From the NCBI GenBank assembly GCA_035537555.1, contig DATLMR010000420.1, positions 1-50,501 on the forward strand: a stretch of DNA of 50,501 bases, read 5' to 3'. Shown here piece after piece: positions 1 to 50,501 of the stretch; positions within the stretch are counted from its first letter, which is position 1; each line of letters starts with the position of its first letter. The translations under genes and the position numbers were made by a program. The DNA comes from Blastocatellia bacterium. Lineage in GTDB: Bacteria; Acidobacteriota; Blastocatellia; UBA7656. The notes beneath the pieces are model-generated. The model was not told where the DNA came from. It ran no database searches and was given only the letters and a program-made list of their open reading frames with translations.

Positions 1-1557
1 AGCGTATCGGACAAGACGGGGCTGGCCGAATTCGCCCGCCGCCTGATCGCTCACGGGATCGAGATCGTCTCGACCGGAGGCACGGCAAAGCTGCTCAGGA
101 GCGAAGGGCTCGCCATCCGCGACGTGTCGGACCTGACCGGCTTTCCCGAAATTCTGAGCGGGCGGGTCAAGACGCTTCATCCGAAAGTTCACGGCGGGAT
201 ACTGGCGATGCGGAGCAACCCGGATCATGACCGGCAGGCGAGGGAGAACGCCATAGAATATATAGACCTGGTGATCGTCAACCTCTATCCGTTCAGCGAG
301 ACGGTTGAGCGCGAAGGAGTCGAAGTCGAAGAGGCCATCGAGAACATAGACATCGGGGGGCCGTCGATGATCCGGTCGGCCGCGAAGAATTTCGAGGACG
401 TAGTCGTCGTCGTCGATCCTTCCGATTACCCGGTGATCGCCGACGAGATGGACGCGAGCGGCGGCGCGGTATCGCGGCTGACGCGATTGCGGCTCGCCCG
501 CCGCGCCTTCGAGGCGACGGCCCTCTACGATGCCGCGATAGCCCGCTTCCTGATCAACCGGGTCGGCATCGAGCCCGAGGCCGAGACTCTCCGGGTCGAG
601 AACCCCTCCGACCTGCCCGCTCGCCTCGCGCTCTTCGCGAGGAAAGAGATGGACCTTCGATACGGCGAGAACCCCCACCAGCGTGCGGCCCTCTACCTGA
701 CGGACGGGCCGGGGCAGGGAATCGCGCGGGCCGTGAAGCTTCAGGGCAAGGAGCTTTCTTTCAATAACCTGATCGATCTCGATGCGGCCTGGCGGCTGGT
801 CTGCGACTTCCCGGATACGGCTTGCGTGATCATCAAGCACACGAATCCTTGTGGCGCCGCCCTCGGGGCCGCCGCCGTCGAGGCGTTCGAAAGAGCGAAG
901 GCGACCGATCCGGTCTCGGCGTTCGGCGGCATCATAGGCTTCAACCGGACGGTGGACCTCGCCGCCGCGCAGGCAATTGCCGGGACTTTCTTTGAGGCCG
1001 TCGTGGCCCCCGGCTACGAACAGGATGCGCTCGACGCCCTGGCCTCGAAGAAGAACCTGCGAGTAATGCAGACTTCGCCTGCCACGAGCGTCGGCCCCGC
1101 TTTCGATATCCGCGTGATCAGCGATAACGGAATGCTCGTACAGGACCCGGACCTCGGGACTCTCGACGATGCCCGGCTTCGCGTCGTGAGCGAGAGAAAG
1201 CCGTCCGAAGAAGAGATGCGGGCTATGAGGTTCGCGTGGATAGTCGCAAAGCACGTCAAGTCGAACGCGATAGTCTATGCCGTGGAGGGCCAGCTTGTCG
1301 GCGTCGGCGCCGGGCAGATGAGCCGCATAGACTCGGTCAAGATAGGAGCTATGAAAGCGCAGCTCCCGCTCGCGGGGACCGTGCTTGCTTCCGACGCGTT
1401 CTTCCCATTCCGCGACGGGGTGGATGAGGCTGCGCGAGTCGGCGTCACGGCCATAATTCAGCCGGGCGGCTCGGTCCGTGATGAAGAGGTCATGGCGGCC
1501 GCCAATGAGCACAATATGGCTATGGTCTTCACTGGAATGCGACATTTCAAACACTAA
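1..1557 (+). CDS. purH: Bifunctional AICAR transformylase / IMP cyclohydrolase (5' end truncated by window edge)
   Basis: The frame is open from nt 1 ([35 protein letters not shown]-like domain). Family motifs [25 protein letters not shown] and GQMSRIDS are present. Stop at 1555-1557. Confidence 0.95.
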
Positions 1558-1577
1558 TCCAATCAAGGAGGAGAGAA

Positions 1578-2315
1578 ATGGAGAATGACAACAGGTACAA
1601 TTCGGGGGAGGATCAAGCTGATCGAGGCGCTGAGCCCGATGATCGCCCTGAAGAAACCACGGACGAGGTTGCAGAGGCCAGCGCCGCCGCGATAGATACG
1701 GCAAGCGATCCCGGGCCTGAAAGCGACGAGCCCCCGAGGGCCGACGACGGTCCCCTCGTGAGAGCCGCGCGCGCAATCGGCTCGACTCTCGGAAGGGTAA
1801 TGCCGGGCACGAGCACACCCGCTTCAGCGAAAGCGGGCTCTGCCGGGAAGGCCGGCGCGAGCAAGGGCAGCGCGACGAAAGGGAGCTCCACGAAAGGGAG
1901 CTCCACGAAAGGCAGCCCGGCGAAAAGCGGCGCTGCCAGAGGCGGCGCGAGCAAAGCCATGGCAAGTAAGGGCGGGGCGACGAAAGGCGGGGGTGGAGCT
2001 AAAGGCGCGAAAGCCGGAGCGGGTAAAGGCGGCGGAAAAGGGGGCGGAAAAGGCGCGGCCAGAACAGGCGCCCCGGTGAAAGCCTCGAAGACGGGAGGCG
2101 GAAAGAAAGCGGCGGCCCTGAAAGGCGGCGCGAAGAAAGGCGGCGCTAAGAAAGGTGGGGCAAAGAAGGCCGCATCTTCGACCAAGTCCGGTCCTTCTAA
2201 GAAAGGCGGAGCGGTGAAGAAAGCCGCCCCCGCTAAGAAAGCCACGCCAGCTAAGAAAGCCGGAGGCGCAAAGAAAGGCGCGGCCAGGGGCGCGGCAAAG
2301 AAGGGCAGGCGTTAG
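1578..2315 (+). CDS. Histone H1-like / AlgP-like low-complexity basic protein (acidic N-terminus, Lys/Ala/Gly-rich repeats)
   Basis: Strong SD (AAGGAGG) 6 nt upstream of the ATG. The 245-aa product has an acidic N-terminal ~60 aa followed by KGSSTKGSSTKGS, KGGAKKGGAKKGGAKK and AKKA-type repeats. The coding frame is chosen over its antisense shadow because of the SD and its position directly after purH. Confidence 0.7.
   Translation: MENDNRYNSGEDQADRGAEPDDRPEETTDEVAEASAAAIDTASDPGPESDEPPRADDGPLVRAARAIGSTLGRVMPGTSTPASAKAGSAGKAGASKGSATKGSSTKGSSTKGSPAKSGAARGGASKAMASKGGATKGGGGAKGAKAGAGKGGGKGGGKGAARTGAPVKASKTGGGKKAAALKGGAKKGGAKKGGAKKAASSTKSGPSKKGGAVKKAAPAKKATPAKKAGGAKKGAARGAAKKGRR
1875..1919 (+). 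repeat. 15-nt in-frame tandem repeat (acgaaagggagctcc x2 perfect, third copy imperfect) encoding TKGSS units
   Basis: Read directly: unit 1 at 1875-1889 and unit 2 at 1890-1904 are identical; unit 3 at 1905-1919 is diverged. Confidence 0.85.
2120..2164 (+). repeat. 15-nt in-frame tandem repeat (gaaaggcggcgcgaa-like x3) encoding KGGAK units
   Basis: Read directly: gaaaggcggcgcgaa / gaaaggcggcgctaa / gaaaggtggggcaaa. Confidence 0.8.
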
Positions 2316-2378
2316 AAGCGGATCTGATTACTCTTGATGACCGCGAATTATTCCGCTCGCGATCGATAGAACGCGCGC

Positions 2379-2421
2379 CGCGGGGGCGATATGTGAATAG
2401 CGCTTCACTATCGCCCCCGCG
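2379..2421. terminator. Long GC-rich hairpin between convergent genes (possible bidirectional terminator)
   Basis: cgcgggggcgata ... tatcgcccccgcg forms a 13-bp outer stem with an inner gtgaa/ttcac extension. It lies between the stop of the H1-like gene (2315) and the stop of cutA (2485). There is no clear U-tract. Confidence 0.45.
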
Positions 2422-2484
2422 AGGGTGAACAGGCCGGGTTGACCGAGGTTCAAGCGATCACGAGCTTTGGGAGAGCAGATTCCG

Positions 2485-2829
2485 CTACGAGACCTCCGTG
2501 GACCGCCTCAGCCAGTCGAGGTATTCTCTCGACCCACGCTCGACGCTGAAGGCGATGACTTCCGGAGTGGTATAACTGTGGAGCTCTTTAACGCGCCGCT
2601 CAAGCGCGTCGTATCGCTCCCCGGTCGTCTTGATTATTAAAAGCACTTCACGGTCACGCGCGATTTTGCCTTCCCACCTGTAGATGGATTCGATCCCTCC
2701 TACGATGTTTACGCAGGCGGCCAGTCGCTCGGAAACCAGGGCTTCCGCCAACCGCGTCGCCTCTCCTTCATCAGGTGCGGTTACGAAAGCTATCAGCTCT
2801 GACTTGGTCACGTCGGTATCCGTCGCCAT
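2485..2829 (-). CDS. cutA: Divalent-cation tolerance protein CutA
   Basis: ACVNIVGGIESIYRWEGKI and the C-terminal TTPEVIAF..EYLDWL pattern are typical of CutA1. I chose the internal Met (MATDTDV) giving 114 aa; the ORF is open to 2877. Confidence 0.85.
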   Translation of the reverse strand: MATDTDVTKSELIAFVTAPDEGEATRLAEALVSERLAACVNIVGGIESIYRWEGKIARDREVLLIIKTTGERYDALERRVKELHSYTTPEVIAFSVERGSREYLDWLRRSTEVS

Positions 2830-2898
2830 GTGCTGAATGTTAGCAAAACTCGGAATACCAATGCACGTGGCGATCACGGTCGAAAGGGCCTGAGTGAT

Positions 2899-3996
2899 TT
2901 ATCGAAGCCTCTCGTCTCCCGCGGTCGATTCGGAGTCCGCGCCCCGGTCCTGAACGGAGTCCGTGGTTGCCGACATGAATTTTCTTACCCATTCGGTGAA
3001 CAGGTAATTCTCTTCCATGAACGGAAAGTGGCCACTGCGCTCGAGCACCACCATCCTCGATTGCGGCAAGCCCTTTGCCAGCTCGTCGCCGTGATTCAAA
3101 GGAGTCACGAGGTCATACCTCCCGCCGAGAACGAGAGTCGGAACCTTTATACTCCCGAGCTGAGCGCGCACGTCGAAACCGCTTGAGCTTCCGGCGCCCA
3201 GCAGCTTCCTGGCCAGCATATCGAAGTAGGCAGAATACGTCCCTCTGTCGAGCGACCGCGCATCGGGCACTTTATGAAAGTAATGCGGGAAGAGCGCGCG
3301 GTAGCGATTTCGGACCCGGTCGCACGGAGAGCCCGACCCCTGAAGGCCCTCGGTCGAATTGAAGGCCGCAAGCTCTTTCGGGGAGAGAGAGTTGACCAGC
3401 CGCTTCTCCACCGCCGCGGGGCTTTCGACCATGCCGGACGTGCTGACCAGGATGAGCCGCTTTACGTGCTCAGGATGGCGCAGCGCGTATGTGAGCGCGA
3501 TAGCTCCGCCGAAGCTGTGCCCCAGCAGAGTGACGCGGTCAAGCCCGAGGGATTGCCGCAGCGCGTCGACATCTTCGGCCATCTCTTCGAGCGTGGCCAC
3601 CTCGTAGCGGGCCCCCGTGCTGAGCATGTCCGCGCGCCGGTCGAAGTAGACGAGCCTCGCATACTTCGCGAGGTTCGACAGACCCGGATGGAAATATTCG
3701 TGGGGCATTCCGGGGCCTCCGTGAATGACCACGACCGTCTCGTCGCCCACTCCCTCTGTTTCGTAGTGGAGGTCGATGCCGCCCGAGCTAAATTGCCCGT
3801 AGTTCAGGTTGGGAGTCCAGACATGGTGAAATGACAGGTAGGGAGAGAACTCCCCGGGCCTGGCGGGCCGGGACGATCCGGCCAGCAGCAGACAGTCAAG
3901 CTCGGCCCTCGATGCGCGCTCCTGCGCGTGCGCGGGCGCTATGAACCCTAGAATAAGTAAAGAAACTATGGCAACGCGTGAAAGATGCTTCATCAC
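2899..3996 (-). CDS. Secreted alpha/beta hydrolase (proline iminopeptidase-like, S33 family)
   Basis: N-terminal signal peptide (MMKHLSRVAIVSLLILGFIAPAHAQ), oxyanion motif HGGPG and nucleophile elbow GHSFGG. Confidence 0.8.
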   Translation of the reverse strand: MMKHLSRVAIVSLLILGFIAPAHAQERASRAELDCLLLAGSSRPARPGEFSPYLSFHHVWTPNLNYGQFSSGGIDLHYETEGVGDETVVVIHGGPGMPHEYFHPGLSNLAKYARLVYFDRRADMLSTGARYEVATLEEMAEDVDALRQSLGLDRVTLLGHSFGGAIALTYALRHPEHVKRLILVSTSGMVESPAAVEKRLVNSLSPKELAAFNSTEGLQGSGSPCDRVRNRYRALFPHYFHKVPDARSLDRGTYSAYFDMLARKLLGAGSSSGFDVRAQLGSIKVPTLVLGGRYDLVTPLNHGDELAKGLPQSRMVVLERSGHFPFMEENYLFTEWVRKFMSATTDSVQDRGADSESTAGDERLR

Positions 3997-4135
3997 AAAA
4001 CCCTCTCGATGCGCGACGCCCGAATATCAACGACCGAGCTTAGACTGCGGCAGAGGACGGCCCGTTACGCGGCTCGCCGGTACGTTGCCTCTACATCGAT
4101 AAAAGCTCAAAAATTATGCTGATAATCGGCGGGCG

Positions 4136-4510
4136 TCACTGCTCGCCTTCGGCTTGATTTTCGCTGGCAGGGGCAGGTGAATCTGCGTCGAAGTAGGCTT
4201 CGTAGACCTCGACCGCGCGGTCCATATCGCGCTCGTCGACCATGATGACGACTTCCTGTGAAAAGCTGCTCGGGATGACGGCGAAATCGCCGCCCTGAAC
4301 GAACGCCCGAATTCCGTTCTGCTCAAGGATATTGAAGGCCATCTCGGCCTCGGCGCTGGTCTTGAACGATTGAAAGGGCACCGGCTCGCCATCGGTCTTA
4401 TCGTGGACGGTCGTATCCGGAGTCAATTCCGGAACCAGCTCGAAGTTACAGTCGGTGCAGACGGTTATACCCTCTTTGTACTCGGCTTCGCAGTTTGGGC
4501 AAAATGCCAT
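4136..4510 (-). CDS. Small zinc-ribbon + DUF2007-like (putative signal-transducing) protein
   Basis: CPNCEAEY...CTDC zinc-ribbon at the N-terminus. The C-terminal AEAEMAFNILEQNGIRAFV..MVDERDMDRAVEV pattern resembles the DUF2007 fold. Confidence 0.6.
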   Translation of the reverse strand: MAFCPNCEAEYKEGITVCTDCNFELVPELTPDTTVHDKTDGEPVPFQSFKTSAEAEMAFNILEQNGIRAFVQGGDFAVIPSSFSQEVVIMVDERDMDRAVEVYEAYFDADSPAPASENQAEGEQ

Positions 4511-4583
4511 TCTCTGTCCTATCGCTTCGGCCTCAGCGCCCTTGAGGCATTCCTTAATCTCGGCCCTTCAAAGGACCCTCTGT

Positions 4584-4612
4584 ATAATATTCTCCGCCTC
4601 GCCGTGGCGCAA
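4584..4612 (-). promoter_or_regulatory. Sigma70-like promoter candidate for the 4136-4510 gene
   Basis: On the minus strand: TTGCGC (4612-4607), a 17-nt spacer, then TATTAT (4589-4584), about 70 nt upstream of the start codon. Motif match only. Confidence 0.35.
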
Positions 4613-4665
4613 TAGTTTTTAACCCGGCGCGGGCTGATATACGGTCGAACAACTCTTTCGACGCT

Positions 4666-5544
4666 CTAGGATTCCGAATCGCGCAGCCAGAGCCCTTCGT
4701 AGATCACCTCTGCCGAGCCGGTGAGCGCGACACGATTATCGTCCCGCCATTCGATGCGCAGAGTCCCGCCGCCCGTCCGCACGTCGATGGAGCGAGCCGT
4801 GAAGCCGTTCAGCATCGCCGCGACGGCCGCCCCGCAGGACCCGGTGCCGGAAGAGAGCGTTCGACCGACGCCGCGTTCCCAGAACATCACCTCGATCTCT
4901 TCGGGCGAAATCACGCGCGCGAATTCGACATTGGTACGGTTGGGGAAAACCGGATGGTCTTCGATGAGCGGCCCGATCTCTTCCAAATTCAACGACTCCA
5001 GGTCTTCAATGAAGAGGGTGCAGTGCGGGTTGCCCATGGAAACGCAGGTCACTTCGAATATCTCTCCCCCGAGCATCAGGCCATGGGCGACTACCTTCGG
5101 CAACGGGCGGTCGAGGCTCATGGGGATCTCAAGGCTCGAGAAGCGCGGCTCGCCCATGTCGAACTCGAAATCTAACCGCGTGCCCGAACGCGCTACCAGC
5201 TCGCCTGTCTTTGTTCCGGCGGCGGTGTCGATCCTGATCCGGGGCTCTGACCAGCGCTTCGTGTAGTAAAGAAATGCGGCGGCGCAGCGAGTGCCGTTGC
5301 CGGAGACTTCCGCCTCGCTCCCATCGGAATTGAAGATCCGGGAAGAGAAATCGGCACCGGGTCCGGCGGACGGAGCGACGAAGACTATCCCGTCGGCCCC
5401 CGCTCCATACCTCCTATCGCATATCGCGCGCGCAAGCGCGGGCGCGCCTGCAAGCGGTTCGACATCCTCGACCGGAATGATGAGGAAATCGTTCCCGGCC
5501 CCCTGTAGCTTTGTGAATCGCAACTCTTCCAATTTCCCTCGCAT
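4666..5544 (-). CDS. dapF: Diaminopimelate epimerase
   Basis: GAGNDFLI, and both catalytic-Cys motifs GNGTRCAA and SGTGSCGAA; also MGNPHC. Confidence 0.95.
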   Translation of the reverse strand: MRGKLEELRFTKLQGAGNDFLIIPVEDVEPLAGAPALARAICDRRYGAGADGIVFVAPSAGPGADFSSRIFNSDGSEAEVSGNGTRCAAAFLYYTKRWSEPRIRIDTAAGTKTGELVARSGTRLDFEFDMGEPRFSSLEIPMSLDRPLPKVVAHGLMLGGEIFEVTCVSMGNPHCTLFIEDLESLNLEEIGPLIEDHPVFPNRTNVEFARVISPEEIEVMFWERGVGRTLSSGTGSCGAAVAAMLNGFTARSIDVRTGGGTLRIEWRDDNRVALTGSAEVIYEGLWLRDSES

Positions 5545-5666
5545 CCGTTCGGTTTACTCCGGCTACGTCTCAACGCCGATTGCAGCTTGACCGGCGTGGC
5601 CCCGTATGCTAATTTTCACGCTTCCCCAACACTTGCTCGAGCAGGCATTGAAAGGAGCGTTAAGCT

Positions 5667-6068
5667 GTGGCAAGCCTCCAAGCTAGAAGCGCTTTACGTA
5701 GTACTCACCCATTTCTGGTCCTATATAAACTGATATCCATTATTGCCTCTATTGCCCTGCTCGCCGCCGGGTGGGTCACCCTTTGCTATGTGAAGAACCT
5801 GCTCTCCGACCCGGAAGCGTCCGCGCAACAGTCAAGATCGGCGGCCCCCGAGCCCGCGACCGGGGCGGCGGCCGGGTTGAACGAGCCCGGCCGCGCGCAG
5901 GTCAAGCACCTGTCAAAGCCCGTCAAGCTGGTTTACTCGTGCGCGACGGACCGCGAATTTTATCACACGGCGACTCATATCCCCAGACAATGCGAGCGCA
6001 CCGCCCTGAGCGAAGAGGCGGCCTTCGAGCGCAATCTCAGGCCCTGTAATATCTGCATGAAGGAGTGA
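5667..6068 (+). CDS. Hypothetical membrane-anchored protein with C-terminal Cys/His motif
   Basis: GTG start; one N-terminal TM helix (LISIIASIALLAAGWVTLCYV). The C-terminal YH..C...EEAAFERNLRPCNIC loosely resembles Ada-type Zn-binding modules. No strong family assignment. Confidence 0.45.
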   Translation: MASLQARSALRSTHPFLVLYKLISIIASIALLAAGWVTLCYVKNLLSDPEASAQQSRSAAPEPATGAAAGLNEPGRAQVKHLSKPVKLVYSCATDREFYHTATHIPRQCERTALSEEAAFERNLRPCNICMKE

Positions 6069-6093
6069 TTTCGGGCATCGGGCTCGCCCGCGT

Positions 6094-7035
6094 CTAAACC
6101 TCTTTCGATAGCCTTCGGCGCGGCATCTCGTCTTCCTCAAAGTGCGAGAGGGCGCGAAGCTCGCGGAAGCGCGCGGAGATCTCGTCGTACGTAAGCCGGC
6201 GCAGGCGGTCGCAGCTGAACTCTTCCACATTGAAGGAAGCCATGACCGAGCCGTATATGATTGCCCGCCTCATGGCGGCTTCGCCGGTAGAATCGGCAGC
6301 CGCGAGGTAGCCCATGAACCCTCCGGCAAAGCTGTCGCCCGCGCCGGTCGGGTCGAAAACGTCTTCCAGAGGGTAAGCCGGGGTCGCGAAGTACGACTCT
6401 TCCGTAAACATCGCCGCGCCGTATTCGCCCCTTTTTACGACCAGCCGTCCGGGGCCCATCGAGAGGATCTTTCTCGCCGCGCGGACGAGGTTGGCTTCTC
6501 CCGCAAGCTCTCTCGCCTCGGAGTCATTGATGATCAATATGTCGATATGCTTCAGCATCTCAATGAGGTCGTCGCGCGTGTTGTCTATCCAGTAATTCAT
6601 CGTGTCCGCGGCCACGAGCTTTGCCGCTACCTGCTTGCGGACTTCGACCTGAAGCTGCGGCTGGATATTGCCCAGGAATAGAAAGGGCGTTTCCCTCGCG
6701 GCGTCCGACAGCTTGGGATTGAAGTCGGCAAAGACATTGAGCTGGGTATCCAGGGTGCGCGCGACGTTGAGATCGTAGCCGTACTCGCCCTTCCAGTGAA
6801 AGCTCGGCTGGCCCTCGATCCTTTCCAGGTCGGACAGATCGATTTCGCGCTCTCTGAAGACCGCTTCTTCCTCGGCCCCGAAGTCTTCGCCTACGACAGC
6901 AACTACACGCACGTCCGTAAAAAAAGAAGCGGCGACGCTGAAGAACGTCGCGGACCCGCCCAGCGCGCGGTTTCTCGCTCCGAAGGGCGTCTTGATGGAA
7001 TCAAACGCCACAGATCCTACGACCAGAACTGACAT
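6094..7035 (-). CDS. PfkB-family carbohydrate/nucleoside kinase
   Basis: DPTGAGDSFAGGF ATP-binding signature and an N-terminal GGSA motif; 313 aa. Confidence 0.85.
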   Translation of the reverse strand: MSVLVVGSVAFDSIKTPFGARNRALGGSATFFSVAASFFTDVRVVAVVGEDFGAEEEAVFREREIDLSDLERIEGQPSFHWKGEYGYDLNVARTLDTQLNVFADFNPKLSDAARETPFLFLGNIQPQLQVEVRKQVAAKLVAADTMNYWIDNTRDDLIEMLKHIDILIINDSEARELAGEANLVRAARKILSMGPGRLVVKRGEYGAAMFTEESYFATPAYPLEDVFDPTGAGDSFAGGFMGYLAAADSTGEAAMRRAIIYGSVMASFNVEEFSCDRLRRLTYDEISARFRELRALSHFEEDEMPRRRLSKEV

Positions 7036-7102
7036 TTATTATCTCACCTCGATTAATAAGAAATCGTTTCGCCGAAGCGAAGCTTGAAAGAGCTCGATGC
7101 GC

Positions 7103-7546
7103 CTACTGCTTTTTCGCCTCCCCGCTCTTCTGCTCGCCCTTGCCCGCGGCCCTGGTCTCTTCGAGCCGCAGCCGGGCCTTCTCCACGAACGCGCTGCCCG
7201 GGTACTTTTCGACCACCTTGTTGTAAAACTCGGAAGCCTGCTCGGGCTTTCCGAGCTTCATGTGCGCCTCGCCGAGCAGGAAAAAGACTTCGTCGATGCG
7301 CGAAAACTCGGGATAGGTGTCGAAGATCTCCTGGAGCCTGTCGCGCGCGCCCTCGTAGGCCTTGCGCTTGGTCAGGTACCAGCGGGCGACCTCTAGATTA
7401 TGCCTGGCCGTCGTTTCCATTATGGGATCGCGAGGAGCCTCGATCCGCCCGCCCGCGGGTCCCTGCGCGTTCGCGGCTCCGGCGCAGATGAAGAAGATGG
7501 CCGAGAGCAGAAGGGGTATCCTGGCGGTTAGCCTCATGCCGAACAT
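7103..7546 (-). CDS. Secreted TPR protein, BamD/YbgF-like
   Basis: Signal peptide ending AANAQ. The YPEFSRIDEVFFLLGEAHMKLGKPEQASEFYNKVVEKYPGS pattern matches BamD/YbgF-type TPR repeats. Confidence 0.6.
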   Translation of the reverse strand: MFGMRLTARIPLLLSAIFFICAGAANAQGPAGGRIEAPRDPIMETTARHNLEVARWYLTKRKAYEGARDRLQEIFDTYPEFSRIDEVFFLLGEAHMKLGKPEQASEFYNKVVEKYPGSAFVEKARLRLEETRAAGKGEQKSGEAKKQ

Positions 7547-7605
7547 ATTCGATCCTCCTGAGACGTGGCGAGAAGAATATCCACACGCGCGCCACTCATC
7601 GGTTT

Positions 7606-8475
7606 CTACACGTATTTGCCGATGATCGCTTTCAATCGGGTCCGGGCCTCGGGCGAAATCTTATCCCGAGAGGTAATGATAGCATGCTGAAGCGCGCGGC
7701 CACACTTGCAGTCCCGCCCCGACGATGCCAGGCGCGCCACCGCGCCCGCTATCAGCCTCTGCGCGTTCGCGGAGTTTCTGTTCAGGTAGTCGATGACCAT
7801 CTCGACCGTGACCGAATGATGCTCCGGATGCCAGCAATCGTAATCGGTGACCAGGGCCATCGTCGCGTAGCAGATTTCGGCCTCCCGCGCCAGCTTCGCT
7901 TCCTGCAGGTTGGTCATCCCGATCACCGACATGCCCCACGAGCGGTAGACCTCCGATTCCGCTTTCGTGGAGAAGGCGGGGCCTTCCATGCATAGATAGG
8001 TGCCGCCCCTGTGAATGTCCACGCCTTCAAGCTCCTCGCGAGCCGTCTTCTCAAGCACGTCGCAGAGATCGCGGCAGACGGGATCGGCGAAGGTGACGTG
8101 TGCCACGACGCCTTCCCCGAAAAAGGTCGATACGCGGTGGCGGGTCCTGTCGAAGAACTGGTCCGGAAAGGCAATGTCCATCGGTTTGAGCTCTTCGCGC
8201 AGAGAGCCGACGGCGCTGGCCGAGATTATGCGCTCGACGCCGAGTATCTTCATCGCGTAGATGTTCGCGCGGAAAGGCAGCTCCGACGGCATCAGAGTGT
8301 GGCCGCGCCCGTGGCGAGGCAGAAAAGCGACGCGAGCGCCGCCGAGACTCCCGATTATGAAAGCGTCCGAGGGGCTGCCGAAAGGCGTCTCTATGACGAC
8401 CTCTTCGACATCTTTGAGCCCCTCCATCTGGTATAGCCCGCTCCCGCCTATCACTCCGATCTTGACCTCTGACAC
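7606..8475 (-). CDS. mtnP: S-methyl-5'-thioadenosine phosphorylase
   Basis: [19 protein letters not shown] and the C-terminal YDCWHP pattern. GTG start at 8475 is preceded by AGGAGG. The 522-aa ORF in the track is an upstream read-through overlapping the next gene. Confidence 0.9.
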
Positions 8476-8537
8476 TCTGTTTGCCTCCTGGTGATTTTCC
8501 CGCCACGGTCGCGGGGTCTCGAATCGACCTTCGCTGA

Positions 8538-9380
8538 TTATGGCTTCCCGTCCCACGGGGTGACCGCGATCCTGGAGCCGTCCTGACGCAGGCGGCCGAG
8601 CGGAACGCGCGGATCGTGGTAGAACGCGCAGACCCAGTTTTCGGCCATGGCCTGAGGGACCAGGCGCTTCTTCTGTTCCAGGGTCTCGACCGGGTAAAGG
8701 TCGTAGCTCATCACCCAGGCCGGCTGAACGTGGGCGGTCGTGGGCAGGAGGTCGGCGAAGAAGAAAGCGGTTTCCCCCTCCGAGTCTACGCGGACGCATT
8801 GCAGGTCTCGATTGTGCCCCGCGACTTTCAGAACCCGCACCCCGGGAACGATCTCCGCTTCTCCGTCGATAAGGTCGAACTGGCCCGCCTCGACCACGGG
8901 CTCGAAGTCGGCGGGAATGTAGCTCGCGCGGTCGCGCTCGTGAGGAGAGAATGCGTGTTCCAGCTCGCCCTTCTGCACCACGTAGCGCGCGCGCGGAAAT
9001 GCGGGCACCGGGCGGCCGTCGCGCTCGACGGTATTGGTGCCCGCGTGGTCGAAATGCAGATGGGTATTGATTACGTAGTCGATCTCCTCGGCCGCGATGC
9101 CTCTCTTCCCAAGCTCCGCGAGCAGGTCCGTCTCGTCGGCGATCCCGTAGCGGTCGCGAGAGCGCTCGTCCCATTTGCGGCCTATCCCGGTATCGATGAG
9201 GATCTTTTCGCGCGGCGTGCTGACGAGAAGGGAATTGAGGCCAAGCCGTATCCTATTGCGTTCGTCGGGAGCGAAGTGACGCTCCCACAAGACGCGGGGC
9301 ACGACGCTGAAGATCGCGCCGCCGTCGAGCGCGAATGTGCCGTCGGATATGGTTTCTATATCGAACGAGCCGAATTTCAT
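8538..9380 (-). CDS. MBL-fold metallo-hydrolase
   Basis: [12 protein letters not shown] (HxHxDH motif) and a downstream AGHNRD histidine. Confidence 0.85.
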
Positions 9381-9465
9381 AGGAGTCCAGGGCCGGTCGC
9401 GCGACGGTGGCTAGAAAGGGGCAGCCGCCGGGGCTGCCCCCTCAATCGTTGTCAGCTCGCGGAAG

Positions 9466-10956
9466 CTACTGCTGGGGCGGCGCGGCCTCTTCCTGAGGCG
9501 GAGGCGGCTGGCCGGCTCCGCCGGGAACTCCCTGAAGGCCGGGCATGGCCTGAGGCTCCACGGGCTTGGGATTGATCGTAAAGTCCTCCGCGACCTCGAT
9601 GTTGCTGGCGGCGGTGATCTCTTCGATGCGCTTTTCGAGCTTCTCTTTCTTCAGCTTGTCGGTGATCGTCTGCTTTATGCGCTCCTCGGTGACCGGGGCC
9701 GTGCGCTTGTCTTCCACCTTGATGATGTGATACCCGAAATCGCTCTCGACGACTCCGCTCACCTCGCCGGGCTTGAGAGCAAAAGCCGCCTGCTCGAACT
9801 GGGGAACCATCATACCCTTGCCGAAGTACTTGCTGGAATCGGACCCGCTCTCGTCCATCGCGACCAGGCCGCCTTCCGCCTTCGAGCCGGTGTCATCGGA
9901 AAGCTGCTTGGCGAGAGCGGCGAAGTCTTCTCCCTTGCGAATCCGCTCAAGGGTCGCCTCGGCCTTCTTGCGCGCTTCATCTTTGCTCATGCCCTTCGGC
10001 GCCGGCGCGCCCTCTGGCCCGGGTCCGCCGGGAGTCGTGCTGAAGAGTATGTGGCGCGCGCGCACTTCCTCGAACTCTCCCTTGTGCTCATTATAATAGG
10101 CGTTCACATCGGCGTCGGTGACCAGGGTAGGCGAGTTCTGCTGGTCCTTCATATAAGCCTGGAACAAGGCCTGGCTCCGGCCGATGAGCATCTTGAGCTT
10201 GACGCCTTCGTCCAGGTCGAGCTTATCGGCGCGGGCGCGCTCGGAGATGACTTTGATCTGGCCGAACTCCTTCTTCATCTGCTCGAGCGCCGGTCCCTGC
10301 GCCTGCGCCTTGAACTGGGGCTCGGAGTCGAGGAGCTGGTTGAACTCGTTAGGATGGGCCTGGAGGTATGTGTTCACTTCTTCGTCGCTAACCTTCAAGC
10401 CGGGGTTCTTCTTCTCGTACGCCTCGCGGAGCGCGAGATCGCTTTGAATCGCGATCTTCGACTGAACGTCCGGCTTGGCCGCGTACCCTTCCTTCTCGGC
10501 CTGCTGTGCGACGGCGAGTATCTGCTTGAGGGTCTTCACGAGGGTCTTTTTCTGCTCGGGGTTACTGGCGAGTTGCTGCTGCTGCATGGGCGGGAGCAGC
10601 TCGCTCACGAGAAACTCCATCTTCTTGGCGTCGAATTTTACATTGCCCAGCTCGCCTCCCCGGCCCATCGGCGACATCTGTGCCCAAATCATGGTGCCAG
10701 CGAGGGCCAGGACCACGAGTATGGCGGCGATTACTTTGCCCGAGACGCCCGACTTCTTCCTGGGCGCATAGGAAGCCGCGGCTGTCGCGGGTGCGCTCGC
10801 GGCTGGAGCCTCGGGCTCGTCCGCGGCCGAGTCATCCGCTACGACCCTGGGCGAATCGTCGCCCGACAGGGGCGTGGTGTCGAGAGATTCGGGCCCTTCC
10901 GCCCCCTCCGTCTCTATCTTGTCTTTTATATCGTCGTCATTGCTTGAATTAACCAT
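9466..10956 (-). CDS. Membrane-anchored parvulin-type peptidyl-prolyl isomerase (SurA/PpiD-like chaperone)
   Basis: One TM helix (VIAAILVVLALAGTMIW), a long helical chaperone region, the PpiC domain (ARHILF ... FGYHIIKVEDKR) and a Pro/Gln-rich tail. Confidence 0.85.
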   Translation of the reverse strand: MVNSSNDDDIKDKIETEGAEGPESLDTTPLSGDDSPRVVADDSAADEPEAPAASAPATAAASYAPRKKSGVSGKVIAAILVVLALAGTMIWAQMSPMGRGGELGNVKFDAKKMEFLVSELLPPMQQQQLASNPEQKKTLVKTLKQILAVAQQAEKEGYAAKPDVQSKIAIQSDLALREAYEKKNPGLKVSDEEVNTYLQAHPNEFNQLLDSEPQFKAQAQGPALEQMKKEFGQIKVISERARADKLDLDEGVKLKMLIGRSQALFQAYMKDQQNSPTLVTDADVNAYYNEHKGEFEEVRARHILFSTTPGGPGPEGAPAPKGMSKDEARKKAEATLERIRKGEDFAALAKQLSDDTGSKAEGGLVAMDESGSDSSKYFGKGMMVPQFEQAAFALKPGEVSGVVESDFGYHIIKVEDKRTAPVTEERIKQTITDKLKKEKLEKRIEEITAASNIEVAEDFTINPKPVEPQAMPGLQGVPGGAGQPPPPQEEAAPPQQ

Positions 10957-10959
10957 TAT

Positions 10960-11391
10960 CTAATCTCCTTCCGATGTTCTCGTCCTCTCAACCAGCTCGA
11001 CGAGAACTCCGTTCGCGCTCGCCGGGTGCAGAAAGGCCACTAACTTTCCCTCAGCGCCGGGCCGCGGATAACCGTCCAGCAGACGGGCTCCGCGCGACCT
11101 GAGTTCCTCTAATTTCGATGAGAGGTCATCGACCTCATAGCAGATATGATGCAGGCCCTCTCCGCGCCTGGCTATGAAACGACCGACAGGCGTATCCGCC
11201 GCAAACGGCTCCAGGAGCTCGATTCGAGACTCTCCGACGGGAAGCAGCGCGACGCTGACTCCCTGGTCCTCGACCCGTTCGGTCCCCGATATCTCGAGGC
11301 CGAGGCCGTCCCGGTAAAAGACTAATGACTCTTCTATCGAGCGGACCGCAATTCCAAGATGATCTATCTTCATAATAGCCGTCACAGGCAA
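10960..11391 (-). CDS. mce: Methylmalonyl-CoA epimerase (VOC/glyoxalase fold)
   Basis: IDHLGIAVRSIEE and EGLHHICYEVDD. The start may instead be the Met at 11373. Confidence 0.85.
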   Translation of the reverse strand: MPVTAIMKIDHLGIAVRSIEESLVFYRDGLGLEISGTERVEDQGVSVALLPVGESRIELLEPFAADTPVGRFIARRGEGLHHICYEVDDLSSKLEELRSRGARLLDGYPRPGAEGKLVAFLHPASANGVLVELVERTRTSEGD

Positions 11392-11424
11392 CGTGAGCCG
11401 GGGAGGAAGGCCCGGCCTTTCCGT

Positions 11425-12381
11425 CTAAATACCCAGCCTCTCGATTATCTCGTCCACGATCGAATACGGGTCGCGGCTGCGCGCGGCGACGGCTCCGGCC
11501 ATCTGCCGCAACTCGTCTTTCCCGACGCTCTTGTTCAATGCGACCCTGAGGAGGCGATCACGCAACATCTCAATTATCCGATGCTCTGCCACGCTGGCGC
11601 GCCTGCTGTCCAGCTCATTCTTGTGCGAAGAGATATAGTCCGCATAACTCTGGATGGCCCCCGCCAGGCTGTCCAATCCCCGGTCTTCAAGCGCGACGGT
11701 CTTGATTATCGGCGGGGTCCAGCCGTCGGGCCTATCGGAGATGGAAAGAAGCGTTTCGAGCTCTCTTTCCGTTCTCAGCACGCCTTCCCGGTCGGCCTTG
11801 TTGATGGCAAAGACATCTCCGATCTCCATAATCCCCGCTTTGATCGCCTGGATATCGTCGCCCATTCCGGGCACAAGGACGACCACCGTTACGTCAGCCG
11901 TCTTCACGATGTCTACTTCATCCTGTCCCACGCCAACCGTCTCAACAATGACCTTATTATACCCGCCCGCATCGAGTATCGCCACCGCATCGACGGTCGC
12001 CCGCGCAAGCCCTCCGAGGTTCCCCCGCGCCGCCATGCTGCGAATGAAGATGCCCGGGTCCATCGACATGCTCTGCATGCGAATGCGGTCCCCGAGGATC
12101 GCTCCGCCGGTGAAAGGGCTGGAAGGATCGACGGCGATGATGCCCACGCGCTCGCCCTGCGAGCGGTAGAAGGCGGCCAGCCTGTCGACGAGCGTGCTCT
12201 TGCCCGCTCCGGGCGCGCCGGTGATTCCGATGACCAGAGCCTTGCCGGTTTTAGGGAAAATCTCCTTGAGCAGGGCCGCGCCTTCCGGGCGCGCGTCCTC
12301 CACGGCCGTTATGGCGCGGGCGATCGAGAGCTTGTCGCCTTTGAGAATCTTCTCTGCTGCGGACGATTTTTGCGAACTCAT
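11425..12381 (-). CDS. meaB: Methylmalonyl-CoA mutase-associated G3E GTPase MeaB/ArgK
   Basis: P-loop GITGAPGAGKSTLVD, then VGVGQDE and NKAD G-motifs. Confidence 0.9.
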   Translation of the reverse strand: MSSQKSSAAEKILKGDKLSIARAITAVEDARPEGAALLKEIFPKTGKALVIGITGAPGAGKSTLVDRLAAFYRSQGERVGIIAVDPSSPFTGGAILGDRIRMQSMSMDPGIFIRSMAARGNLGGLARATVDAVAILDAGGYNKVIVETVGVGQDEVDIVKTADVTVVVLVPGMGDDIQAIKAGIMEIGDVFAINKADREGVLRTERELETLLSISDRPDGWTPPIIKTVALEDRGLDSLAGAIQSYADYISSHKNELDSRRASVAEHRIIEMLRDRLLRVALNKSVGKDELRQMAGAVAARSRDPYSIVDEIIERLGI

Positions 12382-12478
12382 AGAAGTGCCGGAACGATCG
12401 GACGTGCGCGAAAGACGTGCCCTCGGCCGTTTGACGACGGGCGAGGGCCGGTTTCACGCAGCCTCTGTTGAGCTTTCG

Positions 12479-13621
12479 CTATGACCTTAGCAACTGGCGC
12501 GCGATCACGGTTCGCTGCACCTCGCTCGTGCCCTCCCCGATGGTGCAAAGCTTCGAGTCGCGCCAGAACTTCTCCGCCGGGTAGTCTTTGATGTACCCGT
12601 ACCCGCCGTGGACCTGCACCGACTCTTCGGCCACGCGCACGGCGATCTCGCTGGCGAACAGCTTCGCTATGGAGGATTCCCGGGTTACGACCTTGCCCTG
12701 ATTCTTCAGCACGGCGGCCCGGTAGGTCAGAAGGCGAGCGGCGTCGATCTGCGTGGCCATGTCCGCGAGCTTGAACTGGATGGCCTGAAATTCCGCGATG
12801 GGCTTTCCGAACTGGTGGCGCTCCTTCGCGTAACGCAAGGCCGCCTCGTAGGCGCCCTGCGCTATTCCGACCGAGAGCGCCGCTATCGAGATGCGCCCTC
12901 CGTCGAGCACGTTCATCGCCTGGATGAATCCCTGCCCCGGCTCGCCCAGCAGGTTCGAGTCGGGCACGAAACAGTCGTCGAATACGAGCGCGGCCGTATC
13001 GCTGGCCCTCATGCCGACCTTGTTCTCTTTCTTCGCTATCGAAAACCCGGGCGTGTCTTTCTCTACGACGAAGGCGGAAATGCCGTGGGACCCGGCCGTT
13101 CGGTTCGAGATGGCGAGAGCTACCGTGGTACCCGCGAATTTCGCGTTCGTGATGAAGTTCTTCGAGCCGTTCAGCACCCACCCGCCGTTTCTGCGCGCGG
13201 CCGTGGTCCGCATCGAGCTCGCGTCCGAGCCCGAGCTTGGCTCTGTCAGGCCCCAGGCCCCGAAGTACTCTCCGCGCGCCAGGGGCGTCAGGTACTTTCT
13301 CTTCTGCTCCTCGCTGCCCGCAAGGAAGATATGATTCCCTCCAAGCGAGTTGTGAGCCGCTATAGCGAGGGCTATCGAAGGATCGACGCGGGCCAGCTCT
13401 TCTATGATGACGGAGTATTCGATGTATCCCATCCCGGCTCCGCCGTACTCTTCGGGAAATATGATGCCCATTATTCCGAGGTCCGCGAACTTCGGCAGCA
13501 GCTCCAGGGGGAAGCGCTGCGCTTCGTCCCACTCCATGACGTGCGGCCGTAGCTCGGCTTCGGCAAATTCCCTTATAGATTGCTTCGTCTGCTGTTGTTC
13601 TTCATTCAATTCGAAATCCAT
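12479..13621 (-). CDS. Acyl-CoA dehydrogenase
   Basis: [14 protein letters not shown] and the C-terminal [10 protein letters not shown]; 380 aa. Substrate class not assignable. Confidence 0.9.
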
Positions 13622-13786
13622 TGCTCCTCCAGGTACTCGGCTGCCCTAATCTCCTGACAAATAGGTGAGCCCTCGCGGGCCGATAAGAACTTTCTATTCT
13701 ACACGGCGGGCCGGAAAAAATCATGCCTTAGTCTGCTCGAGCTTTCGGGGGCGTCAGGTTTATAGGAGCGCCGCATGACAAGATTT

Positions 13787-13845
13787 CGAGCCCCGAGGGG
13801 CGGTATGTGAAGAAGGCCTGTCTCCACACCGCCCCTCGGGGCTCG
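13787..13845 (-). terminator. 18-bp perfect hairpin downstream of rluB (putative terminator)
   Basis: cgagccccgaggggcggt ... accgcccctcggggctcg, 33 nt downstream of the rluB stop. The U-tract is better on the plus strand (atattttat) than on the minus strand, so the assignment is uncertain. Confidence 0.45.
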
Positions 13846-13877
13846 ATATTTTATAAACGTCACTATCCCGCGGGAGC

Positions 13878-14813
13878 TCAGCGGCGCTTCGTCTGTTGCC
13901 TGGAAGACTCTTTCTGGTTGAATTGTCTCTTTAGGGAGAGGTCCGGGGCGGCGCGTTTTTTTGCGGCTTTGGCCGCCGGCCGGGGCTTCGCGTCGATAGC
14001 GCGCGCGCCCTTCTTCGACGCGCCCCTTGAGGCGCTGCTCTTCGCGCTCTTCGCGCCCTTCGTCTTCGCACCTGAGGGGGTCGAAGCTTCCTGAAGGAGG
14101 CGGGCTACCTCGCTCTTGCCGAGCTCGCGATACTGCCCGGTTTCGAGGCCGCGGTCGGTCAGGTGGCCGATGCTCACGCGTTTGAGCTTCGTGACCGAAT
14201 GGCCCGTGAGATCGAACATCTTTCTTATCTGCTGGTTCTTGCCCTCGCGTAGCGTCACCTCGAACCAGCTGTTGCCGCCCTCTTTCGTGCGCTCGATCAG
14301 AGTGATCTCGGCCGGAGCGGTGCGCGAGCCATTAAGGGAGACCCCCTTTCGCAGTCGCTCGACCTGCTCTTCCGAAGGGGCCCCTTTCACTTTCACGTGG
14401 TAAACCTTGGGGACTCGCCCTCCCTGCGTGATGGCTCGCGTCAGCTCTCCGTCGTCCGTGAGGATGATAAGCCCCTCAGTGTTGTAATCGAGCCTGCCTA
14501 CGGGGTGGATTCCTCGCCTCGCGGAAGGCGGGAGGAGGTGCGCGACGAGCGGTCGCTGTTTCGGGTCCTTGACGGTCGAGATGTAGCCGCGCGGCTTGTT
14601 GATCAGGTAGTAGCGCTTCTCGCGCGGGCCGGTTTGCGGGTTGATCAGCTTTCCCCGGACCTTGATGTGGTCGCGCTCGGGGTCGGCCTTGCTTCCAAGC
14701 TCCGTTACGCGCTGCCCGTTCACGGTGACCTCGCCGTTGAGGATCATCTCTTCGGCGCCGCGCCGCGACGCGAGGCCGGTGCCGGCGATTATCTTTTGAA
14801 TACGTTCTTGCAT
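13878..14813 (-). CDS. rluB: 23S rRNA pseudouridine synthase, RluB/RsuA family, with Lys/Ala-rich C-terminal tail
   Basis: S4 domain (RIQKIIAGTGLASRRGAEEMILNGEVTVNG) and catalytic HPVGRLDYNTEGL. The last ~70 aa are K/A/S-rich. Confidence 0.9.
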   Translation of the reverse strand: MQERIQKIIAGTGLASRRGAEEMILNGEVTVNGQRVTELGSKADPERDHIKVRGKLINPQTGPREKRYYLINKPRGYISTVKDPKQRPLVAHLLPPSARRGIHPVGRLDYNTEGLIILTDDGELTRAITQGGRVPKVYHVKVKGAPSEEQVERLRKGVSLNGSRTAPAEITLIERTKEGGNSWFEVTLREGKNQQIRKMFDLTGHSVTKLKRVSIGHLTDRGLETGQYRELGKSEVARLLQEASTPSGAKTKGAKSAKSSASRGASKKGARAIDAKPRPAAKAAKKRAAPDLSLKRQFNQKESSRQQTKRR

Positions 14814-14884
14814 AAGGTTTCGCAGAGTCTGGGAAGGCGATCGATAAGTATACCCGGCACGCGGCAGGTTGTCACTGCTGCGCC

Positions 14885-15886
14885 CTAGCGGCGGCGCTGA
14901 TCGAAGCAGACGGCGCTTCCGGGCTGCGATTTCGCCCGGTGCTTGACCGAGGCGAACGTATTGCTTATCTCGAGAGGATGATTGAATAGCCTGTGCGTGT
15001 TGGTTACGACCGCGATTGAGAGCGACATTAGAGGATAACGCTCGATCCCGCCCCTGCGGCTCTCCGCCGAGATGTAGCCGCGCGCGAAATCCTCCTGGGT
15101 ATAGAACTGTCGAATATGACGGTCGAAATGATCCGCCATGGCTTCGAGCACCTCTTCGACCTCGCGGGGGGCTTTCAGGTCCGTGCGGGGCGCGTCCTTG
15201 AAGAATCCCGCCAGGAAATCGTCCCCGCCTATATTGCCGACGAATATATCGTGCTCGCTTCGACAGGCCGCGGACGTGATGAATTCGGCGGTCGCCTTCA
15301 ATACTTCGTCGCCCTGAAGAAATCCGTAGCAGTCGTTGTAGGCTTTGAAATTATCGATGTCGATATAGGCCGCGGCCCAGAAACGCTCGTCCTCCTGGAC
15401 GCATCTTTGAAGGAACCGCTCGACCTGCCGGTTCCCGGGCAGCCCCGTCAGGGGGTTGATGCTCTGGAGGGCCGACCTCCGCAACAGCGCATTGATGTGA
15501 GCTATCAGCTTGTCGAACGAGAAGGGCTTCGGTATGTAGTCGTCCGCCCCTGCCGCGAGCAGGTCCACTTCGTTGTGCTCCTCCGTCATGGCCGTGAGCA
15601 TGATGATCGGGATGCGAGCGGTCGACGGGGCCGCCCGCATTCGCGAGAGCACCGTCCACCCGTCGAGCCCGGGCAGCATCACGTCGAGCAGGACGAGGTC
15701 GTAATGCTTTCCGTTCGTCAATTTGTAGAGGCCCTCGCCGCCGTCGACCGCGACGTCCACCTTATAGCCTACGCTCTCAAGCAAGGTCAGTAAGGCCTCG
15801 CCCATGACCTTGTCGTCGTCGATTATCAGTATATTCGCGTAGGACGAGATCACGCGCGAAACTTCAGTTGGAGAAAGGACGCCCAT
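14885..15886 (-). CDS. Response regulator with receiver + GGDEF-family domain (variant GGDDF motif)
   Basis: REC domain (IIDDD, LLDVMLPGLDG, IPKPF) then a GGDEF fold (YIDIDNFKAYND ... GNIGGDDF at nt 15215-15229). Confidence 0.85.
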   Translation of the reverse strand: MGVLSPTEVSRVISSYANILIIDDDKVMGEALLTLLESVGYKVDVAVDGGEGLYKLTNGKHYDLVLLDVMLPGLDGWTVLSRMRAAPSTARIPIIMLTAMTEEHNEVDLLAAGADDYIPKPFSFDKLIAHINALLRRSALQSINPLTGLPGNRQVERFLQRCVQEDERFWAAAYIDIDNFKAYNDCYGFLQGDEVLKATAEFITSAACRSEHDIFVGNIGGDDFLAGFFKDAPRTDLKAPREVEEVLEAMADHFDRHIRQFYTQEDFARGYISAESRRGGIERYPLMSLSIAVVTNTHRLFNHPLEISNTFASVKHRAKSQPGSAVCFDQRRR

Positions 15887-16017
15887 ACCATATTCCTATC
15901 TGGGGGGAACAGGATTTCAATTATACGGTTGCCGACTCGTCTCCCTTTTCGATTGCTGGACAGTTTAAAAACCGCAGAGAGATACTCTTTATTTTTTTCG
16001 GATCTCGCACGCAACCA

Positions 16018-16551
16018 TTAGCTGCTCATCAAGTCTTCGAAGTCTTCGAGATTCGGAAGCTCCGAAAGATCGTTCAAGCCGAAATGGATCAGGAACTCTT
16101 TCGAAGTCCCGTACATCATCGGGCGGCCGACGACCTGCTTATGGCCCTTGGCGACGATGAGCCGCCGGTCGAGGAGAGTCTTTATAGCCGACGTCGACGT
16201 GACCCCGCGAATCTCCAGGATCTCCGGTATCGTGATCGGCTGCTTATAAGCGATGACCGCAAGCGTTTCGAGCGCGGCGAGCGAGAGCCGCGCCGACGGC
16301 TGCGCTTTCAGATAGCGGCGCACGTACTCGCTGAACTCGACCCGCGTCGCCAACCGGTAGCCGCCGGCCACCTGGCGCAATTCGAGCCCCGAGCCCCGCT
16401 CGTTGAACTCTCTTCCGAGCTCTTCGCATGCCGCCTCGATATCTTCGGCGGATTCGCCTTCGAGAATTGCGACCAGCTGCCTGATGCTCATCGGCTCTTC
16501 CGAGACGAAGATCAATGATTCAATAATCGGTTTAAGTTCCTCTATCATCAT
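16018..16551 (-). CDS. scpB: Segregation and condensation protein B
   Basis: IIESLIFVSEEPMS start and tandem winged-helix pattern, immediately downstream of scpA. Confidence 0.9.
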   Translation of the reverse strand: MMIEELKPIIESLIFVSEEPMSIRQLVAILEGESAEDIEAACEELGREFNERGSGLELRQVAGGYRLATRVEFSEYVRRYLKAQPSARLSLAALETLAVIAYKQPITIPEILEIRGVTSTSAIKTLLDRRLIVAKGHKQVVGRPMMYGTSKEFLIHFGLNDLSELPNLEDFEDLMSS

Positions 16552-16611
16552 GATTGAGTCGAAAATAAGCTACCATGAGCGCCCGGGAAAGAGAACAGTC
16601 TTTATGCCCGC

Positions 16612-17523
16612 TCAATTGATCGCCGCCCCGCCTTCGGAATCCGGCCCCGCTCCCCCGGCTCCCGCCTCTTCTTCCCGCTTCGTGATTAATATCTCGCCGA
16701 ACGTGTCGGCCTGCTTCAATCTGATGGCGAGCTCCTTGACCAGTTCCAGGACGGCGAGAAAGATCAGCACCAGCTCCCTTCGCGACCGCGCGCGCTCGAA
16801 CATCTCCCGCGCCGACACCGTGCCCCCGCCCGAGACGAGCCGCTTTATCTCCGTGATCTTCTCGGCCATCGTCAGCTCCTCGCGGGCGATCTCGATCTCG
16901 GTAATGGCGCGCTTGCGGCTGAGCACCTCCTGAAAGACCTCGAACAACTGGAAGATCGTGGAAGAGACTTCAGGATTCTCTTTGTCCGTCTCCAGCTCCC
17001 CGCGAGTGAAGGTGGCCGATTCGATAGTCGCGCGCTGGTGCAGGGCGTTGGCCGCGGCCTTGAACTTCTGATGTTCGAGCAGCTGGTTGACCAGCTCTGC
17101 CCGGGGGTCTTCAACCTGGTCCTCGGGAATGGCGGGATCGCGCGGCAGCAGCATCTGCGACTTGATCTGGATGAGCGTGGCCGCCATCAGGAGGAACTCG
17201 CCCGCGACCCCTATGTCCAGCTCCTGCATGGCGCGGAGATAATCGAGGTACTGTTGTGTCACGCGCGCGATGGGGATGTCGTAGATCGACACCTCTTCTT
17301 TGCGGATCAGGAAGAGCAGCAGGTCGAGCGGCCCTTCGAAGACCGCGAGCTTGACCTTGTACTGGTCGGCCGACTCGGCCGCGGCCGAGGAAGCCTCGAG
17401 AGCGGTCTGCGCCCCCGGCGTCCGGGCCGCCCCGCTGGGTGAAAAGCCCGTCTCATCTTTTTCTTTCGTCTTTTCCATCTGTCGAGCCATCTCCGAGACC
17501 CGGAACGCCAAATCCCGGCTCAA
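16612..17523 (-). CDS. scpA: Segregation and condensation protein A (kleisin)
   Basis: FEGPLDLLLFLIRKEEVSIYDIPIA hallmark, with a ~50-aa N-terminal extension. The start is uncertain. Confidence 0.85.
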   Translation of the reverse strand: MSRDLAFRVSEMARQMEKTKEKDETGFSPSGAARTPGAQTALEASSAAAESADQYKVKLAVFEGPLDLLLFLIRKEEVSIYDIPIARVTQQYLDYLRAMQELDIGVAGEFLLMAATLIQIKSQMLLPRDPAIPEDQVEDPRAELVNQLLEHQKFKAAANALHQRATIESATFTRGELETDKENPEVSSTIFQLFEVFQEVLSRKRAITEIEIAREELTMAEKITEIKRLVSGGGTVSAREMFERARSRRELVLIFLAVLELVKELAIRLKQADTFGEILITKREEEAGAGGAGPDSEGGAAIN

Positions 17524-17547
17524 AATTCCTGCCTTAAATTCCTGCCC

Positions 17548-18561
17548 TTATGACCAGTCCATCTTGGTCGCCCGGCGGACTTCCGACATGGTCTTGCCCG
17601 CCTCCAGGCGCGCGCGAAGCGAGCCCTCTTTCAGGATGGCCGTCACCTGTTCGGGGTGAGCGCGCAATTCGACGCTCCGGCCGGCGATCGCGCCGTAGTG
17701 ATCGATGATCGAATCGGCGAGCGCGCGCTTGCGATCCACGCAGCCGATGCGCGCATTTCGACAATCGTCGTCGAAGTGGTCGGCCACTTCCGGCGGAACG
17801 AAGAACCTGTGAGCCTTGCAGACCTCGCACTCCTCGGGGTGGCCCGGGTCCGACCGCTTGATGCGCGTGCGGTCGGTGATCATCATGCGGACTTTCTCGC
17901 GCACGACCTCGGGAGGGTCCACGAGATAGATGGCGTTGTTGTAGCTCTTGGACATCTTGCGCCCGTCGGTGCCGGGCAGCACCAGAACTTCCGTGTGCAG
18001 CTCCTTCGGCTCGGGGAAGACATCCCCATAAAAATTGTTGAACCGCCGAACGATCTCGCGAGTAAGCTCGACGTGAGAGGCCTGGTCCTTTCCCACGGGG
18101 ACGTAGTCGGCTTTGTACATGATGATGTCGGCCGCCTGGAGCACGGGGTATCCGAGGAAGGCGTAGTTGCCGATGTCCTTCTCGACGATGTTCTCTCGCT
18201 GCTCTTTGTAGGTCGGGACGCGTTCCAGCCAGCCCAGGGGCGTGACCGCCGATAACACGACGTGCAATTCGGAGTGCTCGGGAACCAGCGACTGAAGGAA
18301 TATGGTCGAGCGCTCGGGATCGATCCCCGAGGCCACCCAGTCGCTCACCATGTCGAGCGAGTTCTGCTTTATGTGGCTCGGGTCCGCGTAGTCGCTCGTG
18401 AGCGCGTGCAGGTCGGCGACAAAGAAGTAGCAGTCGTGTTCGCCCGAATTCTGAAGCCTCACCCAGTTCTTGAGCGCCCCCTCGTAATTGCCGAGATGCA
18501 TGTTGCCCGTCGGGCGCATCCCGCTCACGATCCTGGTCTTCTTGCCTGAAACGTTGGACAA
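17548..18561 (-). CDS. trpS: Tryptophan--tRNA ligase
   Basis: TGNMHLGNY (HIGH-type) and KMSKS motifs; 337 aa. Confidence 0.95.
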   Translation of the reverse strand: MSNVSGKKTRIVSGMRPTGNMHLGNYEGALKNWVRLQNSGEHDCYFFVADLHALTSDYADPSHIKQNSLDMVSDWVASGIDPERSTIFLQSLVPEHSELHVVLSAVTPLGWLERVPTYKEQRENIVEKDIGNYAFLGYPVLQAADIIMYKADYVPVGKDQASHVELTREIVRRFNNFYGDVFPEPKELHTEVLVLPGTDGRKMSKSYNNAIYLVDPPEVVREKVRMMITDRTRIKRSDPGHPEECEVCKAHRFFVPPEVADHFDDDCRNARIGCVDRKRALADSIIDHYGAIAGRSVELRAHPEQVTAILKEGSLRARLEAGKTMSEVRRATKMDWS

Positions 18562-18597
18562 CTCTCTCTCCTCTTCGCGCCGCTTACGCCGATTTCT

Positions 18598-19302
18598 TTA
18601 CGTGTACAGCAGGTAGACGGCGTAGTTCCAGATCGGATTCAGGATCATTCCGAATATGCCGGTGAACATCAACCCGATCAGCAGGATGAACCCGTACGGC
18701 TCTATCTGTTCGTATGCCTTCGCCATCTCGTACGGCAGCAGGCTCTCTAGCACGTGGCTCCCGTCGAGCGGCGGAATCGGAATGAGATTGAAGACTCCGA
18801 GCGTGATATTGAGCAGCAGCAGAATGCTCAGTAATCTCGACAGGGGCTCGAGGACCGTCGCATTCGCGGCCACGGGCGTCACGAGGCTGAAGTAGCTCGG
18901 GTACATCGACGGGACTACGAGGCCCGCCGTGAGCATGCTCTTCAAGGCCACGAAAGCGATCGTGGCGAGGACGAAGTTGCTCAGCGGCCCGGCCGCAGAG
19001 ACCATGATGTTCGCCTTGGTCTTGTCCCGCCACAGGAGCGGATTTGTCATCACGGGCTTCGCCCATCCGAACATCGCAAACCCGGAGCCGCTCATCAGGC
19101 TCAGCATTCCGATGAGGGGGAAAACGATGGTTCCCAGAGGGTGTATGTGAGGAAGGGGATTCAGCGTTATCCGGCCCATATGGCGGCCCGTGTCGTCTCC
19201 GAAACGCTCGGATGTCCACGCGTGAGCCGCTTCATGCAGCGAAAGCGAGAATAGAAAGACCACGAACCAGATAGCCAGATCGCCTATGTTTATATTACCC
19301 AA
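18598..19302 (-). CDS. Site-2 protease family (M50) membrane metalloprotease
   Basis: HEAAHAW (HExxH) within TM1, multiple TM helices and a later LDG motif. Confidence 0.85.
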   Translation of the reverse strand: MGNINIGDLAIWFVVFLFSLSLHEAAHAWTSERFGDDTGRHMGRITLNPLPHIHPLGTIVFPLIGMLSLMSGSGFAMFGWAKPVMTNPLLWRDKTKANIMVSAAGPLSNFVLATIAFVALKSMLTAGLVVPSMYPSYFSLVTPVAANATVLEPLSRLLSILLLLNITLGVFNLIPIPPLDGSHVLESLLPYEMAKAYEQIEPYGFILLIGLMFTGIFGMILNPIWNYAVYLLYT

Positions 19303-19482
19303 TCGCGATTTCTCCTGATTTGAAGAACGTCTGATATATCTCGAAGAAAACTAACATCGCGCTCAAGCACGTGTCAAACTTGGTCGTTCCGCCTTCGCCT
19401 CCATGTTTACCTGAACGCCGAAAATAGAGCCTGCTTTCTATTGTGAGCGGTGGAAGCGAGAGGGCGCGCTGCGGGAGGAGGT

Positions 19483-20511
19483 TTAGAAAGGCCAGTACCC
19501 TTCGATGCCCAGAGGCACGCGGAATATCTCGCTGTTAGAGGCAATGATCATGTTGCCGTGGTCATCGAAGCAGAGCCCCACGAGAGAGACTCCCGCGACC
19601 AGCATCTCGGCTTCGGCGTCAGGAGTGATTCTCAGAATGCCGCGATGGCCGCGACGGCTCGCCGCGACGTACAGGTTGCCCTCGCGGTCGAATGCCAAAC
19701 CCTGCGGCCTGCCGAGGCCCGTGAAGAACCTCGTCACGACCCCCTCGTTGCTTATCCGCATGACGGAATCGAAGCTCGAGAGCGTCGGCCCGGTGACGTA
19801 GAGGTAGCCGTCAGGGCCGAAGGCCAGGTGGAAGGCGGCCATGCTCGCCTCGACGGTGGCGAAGGTGGAGGACTCTCCGATCTCGTTTACGAGGTAGATC
19901 GTCCCGCTGCGGTCGCCCACGAACATCCTGCCTTCCGAATCGAAGGCGATCCCGGTCGCGAGCCCGAGATTGCGCGCGTGGACTTCGGCTTCCTTGAAGG
20001 GCGTGACCCGGTAGACCGAGCCGTCATAGCGGCTCGTGATGTACATCTCTCCGTCGGGACTGAAGGCGAGCCCCGTGGGGTTGATGATGTCGGTCAGGAA
20101 CGGCTCGCTTTCGCCTTCGGGCGTGAGCTTGTAAACGGAGACGGGCACTTTCTGCCCGCGAGTGCCGGAAAAAGTCGTATAGACCGCGCCGTTATCGCGG
20201 TCGTAAGCGGGACTGGCCACCGGGTGAAGGTTCTCCGCAAGCTTCTGCCCGATGATGAACGGGCGGCTCTCGCTTACGGTGCCGTTCACTTCGAGACGGA
20301 CTTCCACCTCGCCCCCGCTCATCAGGTCGATTGAAGGGATGGGCGCGATCACCCTCGTGGGCGAGGCGCTTACGGGCCGGGTATGGGCCTGGCCGAAACT
20401 CACGCGCGCCTGATCGTAGGTCGAGAAGACGAAGTCTCTGCACCCGATCACGACTTCGCCGCCTTCGACTCCGGCCCGAGGCATCAGGCTTTCGATCACC
20501 GGCTGAGCCAT
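19483..20511 (-). CDS. IPT/TIG domain + six-bladed beta-propeller (NHL / SMP-30-like) protein
   Basis: An N-terminal ~85-aa Ig-like segment, then repeated blades (GLAFSPDGEMYIT, GIAFDSEGRMFVGD, HLAFGPDGYLYVT, GLAFDREGNLYVA, GLCFDDHGNMIIA). Confidence 0.7.
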   Translation of the reverse strand: MAQPVIESLMPRAGVEGGEVVIGCRDFVFSTYDQARVSFGQAHTRPVSASPTRVIAPIPSIDLMSGGEVEVRLEVNGTVSESRPFIIGQKLAENLHPVASPAYDRDNGAVYTTFSGTRGQKVPVSVYKLTPEGESEPFLTDIINPTGLAFSPDGEMYITSRYDGSVYRVTPFKEAEVHARNLGLATGIAFDSEGRMFVGDRSGTIYLVNEIGESSTFATVEASMAAFHLAFGPDGYLYVTGPTLSSFDSVMRISNEGVVTRFFTGLGRPQGLAFDREGNLYVAASRRGHRGILRITPDAEAEMLVAGVSLVGLCFDDHGNMIIASNSEIFRVPLGIEGYWPF

Positions 20512-20636
20512 TATTATTGGTTCCCAATCCTTTCGACTCCGATTTATCGGAACGGGATTATATTACGATGAACCCGGGGGATTGTCCACAAACCGCCGAA
20601 AACCGCCCATGAGCGCATCATCCCGGGGGCGGCTCA

Positions 20637-21311
20637 TCAGAAAATCGCTTCGAGGCTTGCGATAGAGAGGTCCTCAAGGCTGTCGACGATGCAATCGGCC
20701 AGGGTCAATTCTTCTTTCGAGTATGAAGTAGTCACGGCGAGCACTCGCATGCCCGCGCGCCGGGCGGCTGCTATTCCGTGAATCGAATCTTCTATCACCA
20801 GGCACGCTTCGGGTTCGAGGTCAAAGCCCATCGCGGAGCTGAGCAGCAGGCGGGCGAGCAGGAACGGCTCGGGGTCGGGCTTGCTTTTGCTCACGTCTTC
20901 GGCGCTTACTATCGCTTCGAAGCAATCGCGCACGCCCCCGTGCTTCAGGACCAGCTCGATCTCCCTGCGAAGCGCGCCCGAGGCTACCGCCAGAGGGTAG
21001 ATCGAAGAAGCCTCGCGGATGAACTCCGCCGCGCCGGGAAAGAGCCGCAGGCGCTCTCGCATCACCGGCTCCAGGTAATCCGCCTTGCGAGCGATCAGCT
21101 CCGCGAGGCCGTCGCCGGAGAGGGCTCTGCCATTCTCTTCGTACACTCGCGTGAAAGAGCCCCGGTCGTCGAGCGCGAGGAAACGGGCATAATACTCTTC
21201 GCGGGATAAAGAGAGCCCTTCCTCTTCGAGGACTCTTTGAAACGCGGCCAGGTGCAAAGGCTCCGTATCGGCGATGACTCCGTCACAGTCGAAAATTATT
21301 GCTCTTAACAT
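20637..21311 (-). CDS. HAD-superfamily hydrolase (beta-phosphoglucomutase-like subfamily IA)
   Basis: IIFDCDGVIADTE (DxD motif) and a C-terminal EDS..G..AA..AG pattern. I chose the internal Met at 21311; the ORF is open to 21371. Confidence 0.8.
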   Translation of the reverse strand: MLRAIIFDCDGVIADTEPLHLAAFQRVLEEEGLSLSREEYYARFLALDDRGSFTRVYEENGRALSGDGLAELIARKADYLEPVMRERLRLFPGAAEFIREASSIYPLAVASGALRREIELVLKHGGVRDCFEAIVSAEDVSKSKPDPEPFLLARLLLSSAMGFDLEPEACLVIEDSIHGIAAARRAGMRVLAVTTSYSKEELTLADCIVDSLEDLSIASLEAIF

Positions 21312-21437
21312 ACGGGGTATTTTAGCCGATCGGGGGCGGCAGGGAAGGCCGAAAAAAAGGCGATGGGCCAATCCCGTCGAGAATGGCCCATCGCGCTGGC
21401 GGGATAGAAGATCAAGGAGAGTGCCGGTCGATATCTA

Positions 21438-22118
21438 CTACTGCTGCGGCTTCTGCTGGCGAGACCGGGAGGCGAGCTGTTTGAGCGCCTGTTCCGCTTC
21501 TTCCTTGGTCACGGAGCCGTCCTTGCTCAGGTCGAGGGCGGTGAACGTGCGCTCGTTGCCCATCTCTTCGGCCGTTATCTTTCCGTCTTTGTTCTTATCG
21601 TACTTCTCGAAGAGGTTATTGACCTCCACGCCCCCGGTCGCCTGCGCCTGCGCCTCGCTTATGGCCTGGAAGAACCTCCCCAGCTCTTCCTGGCTGAGGT
21701 CGCCGCTCTTGTCTTTGTCGAGGGCGTCAAAAATCTGAGTGATCCTTGCGAACTCCTCGCGTGAAACCTTCGCGTCGGCATTCGAATCCATGAATTTTGC
21801 GAGCGTGTCGCTGAACCTCTGGGTGCTTCCCGTGCGGCCGCGCGCGCGGGACCACTCTTCCGCATCGATGAAGCCGTCTTTGTTCTCGTCTATGCGGTCG
21901 AAGTACTGCGAGGGCATGCGGCTCGGGAATTCGTCGCGCGAGAGCTTCTTGTCTTTGTTCTTATCCATGTCGTCGAAGCTCGGCATCTGGAATCGCCCGC
22001 TGCTTGCGCCCGGCGGCGGACCGCCCGGTCCCTGGGGAGGCGTCTCCTGCGCGCTGGCTATCGCGACGCCTGCCGCGAAGACCAGCAGAAAGTTTACTGC
22101 TCGAAACAACTTCTTCAT
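21438..22118 (-). CDS. Secreted multi-EF-hand calcium-binding protein
   Basis: Signal peptide (AIASAQ) and six DxDxDG-type loops (DKNKDKKLSRDEF, DENKDGFIDAEEW, DSNADAKVSREEF, DKDKSGDLSQEEL, DKNKDGKITAEEM, DLSKDGSVTKEEA). Confidence 0.85.
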   Translation of the reverse strand: MKKLFRAVNFLLVFAAGVAIASAQETPPQGPGGPPPGASSGRFQMPSFDDMDKNKDKKLSRDEFPSRMPSQYFDRIDENKDGFIDAEEWSRARGRTGSTQRFSDTLAKFMDSNADAKVSREEFARITQIFDALDKDKSGDLSQEELGRFFQAISEAQAQATGGVEVNNLFEKYDKNKDGKITAEEMGNERTFTALDLSKDGSVTKEEAEQALKQLASRSRQQKPQQ

Positions 22119-22139
22119 CTTTTTTCTCCTGCCGCCGAA

Positions 22140-25100
22140 CTAGAAGCTGAACCGGAGCGACGCTTCGATTCTGCGCGGCTCAAAAGCGCTGTTGGCCCTG
22201 CCGAAATTGGGCGAGGTAAGCACTCCGTTGTACCCTCTGAAGTTCGTATGGTTAAAAATATTTCTGATCCCGATGCTGAAAGTAAGATTGTAGGCCGAGC
22301 GGGAATCGCCGAAGCCCCCGCCCATGCCTCCGAAGCCTCCACGACCCGCGAAGCCTCCGCCAAAATTGCCCCCGCCCGCATTGCCGCCCCGGTTCCCGCG
22401 CGCCTGATTGCCGCGCTGGGCCTGGCCGCGTTGATTCTGGCCGGGCTGGTTCTGAGCCTGTTGGGTCTGGCCCTGTTGCCCCTGAGCCTGCCCGCCCTGC
22501 GGGCCGGTTGGACCGGCGGACTGGCCGGTCTGAGCGTTACGGGTCGCGGCCCTTCCCTGGAACCCTCCGCGCGGCGCGCCGAAGCCCCAGGTCTTGGCCG
22601 CGTTTATATTGACCGAGACGAATCCCGGGTTCTGCCCGAAGTTGCGCGGAATTATCTGGTCGCCCGGCCCCGGGTTCGGGTTGAATATTCCGTATCTCGT
22701 CACGACGGCGTCGGGGTCCCCGGCGTTCGCGAACGCCGGGCGGTCATTGAAGAACGTATCCCGGTTGTTATCGCGTCCCGTCGTGATGTTGAAGGGTGCG
22801 CCCGAGCGAAGCTCGATGAAAGAGCTGATGTACGTATTCCAGGGCATGGAAGCGGTGCCCGTGATGAACGCCTGATGGCGAATATCATTGCTGACTCGCC
22901 CGTACTCGGTTGAAAGGTCGTAGGAGTTTGCCGGGAGGAGCCCGGAGTTCCTCAAGTCCGAGTTGCCTCGCGTCGAGGCGAGAGTGTAGAAGCCGAAGAA
23001 CCTGTACCTCTGGCCGATGGAGCCCCGCGCCTGAAGCCTCAGCTCATGCCTGTCGACCAGGCCCGTCGATTCGTACTGGAGGATCGGCCCTTCCCCGGGA
23101 AAGGGGAGGACCAGCCCGTCTCCTTCGTCCGTAAGCAGCGGCGAGTTGATGTTGCGCGAGCGCAGCAGGTGGACCCCTCGCAGGAAGGTGTACGTGGCGG
23201 AGCTGAAGAGGGCCTTCGTGAACTGCCGCTCATAGCCGATGCTCGACATGATAGTGTAAGGGGCGTTCAAGCCTCCGGACTTGATTCTAATAGTCGGCTG
23301 CCTGCGGTCCGTCCCCTCGAAAGTGGCGGGAATGCTCTCGAAGAAGCTGGGCTGGTTGATTACGAAATTCTGCTGCCTATCCCCGTCGAACCTGAGCGTG
23401 CTCGTCGTAATTCCGGTGTCGAGGCGCGTGTAAAATACGCCCGCCGCCGCGCGGACGACGCTCTTCTTCTTCTTATCCGGCACCCACGCGAGGCCGACGC
23501 GCGGAGCCAGGTTCAGCTTGTCTTCGAGCTGGGTCTGGAAATCGTGGCGAAGCCCATAAGAGAGAGTCAGGCGGTCTGACACCTTCCAGTCGGCCTGGGC
23601 GAACCAGCTCAGCTCCCACTGCGTGAGGCCCACGAAGGGGTCGCCCCGGTTTATCGAGAACTGCGACGGCCTGTATCCCGGAACGCCCTGTAGGACGCGG
23701 CGATAGCGCTCAAGTGGCGTGATCGGTATCTGGCTCCCGGACGAGTCGAGGACCGCATTTCCGAGTGCGTCGCGCTCCACGTCCGAGCCGAACGTGAAAG
23801 TGCCGCCGAAGTTCGAGCGGTCGGTGTTCTCTATGTGGAAGGCCTCGGCCCTGACGCCCGCCTTGATTGTGTGCTTGTTGTGCGTATAGGTCAGGAGATC
23901 GTTGAACTCGAGGCTGTCGGTTCGAGTGCTATTGAAGAGCGAGCCCTGATTGCCTCCCGCATTGAAGGAATCGAGCACGATGACTGCCGTCGCGTCGCTC
24001 AACGCCTCCAGAGCCGAATTGCGCCTGGTGAGCTGTAGGCGCATCTCGTTTACGGACCTCTCCGTCGCGATCGTCGTCAGAGAGAACCTGAGCGTGTGCT
24101 CATTCGTCTGGCTTTCGAACCGGCGCTCGGGCAGGTCGAATCCGCTGTTGAGATTCGACCAGTTCCTGCTGTTGTAGCGGTACTGGAAGCCCAGAGTGTG
24201 CTTGCTGGTCGCGAGCACGTCCGTCCGTAGCGAGATGTTATTCGTGCGGCTGGGTGAAGCGAGAGAGGCGGTGAAAGGCTCCGGCAGAAACGTGATCGGG
24301 TTCAGTATGGTGGCGTTCACCACGTCGTTCTCGTCCTGCTCACGCCGGTCCACGTCCAAAAAGAAGCCCCACCTGTTGCGGATGATCGGCCCGCTGAAAT
24401 TCCCGTTGTAGTTTCGCACCTGAAGGGGCGCGCGGGAGGGCGCGAAGGGGTCGCGCGCGTTGAGCGATTCGTCAAAGAAGCCCAGCCTGAAGCCCCCGTG
24501 AAACGTGTCCGTGCCCGGCTTCGTGATGATCTCTATGCGGGCATTCCCCGGCTCCGAGAACTCGGCCGCGTACGGGTTGGAATTGATGCGAATCATCTGG
24601 ATCGACTCTTTGGGAGGTATGCGCCCGCGCTCGCGGAAGCCGCCCACGTAGATCGCCGCGTCGTCTCCCCCGCCCGCGCCCGCCATCTGGCGGAGCGTGT
24701 CGAGCAGCTCGTCGGGGTCGTCCGGCAGCGCCTCAAGGTCCTTCTCGTTCAGCGTCACCGCCGAGAGGTTCTTGTCCGGCTCGCTCGATATGCCCGCCGC
24801 GTCATTTTTCACTTCGACCTGATCCGCGATGAAGACCCGCAGGCTGATGTCGAAGGGGGCCGCCTGCCGCGAAGTCAGGGATACCTCTTCGGCGAACGGG
24901 GCGAAGCCTTCCATCTCGACCGTGATCTTGTACGCGCCGGGCTTGATCCCCCTGAACGAATACCGCCCTCTCTCGTCGGTCGCCGTCGAGTACTTCTGCC
25001 CTTGCCCATCTTCGAGCGAGACCGGCACCGCGACCATGTAAGCGCCGGTCTCGTCCGTCACCGTGCCGTGCAGCTCGACCGCGCTTTGCGCCTGGCCGAG

Positions 25101-25163
25101 CGCCGGTGCGAAATGGATCAGCAATAAAAGGATGCTGAGAAATATCGAAGCTGTTTTTTTCAT
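22140..25163 (-). CDS. TonB-dependent-receptor-like outer membrane beta-barrel with N-terminal CarboxypepD_reg domain
   Basis: Signal peptide, a CarboxypepD_reg-like segment (GTVTDETGAY...RGRYSFRGIKPGAYKITVEMEGF) and a long beta-rich body ending in terminal Phe (IEASLRFSF). A 91-aa Q/G/N/R-rich insert lies near the C-terminus. Confidence 0.8.
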   Translation of the reverse strand: MKKTASIFLSILLLLIHFAPALGQAQSAVELHGTVTDETGAYMVAVPVSLEDGQGQKYSTATDERGRYSFRGIKPGAYKITVEMEGFAPFAEEVSLTSRQAAPFDISLRVFIADQVEVKNDAAGISSEPDKNLSAVTLNEKDLEALPDDPDELLDTLRQMAGAGGGDDAAIYVGGFRERGRIPPKESIQMIRINSNPYAAEFSEPGNARIEIITKPGTDTFHGGFRLGFFDESLNARDPFAPSRAPLQVRNYNGNFSGPIIRNRWGFFLDVDRREQDENDVVNATILNPITFLPEPFTASLASPSRTNNISLRTDVLATSKHTLGFQYRYNSRNWSNLNSGFDLPERRFESQTNEHTLRFSLTTIATERSVNEMRLQLTRRNSALEALSDATAVIVLDSFNAGGNQGSLFNSTRTDSLEFNDLLTYTHNKHTIKAGVRAEAFHIENTDRSNFGGTFTFGSDVERDALGNAVLDSSGSQIPITPLERYRRVLQGVPGYRPSQFSINRGDPFVGLTQWELSWFAQADWKVSDRLTLSYGLRHDFQTQLEDKLNLAPRVGLAWVPDKKKKSVVRAAAGVFYTRLDTGITTSTLRFDGDRQQNFVINQPSFFESIPATFEGTDRRQPTIRIKSGGLNAPYTIMSSIGYERQFTKALFSSATYTFLRGVHLLRSRNINSPLLTDEGDGLVLPFPGEGPILQYESTGLVDRHELRLQARGSIGQRYRFFGFYTLASTRGNSDLRNSGLLPANSYDLSTEYGRVSNDIRHQAFITGTASMPWNTYISSFIELRSGAPFNITTGRDNNRDTFFNDRPAFANAGDPDAVVTRYGIFNPNPGPGDQIIPRNFGQNPGFVSVNINAAKTWGFGAPRGGFQGRAATRNAQTGQSAGPTGPQGGQAQGQQGQTQQAQNQPGQNQRGQAQRGNQARGNRGGNAGGGNFGGGFAGRGGFGGMGGGFGDSRSAYNLTFSIGIRNIFNHTNFRGYNGVLTSPNFGRANSAFEPRRIEASLRFSF

Positions 25164-25236
25164 GACTCTTTTTTACTCGCGCCGCCTGCGTGTCGATTGA
25201 TCCGGAGCGACTCCTGCGTCCCGGAGATTACCGCCC

Positions 25237-25662
25237 TCAATTCTTGTTCAGCTTTTCGCGCTTGAGGTCGTTCTCTTTGACCATCTCCTCGAACCTGGGC
25301 AACTGCTCGGGAGTCAGAACGGCGCGAATGCGGTCCCTCGACTTATGTCGCTCTTCATCGAAGCGCGGCTTGAAGTCCTTGATGCGCGGCTCCATCTCTT
25401 TCCTGATCTCGTTGTAGTGGTCGAACGTCTCGTCGAGAATCCGGCTTATCGAGTTCTGCTGCTCGGAGGTGAGGCCCAGCTTCTGGTTCATCCGCCTGAC
25501 GATCTGGTCCTGCGGCCTGTCATCGGACTCCGACTGATAGGCTTCCGGACCCGACGAGCGCTGGTAGAGATTCATCGATAACGCGCCCGCCGTAAAGCCG
25601 ATGACGAAGACCGCCAGCACGATCAGCCGGGCCTTGCTTTGTCTGGGCAACCTACTTTCCAT
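25237..25662 (-). CDS. Periplasmic LTxxQ-motif protein (Spy/CpxP family)
   Basis: N-terminal anchor/signal and two LTxxQ motifs (LGLTSEQQ, LTPEQL). It overlaps the anti-sigma gene by 11 nt. Confidence 0.7.
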   Translation of the reverse strand: MESRLPRQSKARLIVLAVFVIGFTAGALSMNLYQRSSGPEAYQSESDDRPQDQIVRRMNQKLGLTSEQQNSISRILDETFDHYNEIRKEMEPRIKDFKPRFDEERHKSRDRIRAVLTPEQLPRFEEMVKENDLKREKLNKN

Positions 25663-26200
25663 TCTCTTTTTCCTCCACGGCCACTAACGTTTCGAGCACG
25701 TCGTCGGCCGTCGGCGCCGGGTAATCGTAAATGTCATTGAACAACACGCGCTCGCTCAGACGGACAGCCGCCCGCTCCGAGGCCGGAGGCTGTTCCCTGC
25801 GGATGAGAGTCGCGCCTATGATAAACAACAGCAGCAAAGCCATGGCCGGGATAAGCTGGCGTGAGGTGAGCAGCAGCACGGCAGCCCAGGAATCATCCGG
25901 AGCGGGGCGGCCTGCCTGCGCGCTTTCGGAACCCCGTTCGAGCCGCGCGCGCAGGGCCACGAAGAAATCGTCTCCCGGGACGAGAGGCTCTCTGGCCCCC
26001 GCAAAATCGAGAACCGCGCCTGCGAGAGACTCGGTCCTGTATTTAAAGGAGCAGTCTTCGCACCCTTTCAGATGCCTTTCGAGATCCGCGCGGCGGCTGG
26101 AGATGCTTTCATTACCCGCCGATTCATCGGGCGCGGCCGCAATGAGCTTTCGCGCCCGCCTGCATCCGATATCCCGGTCTTTATCCGTATGCATGTTCAT
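25652..26200 (-). CDS. Anti-sigma factor (zf-HC2 type), single-pass membrane
   Basis: HLKGCEDCSF (Hx3Cx2C) plus a TM helix (LIPAMALLLLFIIGATLI). It has a 4-nt ATGA overlap with the upstream sigma gene. Confidence 0.75.
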   Translation of the reverse strand: MNMHTDKDRDIGCRRARKLIAAAPDESAGNESISSRRADLERHLKGCEDCSFKYRTESLAGAVLDFAGAREPLVPGDDFFVALRARLERGSESAQAGRPAPDDSWAAVLLLTSRQLIPAMALLLLFIIGATLIRREQPPASERAAVRLSERVLFNDIYDYPAPTADDVLETLVAVEEKENGK

Positions 26201-26952
26201 TTATTATTCCTCTGCTTCCGTTCGGCGCTCATCATCAAGCGCTTCATCGCCGCTCGAAGCGCCCGCCGCGCGCGAAATGCTCGCACCTTGATCTTCGATT
26301 GCCCCCACCCGGTCATCTCTGCCACATCCTTGACCGAATAGCCGTCCCTGTCGATAAGCACCAGAACCAGCCTGTCTTCGGGATCAAGCCTGCTCAACAG
26401 CCGCTCCGATATCTCCGCCGCCTCGCGCTGGCGCTCGGCGCTCGCGTGCCGCTCGGTCGCGGCTTCAAGCATCTGAAGCTCCAGCCAGTCGTCTTCCTGC
26501 TCCGCGCTTCGGGGCATCTGGTACTCGATGCGGCGGCGCTGGGCCCTGAGGTGGTCGTAGCAGGCGTTGACGGCTATCCGAGCCACCCAGGCTTCAAAAG
26601 AGCGCCCGAGCGTGAAGCTTCGAAGGGAGAAGAAGGCCTTGGCGAATACTTCCTGCCCGATGTCTTCTACCATGTCCCGGCGGCGGAAAAAGCTGCCGAC
26701 GATGTTGAAGACGCGCGCCGTGTGGCGGCGGACCAGCACCTCGAAAGCGTCCTGATCTCCCGCGAGGCTCTTGAGTATAAGGTCGTCTTCGCTCGGCACG
26801 CGGGCCGATTCGTCCACGTCGAGTACGAAGCCATCCGGAATTTCCGGCGAACTCTCCTCCTCGACGGTGAAGCTTTCGGTCAGAGTGCCTTGAACCGCGG
26901 AGTGTGCGGTCGGTTCATCCGCTTGCAACTGGCCCTTACGCTCGATTCGCAA
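26197..26952 (-). CDS. ECF-type RNA polymerase sigma-70 family factor
   Basis: Region 2 (DAFEVLVRRHTARVFNIV ... DIGQEVFAKAF) and region 4 HTH (YSVKDVAEMTGWGQSKIKVRAFRARRAL). The ~55-aa acidic N-terminal extension makes the true start uncertain. Confidence 0.85.
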   Translation of the reverse strand: MRIERKGQLQADEPTAHSAVQGTLTESFTVEEESSPEIPDGFVLDVDESARVPSEDDLILKSLAGDQDAFEVLVRRHTARVFNIVGSFFRRRDMVEDIGQEVFAKAFFSLRSFTLGRSFEAWVARIAVNACYDHLRAQRRRIEYQMPRSAEQEDDWLELQMLEAATERHASAERQREAAEISERLLSRLDPEDRLVLVLIDRDGYSVKDVAEMTGWGQSKIKVRAFRARRALRAAMKRLMMSAERKQRNNK

Positions 26953-27017
26953 ACGCGTGTTCGTCCCTTCGCTTCCGGTCTTGAGCGGTCCTGCTCCGGT
27001 TGACTTTCTTTTTAGCC

Positions 27018-27041
27018 AACGTCTTAACGTTAACTTTGTTC
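27018..27041 (-). promoter_or_regulatory. ECF-type promoter candidate (GAAC-N16-CGTT) upstream of the ECF sigma operon
   Basis: On the minus strand: GAAC (27041-27038), a 16-nt spacer, then CGTT (27021-27018), about 65 nt upstream of the annotated start. Motif-level match only. Confidence 0.3.
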
Positions 27042-27437
27042 GGCGTTTTCATCAACCTGCCCGCTCGACGGCGCGAAGCCTGCAAAGAACATTTCCAGCC
27101 GCGCGATCGATTGACGGCCCTCCCTGGAGCTAACGACACCCTCGGATATTGCGGTCCCGTGGCCTCCGCTTATATAGACGGAAGCCCGGGATCGTTGGTT
27201 ACGGAAATAAATGACCCGGGCCGTCACCGGATCGCCCCGAAGCCCGCATAACTTATGGACTAAGCGCGCGCCTTGCGACAGACCCGCGCGCCTCGCCCCG
27301 GGCTCGGAGCCTCTCGTTCGCGCCCCCTTCCGCCCTATGACGGGAAAGACAGATATATTGAGCAATGTTCGTGTTGCCAATCACCGGAGCGGTTCACTAC
27401 AATTGCTTGCGAAATTGCAGAGACGAGTGATGAGCCG

Positions 27438-28139
27438 ATGCCCTTTCCCGAAGCCGCGCGGGTTGAACTCCCGATATTACAGGAACTGGAAGCCACGGGA
27501 GGCAGCGACCAGCTCCGCTACCTCTACGGTCGGCTCGCGCGTCACTTTCCCCAGTTGACGCCCGAGGACCTCGGCGGGCGCGGCCGATGGCGGTTCGTGG
27601 TGCAGCGGGCAGGCAGCCAGCTTGTAGAGAAGGGGGACATGCGCCGGGAGCGCGCGAACTGGGTACTCACGGAGAAAGGGCGGAAGAGGGTCGAGGCGGA
27701 AGCCATGCGCTTGACGCCGCCTCACGCGCCGGTTGAAGGGCAGGGTCGCGCGGTCACGCATTCCGAAGCTCAGGAGATGCTCGTCGAAGTGGGACTGGCG
27801 CTCGGCTTTCACGCGGAGGCGGAATTCGAGTATTACGACGTCGTATGGCGCGAGGCTCCGTCGGCTCCCCGGCTCAGCCACGTCTTCGAAGTGCAGGTGG
27901 CCGGCAGCGTCGACAGCGCGCTCACGAGGCTGAAGCAGGCCTTCGACCTGCAACGCTCGCGCCTGTTCCTGGTCATCGCCGACGAGCGGGCGGGCAGGTT
28001 CGCGGACCGCCGGCTCGCCGGCTCTTTTCATGAGATATGGGATGAAGTGATCGTGATCGGCGTCGGCGAGCTGAAGCGATTTTATGATTCGATCAACGAG
28101 AATCGAGACCTTTTGGCAAGGCTGATCGGCAACAGGTGA
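27438..28139 (+). CDS. Mrr_N-like winged-helix + PD-(D/E)xK-like (restriction-endonuclease-fold) protein
   Basis: The N-terminal ~90 aa (LPILQELEATGG...WRFVVQRAGSQLVEKGDMRRERANWVLTEKG) match the Mrr N-terminal wHTH pattern. The C-terminus has E110, YYD134VVW and FE151VQ153V spaced like a nuclease core. The Met at 27438 is chosen over the Arg/Pro-rich upstream extension. Confidence 0.55.
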   Translation: MPFPEAARVELPILQELEATGGSDQLRYLYGRLARHFPQLTPEDLGGRGRWRFVVQRAGSQLVEKGDMRRERANWVLTEKGRKRVEAEAMRLTPPHAPVEGQGRAVTHSEAQEMLVEVGLALGFHAEAEFEYYDVVWREAPSAPRLSHVFEVQVAGSVDSALTRLKQAFDLQRSRLFLVIADERAGRFADRRLAGSFHEIWDEVIVIGVGELKRFYDSINENRDLLARLIGNR

Positions 28140-28186
28140 GCCTTGGGCACCGGCAATCCGGCAATGAAATTCTCGTCGCCTTAATT

Positions 28187-30739
28187 ATGACAACACCGCT
28201 TCGCCGTCAATACCTGGAGATCAAGAGCCGTTACCCGGGCATGATCCTGCTGTTTCAGATCGGCGATTTTTACGAAACGTTCGACGACGACGCCCGCACG
28301 ATATCGCGCGAGCTGGGCCTCGTGCTGACCCGAAAATCGTTCGGCAAGGGAAACGTTCACCCGCTCGCGGGCGTTCCCGTCCGCTCGCTCGAAAGCCATC
28401 TGTCGCGCCTCATCAATCGCGGTTACAAGGTCGCCGTCTGCGATCAGGTGACGCCTCCGGGAAAGGGCCTGGTCGAGCGCGAGGTTGTCCGCATCATAAC
28501 TCCGGGCACGGTGATCGAGGCGGGGCTCCTGGAGGGGCGGGCCAACAACTATCTGGCGAGCTTCATAATCGACGGCGGGCGGGCGGGGCTCGCATACGCC
28601 GACGTGACCACGGGCGAGTTTCGCGCGACGGAGCTCGACCGCGCGCAGGGGGCGGCGGAGCTTGAGAGGGTCTCGCCCGCCGAGCTGCTCGCGCCCGCGG
28701 GGACCGACCTTTCGGAGATCGAAGTGCGATCGGTGACCCGGCTCGCGCAAGAGGCCGAGCAACCGGACAGGGCGCGAGAGGCTCTGCGGGACCATTTCGA
28801 GGTCATTACGCTCGAAGCCTTCGGCTGCGAAGATAAGCCGCTCGCCGCCGCGGCGGCCGGGGCGATAATAGCTTACCTGCGAGACACGCAGCCCGACGCG
28901 CTCACGAACCTCGCGCACCTGCAAACCTACCGCGCGGAAAACTTCATGCAGCTCGATTCGCACACCATGCGTAATCTCGAGATCTTTCAGGGGTGGGATT
29001 TCAGCGGGGGCGCGCCCACGGGCTCGCTCGTCTCCACCATAGACCTCTCCGCGACTCCGATGGGCGGGCGGCTGCTCCGGCGATGGTTCCGCCACCCGCT
29101 CCTCGACCTCGCGGAATTGCGCGACCGCCAGGATGCGGTCGATTGGTTCTTCAAGCGCGGGCAGGCCCGCGAGCTCGTGCGGTCTCGCCTGGAGAACGTC
29201 CTCGACGTGGAGCGTCTGCTCGGGCGCATTCGTCGCCGGGTCGCCGTGCCTTCGGAGACCGTGGCGCTCGCCCACAGCCTCGGGGCCGTTGCCGAGCTCC
29301 GCTCGATACTGGAAGCGCATGGCGCTCCTTCCGAATACATCTCGCGGCTCGAACCGGTCGATTCGACCGTGGAGTACATCAATCGCGCAGTCTCCGACCG
29401 CCCTCCGTCCGACTTCGAGAGGGGCGGCATAATCCGGCCCGGCTTTTCAGCCGAGCTTGACGAGCTTCGAGCCACGCTCTCGGAAGGGCGGAGCTTTTTG
29501 GCAAGGCTTGAAGAGCGCGAGCGCAAGCGCACGGGCATCCGGTCGCTCAAGGTAGGCTATAACAAGGTCTTCGGCTATTACATCGAAGTCACGAGACCGA
29601 ACCTGCGCCTCGTCCCGCCCGACTACATCAGGAAGCAGACTCTTACGAACGCCGAGCGGTTCTTCACCCTTGAGCTGAAAGAGCACGAGGCCCTCATCGC
29701 GAACGCGCGCGCGACCATCATCGAGCTCGAAGCCAATCTATATAGACAGGTGCTCGACGAGATCGGTAGCAGGCAGGAGACCATAAGTCGCGTGGCGTCG
29801 GGCCTCGCCCGCATCGACCTGTACGCCGCTCTGGCGGAGTGCGCCGCGCGATTCAATTACGCGCGCCCGGAGCTGGACGAAGGCGACGAGATCGCCATAG
29901 TCGGAGGGCGGCACCCGATGATCGAGGAGATGCTGAAAGGCCGCGCGTTCACGTCCAATGATACGCGGCTTTCGAACCGGGACGTGCAGATCATGCTGTT
30001 GACCGCGCCGAATATGGCCGGAAAATCGGTCTATCTCAGGCAGGTGGCGCTCATCTGCCTCCTGGCCCAGATCGGCAGCTTCGTTCCCGCGGCCTCCGCG
30101 CGAATAGGCGTGGTCGACAGGATCTTCACGCGCATCGGGCTGAACGACTACACGCTTCGCGGCCATTCGAGCTTTATGATAGAGATGATCGAGACGGCGC
30201 ACGTGCTTCACAACGCGACCCCCCGGAGCCTCGTGCTGCTCGACGAGATAGGGCGCGGGACCTCGACCGCCGACGGCCTCTCTATCGCGCGCGCCGTGGT
30301 CGAATACCTGCACAACCATCCGAGGCTCGGCGCGAAGACCCTGTTCGCCACTCACTACCACGAGCTCACGAATTGCCCGGATTACCTTCCGAGGGTTCGC
30401 AACTTTCATCTGGCCGTGCGCGAGCGCGGAGGGAAGGTCCAGTATCTTCACCGAGTCGAGGCCGGCAAGGCGGAAAAGAGCTTCGGCACGTACGTGGCTA
30501 AGCTGGCCGGCCTGCCCAGGCCCGTGCTCCGCCGCGCGGAGGAGCTGCTCGCGGATTATGACGTGAAGAAGAGCTCCGCCGGGCAGTCCGCCAACGGCTC
30601 GGAGGACGTGTCGGATTCCTTCAAGCCCCTGCTCGATTCATTGATCGGCCTCGACATCAACGACATGAGCCCGGTCGAAGCGCTGACGAAGCTCTTCGAG
30701 CTGCAACGCAACGCGAAAGAGATCAGAGGGGCAGGCTGA
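28187..30739 (+). CDS. mutS: DNA mismatch repair protein MutS
   Basis: IGDFYETFDDDA mismatch-binding motif, Walker A TAPNMAGKS and LLDEIGRGTST. Start at MTTPLRRQYLEIK. Confidence 0.95.
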   Translation: MTTPLRRQYLEIKSRYPGMILLFQIGDFYETFDDDARTISRELGLVLTRKSFGKGNVHPLAGVPVRSLESHLSRLINRGYKVAVCDQVTPPGKGLVEREVVRIITPGTVIEAGLLEGRANNYLASFIIDGGRAGLAYADVTTGEFRATELDRAQGAAELERVSPAELLAPAGTDLSEIEVRSVTRLAQEAEQPDRAREALRDHFEVITLEAFGCEDKPLAAAAAGAIIAYLRDTQPDALTNLAHLQTYRAENFMQLDSHTMRNLEIFQGWDFSGGAPTGSLVSTIDLSATPMGGRLLRRWFRHPLLDLAELRDRQDAVDWFFKRGQARELVRSRLENVLDVERLLGRIRRRVAVPSETVALAHSLGAVAELRSILEAHGAPSEYISRLEPVDSTVEYINRAVSDRPPSDFERGGIIRPGFSAELDELRATLSEGRSFLARLEERERKRTGIRSLKVGYNKVFGYYIEVTRPNLRLVPPDYIRKQTLTNAERFFTLELKEHEALIANARATIIELEANLYRQVLDEIGSRQETISRVASGLARIDLYAALAECAARFNYARPELDEGDEIAIVGGRHPMIEEMLKGRAFTSNDTRLSNRDVQIMLLTAPNMAGKSVYLRQVALICLLAQIGSFVPAASARIGVVDRIFTRIGLNDYTLRGHSSFMIEMIETAHVLHNATPRSLVLLDEIGRGTSTADGLSIARAVVEYLHNHPRLGAKTLFATHYHELTNCPDYLPRVRNFHLAVRERGGKVQYLHRVEAGKAEKSFGTYVAKLAGLPRPVLRRAEELLADYDVKKSSAGQSANGSEDVSDSFKPLLDSLIGLDINDMSPVEALTKLFELQRNAKEIRGAG

Positions 30740-30751
30740 AGATCGAGGCGA

Positions 30752-30780
30752 TCGCGGCCGTGCGGTTCGAGGGGCCGCGA
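30752..30780. terminator. Short GC hairpin between convergent mutS and ACT gene
   Basis: tcgcggcc - 13-nt loop - ggccgcga. No U-tract. Confidence 0.25.
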
Positions 30781-30799
30781 CCGCTATCGACGCGCTCAT

Positions 30800-31207
30800 T
30801 CATTTTTCTCGACCCCGGCCTTTCAAGATTCTGTGGCCGCTTCTCTCCAGAGCCGTGACGGCTTTATCTAAATCCCCGCTCTTCACCAGCACGTAATCCG
30901 TATCGTAAGTCGAGACGGTGAAGATGCTGATGCCTGCCTCCGCCAGAGGCGTAAGGATGGAAACCAGGATTCCCACGAGCGAAAAGTCGAGGGGGCCTTC
31001 GACCTTCAGGCACCTCCAGCCCGGCTCGCCGGTCACCCCTTCGGGCACGAGCGATTCGTCGGAAACGATTGAGAGCTCGTCGCGAGTGCGGGTTATCGAG
31101 ACCAGGGAGCCTCCGGATGCCCAGGCGGGAACGGGCGCGCCCGCGCCCAGGCGGGAGACCGCGAAGCTCTCCGGAAGAATGCGAATTATAAGGCCGGGAT
31201 CGGTCAT
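30800..31207 (-). CDS. ACT-domain protein (ACT_7/CASTOR-like)
   Basis: 135 aa. SIVS..., then KVEGPLDFSLVGILVSILTPLAEAGISIFTVSTYDTDYVLV, a typical ACT beta-alpha-beta-beta-alpha-beta pattern. Confidence 0.7.
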   Translation of the reverse strand: MTDPGLIIRILPESFAVSRLGAGAPVPAWASGGSLVSITRTRDELSIVSDESLVPEGVTGEPGWRCLKVEGPLDFSLVGILVSILTPLAEAGISIFTVSTYDTDYVLVKSGDLDKAVTALERSGHRILKGRGREK

Positions 31208-31244
31208 GCGGGATCCGAGAGTCTCGGGCAGGAAGCGGCAGATT

Positions 31245-31895
31245 TCAACGCTTCGGCAGGACCGAAACGACGACGGCGAAGTAGTGGCAAATGCTTCCGG
31301 CGAGGACGAACAAGTGCCAGATGGCGTGATTATACGGGACCTTCCGGCAGGCGAAGAATACTATCCCCACCGTATAGGCGAGCCCGCCCGCCACGAGCCA
31401 GGCGAAGCCGCCCGGCGGCACCAGCGCCAGGATCGGCTTGATCGCCACTATCCCCAGCCAGCCCATGAGCAGGTAGACCACGGTCGAGGCCACGGCGAAC
31501 CTATCGACGAAGAAGACCTTGAAGACGATTCCGAGCGCCGCAAGGATCCACACCGCCGCAAACAGGCTCCAGCCCCACGGGCCTCGCAGGTTGACGAGCG
31601 TGAAAGGCGTGTAGGTCCCGGCTATGAGCAGGTAGATGGCGGAGTGATCCAGGATGCGAAGGGGCCGTTTCAGGTGCAGGGCCTTGAAGCTGTGATAGAG
31701 GGTCGATGCGCCGTAAAGGAATATAAGGGTCGCGCCGAAGATCGAGCACCCGGCGATGTGCCACGCGTCGCCGCGTATGACGGAGAGCACCAGGAGCACA
31801 AGAAAGCCGGCTATGCTCAAGGCGAGCCCGAGCCCGTGCGTGATGCTGTTGAGCAGCTCTTCGTACACCCACCGCGATCCTTCGGTTAAGTTCAT
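31245..31895 (-). CDS. Hemolysin III / PAQR-family 7-TM protein
   Basis: 216 aa, about 7 TM helices, with NSITHGLG near the N-terminus and HLFVLAGSICHY near the C-terminus. Confidence 0.85.
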   Translation of the reverse strand: MNLTEGSRWVYEELLNSITHGLGLALSIAGFLVLLVLSVIRGDAWHIAGCSIFGATLIFLYGASTLYHSFKALHLKRPLRILDHSAIYLLIAGTYTPFTLVNLRGPWGWSLFAAVWILAALGIVFKVFFVDRFAVASTVVYLLMGWLGIVAIKPILALVPPGGFAWLVAGGLAYTVGIVFFACRKVPYNHAIWHLFVLAGSICHYFAVVVSVLPKR

Positions 31896-31931
31896 CGCCT
31901 CTCCTTCCGGCCGGCCATGGTGAGGTCCCCT

Positions 31932-33638
31932 CTACCTGATGTAAGGGCGCAGCTCTTCGATGCGCTGGCTCAGCTCCATCGGCGAGAGGTGGCGATACCT
32001 TTGCGGCACCATCTCTCGCGAGGTGGCCTCACGGGCGGCCACGAGCGTCTGGTACTCCACTGCCATCTCGTCGCGCGCCGGGGTGAATTCGCTTGCGACC
32101 TGCTGAACGTCGGCCTGACTGACCGTAGCCCTCCCGGCGACGCGAGCCACGCGGCGCGCGCGTATCAGCATCGATTCGATGTCGGCCCCCGAAAGCGTGA
32201 TGCTGGACTTGGTGATCGGGGCCCAGTCTTCAACTTCGTGGGTGATATTGTTCTTCCTTATCATCGCTTCGACTATGGCCATGCGATCTTCTTCGGTCTC
32301 CGGGTAGAAGAGCGATATGTGCTCCTCGGCTCGGCCCTGGCGCTTGAGGTCGATCGGCAGCAGGTCGGGGCGACTGGTCATCAGTATCCATAGAATGCGC
32401 CCGCGATTTCTGGTATCGCCCATCGCCGCCGCGAGCTTCGAGAATATGCGCGAGTCCACGCCTGAATCGCCCCCCGCCTCGCGCGAGCCGAGCGTTGCGT
32501 CCGCTTCGTCCACGATCACGACTATGGGCGCGAGGGTCTGGAGCAGGTTCAGGATCTTTTCAAGGTTGGCTTCGCTCGACCCGACCCATCGCTCGCGAAA
32601 GTTCTTGAAGGCGACGACATTCAAGCCGCAATCGTGCGCGAAGCTCTCGGCGAGAAAGGTCTTGCCCGTGCCGACCGGCCCCGAGATGAGAATGCCCATA
32701 GGGGCCTCCTCGGTATTCCCGAGGCGGATGGTCTCCGAGATCGAGCGCAGGTACTCTTTGGCTTTGGCCATGCCGCCGACCGAGTCGAGCCCGAAGCGCG
32801 GCTGGACGAACTCGACGAGGCCCACGGTCTCGGCTTCGATCAACTCCTTCTTCTTCTGCCGGACCTTGTCGAGCGTGAGGGTCCCTCCTTCGGTGACGGC
32901 CCCGCGAATGAGCGAGTTCAGGTGGACGCGATTGAGGCCCGAGGTGACGTGCGACATCTGCTCGTCGGTCACGTCGCTCAGAAGCTGCGGCAGCTGGCCG
33001 CGCATGTGGCGGATGAATTCGAGCCGCTCCGCGTCGTCGGGGTAGGAAATCTCTATCGCCGCGAGCCTGGAATTGTTCCGGATTCGCGGGTGTACTTCGG
33101 CGACGCTTTCGGCGATCAATATGACGATATTGTCTTTCTTGAGCAGCCTTGAGCTCGTGATCCATCTCTGCATGGAGACGAGGTTGGTCCGGTCGTCTCC
33201 CGACATGTAGCTGATGTCGCCCGCCGGGATTATCGTATCAAGAAAGTTGATGATGACGGCGACCTGATCTCCATAGAGCAGGAAATGCTCTATCAGAGGA
33301 ATGGCGCGCGAGGGATCTTTCGGCAGTTGTTTGCTCGCCTCGCGCCCGGCCAGAGGGTCGGCCACGCGCAGCTGCGCCATGAAGGCGCGCTCGGCTTCCG
33401 ACGAGCCGAACTTGATGCCCTCGCTGCGATTATAGGTCAGCAGATGTTTCGTGCCGACGAGCTCGCGCTGGAGGTAGTTGGGCAGGCTGATGTATTCGGA
33501 GCCCGAGCGCACGAGGTCGTAGATGTTGTTATATAAAAGGAAATGGCTCGATTCCCCCGAGTAATACTTCCTCGCCATTCTCGCGGCCCAGGGAGGAAGC
33601 TGGCTGATATCGTCTATTAGTAATCGCGTTCTCGACAT
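31932..33638 (-). CDS. Classic-clade AAA ATPase with degenerate N-terminal pseudo-AAA domain
   Basis: Walker A GPVGTGKT (aa 320-327), Walker B VVIVDEAD (373-380), sensor-1/SRH LMTSRPDLLPIDLKRQGRAEEHISLFYP. The N-terminal ~270 aa keep an AAA-like strand pattern (FLLYNNIYDL, VAVIINFLD, NIVILIAES, ISYPDDAERLEFI) but have no P-loop. No GAFTGA motif. Confidence 0.85.
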   Translation of the reverse strand: MSRTRLLIDDISQLPPWAARMARKYYSGESSHFLLYNNIYDLVRSGSEYISLPNYLQRELVGTKHLLTYNRSEGIKFGSSEAERAFMAQLRVADPLAGREASKQLPKDPSRAIPLIEHFLLYGDQVAVIINFLDTIIPAGDISYMSGDDRTNLVSMQRWITSSRLLKKDNIVILIAESVAEVHPRIRNNSRLAAIEISYPDDAERLEFIRHMRGQLPQLLSDVTDEQMSHVTSGLNRVHLNSLIRGAVTEGGTLTLDKVRQKKKELIEAETVGLVEFVQPRFGLDSVGGMAKAKEYLRSISETIRLGNTEEAPMGILISGPVGTGKTFLAESFAHDCGLNVVAFKNFRERWVGSSEANLEKILNLLQTLAPIVVIVDEADATLGSREAGGDSGVDSRIFSKLAAAMGDTRNRGRILWILMTSRPDLLPIDLKRQGRAEEHISLFYPETEEDRMAIVEAMIRKNNITHEVEDWAPITKSSITLSGADIESMLIRARRVARVAGRATVSQADVQQVASEFTPARDEMAVEYQTLVAAREATSREMVPQRYRHLSPMELSQRIEELRPYIR

Positions 33639-33704
33639 AAGGGTTCATCGGACGTGAATCGGATCGAGGCCGGGCCAGCTCGGCAAGCGCGCCCCGCCCC
33701 GGGC

Positions 33705-34553
33705 TCATTGTCTTTGAGGGATGGGAGGCCGCATCTGCTGCTGCGACCTCTCCAGGGAATCGAGCTGGTTCAAGACGGGATTGGTCTCTTCCAGGATCTC
33801 CTTCGTCATCTCGATCGAAGAGAGCAGGGATTCGAAATCGAGCGACGAGAGATGCTCGGGCGTCGGCATCGTGACGACCTGATCGTTGACGAGCCCGAAG
33901 AAGCTCTCGATGGATTGGAGCTGCGCTTCGACGCGCCTCATCGACCGCTCGATGTCGGAGTAGGTCTGGAGCCGTTTTTGCAGTATTTCATAATTCTTTT
34001 CGTAAAGGCGGCGGGTGTCTTCATCCGGGGCGGACTTGATGGAGCGCTCGGCCTGCTGGATCTGGTTCTGGATCGTCTGGCGGTTGATCGAGCGGACGTG
34101 GTTCTTCCGCCTTCGGTAGATATCGAGCAGGTCGACGTAGGATTCCCAGATGGTATCGAGGCGGCTGATGCTGTCGGGCATGACCGAGACCCGGGTGAAT
34201 TTCTGATAGTTCTGGTAAATCTGGTTCTTCATCCATCGAAGGTACTCGACGGCCTCGCGCTCGCGCGGGTCGAATCCCTTGATCAGCTCTTCGCGCTTGC
34301 GCCCGCGCTCGGCCATCTCGCGGTGCCGCATGCGCCGGTCCACGATGCGGCGGTACTGCGTGGTAACGGGGAGGGTGGAGAGGTAGAGCGCCTCGGCCGC
34401 GGCCCCGGCGGCGAGCGGCACCCAGGAGAGGTCGAACCAGCCGATCGGAGCGGCCGTCGCGGCATAGACGGACGCGGCGACAAAACCGACCATGGCCCAG
34501 ATGTTCAACGGCTCTTTCACAGCCTCTTTGATGTAATTGTATTGTTCGGGCAT
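33705..34553 (-). CDS. Hypothetical 2-TM protein with ~210-aa helical/coiled-coil cytoplasmic domain
   Basis: Two N-terminal hydrophobic helices (IWAMVGFVAASVYAATAAPIGW; WVPLAAGAAAEALYLSTL), then an R/E/Q-rich helical region with heptad-like periodicity. No family recognised by eye. Confidence 0.65.
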   Translation of the reverse strand: MPEQYNYIKEAVKEPLNIWAMVGFVAASVYAATAAPIGWFDLSWVPLAAGAAAEALYLSTLPVTTQYRRIVDRRMRHREMAERGRKREELIKGFDPREREAVEYLRWMKNQIYQNYQKFTRVSVMPDSISRLDTIWESYVDLLDIYRRRKNHVRSINRQTIQNQIQQAERSIKSAPDEDTRRLYEKNYEILQKRLQTYSDIERSMRRVEAQLQSIESFFGLVNDQVVTMPTPEHLSSLDFESLLSSIEMTKEILEETNPVLNQLDSLERSQQQMRPPIPQRQ

Positions 34554-34695
34554 AACAGACAGCTCTCAACCCCAAGCTATTTTGCCTCGGCTTCAATAGC
34601 TTCGACATTCCTCAAGTGCCGGGCCTTTCGACTTCCGGCTCTTCGTCTTCAAATAACCGCTTCGATCCGTCCGCAATCGTGTTGCGGGTTGTCGA

Positions 34696-35454
34696 TTATT
34701 CGAGCGCCTTCGCCTTGTCGGACGGCCCCAGAGACTTCCCCGCGACCTGGTCCGACTCTATCACCGGCGGGCGAGGGGCTCCGGCATCGACGCCGAGACC
34801 CATCTGCCTCTTGTATGCCGACAGAGTGTCTTCCACCTGAATGTTTAGTGACTCCCGCTCGATGTCCTGAATCTGCGCTTCCGTGCCTGAGGTCGCCAGG
34901 TCCATCCGGGCTTCGGCGGCCGCGGAGCGACGCTGGATCTTCTCGCGCATCTCCTCGAACGTGCCCGCGTCGTCGCCGATCTGGAAAGAGGCCATGGTCT
35001 GAGCCAGTTGCTCCTGCATCTTGGTGGCCCGGGCTTCGTTCACCAGATGCTGGGCTTCCGCCGTGCGCTTCTTGACCTGAAGAATGTAATTCTGAAGGAA
35101 TTTCTTGGCCTGCTCGGTCGCGGCGGTCGCCGTCAGCAGTTGGGCCTTAGAGCGATCCAGGGCGGTCTGTTTCTCCTGCAACGCGGAGATGTAAGTCTTG
35201 GCTATGTCGTCGCGGCCCTGCTTGATGGCGGCCTTGATCTTGGCGTCGTAATCGATTATCTCTCGTTCGAGATTGCCGACCTCTCTTTGCAGCAGCTTCT
35301 CCGTGGCCATTACCTGAGCGACGTTGTTCTGCATCTGCGGGACCTTCTCGCGCATGTCGCGAATGGTCTGTTGAAGGATCAGCTCCGGATCTTCCGCGCT
35401 CTCGAGTATCCCTCCGAATACAGAACGGAACAGCCGTTTGAGTCTATTCCACAT
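34696..35454 (-). CDS. pspA: PspA/IM30/Vipp1-family protein (ESCRT-III superfamily)
   Basis: The N-terminal amphipathic helix MWNRLKRLFRSVFGGIL is followed by the hallmark AEDPELILQQTIRDMRE and long coiled-coil helices; 252 aa. Confidence 0.9.
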   Translation of the reverse strand: MWNRLKRLFRSVFGGILESAEDPELILQQTIRDMREKVPQMQNNVAQVMATEKLLQREVGNLEREIIDYDAKIKAAIKQGRDDIAKTYISALQEKQTALDRSKAQLLTATAATEQAKKFLQNYILQVKKRTAEAQHLVNEARATKMQEQLAQTMASFQIGDDAGTFEEMREKIQRRSAAAEARMDLATSGTEAQIQDIERESLNIQVEDTLSAYKRQMGLGVDAGAPRPPVIESDQVAGKSLGPSDKAKALE

Positions 35455-36205
35455 CTCTCCTCCTAAGTTTGCAGGCCCTCGACCCGGGATGCTGCCGATT
35501 CAACGGCCGAAATGCCCACAGCTTCAATTTAACGACTCTCGCGGGGCGAGGTTTTCAGGTTTCTGAAGTAGTCTACCATAACAGTTGACCTCCGGAAATT
35601 TGAAACGCGCCGAAACCCCCCGATTCGACCGCCGGGCTCTTCGAGCCCGCGGGTCCATATCTTTATGAAAAAGGAAGCGGGATAGAAAGCGAGCCCCGGA
35701 CGGGAGGTACGTGAGGCGAGCCCGTCCACATATCTGCTTTCGAGGCCCGGTCTTCGATCTTGCGCGGTAAGTTTAAGCATTCCGCCCCCGTGGGGCTTTC
35801 CTCGATCCTCTTGAACTCTCTCGCCTCAACTTTCTGAGGCACTTGAGCATACGCAGTTCGGGGGGCCGTTGTTCGAACAACCGTTTGATCGGAATATTGC
35901 GCCGCTCGATCCGGATAGCTATAACTGGGACAGGCGAAACAGGGGGGCGGGTAACGGCCGCGTTCGGTATCAACTGCTCTGTTGAGCAGTTGCGGGCTTG
36001 TCGTTCCGGTTTGTTAATTATACGGATCGGATTCGCGAGCACGCCCTCTGACGGAAGCCCCGGCCCCGTTACGAGCCCGAACCCCTCCTGGTTGCCGTCT
36101 AAGAATCGGTTTGCTATGATTGCCCGTCGCCGAGAGCGGAAACTCTCGTGGTCTTGCCAGGTTGAAGATGATTAGTGAATGGCCATTTAACCGAATACCG
36201 GAGTA

Positions 36206-37234
36206 ATGATGCCCAGTCGTTTGCGCATGAACGCGCCCGAAGCAGAGGATGCCGTGATGACACCGGACGAGATATTCTCTCTGGTGCGGCGCGATCTGGC
36301 AGTCGTCGAGGAACAGTTCCAGCAGGAAGTCTCTAACGCATCTCCCGGAGTATCTTCCATAGTCCGCTATCTTCAGGAAGGCGGCGGCAAGCGCGTGCGC
36401 CCGACCCTCGTGCTGCTCGCCGCGCGCCTCTTGAGCGGCGAGGCGACTTCGTCCGCCATCCGGATGGCTTCCGTGATGGAGATGCTGCACACGGCGACGC
36501 TCATCCACGACGATATAATAGATGAAGCGCGGGTCAGGCGGGGCCGCACGTCGGCCAACGCCAAGTGGGGCAACGACGTTACGGTGCTTATCGGCGACTG
36601 GCTTTATATGACGGCCTTCGACGTAAGCCTCCGCGAGCGGAACTTCCACGTGCTCGACGCGCTGACGAACGTGACCCGTCTGATGGTAGAAGGAGAGATC
36701 ATACAGCTCTCCCTGATCGGCAACAGCAGGATCACGGAAGCCGAACACCTCGACATCGTGCGGCGCAAGACCGCCTACATGTTCAGCACGTGCGCCGAGG
36801 TCGGCGGCATCGTCGCCGGCGCGAGCCCCGATGAACGACACGCGCTCGCCCATTACGGACTCTCGGTGGGCATCGCGTTCCAGTTGATCGACGACATGCT
36901 CGACTTCGTATCGACCGAGGCCAAGCTCGGAAAGCCGGTGGCCAACGACCTGCGGGAAGGGAAGCTCACGCTGCCCCTGATTTACCTGATGGAAGAAGGC
37001 AATCAGAAGCACAGGGACATGGTAGAGACGGTCATCCGCGAGCGCGGTTTCGCAACCGTCTCCAGGGAAGACGTTCTTCAATTGATTCACGAGCATGGCA
37101 CTCTCGAACGCGCGCGCATCGAGGCACGCAGGTACGCAGGCGAGGCAGTAGATGCGCTCGGCATATTTCCGCCGTCTCAGTTCCGGCAGGCTCTCATGAG
37201 CGTGCCCCGGTTCATCATCGAGCGCGAGATGTAA
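36206..37234 (+). CDS. Long-chain trans-polyprenyl diphosphate synthase (octaprenyl/heptaprenyl-type)
   Basis: First Asp-rich motif LIHDDIIDEA and second FQLIDDMLD. The start may be the Met at 36257. Confidence 0.9.
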   Translation: MMPSRLRMNAPEAEDAVMTPDEIFSLVRRDLAVVEEQFQQEVSNASPGVSSIVRYLQEGGGKRVRPTLVLLAARLLSGEATSSAIRMASVMEMLHTATLIHDDIIDEARVRRGRTSANAKWGNDVTVLIGDWLYMTAFDVSLRERNFHVLDALTNVTRLMVEGEIIQLSLIGNSRITEAEHLDIVRRKTAYMFSTCAEVGGIVAGASPDERHALAHYGLSVGIAFQLIDDMLDFVSTEAKLGKPVANDLREGKLTLPLIYLMEEGNQKHRDMVETVIRERGFATVSREDVLQLIHEHGTLERARIEARRYAGEAVDALGIFPPSQFRQALMSVPRFIIEREM

Positions 37235-37356
37235 CCCTGCCTCCCCACGTGTTGCTCCAGCTCTCCCTGCTTCGCTTTTGATTCATTAGTCTAGACTTAT
37301 AAAATCCGGCTCGTTATATTAAGCCGGATTGAAATAACGCACATTGGAATCTGACG

Positions 37357-39714
37357 ATGTATTGCAATCAATGCAACCTGGAGTTCCCTGAAGGCCTTCG
37401 CTACTGCAAGTGGTGCGGGGAGGAGCTGGTCAAGAGCCGCCGCGTGACGAGCGAGCTGCGGACCTGCGCGTCCTGCTCGGCGGCGGTCCATCCGGATTGG
37501 ACCTATTGCAAGGCATGCGGCGTGCGGATAGTTTCGGCCGCGCCCGAGCCCGCGACGGCCACCTGCGGAAGGTGCGGGGCCGCCAACGGTCCCTCGTCCA
37601 TCTATTGCTCGGTCTGCGGCGAGAGTCTCTTGCTGCAAGGCGAACCCGAGAAGGCCCAGCCGGGCACGGCCGTCATCAATCGTTGCGAGTCCTGCGGCGA
37701 GCACCTTGATTCTCTCACGGGCTACTGCAAGATGTGCGGCGCGGCTGCCCAGCCTGCGGCCCATCCCTTCGGCGCGTCTTCGCTGCTCTGCGGCCAGTGC
37801 CAGAGCTACAGCCCCGTCGGCTCGTCGGCGTGCAGGGTATGCGGGGCCCTCCTGATCGAGACCGGAGAGGCCGATTCGCGCGAGGAGCGCAAGTCGAGCA
37901 CGCTCCCGGACCTCGCGGACCACCTGCCCGGGCCGGAAGCCGCCCTGACGGAACCGGCTCCCGGAGCCGATTATATGCATGACCTGACCGACACGGGCCT
38001 CGTGCGATCAGGAGAGCAGACGGCGATCTTTCCCGCCCCGGAGCCCGCGGCTCCCCCGGCGGAGGAGAGGCCCTCGCCGCCCAGAAGCGCATACGAGACG
38101 ATCGAAACCAGGATACCGAACCTGGACCTGAAGCCCAGGGGCGGCGCGGAGACCGGCGTCCTGCCCGGTGGTGCCGGAGCGCCTTCCGAGCAGGTCTCCA
38201 CCACCCACCTCGGCCAGGGCCGGACCACAGGGCCGGTCGATCCTTCCGAGGAGAGCGAGCAGATGTCCGAATCGGGCGAGCTTCTCGCGCGGCTTGCAGA
38301 TCCAATCGGCGCCTTGTCGGCCGGTTCGCCTTCGGCTCGGGAGCTGGCTTCCACCGAGCTGATCGGGACCGGGTCCCGGGCTCAGGAAGAAGACGAAAAT
38401 GCTACCGTCGAGTCCGAAGTTAGATTGACTCAGTCCATATACGGCGCGGACGACGGCGCCGTCACCGGGCTCAATACCTCGATGCCGACCGCTCCGCAGA
38501 AAGAGGGATTCACCGCGCCGTTCGGCCTCGATTCTTCGACGCTCGAAGCGTCCTGGCAGGACAAAGACGAGACTCGCAACATCTCGCAACCCGACCCCGA
38601 GACCCTGCCGATCGTGGCCATGCCCGGAAGCCGGGTCGAGAATCCCACCGTCGAGATCACGAGCCCGCAAGAGCAGCGAGAGCAGCGAGAGCAAAACAAG
38701 ACCGAATCCTTCTACGGCGAGACTTATCCGCAGGCCCCGGAGACCGCCGTCCTCGGTAATGACTTCACGCGTGAAGGCAGGGTCCACGAGGCAGAGCCCG
38801 TAGCGGAGCAGGCAGCAGAGGTGTACGAGGCTCCCCGGAAGCGGAGTAATCTGCCGATAATTTTATCCCTCGCGGTCGCGCTTCTCGTGATAGGGGCCGC
38901 CGTCTACATCGGGTGGAGATTCCTCGCGCCTGATCCGAGAGCGCGAAGTCAGGCGCAGACGCCGTCCGAGCCGGTCAAGCCTGAAGAGCCGGCCGCCCAG
39001 GCTCCCGCGCCCGCGCCGCCGGCCGGGCCGGTCGCGCCCGAAGGAATGGTGCTGGTCGCCTCGGGGACTTACACCATCGGTCGCGACGTAAAGGGCAATT
39101 ACGAGAGCCCCGCGCATTCTGTCGCGCTCGCGCCTTTTTCGATCGACCGCACGGAAGTCACCAACGCGGCCTATAAGCAGTTCATAGATGCGACCGGGCA
39201 CGAGCCTCCGGGCGATTGGAAAAACGGTACTTTTCCGGAAGGTCAGGGGAAGTATCCCGTGACGGGGGTCAGCTGGCAGGATGCTTCCGATTATGCGAAG
39301 TGGGCGGGCAAGCGGCTTCCGACGGAAGAGGAGTGGGAAGCGGCGGCGCGCGGGGCCGAGGGCTTGATTTATCCGTGGGGCAACGAGTGGAAGGCGGGGC
39401 TTGCCAACATCGGCACGAAGTCGATTACGGAAGTGGGCCAGTTTCCGGCGGGAGCGAGCCCTTCCGGCGCCCTGGATATGATAGGCAATGTCTGGGAGTG
39501 GACCGCCGACGAGTTCCATCTCTATCCCGGCAACACCGAGCAGGAGCCGGAGAACATAAAGCAGGCCTCGCTCTTTCGAATCATACGCGGCGGCGCATAT
39601 GACGGCAGTAAGATTCACACCGCGACCTACAGGGGCTTCGTCGAAGCGGACAGCCGCAAATATAACAAGACGGGCTTCCGCTGCGTTAAGAGCGCGGGAG
39701 GCGGCGGGAAGTGA
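37357..39714 (+). CDS. Five tandem zinc-ribbons + long disordered linker + TM + extracytoplasmic FGE/SUMF1-family domain
   Basis: Five CxxC-N10-13-CxxC units in aa 1-165, an acidic/Pro-rich low-complexity region, a TM helix (LPIILSLAVALLVIGAAVYIGW), then the FGE-sulfatase fold (GNVWEWTAD, RIIRGGAY, GFRCVK). Confidence 0.85.
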   Translation: MYCNQCNLEFPEGLRYCKWCGEELVKSRRVTSELRTCASCSAAVHPDWTYCKACGVRIVSAAPEPATATCGRCGAANGPSSIYCSVCGESLLLQGEPEKAQPGTAVINRCESCGEHLDSLTGYCKMCGAAAQPAAHPFGASSLLCGQCQSYSPVGSSACRVCGALLIETGEADSREERKSSTLPDLADHLPGPEAALTEPAPGADYMHDLTDTGLVRSGEQTAIFPAPEPAAPPAEERPSPPRSAYETIETRIPNLDLKPRGGAETGVLPGGAGAPSEQVSTTHLGQGRTTGPVDPSEESEQMSESGELLARLADPIGALSAGSPSARELASTELIGTGSRAQEEDENATVESEVRLTQSIYGADDGAVTGLNTSMPTAPQKEGFTAPFGLDSSTLEASWQDKDETRNISQPDPETLPIVAMPGSRVENPTVEITSPQEQREQREQNKTESFYGETYPQAPETAVLGNDFTREGRVHEAEPVAEQAAEVYEAPRKRSNLPIILSLAVALLVIGAAVYIGWRFLAPDPRARSQAQTPSEPVKPEEPAAQAPAPAPPAGPVAPEGMVLVASGTYTIGRDVKGNYESPAHSVALAPFSIDRTEVTNAAYKQFIDATGHEPPGDWKNGTFPEGQGKYPVTGVSWQDASDYAKWAGKRLPTEEEWEAAARGAEGLIYPWGNEWKAGLANIGTKSITEVGQFPAGASPSGALDMIGNVWEWTADEFHLYPGNTEQEPENIKQASLFRIIRGGAYDGSKIHTATYRGFVEADSRKYNKTGFRCVKSAGGGGK

Positions 39715-39832
39715 CCCGGCTATGCCGGGCAGTCGATCGGGTCCCGAATACTTTTGAATCTTTAAAGGTTCTATATCGACCAACGGAGCATCTGGTCGCT
39801 CCCCGGACCTCGCCGCCTCTGAACAGCCAATT

Positions 39833-41101
39833 ATGCGATTAAGCGTGAAGCTCGGCGCGCTCTGCGCGGCCGCGGCACTCCTTCCTCTATTGCTCGCCTG
39901 GGTGGTGGTTCAATACACGATCTCGACCGATTCGCGTGAGCTGGCGGCGGAGCGATTGCGGAGCGATGCCCGCGTGGCCGCGAACATCTATCAAAAGAGG
40001 CTGGTCGAGCTGCGGCTTGCCTCGGAGCGGCTCGCCGAAGAGATCGCGGGCCGCGCGGCGGTAAACACCGCGAGCGCGGACCGGGACAGCGGCGCGGCCC
40101 TTGCCCGCCTTCAAGACTTGCTGCCTCGCGCCCAGTACGACCTGAGCCTGGATTTCGTCATCGTCGCCGACCCGCAGGGACGAGTGATCGCTCGCCATAA
40201 CAGTCGCCCCGCGCCGGGCGAGACTCTCACCGGCCCGAACTATAAGAACCCCGTCGCTGAAAGAGCGCTCGCGGAGGGCGCTCAGTCGCGCACGGCCCCT
40301 GTCGTCTCCACGGTGCTTGAGCCTCCGGAACAGATCGAGCGGCTCGACCTGTCTATGCTCGCGCAGGTGGCGCGCGCGGACGGGCCGGCGCTCGATCAGG
40401 CGCTTGTGCTCGAAGCGGGGGCGCCGGTCGTGGCCCAGGGCCGATTGATCGGGATGGTCCTGCTTGGACAGATGCTGAACACCTATTACTCCGCGCGGCC
40501 CGCGGCGAGCGCTCTCCAAACGCCGATAATCGCGGAGGTCCGACAGACGCTTTATGGAATCGAGGGCAGGCTGTCGGGCGCGGCCATCTCTCTCGGCGAC
40601 ACGATAATCGCTTCGAGCGTCCCCGGTGATGAAGCCTCCTCTGACCCGGCGCTCAAAGGAACGAAGCGCGATCCGAGCCGGACCGAGGAGACAGTTCGAG
40701 ACGGGGGGCGAGGATACGCCGTGGCCTGGCAGCCGATAAAATCTCTCGATGGCTCACAAATAGGGGCCATCGGCGCGGTCGTGCCCGAAGGCGCCCTCGA
40801 AGGAGCGGCGGCGTCGTTGCGCGCGATCTTTATTTCCGCGGCGGTCCTGGCGCTCATCGTTGGAGGCGCGGGCGGTCTGATGTTCGGGAACGAGCTGGCT
40901 GAAAGATTGTCCGTGCTCACTGAAGCGGCGGGCCGAATGAGCGTCGGAGAGCTGAGCACGCCGGTAAGAGATCCGAACGCGCAGGTAGAGTCGCGCATCA
41001 AGACCCTCTTAGCCCGCGACGAAGTCGCGACCCTCGCCGATCGGCTCGACCAGATGCGCGAGAGCTTCAGGCAGGCCATCGAGCGGATGAGAAAACGCTG
41101 A
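39833..41101 (+). CDS. Membrane sensor-like protein: TM - periplasmic domain - TM - HAMP, no output domain
   Basis: TM1 (LGALCAAAALLPLLLAWVVV), a ~300-aa extracytoplasmic region, TM2 (ISAAVLALIVGGAGGLMF), then a HAMP-like segment ending the protein (DEVATLADRLDQMRESFRQAIERMRKR). Confidence 0.65.
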   Translation: MRLSVKLGALCAAAALLPLLLAWVVVQYTISTDSRELAAERLRSDARVAANIYQKRLVELRLASERLAEEIAGRAAVNTASADRDSGAALARLQDLLPRAQYDLSLDFVIVADPQGRVIARHNSRPAPGETLTGPNYKNPVAERALAEGAQSRTAPVVSTVLEPPEQIERLDLSMLAQVARADGPALDQALVLEAGAPVVAQGRLIGMVLLGQMLNTYYSARPAASALQTPIIAEVRQTLYGIEGRLSGAAISLGDTIIASSVPGDEASSDPALKGTKRDPSRTEETVRDGGRGYAVAWQPIKSLDGSQIGAIGAVVPEGALEGAAASLRAIFISAAVLALIVGGAGGLMFGNELAERLSVLTEAAGRMSVGELSTPVRDPNAQVESRIKTLLARDEVATLADRLDQMRESFRQAIERMRKR

Positions 41102-41263
41102 TCGGGCCTTTCGCGCCTGAGATTTTCGAGAGATTTCAGCTATAATTTCTGCTGGGTGGACCGCTTCCAAGATAGAGGACGAATTGGTAACTCAGCTCCT
41201 CTCTCTCTTTCACACCGTCGCCGCCAAGACCCGGCGGCTTCAATCTACCACGGAGGTTCCTTC

Positions 41264-41740
41264 ATGAACGGCAGAATTTACCGAATCGGAATGATCGCCC
41301 TGGTTGCCGCAGCCTTCCTTCTCGAATCGTCGGCCATTGCATCTTCTGCAATCGGAGGCCAGTCGCACGACATGCAGATGCAGCAGAGCGCTAACGCGAA
41401 CAAGGGCGCGAGGCGTCCTCGCTCCAGGCGCGGCCAGGGCGCGCGCGCAGGAAAGCGCGCGATGAGGGCGAAGACCGGTATCCCGACCGGCGTGCAGAAC
41501 TGCCTGGATCGCCTGATCGAGGTCGCGGCCGCCGATCCGCTCCCTGCTTATGAAGGGCAGCCGGAGCAGATCATCAATGACGGACTGATGTGGAACGACG
41601 AGAAGTCCAAGTGCTCCATCGGCACGGACAGCGCCCAGAGGCTGAGGGTGCTGCAGCTTTCAAACGCGTGGCGCATGAAAGACGCGGCCAAGGTGCGTTC
41701 GCTTTTGACGGAGATCAAAGGGGCCGCGCCGCAGGCCTAG
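41264..41740 (+). CDS. Hypothetical secreted protein
   Basis: GGAGG SD 7 nt upstream of the ATG at 41264, a signal-peptide-like N-terminus (MIALVAAAFLLESSAIA) and a basic low-complexity stretch. No recognisable domain. Confidence 0.55.
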   Translation: MNGRIYRIGMIALVAAAFLLESSAIASSAIGGQSHDMQMQQSANANKGARRPRSRRGQGARAGKRAMRAKTGIPTGVQNCLDRLIEVAAADPLPAYEGQPEQIINDGLMWNDEKSKCSIGTDSAQRLRVLQLSNAWRMKDAAKVRSLLTEIKGAAPQA

Positions 41741-41889
41741 ATTGCGGCCCGGGACCGGAGCTACATTGCGTTTTTGCGTGGAGAACTTCGACGCGCGAAG
41801 CCGCGATGTAGCCTCCCGGTTCGCGCGCGCGCCATCTTGACATTCCCCTCGGCCCTCGGCTAGGCTTTTGGCTCTTCCACGAAAATCTA

Positions 41890-42951
41890 ATGCCGTTAAA
41901 GACTGAATTGATCAAGAGACTCTCGCTCCTCGCGGTCTGCATGGCCGCGGCAAGCGCCCTCTTTGCCGGGTGCAGCTTCATTTCGGGAGAGGCGAAGATA
42001 GACGAGGGAATAGTCATCGCGCCCAAGCTGAAGATCCGTTCTTCCACCGCGATGGTGGCGCTCGACATCGCCGAGGTGAAGAGGGGCGACAGGCTTGAGA
42101 TACTGGAGCAGGCCGAGGTCAGGACGCCGACGCGGACCGACGAATGGTACAAGGTCCGCATGAAGGGCAGTAGCGATGTCGTGGGCTGGGTCGAGTCCCG
42201 TTACATCGTAAACAAGCCTGTCGTCGATAAGATCGAGCAGCTCTACGAAGGCGGAAAATCGACGCCCTCGCAGGGCAAGGGCAGGCTCAAGGTGCAGACT
42301 AAGCTTCGCATCGAGCCCGGCGGAGACGTGGTCACGAATCTCAGCCGGGGAACCCTGGTCGAGATAGTGGGTAAGGCGCGCACGACGATCAAGCCCGAAA
42401 AACAACAGGGCACCGAAGACACCGACGAGACCACTGAAGAGCCGGAAGCGCGGACCGTGCTCTGGTACCAGGTGCGGCTGCCGGATTCCGAAGTCCTGCG
42501 CGCCGGATGGGTGGGCGCGCAGCAGGTCCAGCTCGACGTTCCCGACGAGATACTTCACCTGGAAGGCGACGGTCGAAGGTTCACCGGATGGGTCGTGTTC
42601 GACCAGACCAAAGATAAGAAGGGCGAGCTCAAAGAGAACTACATCGGCTTGATGAAGAGCATCAGCACCGAAGGCCCGATAGACTTCACGCGGATATGGG
42701 TGCTCATCTACTCTCCGTCAGAGAGCCGGTACATAAACGGATACCTCCAGGACAACCTGCGCGGACTCCTCCCGGTCACGCTCGGGACCTCTTCGGGCGG
42801 AAGAGGCTTCACAATCCACGAGCTCGACGAAAACGGCAACTCGGTTCCCGCCGAATACTCCCTGAACCGCGTCAATGCCACGCGCCTTGAGATAAAGCGA
42901 CTCACCCCGCTTCGCGTCGTAAAGAAGCAGCCGCGAAGGCAGGGCAGGTGA
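41890..42951 (+). CDS. Lipoprotein with two bacterial SH3-like domains
   Basis: Lipobox LFAGC, and two SH3_3-like segments (KIRSS...EWYKVRMKGSSDVVGWVESRYIV; LRIEPGG...LWYQVRLPDSEVLRAGWVGAQQV). Confidence 0.65.
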   Translation: MPLKTELIKRLSLLAVCMAAASALFAGCSFISGEAKIDEGIVIAPKLKIRSSTAMVALDIAEVKRGDRLEILEQAEVRTPTRTDEWYKVRMKGSSDVVGWVESRYIVNKPVVDKIEQLYEGGKSTPSQGKGRLKVQTKLRIEPGGDVVTNLSRGTLVEIVGKARTTIKPEKQQGTEDTDETTEEPEARTVLWYQVRLPDSEVLRAGWVGAQQVQLDVPDEILHLEGDGRRFTGWVVFDQTKDKKGELKENYIGLMKSISTEGPIDFTRIWVLIYSPSESRYINGYLQDNLRGLLPVTLGTSSGGRGFTIHELDENGNSVPAEYSLNRVNATRLEIKRLTPLRVVKKQPRRQGR

Positions 42952-42982
42952 GAGCGCGATCGCCCGGGAACCGGCGCTGAAG

Positions 42983-43792
42983 TCATCCGGGGTTTTCAGG
43001 GGAATACTCTTTTATCATCCTCGTCAGGCATCTCTCGATCGCGCGGGCCATCAGCTCTACCAGGGGCCGGGTGTTCATGCGAAATCCCTCGTCGACGGCT
43101 TCCCGGTAAGCGGCGGACAGTTCTCGCGGGATGACTACGGGCGGCAGGCCGCTTCGCAACGTGAAAAGGCTCGCGGCCGCAAAAGAGAGCCCCTCGTTCC
43201 CCTCTTCGAAGGGTTGAATCTCGATCAGGCGGAGATGAACTATGGCTGCCTGCTCCAGAGGATGCATCTCCTCGAATGACCCGGCCGTGAACCATAAACA
43301 CGCGCTCTCGATCATCGCGGGCAGGTACTCGGGAGGCGCGGCGGGCCTGGAGCGGGCGGCCGCGCCCTTCGAATGATCCGCGCGGCCCTTGCGAAACTCT
43401 CCCCGGGCTCCGTCCGGCTTCCGGTCGAAGCTCAAAAGAAGGTCCGGAGTAAGCCTTGCCCTGCGACCCTCGGTTTCGACCTGGGCCAGCACGGCGCGCA
43501 AGGCTCGAAGGAGGCGGAGTATGCCCGCATCCTCCGGGCCATTCCCCTCGGCGGGCCGATCGATCGCCCGGACGGCCTCCTCTACCCGCTCGCGCTCGAC
43601 GTGCGCGCCCGCGAGGGTCAGGGCGGAGAGTATGAAATCGACCTCCAGCCACGGGGCCACCCTTGTCTTTGAATCTCCTGAAGGTTGAACGGAATTGAGT
43701 TCCTCAAGCTTCCGGTTAATCATGTTTATCCATTCATAAGCGGGCCGCGACGATAGTATGGGAGGAAAGGCTAAGTCGGGTGGTCTTTGCAT
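42983..43792 (-). CDS. Fic-fold protein with degenerate active-site motif
   Basis: HPLEQAAIVHLRLIEIQPFEEGNEGLSF. The position of the canonical HxFx(D/E)GNGRxxR motif reads QPFEEGNEGLSF (nt 43181-43216). Confidence 0.65.
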   Translation of the reverse strand: MQRPPDLAFPPILSSRPAYEWINMINRKLEELNSVQPSGDSKTRVAPWLEVDFILSALTLAGAHVERERVEEAVRAIDRPAEGNGPEDAGILRLLRALRAVLAQVETEGRRARLTPDLLLSFDRKPDGARGEFRKGRADHSKGAAARSRPAAPPEYLPAMIESACLWFTAGSFEEMHPLEQAAIVHLRLIEIQPFEEGNEGLSFAAASLFTLRSGLPPVVIPRELSAAYREAVDEGFRMNTRPLVELMARAIERCLTRMIKEYSPENPG

Positions 43793-43969
43793 GGCGCGGT
43801 GATTATATCAGCCGCCGCCGATCAAAGCGACGGCGGCGCGCGGCGCGAAATCTTTAGTTAAGACCCGCGTTCGCTTGACATAGTGGCAGTTCGCACGTGA
43901 CACTTTGATGCTGAATCGAGATAGGCACCGGGAAACCAAAATAGTTATAATCGAGCGGAAGCGGCCTCT

Positions 43970-44803
43970 ATGCGGAATGAGCGGGACATAAGGAAAAAGA
44001 TCGTAGAGATAGGCCGCGAAGTCTACGCGCGCGGCTTCATCGCGGCCTCAGACGGCAATATCAGCGCAAGGCTCGACGACGGCACCATAGTGACCACTCC
44101 GACCATGGTGTGCAAGGGGCGGATGTCTGAGGATATGCTGGTCCTTGTCGATATAGACGGGCGGAAGCTGCGGCGCGAGGAGAGAAACCCCTCTTCGGAG
44201 TTCTCGATGCACCGGACGATCTACCGCCTGCGGCCCGACGTGCACGCGGTGGTGCACGCGCACCCGCCTTTCGGCACCGGCTTCGCCGTGGCGAACGTGC
44301 CGCTCGATAAGCCTCTGCTTTCGGAAGTGATTCTGACCCTCGGATGCATCCCTCTTACCGCTTACGGTACGCCTTCCACGACAGAGATTCCGGACTCCTT
44401 ATCGCCGTACATCCCGCACCACGACGCGCTATTGCTCGCGAACCACGGGGCGGTCGCATACGGGCCGGACCTGCAAGTGGCTTATGACCGGATGGAAACC
44501 CTGGAGCACTTCGCGAAGATCGCCCTGATCGCGCGGCTGGTCGGGAAACCTAAAGAGCTTCCCGCGCAGGCGATCGAAAAGCTGCTCGACGTTCGCGAGC
44601 AGTCCGGCTATATGCCGCCCGAAGCTCGCACCTGCCAGTCTTGCGGATACCTGCAGGGCCACTCTTCGGGCTGTGCCACCGGCCCCGTCCCTCGCGCGCG
44701 CGCGGATGCGAACGGCGATGAAACGGTGACTCTCACTCGAAAGGAATTGACCGCCCTCATCACCGAGGCCGCCCGGCTCGTCGAGCGGGAGAAGAACCGT
44801 TGA
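43970..44803 (+). CDS. Class II (fuculose/rhamnulose-phosphate-type) aldolase with ~65-aa C-terminal extension
   Basis: Zn ligand pattern HAVVHAHPP plus LLANHGAV, and catalytic-acid region SSEFSMH. The core ends near aa 210, followed by a Cys cluster (CQSCGYLQGHSSGC) and a terminal helix LTRKELTALITEAARLVERE. Confidence 0.85.
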   Translation: MRNERDIRKKIVEIGREVYARGFIAASDGNISARLDDGTIVTTPTMVCKGRMSEDMLVLVDIDGRKLRREERNPSSEFSMHRTIYRLRPDVHAVVHAHPPFGTGFAVANVPLDKPLLSEVILTLGCIPLTAYGTPSTTEIPDSLSPYIPHHDALLLANHGAVAYGPDLQVAYDRMETLEHFAKIALIARLVGKPKELPAQAIEKLLDVREQSGYMPPEARTCQSCGYLQGHSSGCATGPVPRARADANGDETVTLTRKELTALITEAARLVEREKNR

Positions 44804-44899
44804 GATAGACGACTCAGAAGAAGCGCGCGGTCGCCGCCGCCTTGTTACCTCAGTATGGCGGCCCTGATCGATTGCGCTTGAAATGTAAAAGGAGAAGCT

Positions 44900-45187
44900 A
44901 TGGAAGCCCTTGGAATGATCGAGACGAAAGGTCTCGTCGCTATGATCGAAGCAGCGGACGCGATGGTCAAGGCTGCGAACGTTACGCTGATCGGCTACGA
45001 GAAGATCGGGGCCGGACTCGTGACCGCAATCGTGCGCGGGGATGTCGCCGCGGTCAAAGCGGCCACCGACGCGGGCGCGGCGGCCGCCCGCCGCGTGGGA
45101 GAGCTCGTGAGCGTGCACGTGATCCCGCGCCCTCACACCTCTGTCAATGAGAGCATGCCCGTTACCTACGAATCGCGAGAGAAATAG
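44900..45187 (+). CDS. Bacterial microcompartment shell hexamer protein (BMC-H, PduA/EutM/CcmK family)
   Basis: [27 protein letters not shown] ... [20 protein letters not shown] is the canonical BMC domain. AAGGAG SD 6 nt upstream. Confidence 0.95.
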
Positions 45188-45250
45188 CAGACGGGGAGGG
45201 AAGCCGCGGGCCCTCCCGGCATGCGCCTTCTCCTCGGGCCTGAAACGCTT

Positions 45251-45520
45251 ATGATTCTTGCACGAATAGTAGGAACCGTAGTGGCCACGCGGAAGGATGA
45301 GCGCCTTCACGGGCGCAAGCTCCTGATCGCGCGCATGATCGACGTGGAGGGCGAGGATGAAAAGGGACACCTCATCGCCGTCGATACCGTCGGCGCGGGA
45401 GTCCAGGAAGTAGTGCTCATCGTCCAGGGAAGCTCCGCGCGACTGGCCTTTGGCTGTAAGGACTGCCCGATTGACGCCGCGGTCGTCGGCATCGTCGATA
45501 CGGTCGAGGTGAGCCCTTAG
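45251..45520 (+). CDS. Bacterial microcompartment vertex pentamer protein (BMC-P, EutN/CcmL family)
   Basis: MILARIVGTVVATRKDE ... AVDTVGAGVQEVVLIVQGSSAR ... DAAVVGIVD is typical EutN/CcmL. The start is placed at the family-typical Met; the ORF is open from 45221. Confidence 0.9.
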   Translation: MILARIVGTVVATRKDERLHGRKLLIARMIDVEGEDEKGHLIAVDTVGAGVQEVVLIVQGSSARLAFGCKDCPIDAAVVGIVDTVEVSP

Positions 45521-45590
45521 AGGCGGAGAATTGAGGCGGAGACGCGCGGCATGCGCCGTCGAGCCGTATTTTCCGAGCCGGCGGGGCTGA

Positions 45591-47342
45591 TTGAATAGTC
45601 CTATGAACACCATCCGAGTAGCGCTCGCGCAGATCAACGTGACGGTCGGCGACATCACGAACAACACCGGCCGCGTGCTGGATTACCTTAAGAGAGCCCG
45701 CGCGACCGGAGCCGACATCATCGCCTTCCCCGAGCTGGTCCTCACCGGGTACCCGCCCGAAGACCTCCTGCTTCGCCCGCATTTCGTGCGCGAGAATCGC
45801 CGCGCTCTGGACCGCGTGGTCGAGGCCGCCGGTGATGAGATAATCATCATCGGCTTCGTGGACAATGACGGGTCTGATATTTACAATGCCGCGGCAGTGA
45901 TCGCGGGCGGAAAGCTCGCGGACATATATCACAAGACCTTCCTGCCTAACTACGGAGTCTTCGACGAGGAGAGATATTTTCAGTCCGGGAGCCGATGCCC
46001 GGTATTCTCGCTTGGAGAAGCGCGGGTCGGAATCAACGTCTGCGAGGACATCTGGTACCCGGGCGGCCCGACGAAGCTGCAAGCCCTCGTGGGCGACGCG
46101 CACCTGATCGTGAATATATCTTCATCGCCCTTCCACGCGGGCAAGCGGTATGACCGCGAACGGATGCTTTGCACCAGGGCCGAAGACAACGCGGTGGCGC
46201 TCGCCTACTGCAACCTCGTGGGCGGCCAGGACGAGCTGGTCTTTGACGGCAACAGCCTGGTAATCGACGAGGCCGGGCGCGTGATCGCCAGAGGGCTCGC
46301 TTTCACGGAAGACCTGCTGGTCGCCGACATTAACGTGGAGCAGGTCTTTTCCGAAAGATTGCACGACCCGCGCCGTCGCCGCGAAAAATTGAGGATCACT
46401 CCCGACGACGCGCTCTATACGTACAGCCTTGACAGGCCTTCGTCCTCATCCGACCCGAGGCGGCAGCTCGCCCGGCGGATTGAAGAGCCTCCGGACGAAC
46501 TGGGAGAAGTCTACTTCGCCCTCGTCCTCGGCCTCCGCGATTATGTTCGGAAGAACGGCTTCGACAAGATATTCATCGGGCTTTCGGGGGGGATAGATTC
46601 GGCCCTGACGGCGGTGATTGCGGCCGACGCCATCGGGCCTGAGAACGTGAGAACGGTCTTCATGCCGACGCGCTATTCATCGAGCGAAAGCGCCCGCGAC
46701 GCGCGGCTACTGGCGGAGAACCTCGGCCTGCATTATCAGGTGATCTCCATCGAAGATACATTCGGGTGCTACCGCAAGATGCTCGCGCCGGTCTTCGAAG
46801 GGCTGCCCGAGGACGTGACCGAAGAGAACCTGCAGGCGCGCATCCGCGGCAATATCCTGATGGCGCTCTCGAACAAGTTTAATGGGCTCGTGATCTCGAC
46901 CGGCAACAAGAGCGAGATGAGCGTGGGATATTCGACGCTTTATGGAGACATGGTGGGCGGCTTCGCTATCTTGAAGGACGTTCCCAAGACGCTCGTCTAC
47001 CGCCTGTCGGAGTACGTTAACCGGCGCGGGCCGAGGCCAATCATCCCCGAATACATCATCACGCGCGCCCCGTCCGCCGAGCTGCGCCCCGACCAGACGG
47101 ACCAGGATACCCTGCCTCCGTACGACGTCCTCGACGCGATCCTCGAAGCCTACATAGAGAGAGATATGAGCGTCGAATCGATCGTCGCGCTCGGCTTCGC
47201 GCCCGAGGTCGTCCGCTGGGTCATCAACCGCGTCGACGCGTCCGAGTACAAGAGAAGGCAATCCCCTCCCGGCATAAAGATAACTCCCCGCGCGTTCGGC
47301 AGGGACCGGCGCATGCCGATTACGAGCAAGTACCGCGATTGA
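45591..47342 (+). CDS. nadE: Glutamine-dependent NAD+ synthetase
   Basis: N-terminal CN-hydrolase domain (IAFPEL, YHKTFLPNYGVFDE, GINVCEDIW) and a C-terminal synthetase domain with P-loop GLSGGIDSAL. The start may be 45603. Confidence 0.95.
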   Translation: MNSPMNTIRVALAQINVTVGDITNNTGRVLDYLKRARATGADIIAFPELVLTGYPPEDLLLRPHFVRENRRALDRVVEAAGDEIIIIGFVDNDGSDIYNAAAVIAGGKLADIYHKTFLPNYGVFDEERYFQSGSRCPVFSLGEARVGINVCEDIWYPGGPTKLQALVGDAHLIVNISSSPFHAGKRYDRERMLCTRAEDNAVALAYCNLVGGQDELVFDGNSLVIDEAGRVIARGLAFTEDLLVADINVEQVFSERLHDPRRRREKLRITPDDALYTYSLDRPSSSSDPRRQLARRIEEPPDELGEVYFALVLGLRDYVRKNGFDKIFIGLSGGIDSALTAVIAADAIGPENVRTVFMPTRYSSSESARDARLLAENLGLHYQVISIEDTFGCYRKMLAPVFEGLPEDVTEENLQARIRGNILMALSNKFNGLVISTGNKSEMSVGYSTLYGDMVGGFAILKDVPKTLVYRLSEYVNRRGPRPIIPEYIITRAPSAELRPDQTDQDTLPPYDVLDAILEAYIERDMSVESIVALGFAPEVVRWVINRVDASEYKRRQSPPGIKITPRAFGRDRRMPITSKYRD

Positions 47343-47381
47343 GAAAGGGCAGGGGTGGCCGACATTCGCGAGGTCGAAGAG

Positions 47382-47414
47382 GCTGAGAGAGGGGGATCGG
47401 GCCCCTCTCTCAGC
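47382..47414. terminator. 13-bp hairpin between convergent nadE and glbN (possible bidirectional terminator)
   Basis: gctgagagagggg - loop - cccctctctcagc, located between the two stop codons (47342 and 47439). Confidence 0.45.
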
Positions 47415-47438
47415 GGCAGCCGGTCGCCGAACGGCCGG

Positions 47439-47897
47439 TTACTTCTCCACGATGTCCGGCTTGAGAGTCATGAGCGCGGCGGCAAGGTCCTGTTGCTCTT
47501 TCTCGCCGACCTTGAATTTGGTCAGGGTGGCGACCAGGTGCTTGACGGCAGTGTCCCAATCCTCCTCGGTGATCCCCATGCCTTTGTGAGAGGTCTTCAT
47601 ATCGCGCCCGATGTATGCGCAGGGGCCTCCGGTGGCCGCGCACAATTGATCTTTGACGAGCTGGGCCACGCGCCCTTTTGAATTGTCGCTCAGGCCGACG
47701 AAGAACCTCCCGAGCTTCTTATCCGCTGCCAGGCGTCCGATGAAGTCATCGGTCACCGCCGCGATCGCATCATATCCTCCAAGTCTTTTGTAGAGACTAT
47801 TGCCGTCGCTCTGAGCGGAGACCGAGGTCCCTGTCCCCGCAAGGGCCGCCGTCAGTGCCAGGGCCATCAACCCGTTGAGCAGAATATTCTTCTTCAC
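47439..47897 (-). CDS. glbN: Group-1 truncated haemoglobin with N-terminal signal peptide
   Basis: GTG start 7 nt after AAGGAGG. Signal peptide MKKNILLNGLMALALTAALAGTGTSVSAQ, trHbN pattern LYKRLGGYDAIAAVTDDF...FF, and a proximal-His region MKTSHKGMGIT. Confidence 0.8.
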   Translation of the reverse strand: MKKNILLNGLMALALTAALAGTGTSVSAQSDGNSLYKRLGGYDAIAAVTDDFIGRLAADKKLGRFFVGLSDNSKGRVAQLVKDQLCAATGGPCAYIGRDMKTSHKGMGITEEDWDTAVKHLVATLTKFKVGEKEQQDLAAALMTLKPDIVEK

Positions 47898-48049
47898 AAT
47901 CCGTCCTCCTTATAATTAAGTGATCGGCAGGAAGATCATGCCTGCCTCCGTGCGTCGCGGTGCTCCAGACTTGACTGCGACGTTGATGGATACGCGAGGC
48001 GCTCTCGAATCGGATTCAAGCCCCAGGATTTAATGGAGGAAATCGCCCT

Positions 48050-48335
48050 GAAACAAGGAGAGCACGGGAAGCTGCATTCTTCCCGTGCTCAGATTTGAGC
48101 CCCCGACTTTCGGGCGAAAGCCGGATTGCTGACAGGAATGAGGCCCAGACCCTGAAGGTGGGGAGGGGATAATCTCCACCTCCAGGAAACGGCAGGCTGG
48201 CCAATGAAGGAACCAGCCAATTTCGGCGGCAATGTTGCTTGAGCGGAAGGGTGCCGCCTTCTATCAAACCGATCCCCGCGCTTGGTATCACGAGGATGTA
48301 TTCCCTGAACCTCAAAACTTCTGTCTTCTACTCTA
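48050..48335 (-). ncRNA. Unclassified structured RNA candidate (leader/riboswitch-like element or sRNA) upstream of glbN
   Basis: On the minus strand, an AT-rich promoter-like stretch (48340-48400) is followed by at least five stable hairpins (48225-48258, 48195-48218, 48151-48186, 48103-48124). The last is a perfect 12-bp stem (48060-48090) followed by UCCUUGUUU. The only ORF here (48016-48315) is not protein-like. I recognise no Rfam family. Confidence 0.4.
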
Positions 48336-48426
48336 ATAACTAGAGACGCGAACGGCTTTCTCGTTTTGGCAAAAAAAAGAGAATTATTTTATTTTCAGAA
48401 AGCGGCCTTCTTACTGGCGCAAATAA

Positions 48427-48454
48427 AGGCCCGGCAGGGATTTCCGCCGGGCCT
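48427..48454 (-). terminator. Rho-independent terminator of the BNR/Sortilin gene
   Basis: On the minus strand: AGGCCCGGC - loop - GCCGGGCCU followed by UUAUUUG, 45-70 nt downstream of the stop at 48499. Confidence 0.7.
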
Positions 48455-48498
48455 GATTCGAGGCTCCTGGAATTCGATGCACCTCTTAAGCCGCGCCT

Positions 48499-50501
48499 TT
48501 AATTATCCTTCCAGTCCGGAATGCGTCCGGGAGTATAAGGCGCGCCCGCTGCTTCGAGAGCCTTCTCCAGCCTGGTCAGGTCCGACTCGACCAGGGTCCT
48601 GAGGCGGCTCAGAACGCCTTCGAACTCCTGGGCCGCGAAGTTGTACTGCGCCGCCTGGGTCTCCGTGGGCCGCGCGGTCGACATCGACTGATCGCCGACG
48701 ATTCCGAAGACGCGCTGGGAGATTGAGGGGGGCGTATTCTCGTTGCGAGCGCGAAGGGTATTATCGCCGCTAAGGGCCCGCCGGATGTCGTTGAGTTTCT
48801 TCTCGATCGCGGCCGCCTCGTCCGACATCTGGGTGGTCGCCGAGGGTGTCTCGAGTATCGCCCGCTTGATGGCGACGAGGCGAGTCCTGGTCCAGTTCAC
48901 CGTTTCGGTGGCCCCTATCACCGCCCGCTGGAGGCGTGCCACTTTCTGCTGGAATTCGAGCAGGGCGGCGCGGTCCTGGGCCGATAACGATTCGGTTCCG
49001 AGCGCAACGACGGAGAAGCCCTGCGGCTGGCCGAGAGGCGTGAGAACCCCGCCCACCCTTTTGGCCAGCGAGATCGAGTAATTGCCGGGGACGACGAGCG
49101 GCCCTGACGGCCCGTCGGAAAAAGGATCGTCGTCGCCTCCGGCCGCGCGAGGCGGGACGAGCACGGAGGCCGGGTAACGCAGGTCCCATGTGGCCCGTTG
49201 GACGCCCGCGACCGGAGGGGCCGTGAGCCTGCGGACCACGCGGCCGGCCGAATCGGTTACGGTGAGGACCAGGACGGGAGCTTCTTCCTCATCTTCCAGT
49301 CTCAGGTCATCCCCGGAGGGCAGGGCGGGGGCGATCCCTTTCTTCTCGGCCTCCTTCTCGCTTTCCTGGCGGCTCTGCTTCCGGGTCTTGATCGCATCTT
49401 TCAGGTAATAAGTGAACGTCGCGCCGAAAGGCGGGTTCTCGGCCGTGTAGAAGGCCTCGCCCTGGAAGGACTTGCCGCGCCCGCCCAGAGGCTGCGCCTG
49501 TATGTAGGTCTGGGCATCTTTCACCGGGAAGATCACCGCCTCCTGCGAGAGCATCTCCGGCTTCAGCAGGCGAAGCGGAGTATAGTTATCCAGAATGTAG
49601 ATGCTGCGGCCGAACGTGCCGATGACGAGGTCGTTCTCGCGCTTCTGAATGGCGAGGTCCCGGACCGCGATAGTGGGCAACCCGCCCTTGAGCTGCACCC
49701 ACTTCTGCCCTCCGTTTATCGAGAAGAAGAGGCCGAACTCCGTTCCGGCGAAGAGCAGATTGGGATTTACGTGGTCTTCGGCTATGGCGAGCACGGGGCC
49801 GTTCGCGGGCAGGTTGCTCTTGATGGAAGCCCAGGTCTTTCCGGCGTCCGTGCTCTTCAGGATATAAGGAGCGAAGTCCGCGTTCTTGTGGTTATCGAAA
49901 GAGGCGTAGACCGTATTCGCATCGTGGTTCGACGCGAGGATGCGGGTGACGTAGGTCATGTCGGGAACGCCCGGAAACTTCTCGGTCTTTCTCCAGTTCT
50001 CCCCGCCGTTTTCGGTTATTTGAATCAGCCCGTCATCGCTTCCGACGTAGATCAGGCCCTCTTTTTTGGGAGATTCCGCGAGAGCCGTGGCATTGCCGTA
50101 GAAGGAGGTCGAGGCATTCTTCGCGACCGCATCGACGCCCCAGATTTTGCCCATAACGGGCAGCCTGTTACGGTCGATGGCTCGCGAGAGCTCGCCGCTC
50201 ACCGTCCTCCACCCGTCCCCGCGATTGTCGCTGCGGAAGAGCTTATTGGAAGCGAAATAGAGCCGCGTGCGAGAGTGCGGGCTGATGATGAAGGGCGAAT
50301 CCCAGTTCCACCTGAGCGGGTCTTCGTTGCGCCCGACTTCGGGCTGAATGCCCATGCGCTCTCCGGTCCGCCTGTCGAAGCGGATCAATCCCCCGTACTG
50401 GCTTTCGGAATAGATGGTATTCGGGTCTTCCGGGTCTACCTGCGTGCGGAACCCATCGCCGCCGTTCGTGACGAACCAGTCCGAGTTAGTGATGCCCGAA
50501 G
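48499..50501 (-). CDS. BNR/Sortilin-Vps10-type beta-propeller protein (N-terminus beyond window)
   Basis: Repeated BNR/Asp-box motifs (TENGGENW, STDAGKTW, SINGGQKW). The frame stays open upstream of the first Met to the window end (…SDWFVTNGGDGFRTQVDPEDPN…). Confidence 0.8.
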   Translation of the reverse strand, partial: SGITNSDWFVTNGGDGFRTQVDPEDPNTIYSESQYGGLIRFDRRTGERMGIQPEVGRNEDPLRWNWDSPFIISPHSRTRLYFASNKLFRSDNRGDGWRTVSGELSRAIDRNRLPVMGKIWGVDAVAKNASTSFYGNATALAESPKKEGLIYVGSDDGLIQITENGGENWRKTEKFPGVPDMTYVTRILASNHDANTVYASFDNHKNADFAPYILKSTDAGKTWASIKSNLPANGPVLAIAEDHVNPNLLFAGTEFGLFFSINGGQKWVQLKGGLPTIAVRDLAIQKRENDLVIGTFGRSIYILDNYTPLRLLKPEMLSQEAVIFPVKDAQTYIQAQPLGGRGKSFQGEAFYTAENPPFGATFTYYLKDAIKTRKQSRQESEKEAEKKGIAPALPSGDDLRLEDEEEAPVLVLTVTDSAGRVVRRLTAPPVAGVQRATWDLRYPASVLVPPRAAGGDDDPFSDGPSGPLVVPGNYSISLAKRVGGVLTPLGQPQGFSVVALGTESLSAQDRAALLEFQQKVARLQRAVIGATETVNWTRTRLVAIKRAILETPSATTQMSDEAAAIEKKLNDIRRALSGDNTLRARNENTPPSISQRVFGIVGDQSMSTARPTETQAAQYNFAAQEFEGVLSRLRTLVESDLTRLEKALEAAGAPYTPGRIPDWKDN

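Follow-up and report, generated by a model that had tools for sequence, protein, structure and literature searches.

Introduction

Does this bacterial locus encode, side by side, a membrane-remodelling polymer and the motor that works on it? The question is raised by a stretch of 50,501 nt (the window) from a genome of the Blastocatellia (Acidobacteriota), in which pspA is followed by the genes of a membrane protein with two transmembrane helices (TM2) and of a large AAA ATPase. A sequence-only reading had proposed these three genes as a candidate analogue of the ESCRT-III/Vps4 pair. Classic-clade AAA hexamers translocate their substrates, and ESCRT-III is disassembled by Vps4/CdvC via C-terminal motifs (PMC7619361). 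We find that the system is real and conserved, and that its architecture and the ESCRT-III/Vps4 analogy have already been published computationally, in the catalogue of operons with PspA, a membrane-anchored "divergent Snf7" and an inactive-AAA/classical-AAA protein given in section 18 and Text S2.2 of Ravi et al. (2024; Ravi, Anantharaman, Aravind, Gennaro et al., mSystems, PMC11237479; preprint 2020). Our literature search found no experimental study of a PspA/TM2/tandem-AAA system.

Gene layout and upstream region

The three genes lie on the minus strand in the same direction, exactly where the sequence-only reading had placed them, with gaps of 142 nt between pspA and the TM2 gene and 66 nt between the latter and the ATPase gene (Table 1). 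They are followed, after 36 and 37 nt, by trhA and a gene for an ACT-domain protein, and all five ORFs have a coding-type GC3 (0.72–0.84). The surroundings are of the housekeeping kind (mutS, polyprenyl synthase) with uniform GC content, and an ABC transporter is absent both from the operon and from the rest of the 50-kb window. The suggestion that the five genes form one operon stood in part: with a gap of 36 nt, trhA is probably co-transcribed with the ATPase gene here, but TrhA adjoins the ATPase in only 25 of 105 loci and the ACT protein lies downstream in 13 of the 105, and both are lineage-specific neighbours outside the core of the module.

Table 1. Features of the locus, in coordinates of the window
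Feature	Position	Strand	Description
pspA	34696..35454	-	252 aa; PF04012, 107 bits; PspA/IM30 of the ESCRT-III superfamily
PspA C-terminal tail motif GKSLGPSDKAKALE	34699..34740	-	Residues 239-252; candidate ATPase handle
TM2 gene	33705..34553	-	282 aa; membrane-anchored helical protein; no Pfam/NCBIfam family
TM2 TM hairpin	34365..34511	-	Residues ~15-63; from alignments and AF2 model
ATPase gene	31932..33638	-	568-aa type-II AAA; degenerate D1 and active D2
ATPase D1 pseudo-AAA domain	32829..33557	-	Residues ~28-270; from sequence, secondary structure and p97 D1 alignment
ATPase D2 active AAA domain	32079..32801	-	Motifs invariant in 72-sequence alignment
Promoter-like block upstream of pspA	35571..35606	-	Conserved in MAFFT alignment; putative promoter
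trhA	31245..31895	-	PAQR/HlyIII membrane-homeostasis protein; NF011669, 269 bits
ACT_7-domain protein gene	30800..31207	-	PF13840 and PF21631

A strong Shine-Dalgarno sequence (AGGAGG) is located 5 nt upstream of pspA. Further upstream, the MAFFT alignment of this region, drawn from 52 loci with up to 28 distinct sequences aligned, contains a conserved promoter-like block with GTTTCAAATTT and then an extended -10-like element (TG-n-TATGGT), after which comes a 5' UTR of ~120 nt containing the conserved element CCTCGCCCCGCG. Judged from its sequence, this block may act as a promoter, apparently of the sigma70 type, and no sigma54 -24/-12 element is evident in the pspA upstream region.

Conservation and gene neighbourhoods

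The sequence-only reading depended on the trio recurring in related genomes, which it does: PspA, TM2 and ATPase genes are contiguous, in a transporter-free operon, at 51 related loci from Blastocatellia. For 72 of the related loci, 5 kb or more of upstream sequence is available; PspA is encoded upstream of the ATPase on the same strand in 64 of them and TM2 in 60, counts that are weighted to closely related Blastocatellia MAGs and come from loci that are not phylogenetically independent. Other lineages present different arrangements. The order in Terriglobia and Bryobacteraceae is PspA, PBP/OmpA, permease, ABC, TM2 and AAA, and the identical six genes are found in Myxococcota in two different orders; in all three groups the TM2 and AAA genes directly follow the gene of the ABC ATPase. 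A fourth operon type encodes PspA together with a TM hairpin of 66 aa, ABC and FtsX as a pair, a Ser/Thr kinase and AAA. The type of transporter varies between architectures (NMT1/OmpA or MacB/FtsX), and there are also minimal operons in which PspA and AAA are paired directly (L061, L063, and L153). The ABC transporter that lies within the module in most lineages outside Blastocatellia, often with an OmpA-fused binding protein, had not been foreseen in the sequence-only reading.

It is evident that PspA-TM2-AAA is a conserved module, found in two phyla or more and with its genes in several orders, and that the arrangement is not due to chance. Since the linkage outlasts the shuffling of gene order across phyla, a functional connection is indicated. 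The ATPase family is also found with no PspA nearby, in Bacteroidota (L059 and L060), Spirochaetes (L062) and four further loci (L042, L069, L081, and L082), and therefore this ATPase is not exclusively a partner of PspA.

PspA and its C-terminal tail

By its sequence, the product of pspA is a member of the PspA/IM30/Vipp1 family within the ESCRT-III superfamily, as had been claimed. It scores 107.3 bits against PF04012 (cut-off 33.9) over residues 2–217, and phmmer aligns it to the solved Vipp1/PspA chains 6zvr, 8qbw, and 7o3w over residues 2–218 or longer (E 6e-17 to 5e-16), with the N-terminal amphipathic helix alpha0 (MWNRLKRLFRSVFGGIL) included in the alignment. In every ATPase-linked PspA examined, from Blastocatellia, Terriglobia, Bryobacteraceae, Myxococcota/Deltaproteobacteria and one unclassified bacterium, there is an extra C-terminal tail, made of a variable Ala/Pro-rich linker and closed by the motif EK[ST][LIM]G. 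The control for the specificity of this tail was one non-linked PspA, that of E. coli, which stops at the preceding helix and lacks the motif. This tail, which is a new detail of the ATPase-linked PspAs described here, is a plausible candidate for the handle by which the ATPase would take hold of PspA.

The membrane protein TM2

TM2 begins with a conserved N-terminal motif, followed by a TM hairpin (helices 15–34 and 40–63 of the AF2 model) and a predicted cytoplasmic helical domain of ~215 aa, so that alignments and model agree with the earlier description of two N-terminal TM helices and a long helical domain. The model (pLDDT 75) shows helices throughout. Glu54, within the membrane, is invariant in the alignments and a basic stretch lies after the second TM helix; sequence and model are consistent with an N-in/C-in topology. 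No Pfam or NCBIfam family matches the protein. Its homologs adjoin the ATPase in Acidobacteriota and Myxococcota, and the 66-aa ORF of the fourth operon type is a separate hairpin of the TM2 kind (E 4e-10).

The label of Snf7/ESCRT-III, given to the membrane-anchored component by Ravi et al. (2024), was not reproduced for TM2 in our sequence searches. An hhalign comparison with the linked-PspA alignment showed no similarity (probability 0.95%), a profile search of the PDB retrieved no ESCRT-III chain at E<=10, and a Pfam scan of 17 TM2 members gave neither Snf7 nor PspA at E<=10. The best Foldseek E-value obtained with the pLDDT-75 model was 0.09; the matches were coiled coils of a generic kind, with a CdvB2 filament at rank 43 (E 0.7). 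In the model, the long helices 127–173 and 178–228 could form a hairpin, which proves nothing as to an ESCRT-III fold.

The tandem AAA ATPase

The description of a pseudo-AAA followed by an active AAA domain holds: the AF2 model (pLDDT 85.5) aligns in Foldseek to both D1 and D2 of p97/Cdc48/Rix7 (577–610 columns, E 6e-23), and the motifs quoted for the second domain are present. PF00004 covers residues 316–442 (E 3e-26), with Walker A (GPVGTGKT, 320–327), pore loop 1 (RWVG, 350–353), Walker B (VVIVDEAD, 373–380) and the stretch SRPDLLPIDLKRQGRAEE (422–439), besides the Arg fingers R433 and R436 and, in place of the sensor-2 Arg, an SGAD motif (483–486, LSGADIE). The catalytic and threading residues of D2 are invariant in 72 homologs with identities down to ~35%. 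With Walker motifs, pore loop, SRH and SGAD intact, D2 belongs by sequence to the classic AAA clade (Cdc48, FtsH, PAN, Vps4 and relatives), where it had been placed before. D1 has LLYNNIYDLV and IINFLD in the places of Walker A and B, has an alpha/beta secondary structure in the model and aligns structurally to the D1 of p97. Only a short conserved N-terminal helix precedes D1, which starts near residue 28; there is no separate N-terminal substrate domain, and the D1 region makes up a family of its own (559 cluster representatives at E<=1e-10).

The top PDB sequence matches of the ATPase are Cdc48/p97 D2 domains (E 2e-42), and its NCBIfam scores go from CDC48 (96 bits) through PAN (85) and FtsH (77) down to CdvC (NF041006, 41.7 bits, cut-off 650). 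No MIT domain was matched in Pfam, and the small subdomain (449–567) is all-helical in the model and lacks the beta-domain; these absences, the two cassettes and the higher score of CDC48 place the ATPase, by profile and model, outside Vps4/CdvC. Full membership of Cdc48/p97/VAT does not apply either, with no double-psi barrel N domain, a dead D1 and a TIGR01243 score (96 bits) that stays below the cut-off of 803. On sequence and model together, the protein is best described as a Cdc48-type D1-D2 protein without the N domain, closest to Cdc48/p97. A sigma54 activator of the PspF type, already rejected in the sequence-only reading, is excluded: neither PF00158 (Sigma54_activat) nor an HTH has a match in the ATPase and GAFTGA does not occur in its sequence. 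No recognisable PspA-binding domain was found in it.

Proposed mechanism and alternative explanations

We tentatively favour a three-part cytoplasmic-membrane stress module in which the ATPase acts on PspA polymers. The alpha0 helix would let PspA polymerise on damaged or curved inner membrane, like other PspA/Vipp1 proteins. TM2, embedded in the membrane and with a helical domain that would face the cytoplasm, might act locally as the anchor or receptor of PspA or the ATPase, or of the two together, a role functionally comparable to that of LiaI, PspB/C or CdvA. The ATPase would most likely form a Cdc48-like hexamer, in which a structural, non-hydrolysing D1 ring sits atop an active D2 ring, whose aromatic pore loop (RWVG) serves to thread a polypeptide. 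PspA is the likeliest substrate and may be gripped through its flexible C-terminal tail and EK[ST][LIM]G, and the ATPase would then use ATP hydrolysis to pull PspA subunits out and unfold them, so that polymers are disassembled, recycled or remodelled. Hexamer formation, interactions, substrate identity and direction of action are steps that we infer. Such steps would amount to an ESCRT-III/Vps4-like way of working with an independently recruited Cdc48-type motor, not a Vps4 ortholog. The analogy proposed in the sequence-only reading thus keeps its functional half, the module being conserved and mechanical remodelling of PspA assemblies by the ATPase appearing the most economical reading, but loses the kinship with Vps4, given that the ATPase is Cdc48-like.

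A different and rather doubtful explanation is membrane-protein quality control, in which the ATPase, docked on TM2, would extract or unfold damaged or mislocalised membrane proteins, like Msp1, Cdc48 or a protease-less FtsH, while PspA, co-regulated and not a substrate, would act alongside it to seal the membrane or stabilise it. An ATPase nearer Cdc48, PAN, and FtsH than Vps4, the absence from it of an ESCRT-III-binding domain, the occurrence of its family without PspA in some lineages and the envelope machinery in the operons (OmpA-fused binding protein, ABC, FtsX/MacB, and PEGA kinase) would all agree with it. It leaves unexplained, though, the conserved tail motif of the ATPase-linked PspAs, and the minimal operons of PspA and ATPase alone also speak against it.

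As most operons outside Blastocatellia contain an ABC transporter, the substrate of the ATPase could be something else than PspA. The ATPase and TM2 might serve the co-encoded transporter or envelope-spanning complex (assembly, gating or recycling) as the ancestral core. In that case the trio of Blastocatellia would be what is left after reduction, and PspA would be no more than a membrane protectant induced along with the rest. The position of TM2 and AAA right after the ABC ATPase gene in three lineages, and of a TM2-like hairpin before the ABC/FtsX pair in the fourth operon type, are in its favour. This service role is nevertheless unlikely: the window and the 51 related loci keep the trio in a transporter-free operon, and all architectures have PspA in common but differ in the type of transporter.

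Less probable still is a regulation in the style of PspA-PspF, by which PspA would inhibit the ATPase in unstressed cells and membrane stress would titrate PspA away, freeing the ATPase for other targets. E. coli PspA does negatively regulate the AAA+ protein PspF (PMC7619361), and the conserved linkage fits regulation equally well. The ATPase belongs, though, to a different AAA clade from PspF and lacks both the sigma54-interaction features and a DNA-binding domain. In addition, PspF binds to PspA via the PspA hairpin, not the C-terminal tail. Lastly, an anti-phage or other conflict system around the ATPase is very unlikely, the similarity to IetA/IteA (49 bits in PADLOC; 48.8 bits in NCBIfam, cut-off 510) being weak, generic and confined to the AAA fold, with no PADLOC matches for PspA or TM2, in a housekeeping context of uniform GC content and in a module vertically conserved in Blastocatellia.

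Comparison with known systems

The sequence-only reading had warned that the architecture might already be catalogued, and so it is. The operons described in section 18 and Text S2.2 of Ravi et al. (2024; PMC11237479) have the same components as the trio of the window, including the dead/active tandem AAA, so that our locus belongs with them, and the ESCRT-III/Vps4-like inference was drawn there independently. Their extended example (OGG56892.1) is matched gene for gene by relatives of the window (PspA, PBPB+OmpA, permease, ABC, TM protein, and AAA), whereas the window itself has the minimal, transporter-free trio in a member of the Blastocatellia. The PspA tail motif and the variant with MacB/FtsX and kinase do not appear in that section or in Text S2.2.

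With the ESCRT-III and Vps4/CdvC of archaea and eukaryotes, the locus shares a polymer-former of the superfamily encoded beside a classic-clade AAA unfoldase, a short conserved motif within a flexible C-terminal tail of the polymer-former, and a membrane-associated third partner (TM2, compare CdvA). It differs in that the polymer-former is PspA-type, not Snf7-type, and in that the ATPase has two cassettes, of which D1 is dead, has neither MIT nor beta-domain and is nearer the D2 of Cdc48; the likeness would be one of functional convergence or parallel recruitment. The ATPase has in common with Cdc48/p97/VAT the D1-D2 structural alignment of the whole protein, the pore loop, the Arg fingers and SGAD, and departs from them by the missing double-psi-barrel N domain and by a D1 that lacks Walker A/B and forms a separate family.

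The PspF-PspA(BC) system of E. coli likewise links pspA genetically with an AAA+ protein and with small membrane proteins. PspF, however, is an HTH-bearing sigma54 enhancer-binding protein encoded divergently, whereas the ATPase of the window is a classic-clade unfoldase of the same operon; PspB/C are absent at the locus and its conserved putative promoter looks sigma70-type. In Bacillus, the small membrane protein LiaI anchors the PspA homolog LiaH, a parallel to the role suggested for TM2, although no homology between TM2 and LiaI was detected. Another parallel comes from Chlamydomonas, where the ATP-driven chaperone HSP70B-CDJ2-CGE1 assembles and disassembles Vipp1 oligomers; the motor is there an Hsp70, while in the window it would be an operon-encoded AAA unfoldase.

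The pspA gene cluster and its surroundings

The five minus-strand ORFs described by the sequence-only reading were recovered at exactly the same coordinates, with intergenic gaps of 142, 66, 36, and 37 nt in order from pspA to the ACT gene, and all five display the GC3 excess typical of real genes in this sequence of 61% GC. The first three, pspA, the gene of a helical protein with two N-terminal transmembrane helices (TM2), and the ATPase gene, are referred to here as the trio. A polyprenyl synthase gene, divergent from the cluster, is located ~750 nt upstream of pspA, and an Rfam scan of the window returned zero matches. Beyond the cluster, the 288-aa ORF shares 4 nt with the mutS start codon, and this overlap suggests translational coupling of the two genes. 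The 785-aa protein is an unusual domain fusion: double zinc ribbons at the N-terminus, one TM segment, a long Pro/Ala/Glu-rich region of low complexity, and, at the C-terminus, an FGE-sulfatase (formylglycine-generating enzyme-like) domain.

Coordinates of genes and sequence elements in the window
Feature	Positions	Strand	Remarks
288-aa ORF	27273-28139	plus	weak Mrr_N match (E 8e-5, below threshold)
mutS	28136-30739	plus	convergent with the five-gene cluster
ACT_7 protein gene, 135-aa ORF	30800-31207	minus	Pfam/NCBIfam match
TrhA/HlyIII gene, 216-aa ORF	31245-31895	minus	Pfam/NCBIfam match
ATPase gene, 568-aa ORF	31932-33638	minus	PF00004 (AAA) at residues 316-442
TM2 gene, 282-aa ORF	33705-34553	minus	no Pfam or NCBIfam family
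Stretch within the second TM helix of TM2	34371-34424	minus	residues 44-61
Hairpin CCGCAA...TTGCGG	34670-34698	minus	6 bp, 8 nt past the pspA stop, without T-run
pspA	34696-35454	minus	PspA_IM30 match, 107 bits vs cut-off 33.9
Region upstream of pspA with promoter-like block and 5'-UTR element	35455-35700	minus	
Promoter-like block	35571-35606	minus	~120 nt before the pspA start
785-aa protein gene	37357-39714	plus	

Conservation of the trio

That the trio should co-occur in related genomes was borne out by a set of 155 related genomic and metagenomic loci (L-numbers; positions beside them are within those loci), annotated with custom-built profiles and Pfam. Where the ATPase gene was preceded by at least 5 kb of sequence (72 loci), PspA was encoded there on the same strand in 64 loci and TM2 in 60, and the trio was contiguous in 51 loci, counts that overstate independence because most loci are from Blastocatellia. 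More telling than these numbers is the persistence of the linkage across lineages despite changed gene order. In Blastocatellia the order is PspA-TM2-AAA (AAA being the ATPase), while Terriglobia, Bryobacteraceae, and Myxococcota present PspA, an NMT1-type binding protein fused to OmpA, a permease, an ABC ATPase, TM2, and AAA. The myxobacterial-type contig L153 has PspA, AAA, a small ORF, the binding protein/OmpA, the permease, the ABC gene, and TM2; AAA directly follows PspA in L061 and L063; and a last arrangement (L091, L092, and L098) consists of PspA, a 66-aa protein, a large ABC ATPase, an FtsX/MacB permease, a PEGA-domain Ser/Thr kinase, and AAA. The proposal that all five genes of the window form one operon holds at most for close relatives; synteny led us to reject TrhA and ACT as core or general members, as they were found downstream of the ATPase in 25/105 and 13/105 loci, respectively.

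The ATPase family also appears without a nearby PspA in Bacteroidota, Spirochaetes, and a few acidobacterial loci (L042, L059, L060, L062, L069, L081, and L082). The acidobacterial homologs of L042 (4837-5670) and L081/L082 (upstream of 6001), 59-67% identical and with neither PspA nor TM2 upstream, could be paralogs or relocated copies; they neighbor an ankyrin-repeat protein in L042, thymidine kinase and IspF/YgbB housekeeping genes in L082, and a small upstream ORF of no Pfam family in L081. In the Myxococcota L151/L152 (10838-11761), the PspA-ABC-TM2-AAA operon is followed at a distance of ~4 kb by PspC-domain and LiaI/LiaF-like TM genes, and carbamoyltransferase and radical SAM genes come directly after the ATPase. 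ATPases 67-85% identical to that of Blastocatellia were retrieved from MAG records titled "uncultured Clostridia bacterium" (L012, L026, L031, L037, L040, L053, L068, and L069), most of them with the same operon, and these taxonomic labels look wrong.

The ATPase is of the Cdc48 type

The ATPase has its closest relatives among annotated Blastocatellia or Acidobacteriota MAG proteins, with 94% identity at the nearest locus and about 78-86% at most others. Its best PDB sequence matches are the D2 domains of Cdc48/p97 (E 2e-42), and NCBIfam profiles ranked CDC48 first (96 bits), followed by PAN (85), FtsH (77), and CdvC (42), all far under the family cut-offs and standing in for a D2 tree against Vps4, Cdc48, FtsH, and CbbX. 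An AF2 model built from a 72-sequence alignment extending to ~35% identity (mean pLDDT 85.5) aligned over its whole length with both AAA domains of p97, Cdc48, and Rix7 (577-610 columns, E 6e-23, TM-score 0.55-0.60), and residues ~28-270 are thus assigned a D1-like AAA fold. In this first domain LLYNNIYDLV and IINFLD occupy the places of Walker A and Walker B, so that D1 is predicted to be incapable of canonical ATP hydrolysis. The second domain, D2, is complete, with Walker A and B, pore loop 1 (RWVG, family consensus K-Y-V-G), Arg fingers R433 and R436, and SGAD, a motif typical of the classic AAA clade; the motifs quoted in the sequence-only reading are at residues 320-327, 373-380, and 422-439. 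Since the protein has no MIT domain, beta-domain insertion, double-psi barrel, sigma54-activator domain, or HTH, it is a distinct Cdc48-type D1(dead)-D2 ATPase, neither a Vps4 ortholog nor a PspF, the latter in agreement with the sequence-only reading. A search with the D1 region gave 559 cluster representatives at E<=1e-10 among 1.84 billion, most of 560-620 aa, and the D1-bearing proteins are a sizeable separate family; the cluster look-up for distant D1-domain relatives provided almost no annotation.

A conserved tail in PspA and the membrane protein TM2

Residues 2-218 of PspA, including the alpha0 membrane-binding helix, align with solved Vipp1 and PspA chains. Beyond the last conserved helix (LSAYKRQMGL) there are 32 additional residues, which comprise a variable linker rich in Ala/Pro and then GKSLGPSDKAKALE, and every extractable ATPase-linked PspA has the same tail layout and an EK[ST][LIM]G core. 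The tail reads EKSLGPSDRAKALE in Blastocatellia, EKTIGGKEPQRTS in Terriglobia and Bryobacteraceae, QKTLGSREGVKS in the ABC/FtsX-kinase clade, EKTIGHKEREKA in an unclassified bacterium, and TKELGPEKVTE and EKEMGPATIK in Deltaproteobacteria/Myxococcota. The PspA of E. coli terminates just past the equivalent helix, without a tail; being a single control, it makes the specificity of the tail for ATPase-linked PspAs suggestive, not established. The C-terminal tail of TM2 is itself conserved as RPP[ILV]AQRQ in Blastocatellia and RxR[ILV]RN in Terriglobia, not in Myxococcota. An RPP-hydrophobic motif common to the PspA and TM2 C-termini was considered as a MIM2-like signal and discarded, the RPPV of the window PspA not being conserved in orthologs.

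No curated family was found for TM2 in Pfam or NCBIfam, and a LiaX identity was rejected, the NCBIfam match being weak (E 0.004, 16 bits vs a cut-off of 350). Its AF2 model (pLDDT 75) is all-helical, with a TM hairpin (15-34 and 40-63) and helices at 65-92, 96-120, 127-155, 158-173, 178-228, and 240-273. A strongly basic stretch past the second TM helix places the helical domain, by prediction, in the cytoplasm. Within that TM helix Glu54 is invariant and might serve in sensing or interaction; G50, Y57, L58, and P62 are likewise invariant. The N-terminal motif and TM hairpin also occur as a stand-alone ORF of ~66 aa (L091 609-809, L092 1407-1607, and L098 376-582), whose homology to the hairpin of TM2 has an E of 4e-10; this suggests that the hairpin is a separable module. 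Ravi et al. (PMC11237479) label the equivalent gene "SIG+TM+Snf7". We did not reproduce an ESCRT-III/Snf7 relationship: Foldseek with the pLDDT-75 model had no match better than E 0.09, hhalign with ATPase-linked PspAs gave 0.95% probability, the profile search of the PDB zero ESCRT-III chains, and a permissive Pfam scan zero Snf7 or PspA matches. As helical hairpins are hard to detect, these profile and model searches do not refute the label.

Regulation of the operon

The alignment of Blastocatellia upstream regions revealed a conserved promoter-like block (GTTTAAATTT... TG-n-TATGGT) before pspA, and downstream of it a conserved 5'-UTR element, CCTCGCCCCGCG, which in the window forms a CTCGC/GCGAG hairpin, and then a strong ribosome-binding site, AGGAGG. 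The region upstream of pspA shows no sigma54-type element; the block resembles an extended -10 promoter of the sigma70 type, in keeping with the absence of PspF. Inside the operon, terminator and promoter consensus scans gave nothing exceeding shuffle expectation. The hairpin after pspA might modulate the ratio of PspA to downstream expression; the 145-nt intergenic RNA that follows pspA has a folding z-score of only -2.5.

Proposed mechanism and comparison with known systems

The identities of the genes, their architecture and linkage, and the intactness of the motifs are established, and from them we infer the steps of a mechanism, interactions included. The best-supported reading, which we put forward tentatively, is that TM2 would mark or anchor a membrane site at which PspA would polymerize, and a D1-D2 hexamer would thread PspA, with the conserved tail as the most plausible starting point, leading to disassembly or remodeling of the polymer. 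A bolder form, possible and yet more doubtful, is a bacterial ATP-driven ESCRT-III machine of Vps4-independent origin, in which a Cdc48-type D1(dead)-D2 unfoldase, docked to TM2 as its dedicated membrane receptor, would recognize the EK[ST][LIM]G tail and thread PspA out for turnover or for membrane scission/repair; if true, the pairing of an ESCRT-III polymer with a classic AAA motor evolved at least two times or is older than the bacterial-archaeal split.

Among the alternatives, it is unlikely that the ATPase extracts membrane proteins with PspA acting in parallel, and rather less likely that it serves an ABC/envelope complex of the kind co-encoded in several of the gene orders. Inhibition of the ATPase by PspA seems improbable, and a defense system can practically be dismissed, the similarity being to generic AAA only.

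Ravi et al. (mSystems 2024, PMC11237479; preprint 2020) catalogued this operon type and suggested for it ATP-dependent membrane remodeling, which they likened to Snf7 and VPS4; the sequence-only reading has the same hypothesis. The system, which is real and conserved, was thus already described and equally interpreted, and the ESCRT-III/Vps4-like idea is not new but goes back to the 2020 preprint. Later reviews differ from this prediction, and one of 2025 (PMC7619361) states that a Vps4-like ATPase is apparently missing from bacteria. Full-text literature searches turned up no experimental study of a PspA-linked AAA unfoldase, and no paper naming both Ycf46 and Vipp1 was found. What the present analysis adds is an assignment to the Cdc48 type instead of the Vps4 type, the PspA tail motif, extra operon variants, the promoter block, and deeper synteny, besides the unconfirmed Snf7 label of TM2.

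This operon family offers a compact three-gene system for studying ATP-driven PspA remodeling, with a specific candidate recognition motif, and so for asking what takes apart or drives the ESCRT-III polymers of bacteria (PspA, Vipp1). If confirmed, the principle of ESCRT-III plus an AAA motor extends to bacteria, with a bearing on the evolution of membrane-remodeling machinery. Of the ESCRT-III/Vps4-like module initially proposed, the conserved linkage and intact motor motifs stand, and a Vps4-type ATPase does not, profiles and fold being of the Cdc48 type; the likeness to ESCRT-III/Vps4 lies in the proposed way of working, without homology at the level of the motor.

Follow-up and report, generated by a model that had tools for sequence, protein, structure and literature searches.

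A three-gene locus of Blastocatellia that resembles a reduced, conserved form of the ACI microcompartment core

An aldolase gene is followed by one hexamer and one pentamer shell gene

The DNA analysed, referred to as the window, is a stretch of 50,501 nt from a Blastocatellia bacterium (contig DATLMR010000420.1). Positions 43970-45520 of its plus strand contain the genes for a class II aldolase, one bacterial microcompartment hexamer protein (BMC-H) and one pentamer protein (BMC-P; Table 1). An earlier, sequence-only reading of this DNA had placed three plus-strand genes here, and both the open reading frames and the Pfam matches agree with it; the Pfam scores of all three genes far exceed the curated cut-offs. 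The BMC-P start at 45221, in contrast, had to be corrected to the conserved ATG at 45251, which is the one used in the orthologues and yields a protein of 89 aa (‘MILARIVG...’). The flanking genes had been named correctly, with a Fic-domain gene upstream on the minus strand and nadE downstream, but the distance to nadE is not the 70 nt given at the time: the conserved nadE start, the ATG at 45603 (MNTIRVALAQ), lies 82 nt past the BMC-P stop codon.

When essentially all the large open reading frames of the 50 kb window were compared with Pfam, no aldehyde dehydrogenase (AldDh, PF00171), phosphotransacylase (PTAC, PF06130), iron-type alcohol dehydrogenase (PF00465) or acetate kinase (PF00871) was found, and a phmmer search detected no second shell gene in the window; the sequence-only reading had reported the same absences. 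An Rfam scan of the cluster returned nothing meaningful.

Table 1. Position of the genes, protein segments and conserved upstream element of the locus
Feature	Coordinates	Strand	Description
Fic-domain gene	42983-43792	-	upstream flank of aldolase
Conserved upstream element GCTTGACA-N13-CACGTGACACTTTGA	43873-43908	+	-35-like TTGACA at 43875-43880
Class II aldolase CDS	43970-44803	+	277 aa; Aldolase_II PF00596, E 4.6e-47, 160.7 bits vs cut-off 22.2
Aldolase/adducin-fold catalytic domain, residues 1-212	43970-44605	+	PF00596 over residues 10-186
Flexible Cys-rich linker, residues 213-252	44606-44725	+	C222-x-x-C225, H231, C235
C-terminal encapsulation peptide, residues 253-277, VTLTRKELTALITEAARLVEREKNR	44726-44800	+	amphipathic helix
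BMC-H hexamer shell protein	44900-45187	+	95 aa; BMC PF00936, 3.2e-31
BMC-P pentamer (vertex) protein	45251-45520	+	89 aa; longest ORF from 45221; EutN_CcmL PF03319, 3.1e-30
Glutamine-dependent NAD+ synthase nadE	45603-47342	+	NCBIfam NF010588, 735 bits vs cut-off 479

The aldolase retains its active-site residues and ends in a putative encapsulation peptide

The domain match, together with a histidine triad and a glutamate, makes the enzyme a member of PF00596, the class II aldolase/adducin superfamily. In an alignment of 14 family members, four residues were invariant: Glu77, which is catalytic, and the Zn ligands His96, His98 and His159. The ligand histidines are intact, as had been claimed. 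We take these four residues to be the counterparts of Glu73, His92, His94 and His155 of FucA. The nearest solved structures are 6VOQ and 6VOP, both entered as ‘Aldolase’ (99 and 93 bits), with the fuculose-1-phosphate aldolases behind them (69-87 bits). All matches to NCBIfam equivalog models fell far under the respective cut-offs. The best was that to OtnC, a 3-oxo-tetronate 4-phosphate decarboxylase (NF043034; 134.4 bits, cut-off 250), and the L-fuculose-phosphate aldolase models scored 102.8 (NF005302; cut-off 264), 94.2 (NF004527; cut-off 308) and 73.6 bits (TIGR01086; cut-off 400.25). Since the best family matches are the OtnC model and the unnamed 6VOQ/6VOP, all below cut-offs, an aldehyde-producing aldolase chemistry is not established for this enzyme.

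The catalytic domain is followed by a linker whose sequence is poorly conserved except for a CxxCGY motif; in the aldolase of one related locus (L036) a tandem-repeat insertion lies at the linker position. The AF2 model of the aldolase, which has a low overall confidence (mean pLDDT 58.5), gave pLDDT values below 50 at residues 222-255 and a helix at residues 257-276. The helical hydrophobic moment of the C-terminal peptide (0.53) ranked third among 260 windows. Residues T254, L255, E259, L260, L263, I264, E266, A267 and A268 were invariant in 35 orthologues, and the motif is also present in the aldolases of canonical ACI loci (see below). The prediction is that this C-terminal helix tethers the aldolase to the shell lumen. 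A search for other cargo with the peptide alone, a query that proved to have no power, produced five weak matches only, two to short fragments and three to very long proteins.

The BMC-H gene is preceded by a strong Shine-Dalgarno sequence (AAAGGAG). In alignments its product belongs to the basal type: both interface motifs, KAAN and PRPH, are present, and the pore loop reads G-A-G. Against the NCBIfam EutM equivalog model it scores 145.7 bits, above the cut-off of 133, and PduA, EutM and HO-5815 are close structural relatives, 6QN1 and 7CKB/7CKC being also listed. The protein is 88-100% identical across 36 species, and its exact sequence was found on eight contigs, in the same context every time. 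The nearest structures to BMC-P are CcmL and the HO BMC-P.

The locus corresponds to the start of the ACI main locus

The sequence-only reading mentioned existing catalogues of acidobacterial BMC loci, and correctly so: the catalogue of Sutter et al. (2021, Nat Commun 12:3809, PMC8217296) includes a type named ACI, restricted to Acidobacteria and present mainly in subdivisions 4 and 6. The ACI main locus opens with a PF00596 aldolase whose C-terminus bears an encapsulation peptide; a basal BMC-H comes next, and after it a triplet of BMC-P genes of the green, grey and orange clades that are ‘almost always’ contiguous. It also contains a 2-hydroxyacid dehydrogenase (PF00389/PF02826) and three proteins without known homologues, including a Cys protein of ∼80 aa with an N-terminal encapsulation peptide. 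The ACI AldDh, with an encapsulation peptide near its C-terminus, is always on a satellite locus, which was reported in most ACI genomes, and ACI is always the sole BMC locus type of its genome (PMC8217296 for all of these).

Comparison with this catalogue, as the earlier reading had proposed, showed that the locus matches the ACI main locus over its three leading genes. Blastocatellia belongs to Acidobacteriota as one of its classes, and the locus, from subdivision 4, shares with ACI the leading aldolase carrying an encapsulation peptide, the basal BMC-H with its KAAN and PRPH motifs and PF00936 match, a BMC-P of the ‘kiwi’ clade and the lack of an AldDh gene. Its aldolase also belongs to the ACI lineage, that of the window clade being sister to a canonical ACI aldolase. 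It differs from ACI in having one BMC-P gene rather than the defining triplet, and in lacking the 2-hydroxyacid dehydrogenase and the three ACI-specific proteins, both at the locus and within 10 kb. Further differences are the presence of nadE directly downstream, probably on the same transcript, and a conserved upstream element specific to the clade. No such reduced sub-form is described in the text of Sutter et al. (PMC8217296). The sequence-only reading had missed that, throughout the clade, the locus has lost two BMC-P genes out of three together with every accessory enzyme.

That reading had instead regarded the absence of an AldDh gene as the anomaly. The absence is normal, because the ACI AldDh always lies on a separate locus; it is a property of all ACI loci and was also seen in the canonical loci that we retrieved, which have no AldDh gene within 10 kb.

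The single BMC-P is 64% identical to the first BMC-P (P1) of the canonical locus L041, versus 44-45% identical to its P2 and P3, and by this measure it is orthologous to the protein at triplet position 1. In the catalogue, the orthologous BMC-P of Blastocatellia AA13 (DMF61_20160, 92 aa) is placed in the ‘kiwi’ clade and typed ‘ACI (main)’ (PMC8217296), so that the catalogue's own pipeline assigned a member of this clade to ACI. The AA13 locus (L037; assembly QHVH01) is of the reduced layout, its BMC-P is also 92 aa long, and the equal length and shared genome suggest that its BMC-P and the catalogue leaf are the same protein. The green clade, which includes ‘kiwi’, appears to be counted among the frequent suppliers of a sole pentamer (PMC8217296), and within that clade the canonical genomes likewise show one leaf. 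In terms of sequence, the locus is a reduced, conserved form of the core of the known ACI main locus, not a new kind of system.

This bears on the two explanations offered by the sequence-only reading, namely a satellite locus or a minimal aldolase-only compartment. Satellite loci with shell proteins and enzymes are common in BMC biology (PMC8217296), and the three genes could in principle be additional paralogous copies that modify a larger compartment encoded by a complete canonical BMC operon elsewhere. Their relation to the aldolase, basal BMC-H and P1 of the main locus is, however, one of orthology rather than paralogy, and no second ACI-type aldolase from the 36 assemblies that contain the locus (see below) appeared among the best 80 of 304 relatives (identity down to 39%). 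In addition, ACI is always the sole BMC locus type, and the catalogue labels the BMC-P of this clade ‘main’ (PMC8217296). A satellite role is thus highly improbable, while the minimal compartment, discussed further on, keeps some probability.

The reduction is derived, shared by a whole clade and maintained by selection

The aldolase, BMC-H, BMC-P, nadE layout, in synteny with HAMP, SH3, Fic and globin genes, was found in the genomes of 36 Blastocatellia species. These are GTDB species representatives, mostly labelled Blastocatellia or Acidobacteriota; four are labelled ‘uncultured Clostridia’, apparently wrongly. The same layout was present on 14 metagenome contigs of sufficient length. Sequences carrying the reduced locus include ERZ25039530 contig_540 (7.92 Mb), contigs of CAVSKO01 (3.25 Mb) and CAVXWP01 (1.31 Mb), and the assemblies GCA_036277095.1, GCA_049590935.1 and GCA_035634255.1 (DASQDI01; aldolase 94% identical). 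In the closest relative the aldolase is 94% identical and BMC-H is identical. Each of the 64 reduced-clade loci covering the region contained exactly one BMC-P gene, whereas the canonical order, with three BMC-P genes after aldolase and BMC-H, was observed in L041, L043, L069, L072, L076, L077, L080 and L082. In an NJ tree of the aldolases, the deeper nodes of which lack resolution, the single-BMC-P loci formed a monophyletic clade (100/100) whose sister was L041 (95/100), a Pyrinomonadaceae locus with the triplet. Because its sister bears the triplet, the single-BMC-P state is derived.

The 2-hydroxyacid dehydrogenase gene, present in the canonical loci L043, L069, L076 and L082, was absent from the 50 kb window and from all the reduced-clade flanks (∼0.94 Mb). 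Neither the window nor these flanks contained homologues of the accessory open reading frames of canonical loci, the presumed counterparts of the ACI-specific proteins, and no AldDh or second shell gene was found in the flanks. A relic or relocated copy was found neither within 10 kb in 93 loci nor in the 44 kb upstream in the window. The L036 locus was considered as an evolutionary intermediate, but it contains unrelated genes and no relics of P2 or P3. The additional DNA found between the Fic and aldolase genes of some species was likewise rejected as a P2/P3 remnant, as it holds unrelated genes only.

The locus might be fragmented rather than reduced: P2, P3, the 2-hydroxyacid dehydrogenase, the ACI-specific proteins and the AldDh would then have moved to other loci, leaving an ACI system of normal composition. 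Many BMC types are split over up to six loci, the HO type I BMC-P triplet is divided between loci (PMC8217296), and aldolases with encapsulation peptides do occur as isolated genes. The ACI triplet is nevertheless ‘almost always’ contiguous (PMC8217296), and the searches just described revealed no relic or relocated copy. Among the matches listed for two P3 queries no contig agreed in length with one of the reduced clade, which counts weakly against relocation, both lists being filled by other lineages: those for the L041 P3 were from Pyrinomonadaceae, at least 84% identical, and those for the L043 P3 were of Vicinamibacteria type, 60-74% identical, so that an orthologue of ∼50% identity lay beyond the reach of either query. 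We consider fragmentation unlikely, though by no means negligible.

The three BMC genes are under strong purifying selection. Their dN/dS ratios were 0.020 (BMC-H), 0.055 (BMC-P) and 0.078 (aldolase, median), compared with 0.093 for nadE. The loss of most of the canonical gene set from the locus could point to a decaying ACI remnant without current function. Against this, the reading frames are intact in 36 species, the dN/dS values (0.02-0.08) are the same as or under that of the neighbouring housekeeping gene nadE, the catalytic and targeting residues are invariant, and the upstream element is conserved. The selection analysis effectively refutes decay, to which we assign next to no probability.

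A conserved element precedes the aldolase gene, and nadE probably belongs to the same transcript

An alignment of 14 orthologous upstream regions revealed a nearly invariant element amid variable surrounding DNA (Table 1). There is one such element per locus, upstream of the aldolase only, and it is probably the promoter/operator of the operon. In a scan of metagenome sequences, it lay directly 5′ of the aldolase in 40 of the 41 informative matches. The only other match (L118, 5′ of uvrB, with a CACGTGRCAC repeat) was at chance level and was rejected as a regulon member. Since the scan found the element before no other operon, it indicates no co-regulated partner. A sigma-70-like site at 43922-43951, suggested by a consensus scan, lacks conservation in the upstream alignment and was for that reason discounted as the promoter.

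The NF010588 profile is covered end to end by nadE. In 31 species the BMC-P to nadE gap had a median of 62 nt and a minimum of 3 nt, as tight as the spacing within the BMC cluster, and no terminator-like site was found between the two genes. The nadE gene is probably co-transcribed with the BMC genes; its product has no targeting extension and is not a BMC component.

Comparison with other microcompartments

The PVM compartments, metabolosomes for fucose and rhamnose, also enclose a class II aldolase of PF00596, which is their signature enzyme and generates the aldehyde. They provide the working model for the window aldolase. PVM loci carry AldDh, PTAC, acetate kinase and further shell proteins within the same locus. 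The window lacks the first three and comes from Acidobacteriota, whereas PVM occurs in other phyla (Planctomycetes/Verrucomicrobia); moreover, the window enzyme reaches no fuculose- or rhamnulose-phosphate aldolase cut-off. PVM is a distant analogue only.

The MIC4, MUF2 and HO types are similar in having related aldolases (38-45% identity) with an amphipathic C-terminal extension, adjoined by BMC-P triplets. They differ in their several BMC-H paralogues plus BMC-T proteins, and in their hosts, which belong to Ignavibacteriota, Bacteroidota, Actinomycetota and Myxococcota. Locus L060 is from Actinomycetota. The MIC4-like loci also have a linked AldDh gene, accompanied by PTAC and acetate kinase according to the catalogue (PMC8217296), and their AldDh genes are of another lineage. 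In the wider family, aldolases with encapsulation peptides are often encoded apart from shell genes. The closest aldolases without nearby shell genes are such orphans, and because their neighbours are housekeeping genes they give no hint as to substrate or pathway.

[quoted passage not shown] Our locus resembles them in its very small shell complement with a single pentamer gene, but the shell genes linked here number just two, one for BMC-H and one for BMC-P. Should the rest of the genome add nothing to them, the shell would be simpler than that of any catalogued type. Recombinant BMC-H and BMC-P pairs can close small icosahedral shells; those are laboratory constructs, however. The ‘minimal HO shell’ was rejected as support for the sufficiency of such a pair, because that construct has H, T1 and P.

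The three genes might form the whole organelle, a shell of one hexamer and one pentamer type around the aldolase-family enzyme alone, the genome encoding no AldDh and no further shell protein. The enzyme would then catalyse a reaction that can do without an aldehyde-oxidising partner, such as a condensation or a reaction of the decarboxylase or epimerase type. Consistent with this, other BMC genes were absent from the window and the ∼0.94 Mb of orthologous flanks, the regulatory element is unique to the aldolase operon, the BMC-P belongs to the green ‘kiwi’ clade, apparently often a supplier of the sole pentamer (PMC8217296), among enzyme families a decarboxylase model, not an aldolase, gives the best match, and purifying selection shows the trio to be functional as it stands. 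On the other hand, most ACI genomes have an AldDh satellite, a member of this clade is filed as ACI in the catalogue (PMC8217296), and the frequent dispersal of BMC genes in the wider family means that their absence from the flanks says little. A stand-alone organelle is thus doubtful. Slightly more doubtful still is its fullest form, in which this would be the simplest natural microcompartment known, having abandoned the aldehyde-oxidising core, possibly for a decarboxylase-like or other non-aldehyde chemistry.

A model for the reduced ACI locus

The reading we prefer, at about even chances of being right, is that the locus is the core operon of an ACI compartment in a streamlined form specific to this lineage, served by an unlinked AldDh with an encapsulation peptide encoded elsewhere. 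The ancestor would have had the aldolase, BMC-H and three BMC-P genes, and the Blastocatellia clade would have lost P2, P3, the 2-hydroxyacid dehydrogenase and the ACI-specific proteins from the locus. A promoter/operator at the upstream element would drive expression of the aldolase, BMC-H and BMC-P, with probable read-through into nadE. BMC-H hexamers would tile the facets of the shell, and the single P1-type BMC-P would cap its twelve vertices. The Zn-dependent aldolase-family enzyme would be drawn into the lumen by its amphipathic C-terminal helix, held on the flexible Cys-rich linker, and would most likely cleave a phosphorylated keto-sugar to DHAP and a reactive aldehyde inside the shell. 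The aldehyde would be consumed by the AldDh, as in the ACI systems described. This unlinked dehydrogenase is assumed from the catalogue rather than observed, since none was present in the 50 kb window or the ∼0.94 Mb of flanks.

Among the microcompartment types that are still uncharacterised, ACI is one of the larger, and we found no experimental study of any ACI compartment in the literature. Acidobacteria are among the most abundant soil bacteria. The reduced locus offers a tractable entry to these compartments, consisting of three small genes under selection that occur in dozens of soil species and on many metagenome contigs. It provides a ready minimal set for asking whether a shell closes with a single type each of hexamer and pentamer, and would allow a test of cargo targeting by the conserved C-terminal helix as well as a direct assay of an ACI aldolase-family enzyme. 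It also bears on the role of extra pentamers, as the BMC-P triplet, widespread and unexplained, is dispensable at least at the level of the locus when P1 is kept. If these genomes encode nothing else, this would be the simplest natural microcompartment; if the unlinked dehydrogenase exists, it would be a streamlined version of an ordinary ACI system.

The microcompartment genes and their surroundings

Nearly all large ORFs of the 50.5 kb window were annotated with Pfam. The sequence-only reading had described three consecutive plus-strand microcompartment genes, flanked upstream by a Fic-domain gene on the minus strand and downstream by an NAD+ synthase gene. The ORF listing and Pfam agreed on the trio, and Pfam and NCBIfam on its flanks. 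The gene positions given earlier hold as ORFs, but the starts kept among orthologues differ, lying at 45251 for BMC-P (giving a protein of 89 aa) and at 45603 for NadE. The remaining large ORFs were housekeeping genes (purH, dapF, meaB, an acyl-CoA dehydrogenase gene, a trpS/tyrS-type synthetase gene, scpA/B, mutS, pspA and others). In agreement with that reading, Pfam found no aldehyde dehydrogenase (AldDh, PF00171), phosphotransacylase (PF06130), Fe-alcohol dehydrogenase or acetate kinase among the large ORFs of the window, and phmmer found no second shell gene among all its ORFs of at least 45 aa.

Features of the microcompartment region, in window coordinates
Feature	Position	Strand	Remarks
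Fic-domain gene	42983-43792	minus	upstream of aldolase, divergently transcribed
Conserved upstream element	43873-43908		36 bp, GCTTGACA-N12/13-CACGTGACACTTTGA; 62 nt upstream of aldolase ATG
Class II aldolase	43970-44803	plus	Pfam Aldolase_II PF00596, E 4.6e-47, far over curated cut-off
BMC-H	44900-45187	plus	Pfam BMC PF00936, E 3.2e-31, far over curated cut-off
BMC-P (ORF)	45221-45520	plus	Pfam EutN_CcmL PF03319, E 3.1e-30, far over curated cut-off
nadE, glutamine-dependent NAD+ synthase	45603-47342		downstream of BMC-P; 735 bits vs cut-off 479
Truncated bacterial globin	47439-47897	minus	PF01152; just downstream of nadE

The interface motifs KAAN and PRPH, together with a G-A-G pore loop, are present in BMC-H. 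Among solved structures, BMC-H is closest to PduA, EutM and the Haliangium BMC-H, and BMC-P to CcmL and the Haliangium BMC-P. The active-site motif of the Fic gene is degenerate (QPFEEGNEG in place of HPFx[D/E]GNGR). The globin gene is kept across the Blastocatellia loci with a single BMC-P (the reduced clade), and the N-terminus of its product resembles a signal peptide.

A streamlined variant of the ACI main locus

The Acidobacteria microcompartment type ACI comprises 125 catalogued loci, all from Acidobacteria and chiefly from subdivisions 4 and 6 (Sutter et al. 2021, PMC8217296). The enzymes of its main locus are a PF00596 aldolase that bears an encapsulation peptide (EP) at its C-terminus and a 2-hydroxyacid dehydrogenase; three homologue-less proteins are encoded as well, and the shell genes are a standard BMC-H and a contiguous BMC-P triplet (P1, P2 and P3) (PMC8217296). 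The missing dehydrogenase core, which the sequence-only reading had treated as distinguishing the trio, is a published, general property of ACI main loci (PMC8217296).

Over 120 database clusters matched the window aldolase with an identity of 71% or higher, all of about 277 aa; those bearing an organism name were from Blastocatellia or Acidobacteriota. A one-genome-per-species scan with the aldolase gave 80 loci (the best 80 of 304 relatives), whose gene content was mapped by phmmer. Among these, 36 species representatives showed the exact arrangement of the window (divergent Fic, aldolase, BMC-H, a single BMC-P and nadE), and HAMP, SH3 and globin genes usually lay nearby as they do there. 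Full-length aldolase identity at these single-P loci was at least 72%; the most divergent, L036 from a groundwater acidobacterium, stood at 65% by tblastn best segment. An aldolase, a BMC-H and three BMC-P genes occurred together in L041, a locus from a Pyrinomonadaceae MAG (aldolase 54% identical), and in the acidobacterial loci L043, L069, L072, L076, L077 and L080-L082 (41-47%). Several distant triplet-bearing loci also contained the 2-hydroxyacid dehydrogenase and more conserved unknown ORFs, which is the canonical ACI layout. The canonical ACI main locus has the triplet, the dehydrogenase and the homologue-less proteins; the locus of the reduced clade has a single BMC-P and no accessory genes. 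The trio is the known ACI main locus in a streamlined form shared by the whole clade. One of the 36 loci, from Blastocatellia AA13, has a single BMC-P of 92 aa. The BMC-P tree of the catalogue types an AA13 protein of this length as 'ACI (main)' (PMC8217296), so the catalogue appears to have absorbed the reduced layout into ACI already, with no description of it as a sub-form.

The trio might instead be a satellite of a full canonical operon elsewhere in the genome, an alternative raised by the sequence-only reading. Two observations argue against this: no second ACI-type aldolase locus was recovered from any of the 36 assemblies (among the best 80 of 304 relatives, with identities down to 39% recovered), and a genome with an ACI locus invariably has no other BMC locus type (PMC8217296). 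Protein searches with P3 as the query returned, among the matches listed, other lineages. It is unlikely that this streamlined ACI locus represents the simplest natural microcompartment, with nothing else encoded.

Two side observations concern the loci compared. In L041, the closest canonical ACI locus, a gene for a putative Uma2-family (PF05685) endonuclease is inserted between aldolase and BMC-H (10805-11386). Four loci labelled 'uncultured Clostridia bacterium' (L011, L015, L019 and L023) carry the Blastocatellia-type locus, with aldolases 78-83% identical and, in all but L011, a short contig, HAMP and SH3 genes alongside; the labels of these bins look wrong.

Origin and maintenance of the reduction

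The retained BMC-P is the orthologue of P1: it shares 64% identity with the first BMC-P of the L041 triplet and 44-45% with the second and third. In a neighbour-joining tree of the aldolase catalytic domain (100 bootstraps; deeper nodes unresolved), the single-P loci formed one clade in 100/100 replicates and were sister to L041 in 95/100, with the other triplet-bearing loci outside. This nesting indicates that one pentamer gene is the derived state. Exactly one BMC-P was present in 64/64 reduced-clade loci covering the region. For P2, P3, the 2-hydroxyacid dehydrogenase, the unknown ORFs and a BMC-type AldDh, no homologue was found in the window, nor in ∼0.94 Mb of DNA from 93 reduced-clade loci. 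The extra DNA of L036, and that between Fic and aldolase in one sub-clade, held unrelated genes and no relics of the lost ones.

Median pairwise dN/dS was 0.020 for BMC-H, 0.055 for BMC-P, 0.078 for the aldolase and 0.093 for nadE; these figures are rough, as synonymous sites are saturated (dS ∼1.4-1.8), but their ranking is clear. The exact BMC-H sequence occurred on eight contigs, each time in the same context. The comparative data show a reduction that is real, derived and maintained. The Fic gene, with 34-74% identity and a dN/dS of 0.24, is under far weaker constraint than its neighbours, but its synteny with the aldolase is kept in most species.

The upstream element and the nadE junction

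The upstream element is near-invariant across the reduced clade, within variable surrounding DNA. Among the loci examined it occurs once per locus and is exclusive to the BMC operon, and in JGI metagenome contigs it lay directly upstream of an aldolase gene in 40/41 informative matches. The other match, a simple CACGTG(A/G)CAC direct repeat overlapping TTGACA 25 nt upstream of uvrB on an unrelated contig (L118, 4834-4865), is at chance level and probably coincidental. The spacing of the element departs from that of a textbook sigma-70 -35/-10 pair. Genes for sigma-54-dependent response regulators (Response_reg plus Sigma54_activat) were found near canonical ACI loci (L069, 19547-20752; L077, 12022-13497; L082, 19369-20715) but not near reduced ones, suggesting that regulation changed together with the reduction.

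In 31 species with reduced-clade loci (among L003-L040), BMC-P and nadE lay as close together as the genes within the cluster (median gap 62 nt, minimum 3), and no terminator-like site was found between them in the window. This makes a four-gene transcript including nadE plausible; nadE probably shares a transcript with the shell genes. The NCBIfam profile revealed no terminal extension of NadE. The linkage may be functional, NAD+ being synthesized alongside a compartment possibly dependent on NAD+ recycling, or may merely be inherited synteny.

The aldolase, its C-terminus and its possible chemistry

Alignment with orthologues showed Glu77, His96, His98 and His159 to be kept in the window aldolase. 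The poorly conserved linker following residue 212 holds C222-x-x-C225, H231 and C235 (residues 221-236, window 44630-44677), which may form a metal or redox site; the catalogue remarks that metal binding is possibly relevant in ACI (PMC8217296). Canonical ACI aldolases retain a CxxC (CEGC) in the linker. In L036 (10670-10760) the linker is expanded by a tandem 'NTNA[MT]ASV'-like repeat with the terminal helix conserved, so the linker tolerates large insertions. Nine positions of the segment V253-V271 were invariant in 35 orthologues, and the EP motif L-x-R-x-E-L-x-x-L-[IL]-x-E-[AF]-A-R was also found in most canonical ACI aldolases, more weakly in L043. The AF2 model, poor overall (mean pLDDT 58.5), showed residues 222-255 disordered and a helix at 257-276, the hydrophobic moment of which ranked third of 260 windows. 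As modelled, this C-terminus, a disordered linker and then an amphipathic helix, is the EP architecture described in the catalogue.

All NCBIfam equivalog matches of the aldolase fell far under their cut-offs, the best being 3-oxo-tetronate-4-phosphate decarboxylase (134 bits vs 250), followed by fuculose- and ribulose-phosphate aldolases (∼100 bits). The closest solved structures, ahead of those of FucA, were 6VOQ and 6VOP, labelled only 'Aldolase'. Carbohydrate degradation, proposed for ACI by analogy with PVM and GRM5 (PMC8217296), is adopted as a working model for the window aldolase, although a decarboxylase- or epimerase-type reaction may apply. The gene neighbourhoods of the closest aldolases lacking shell genes nearby gave no clue to substrate or pathway.

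Four EP-tagged aldolase genes (L042, 9869-10771; L044, 93-1013; L047, 9998-10795; L051, 9989-10771) are isolated amid unrelated housekeeping genes, and no shell gene lies within 10 kb of any of them. At their C-termini the products likewise have Cys-rich linkers and amphipathic helices, the linker motif having a four-Cys version in L042 and L051. Identity to the window aldolase was 52-56% over the catalytic domain for L042, L044 and L051, and 45% over the full length for L047. Presumably these genes encode orphan cargo for microcompartments specified at other places in MAGs labelled Deferribacteres, Cytophagia and Bryobacterales. In the wider aldolase family, then, cargo genes are often not linked to shell genes.

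Among the papers searched, none was found linking Blastocatellia with microcompartments, and none with any ACI experiment. Newly reported here are the loss from the locus of two pentamer genes and all accessory enzymes, the nadE junction and the conserved upstream element.
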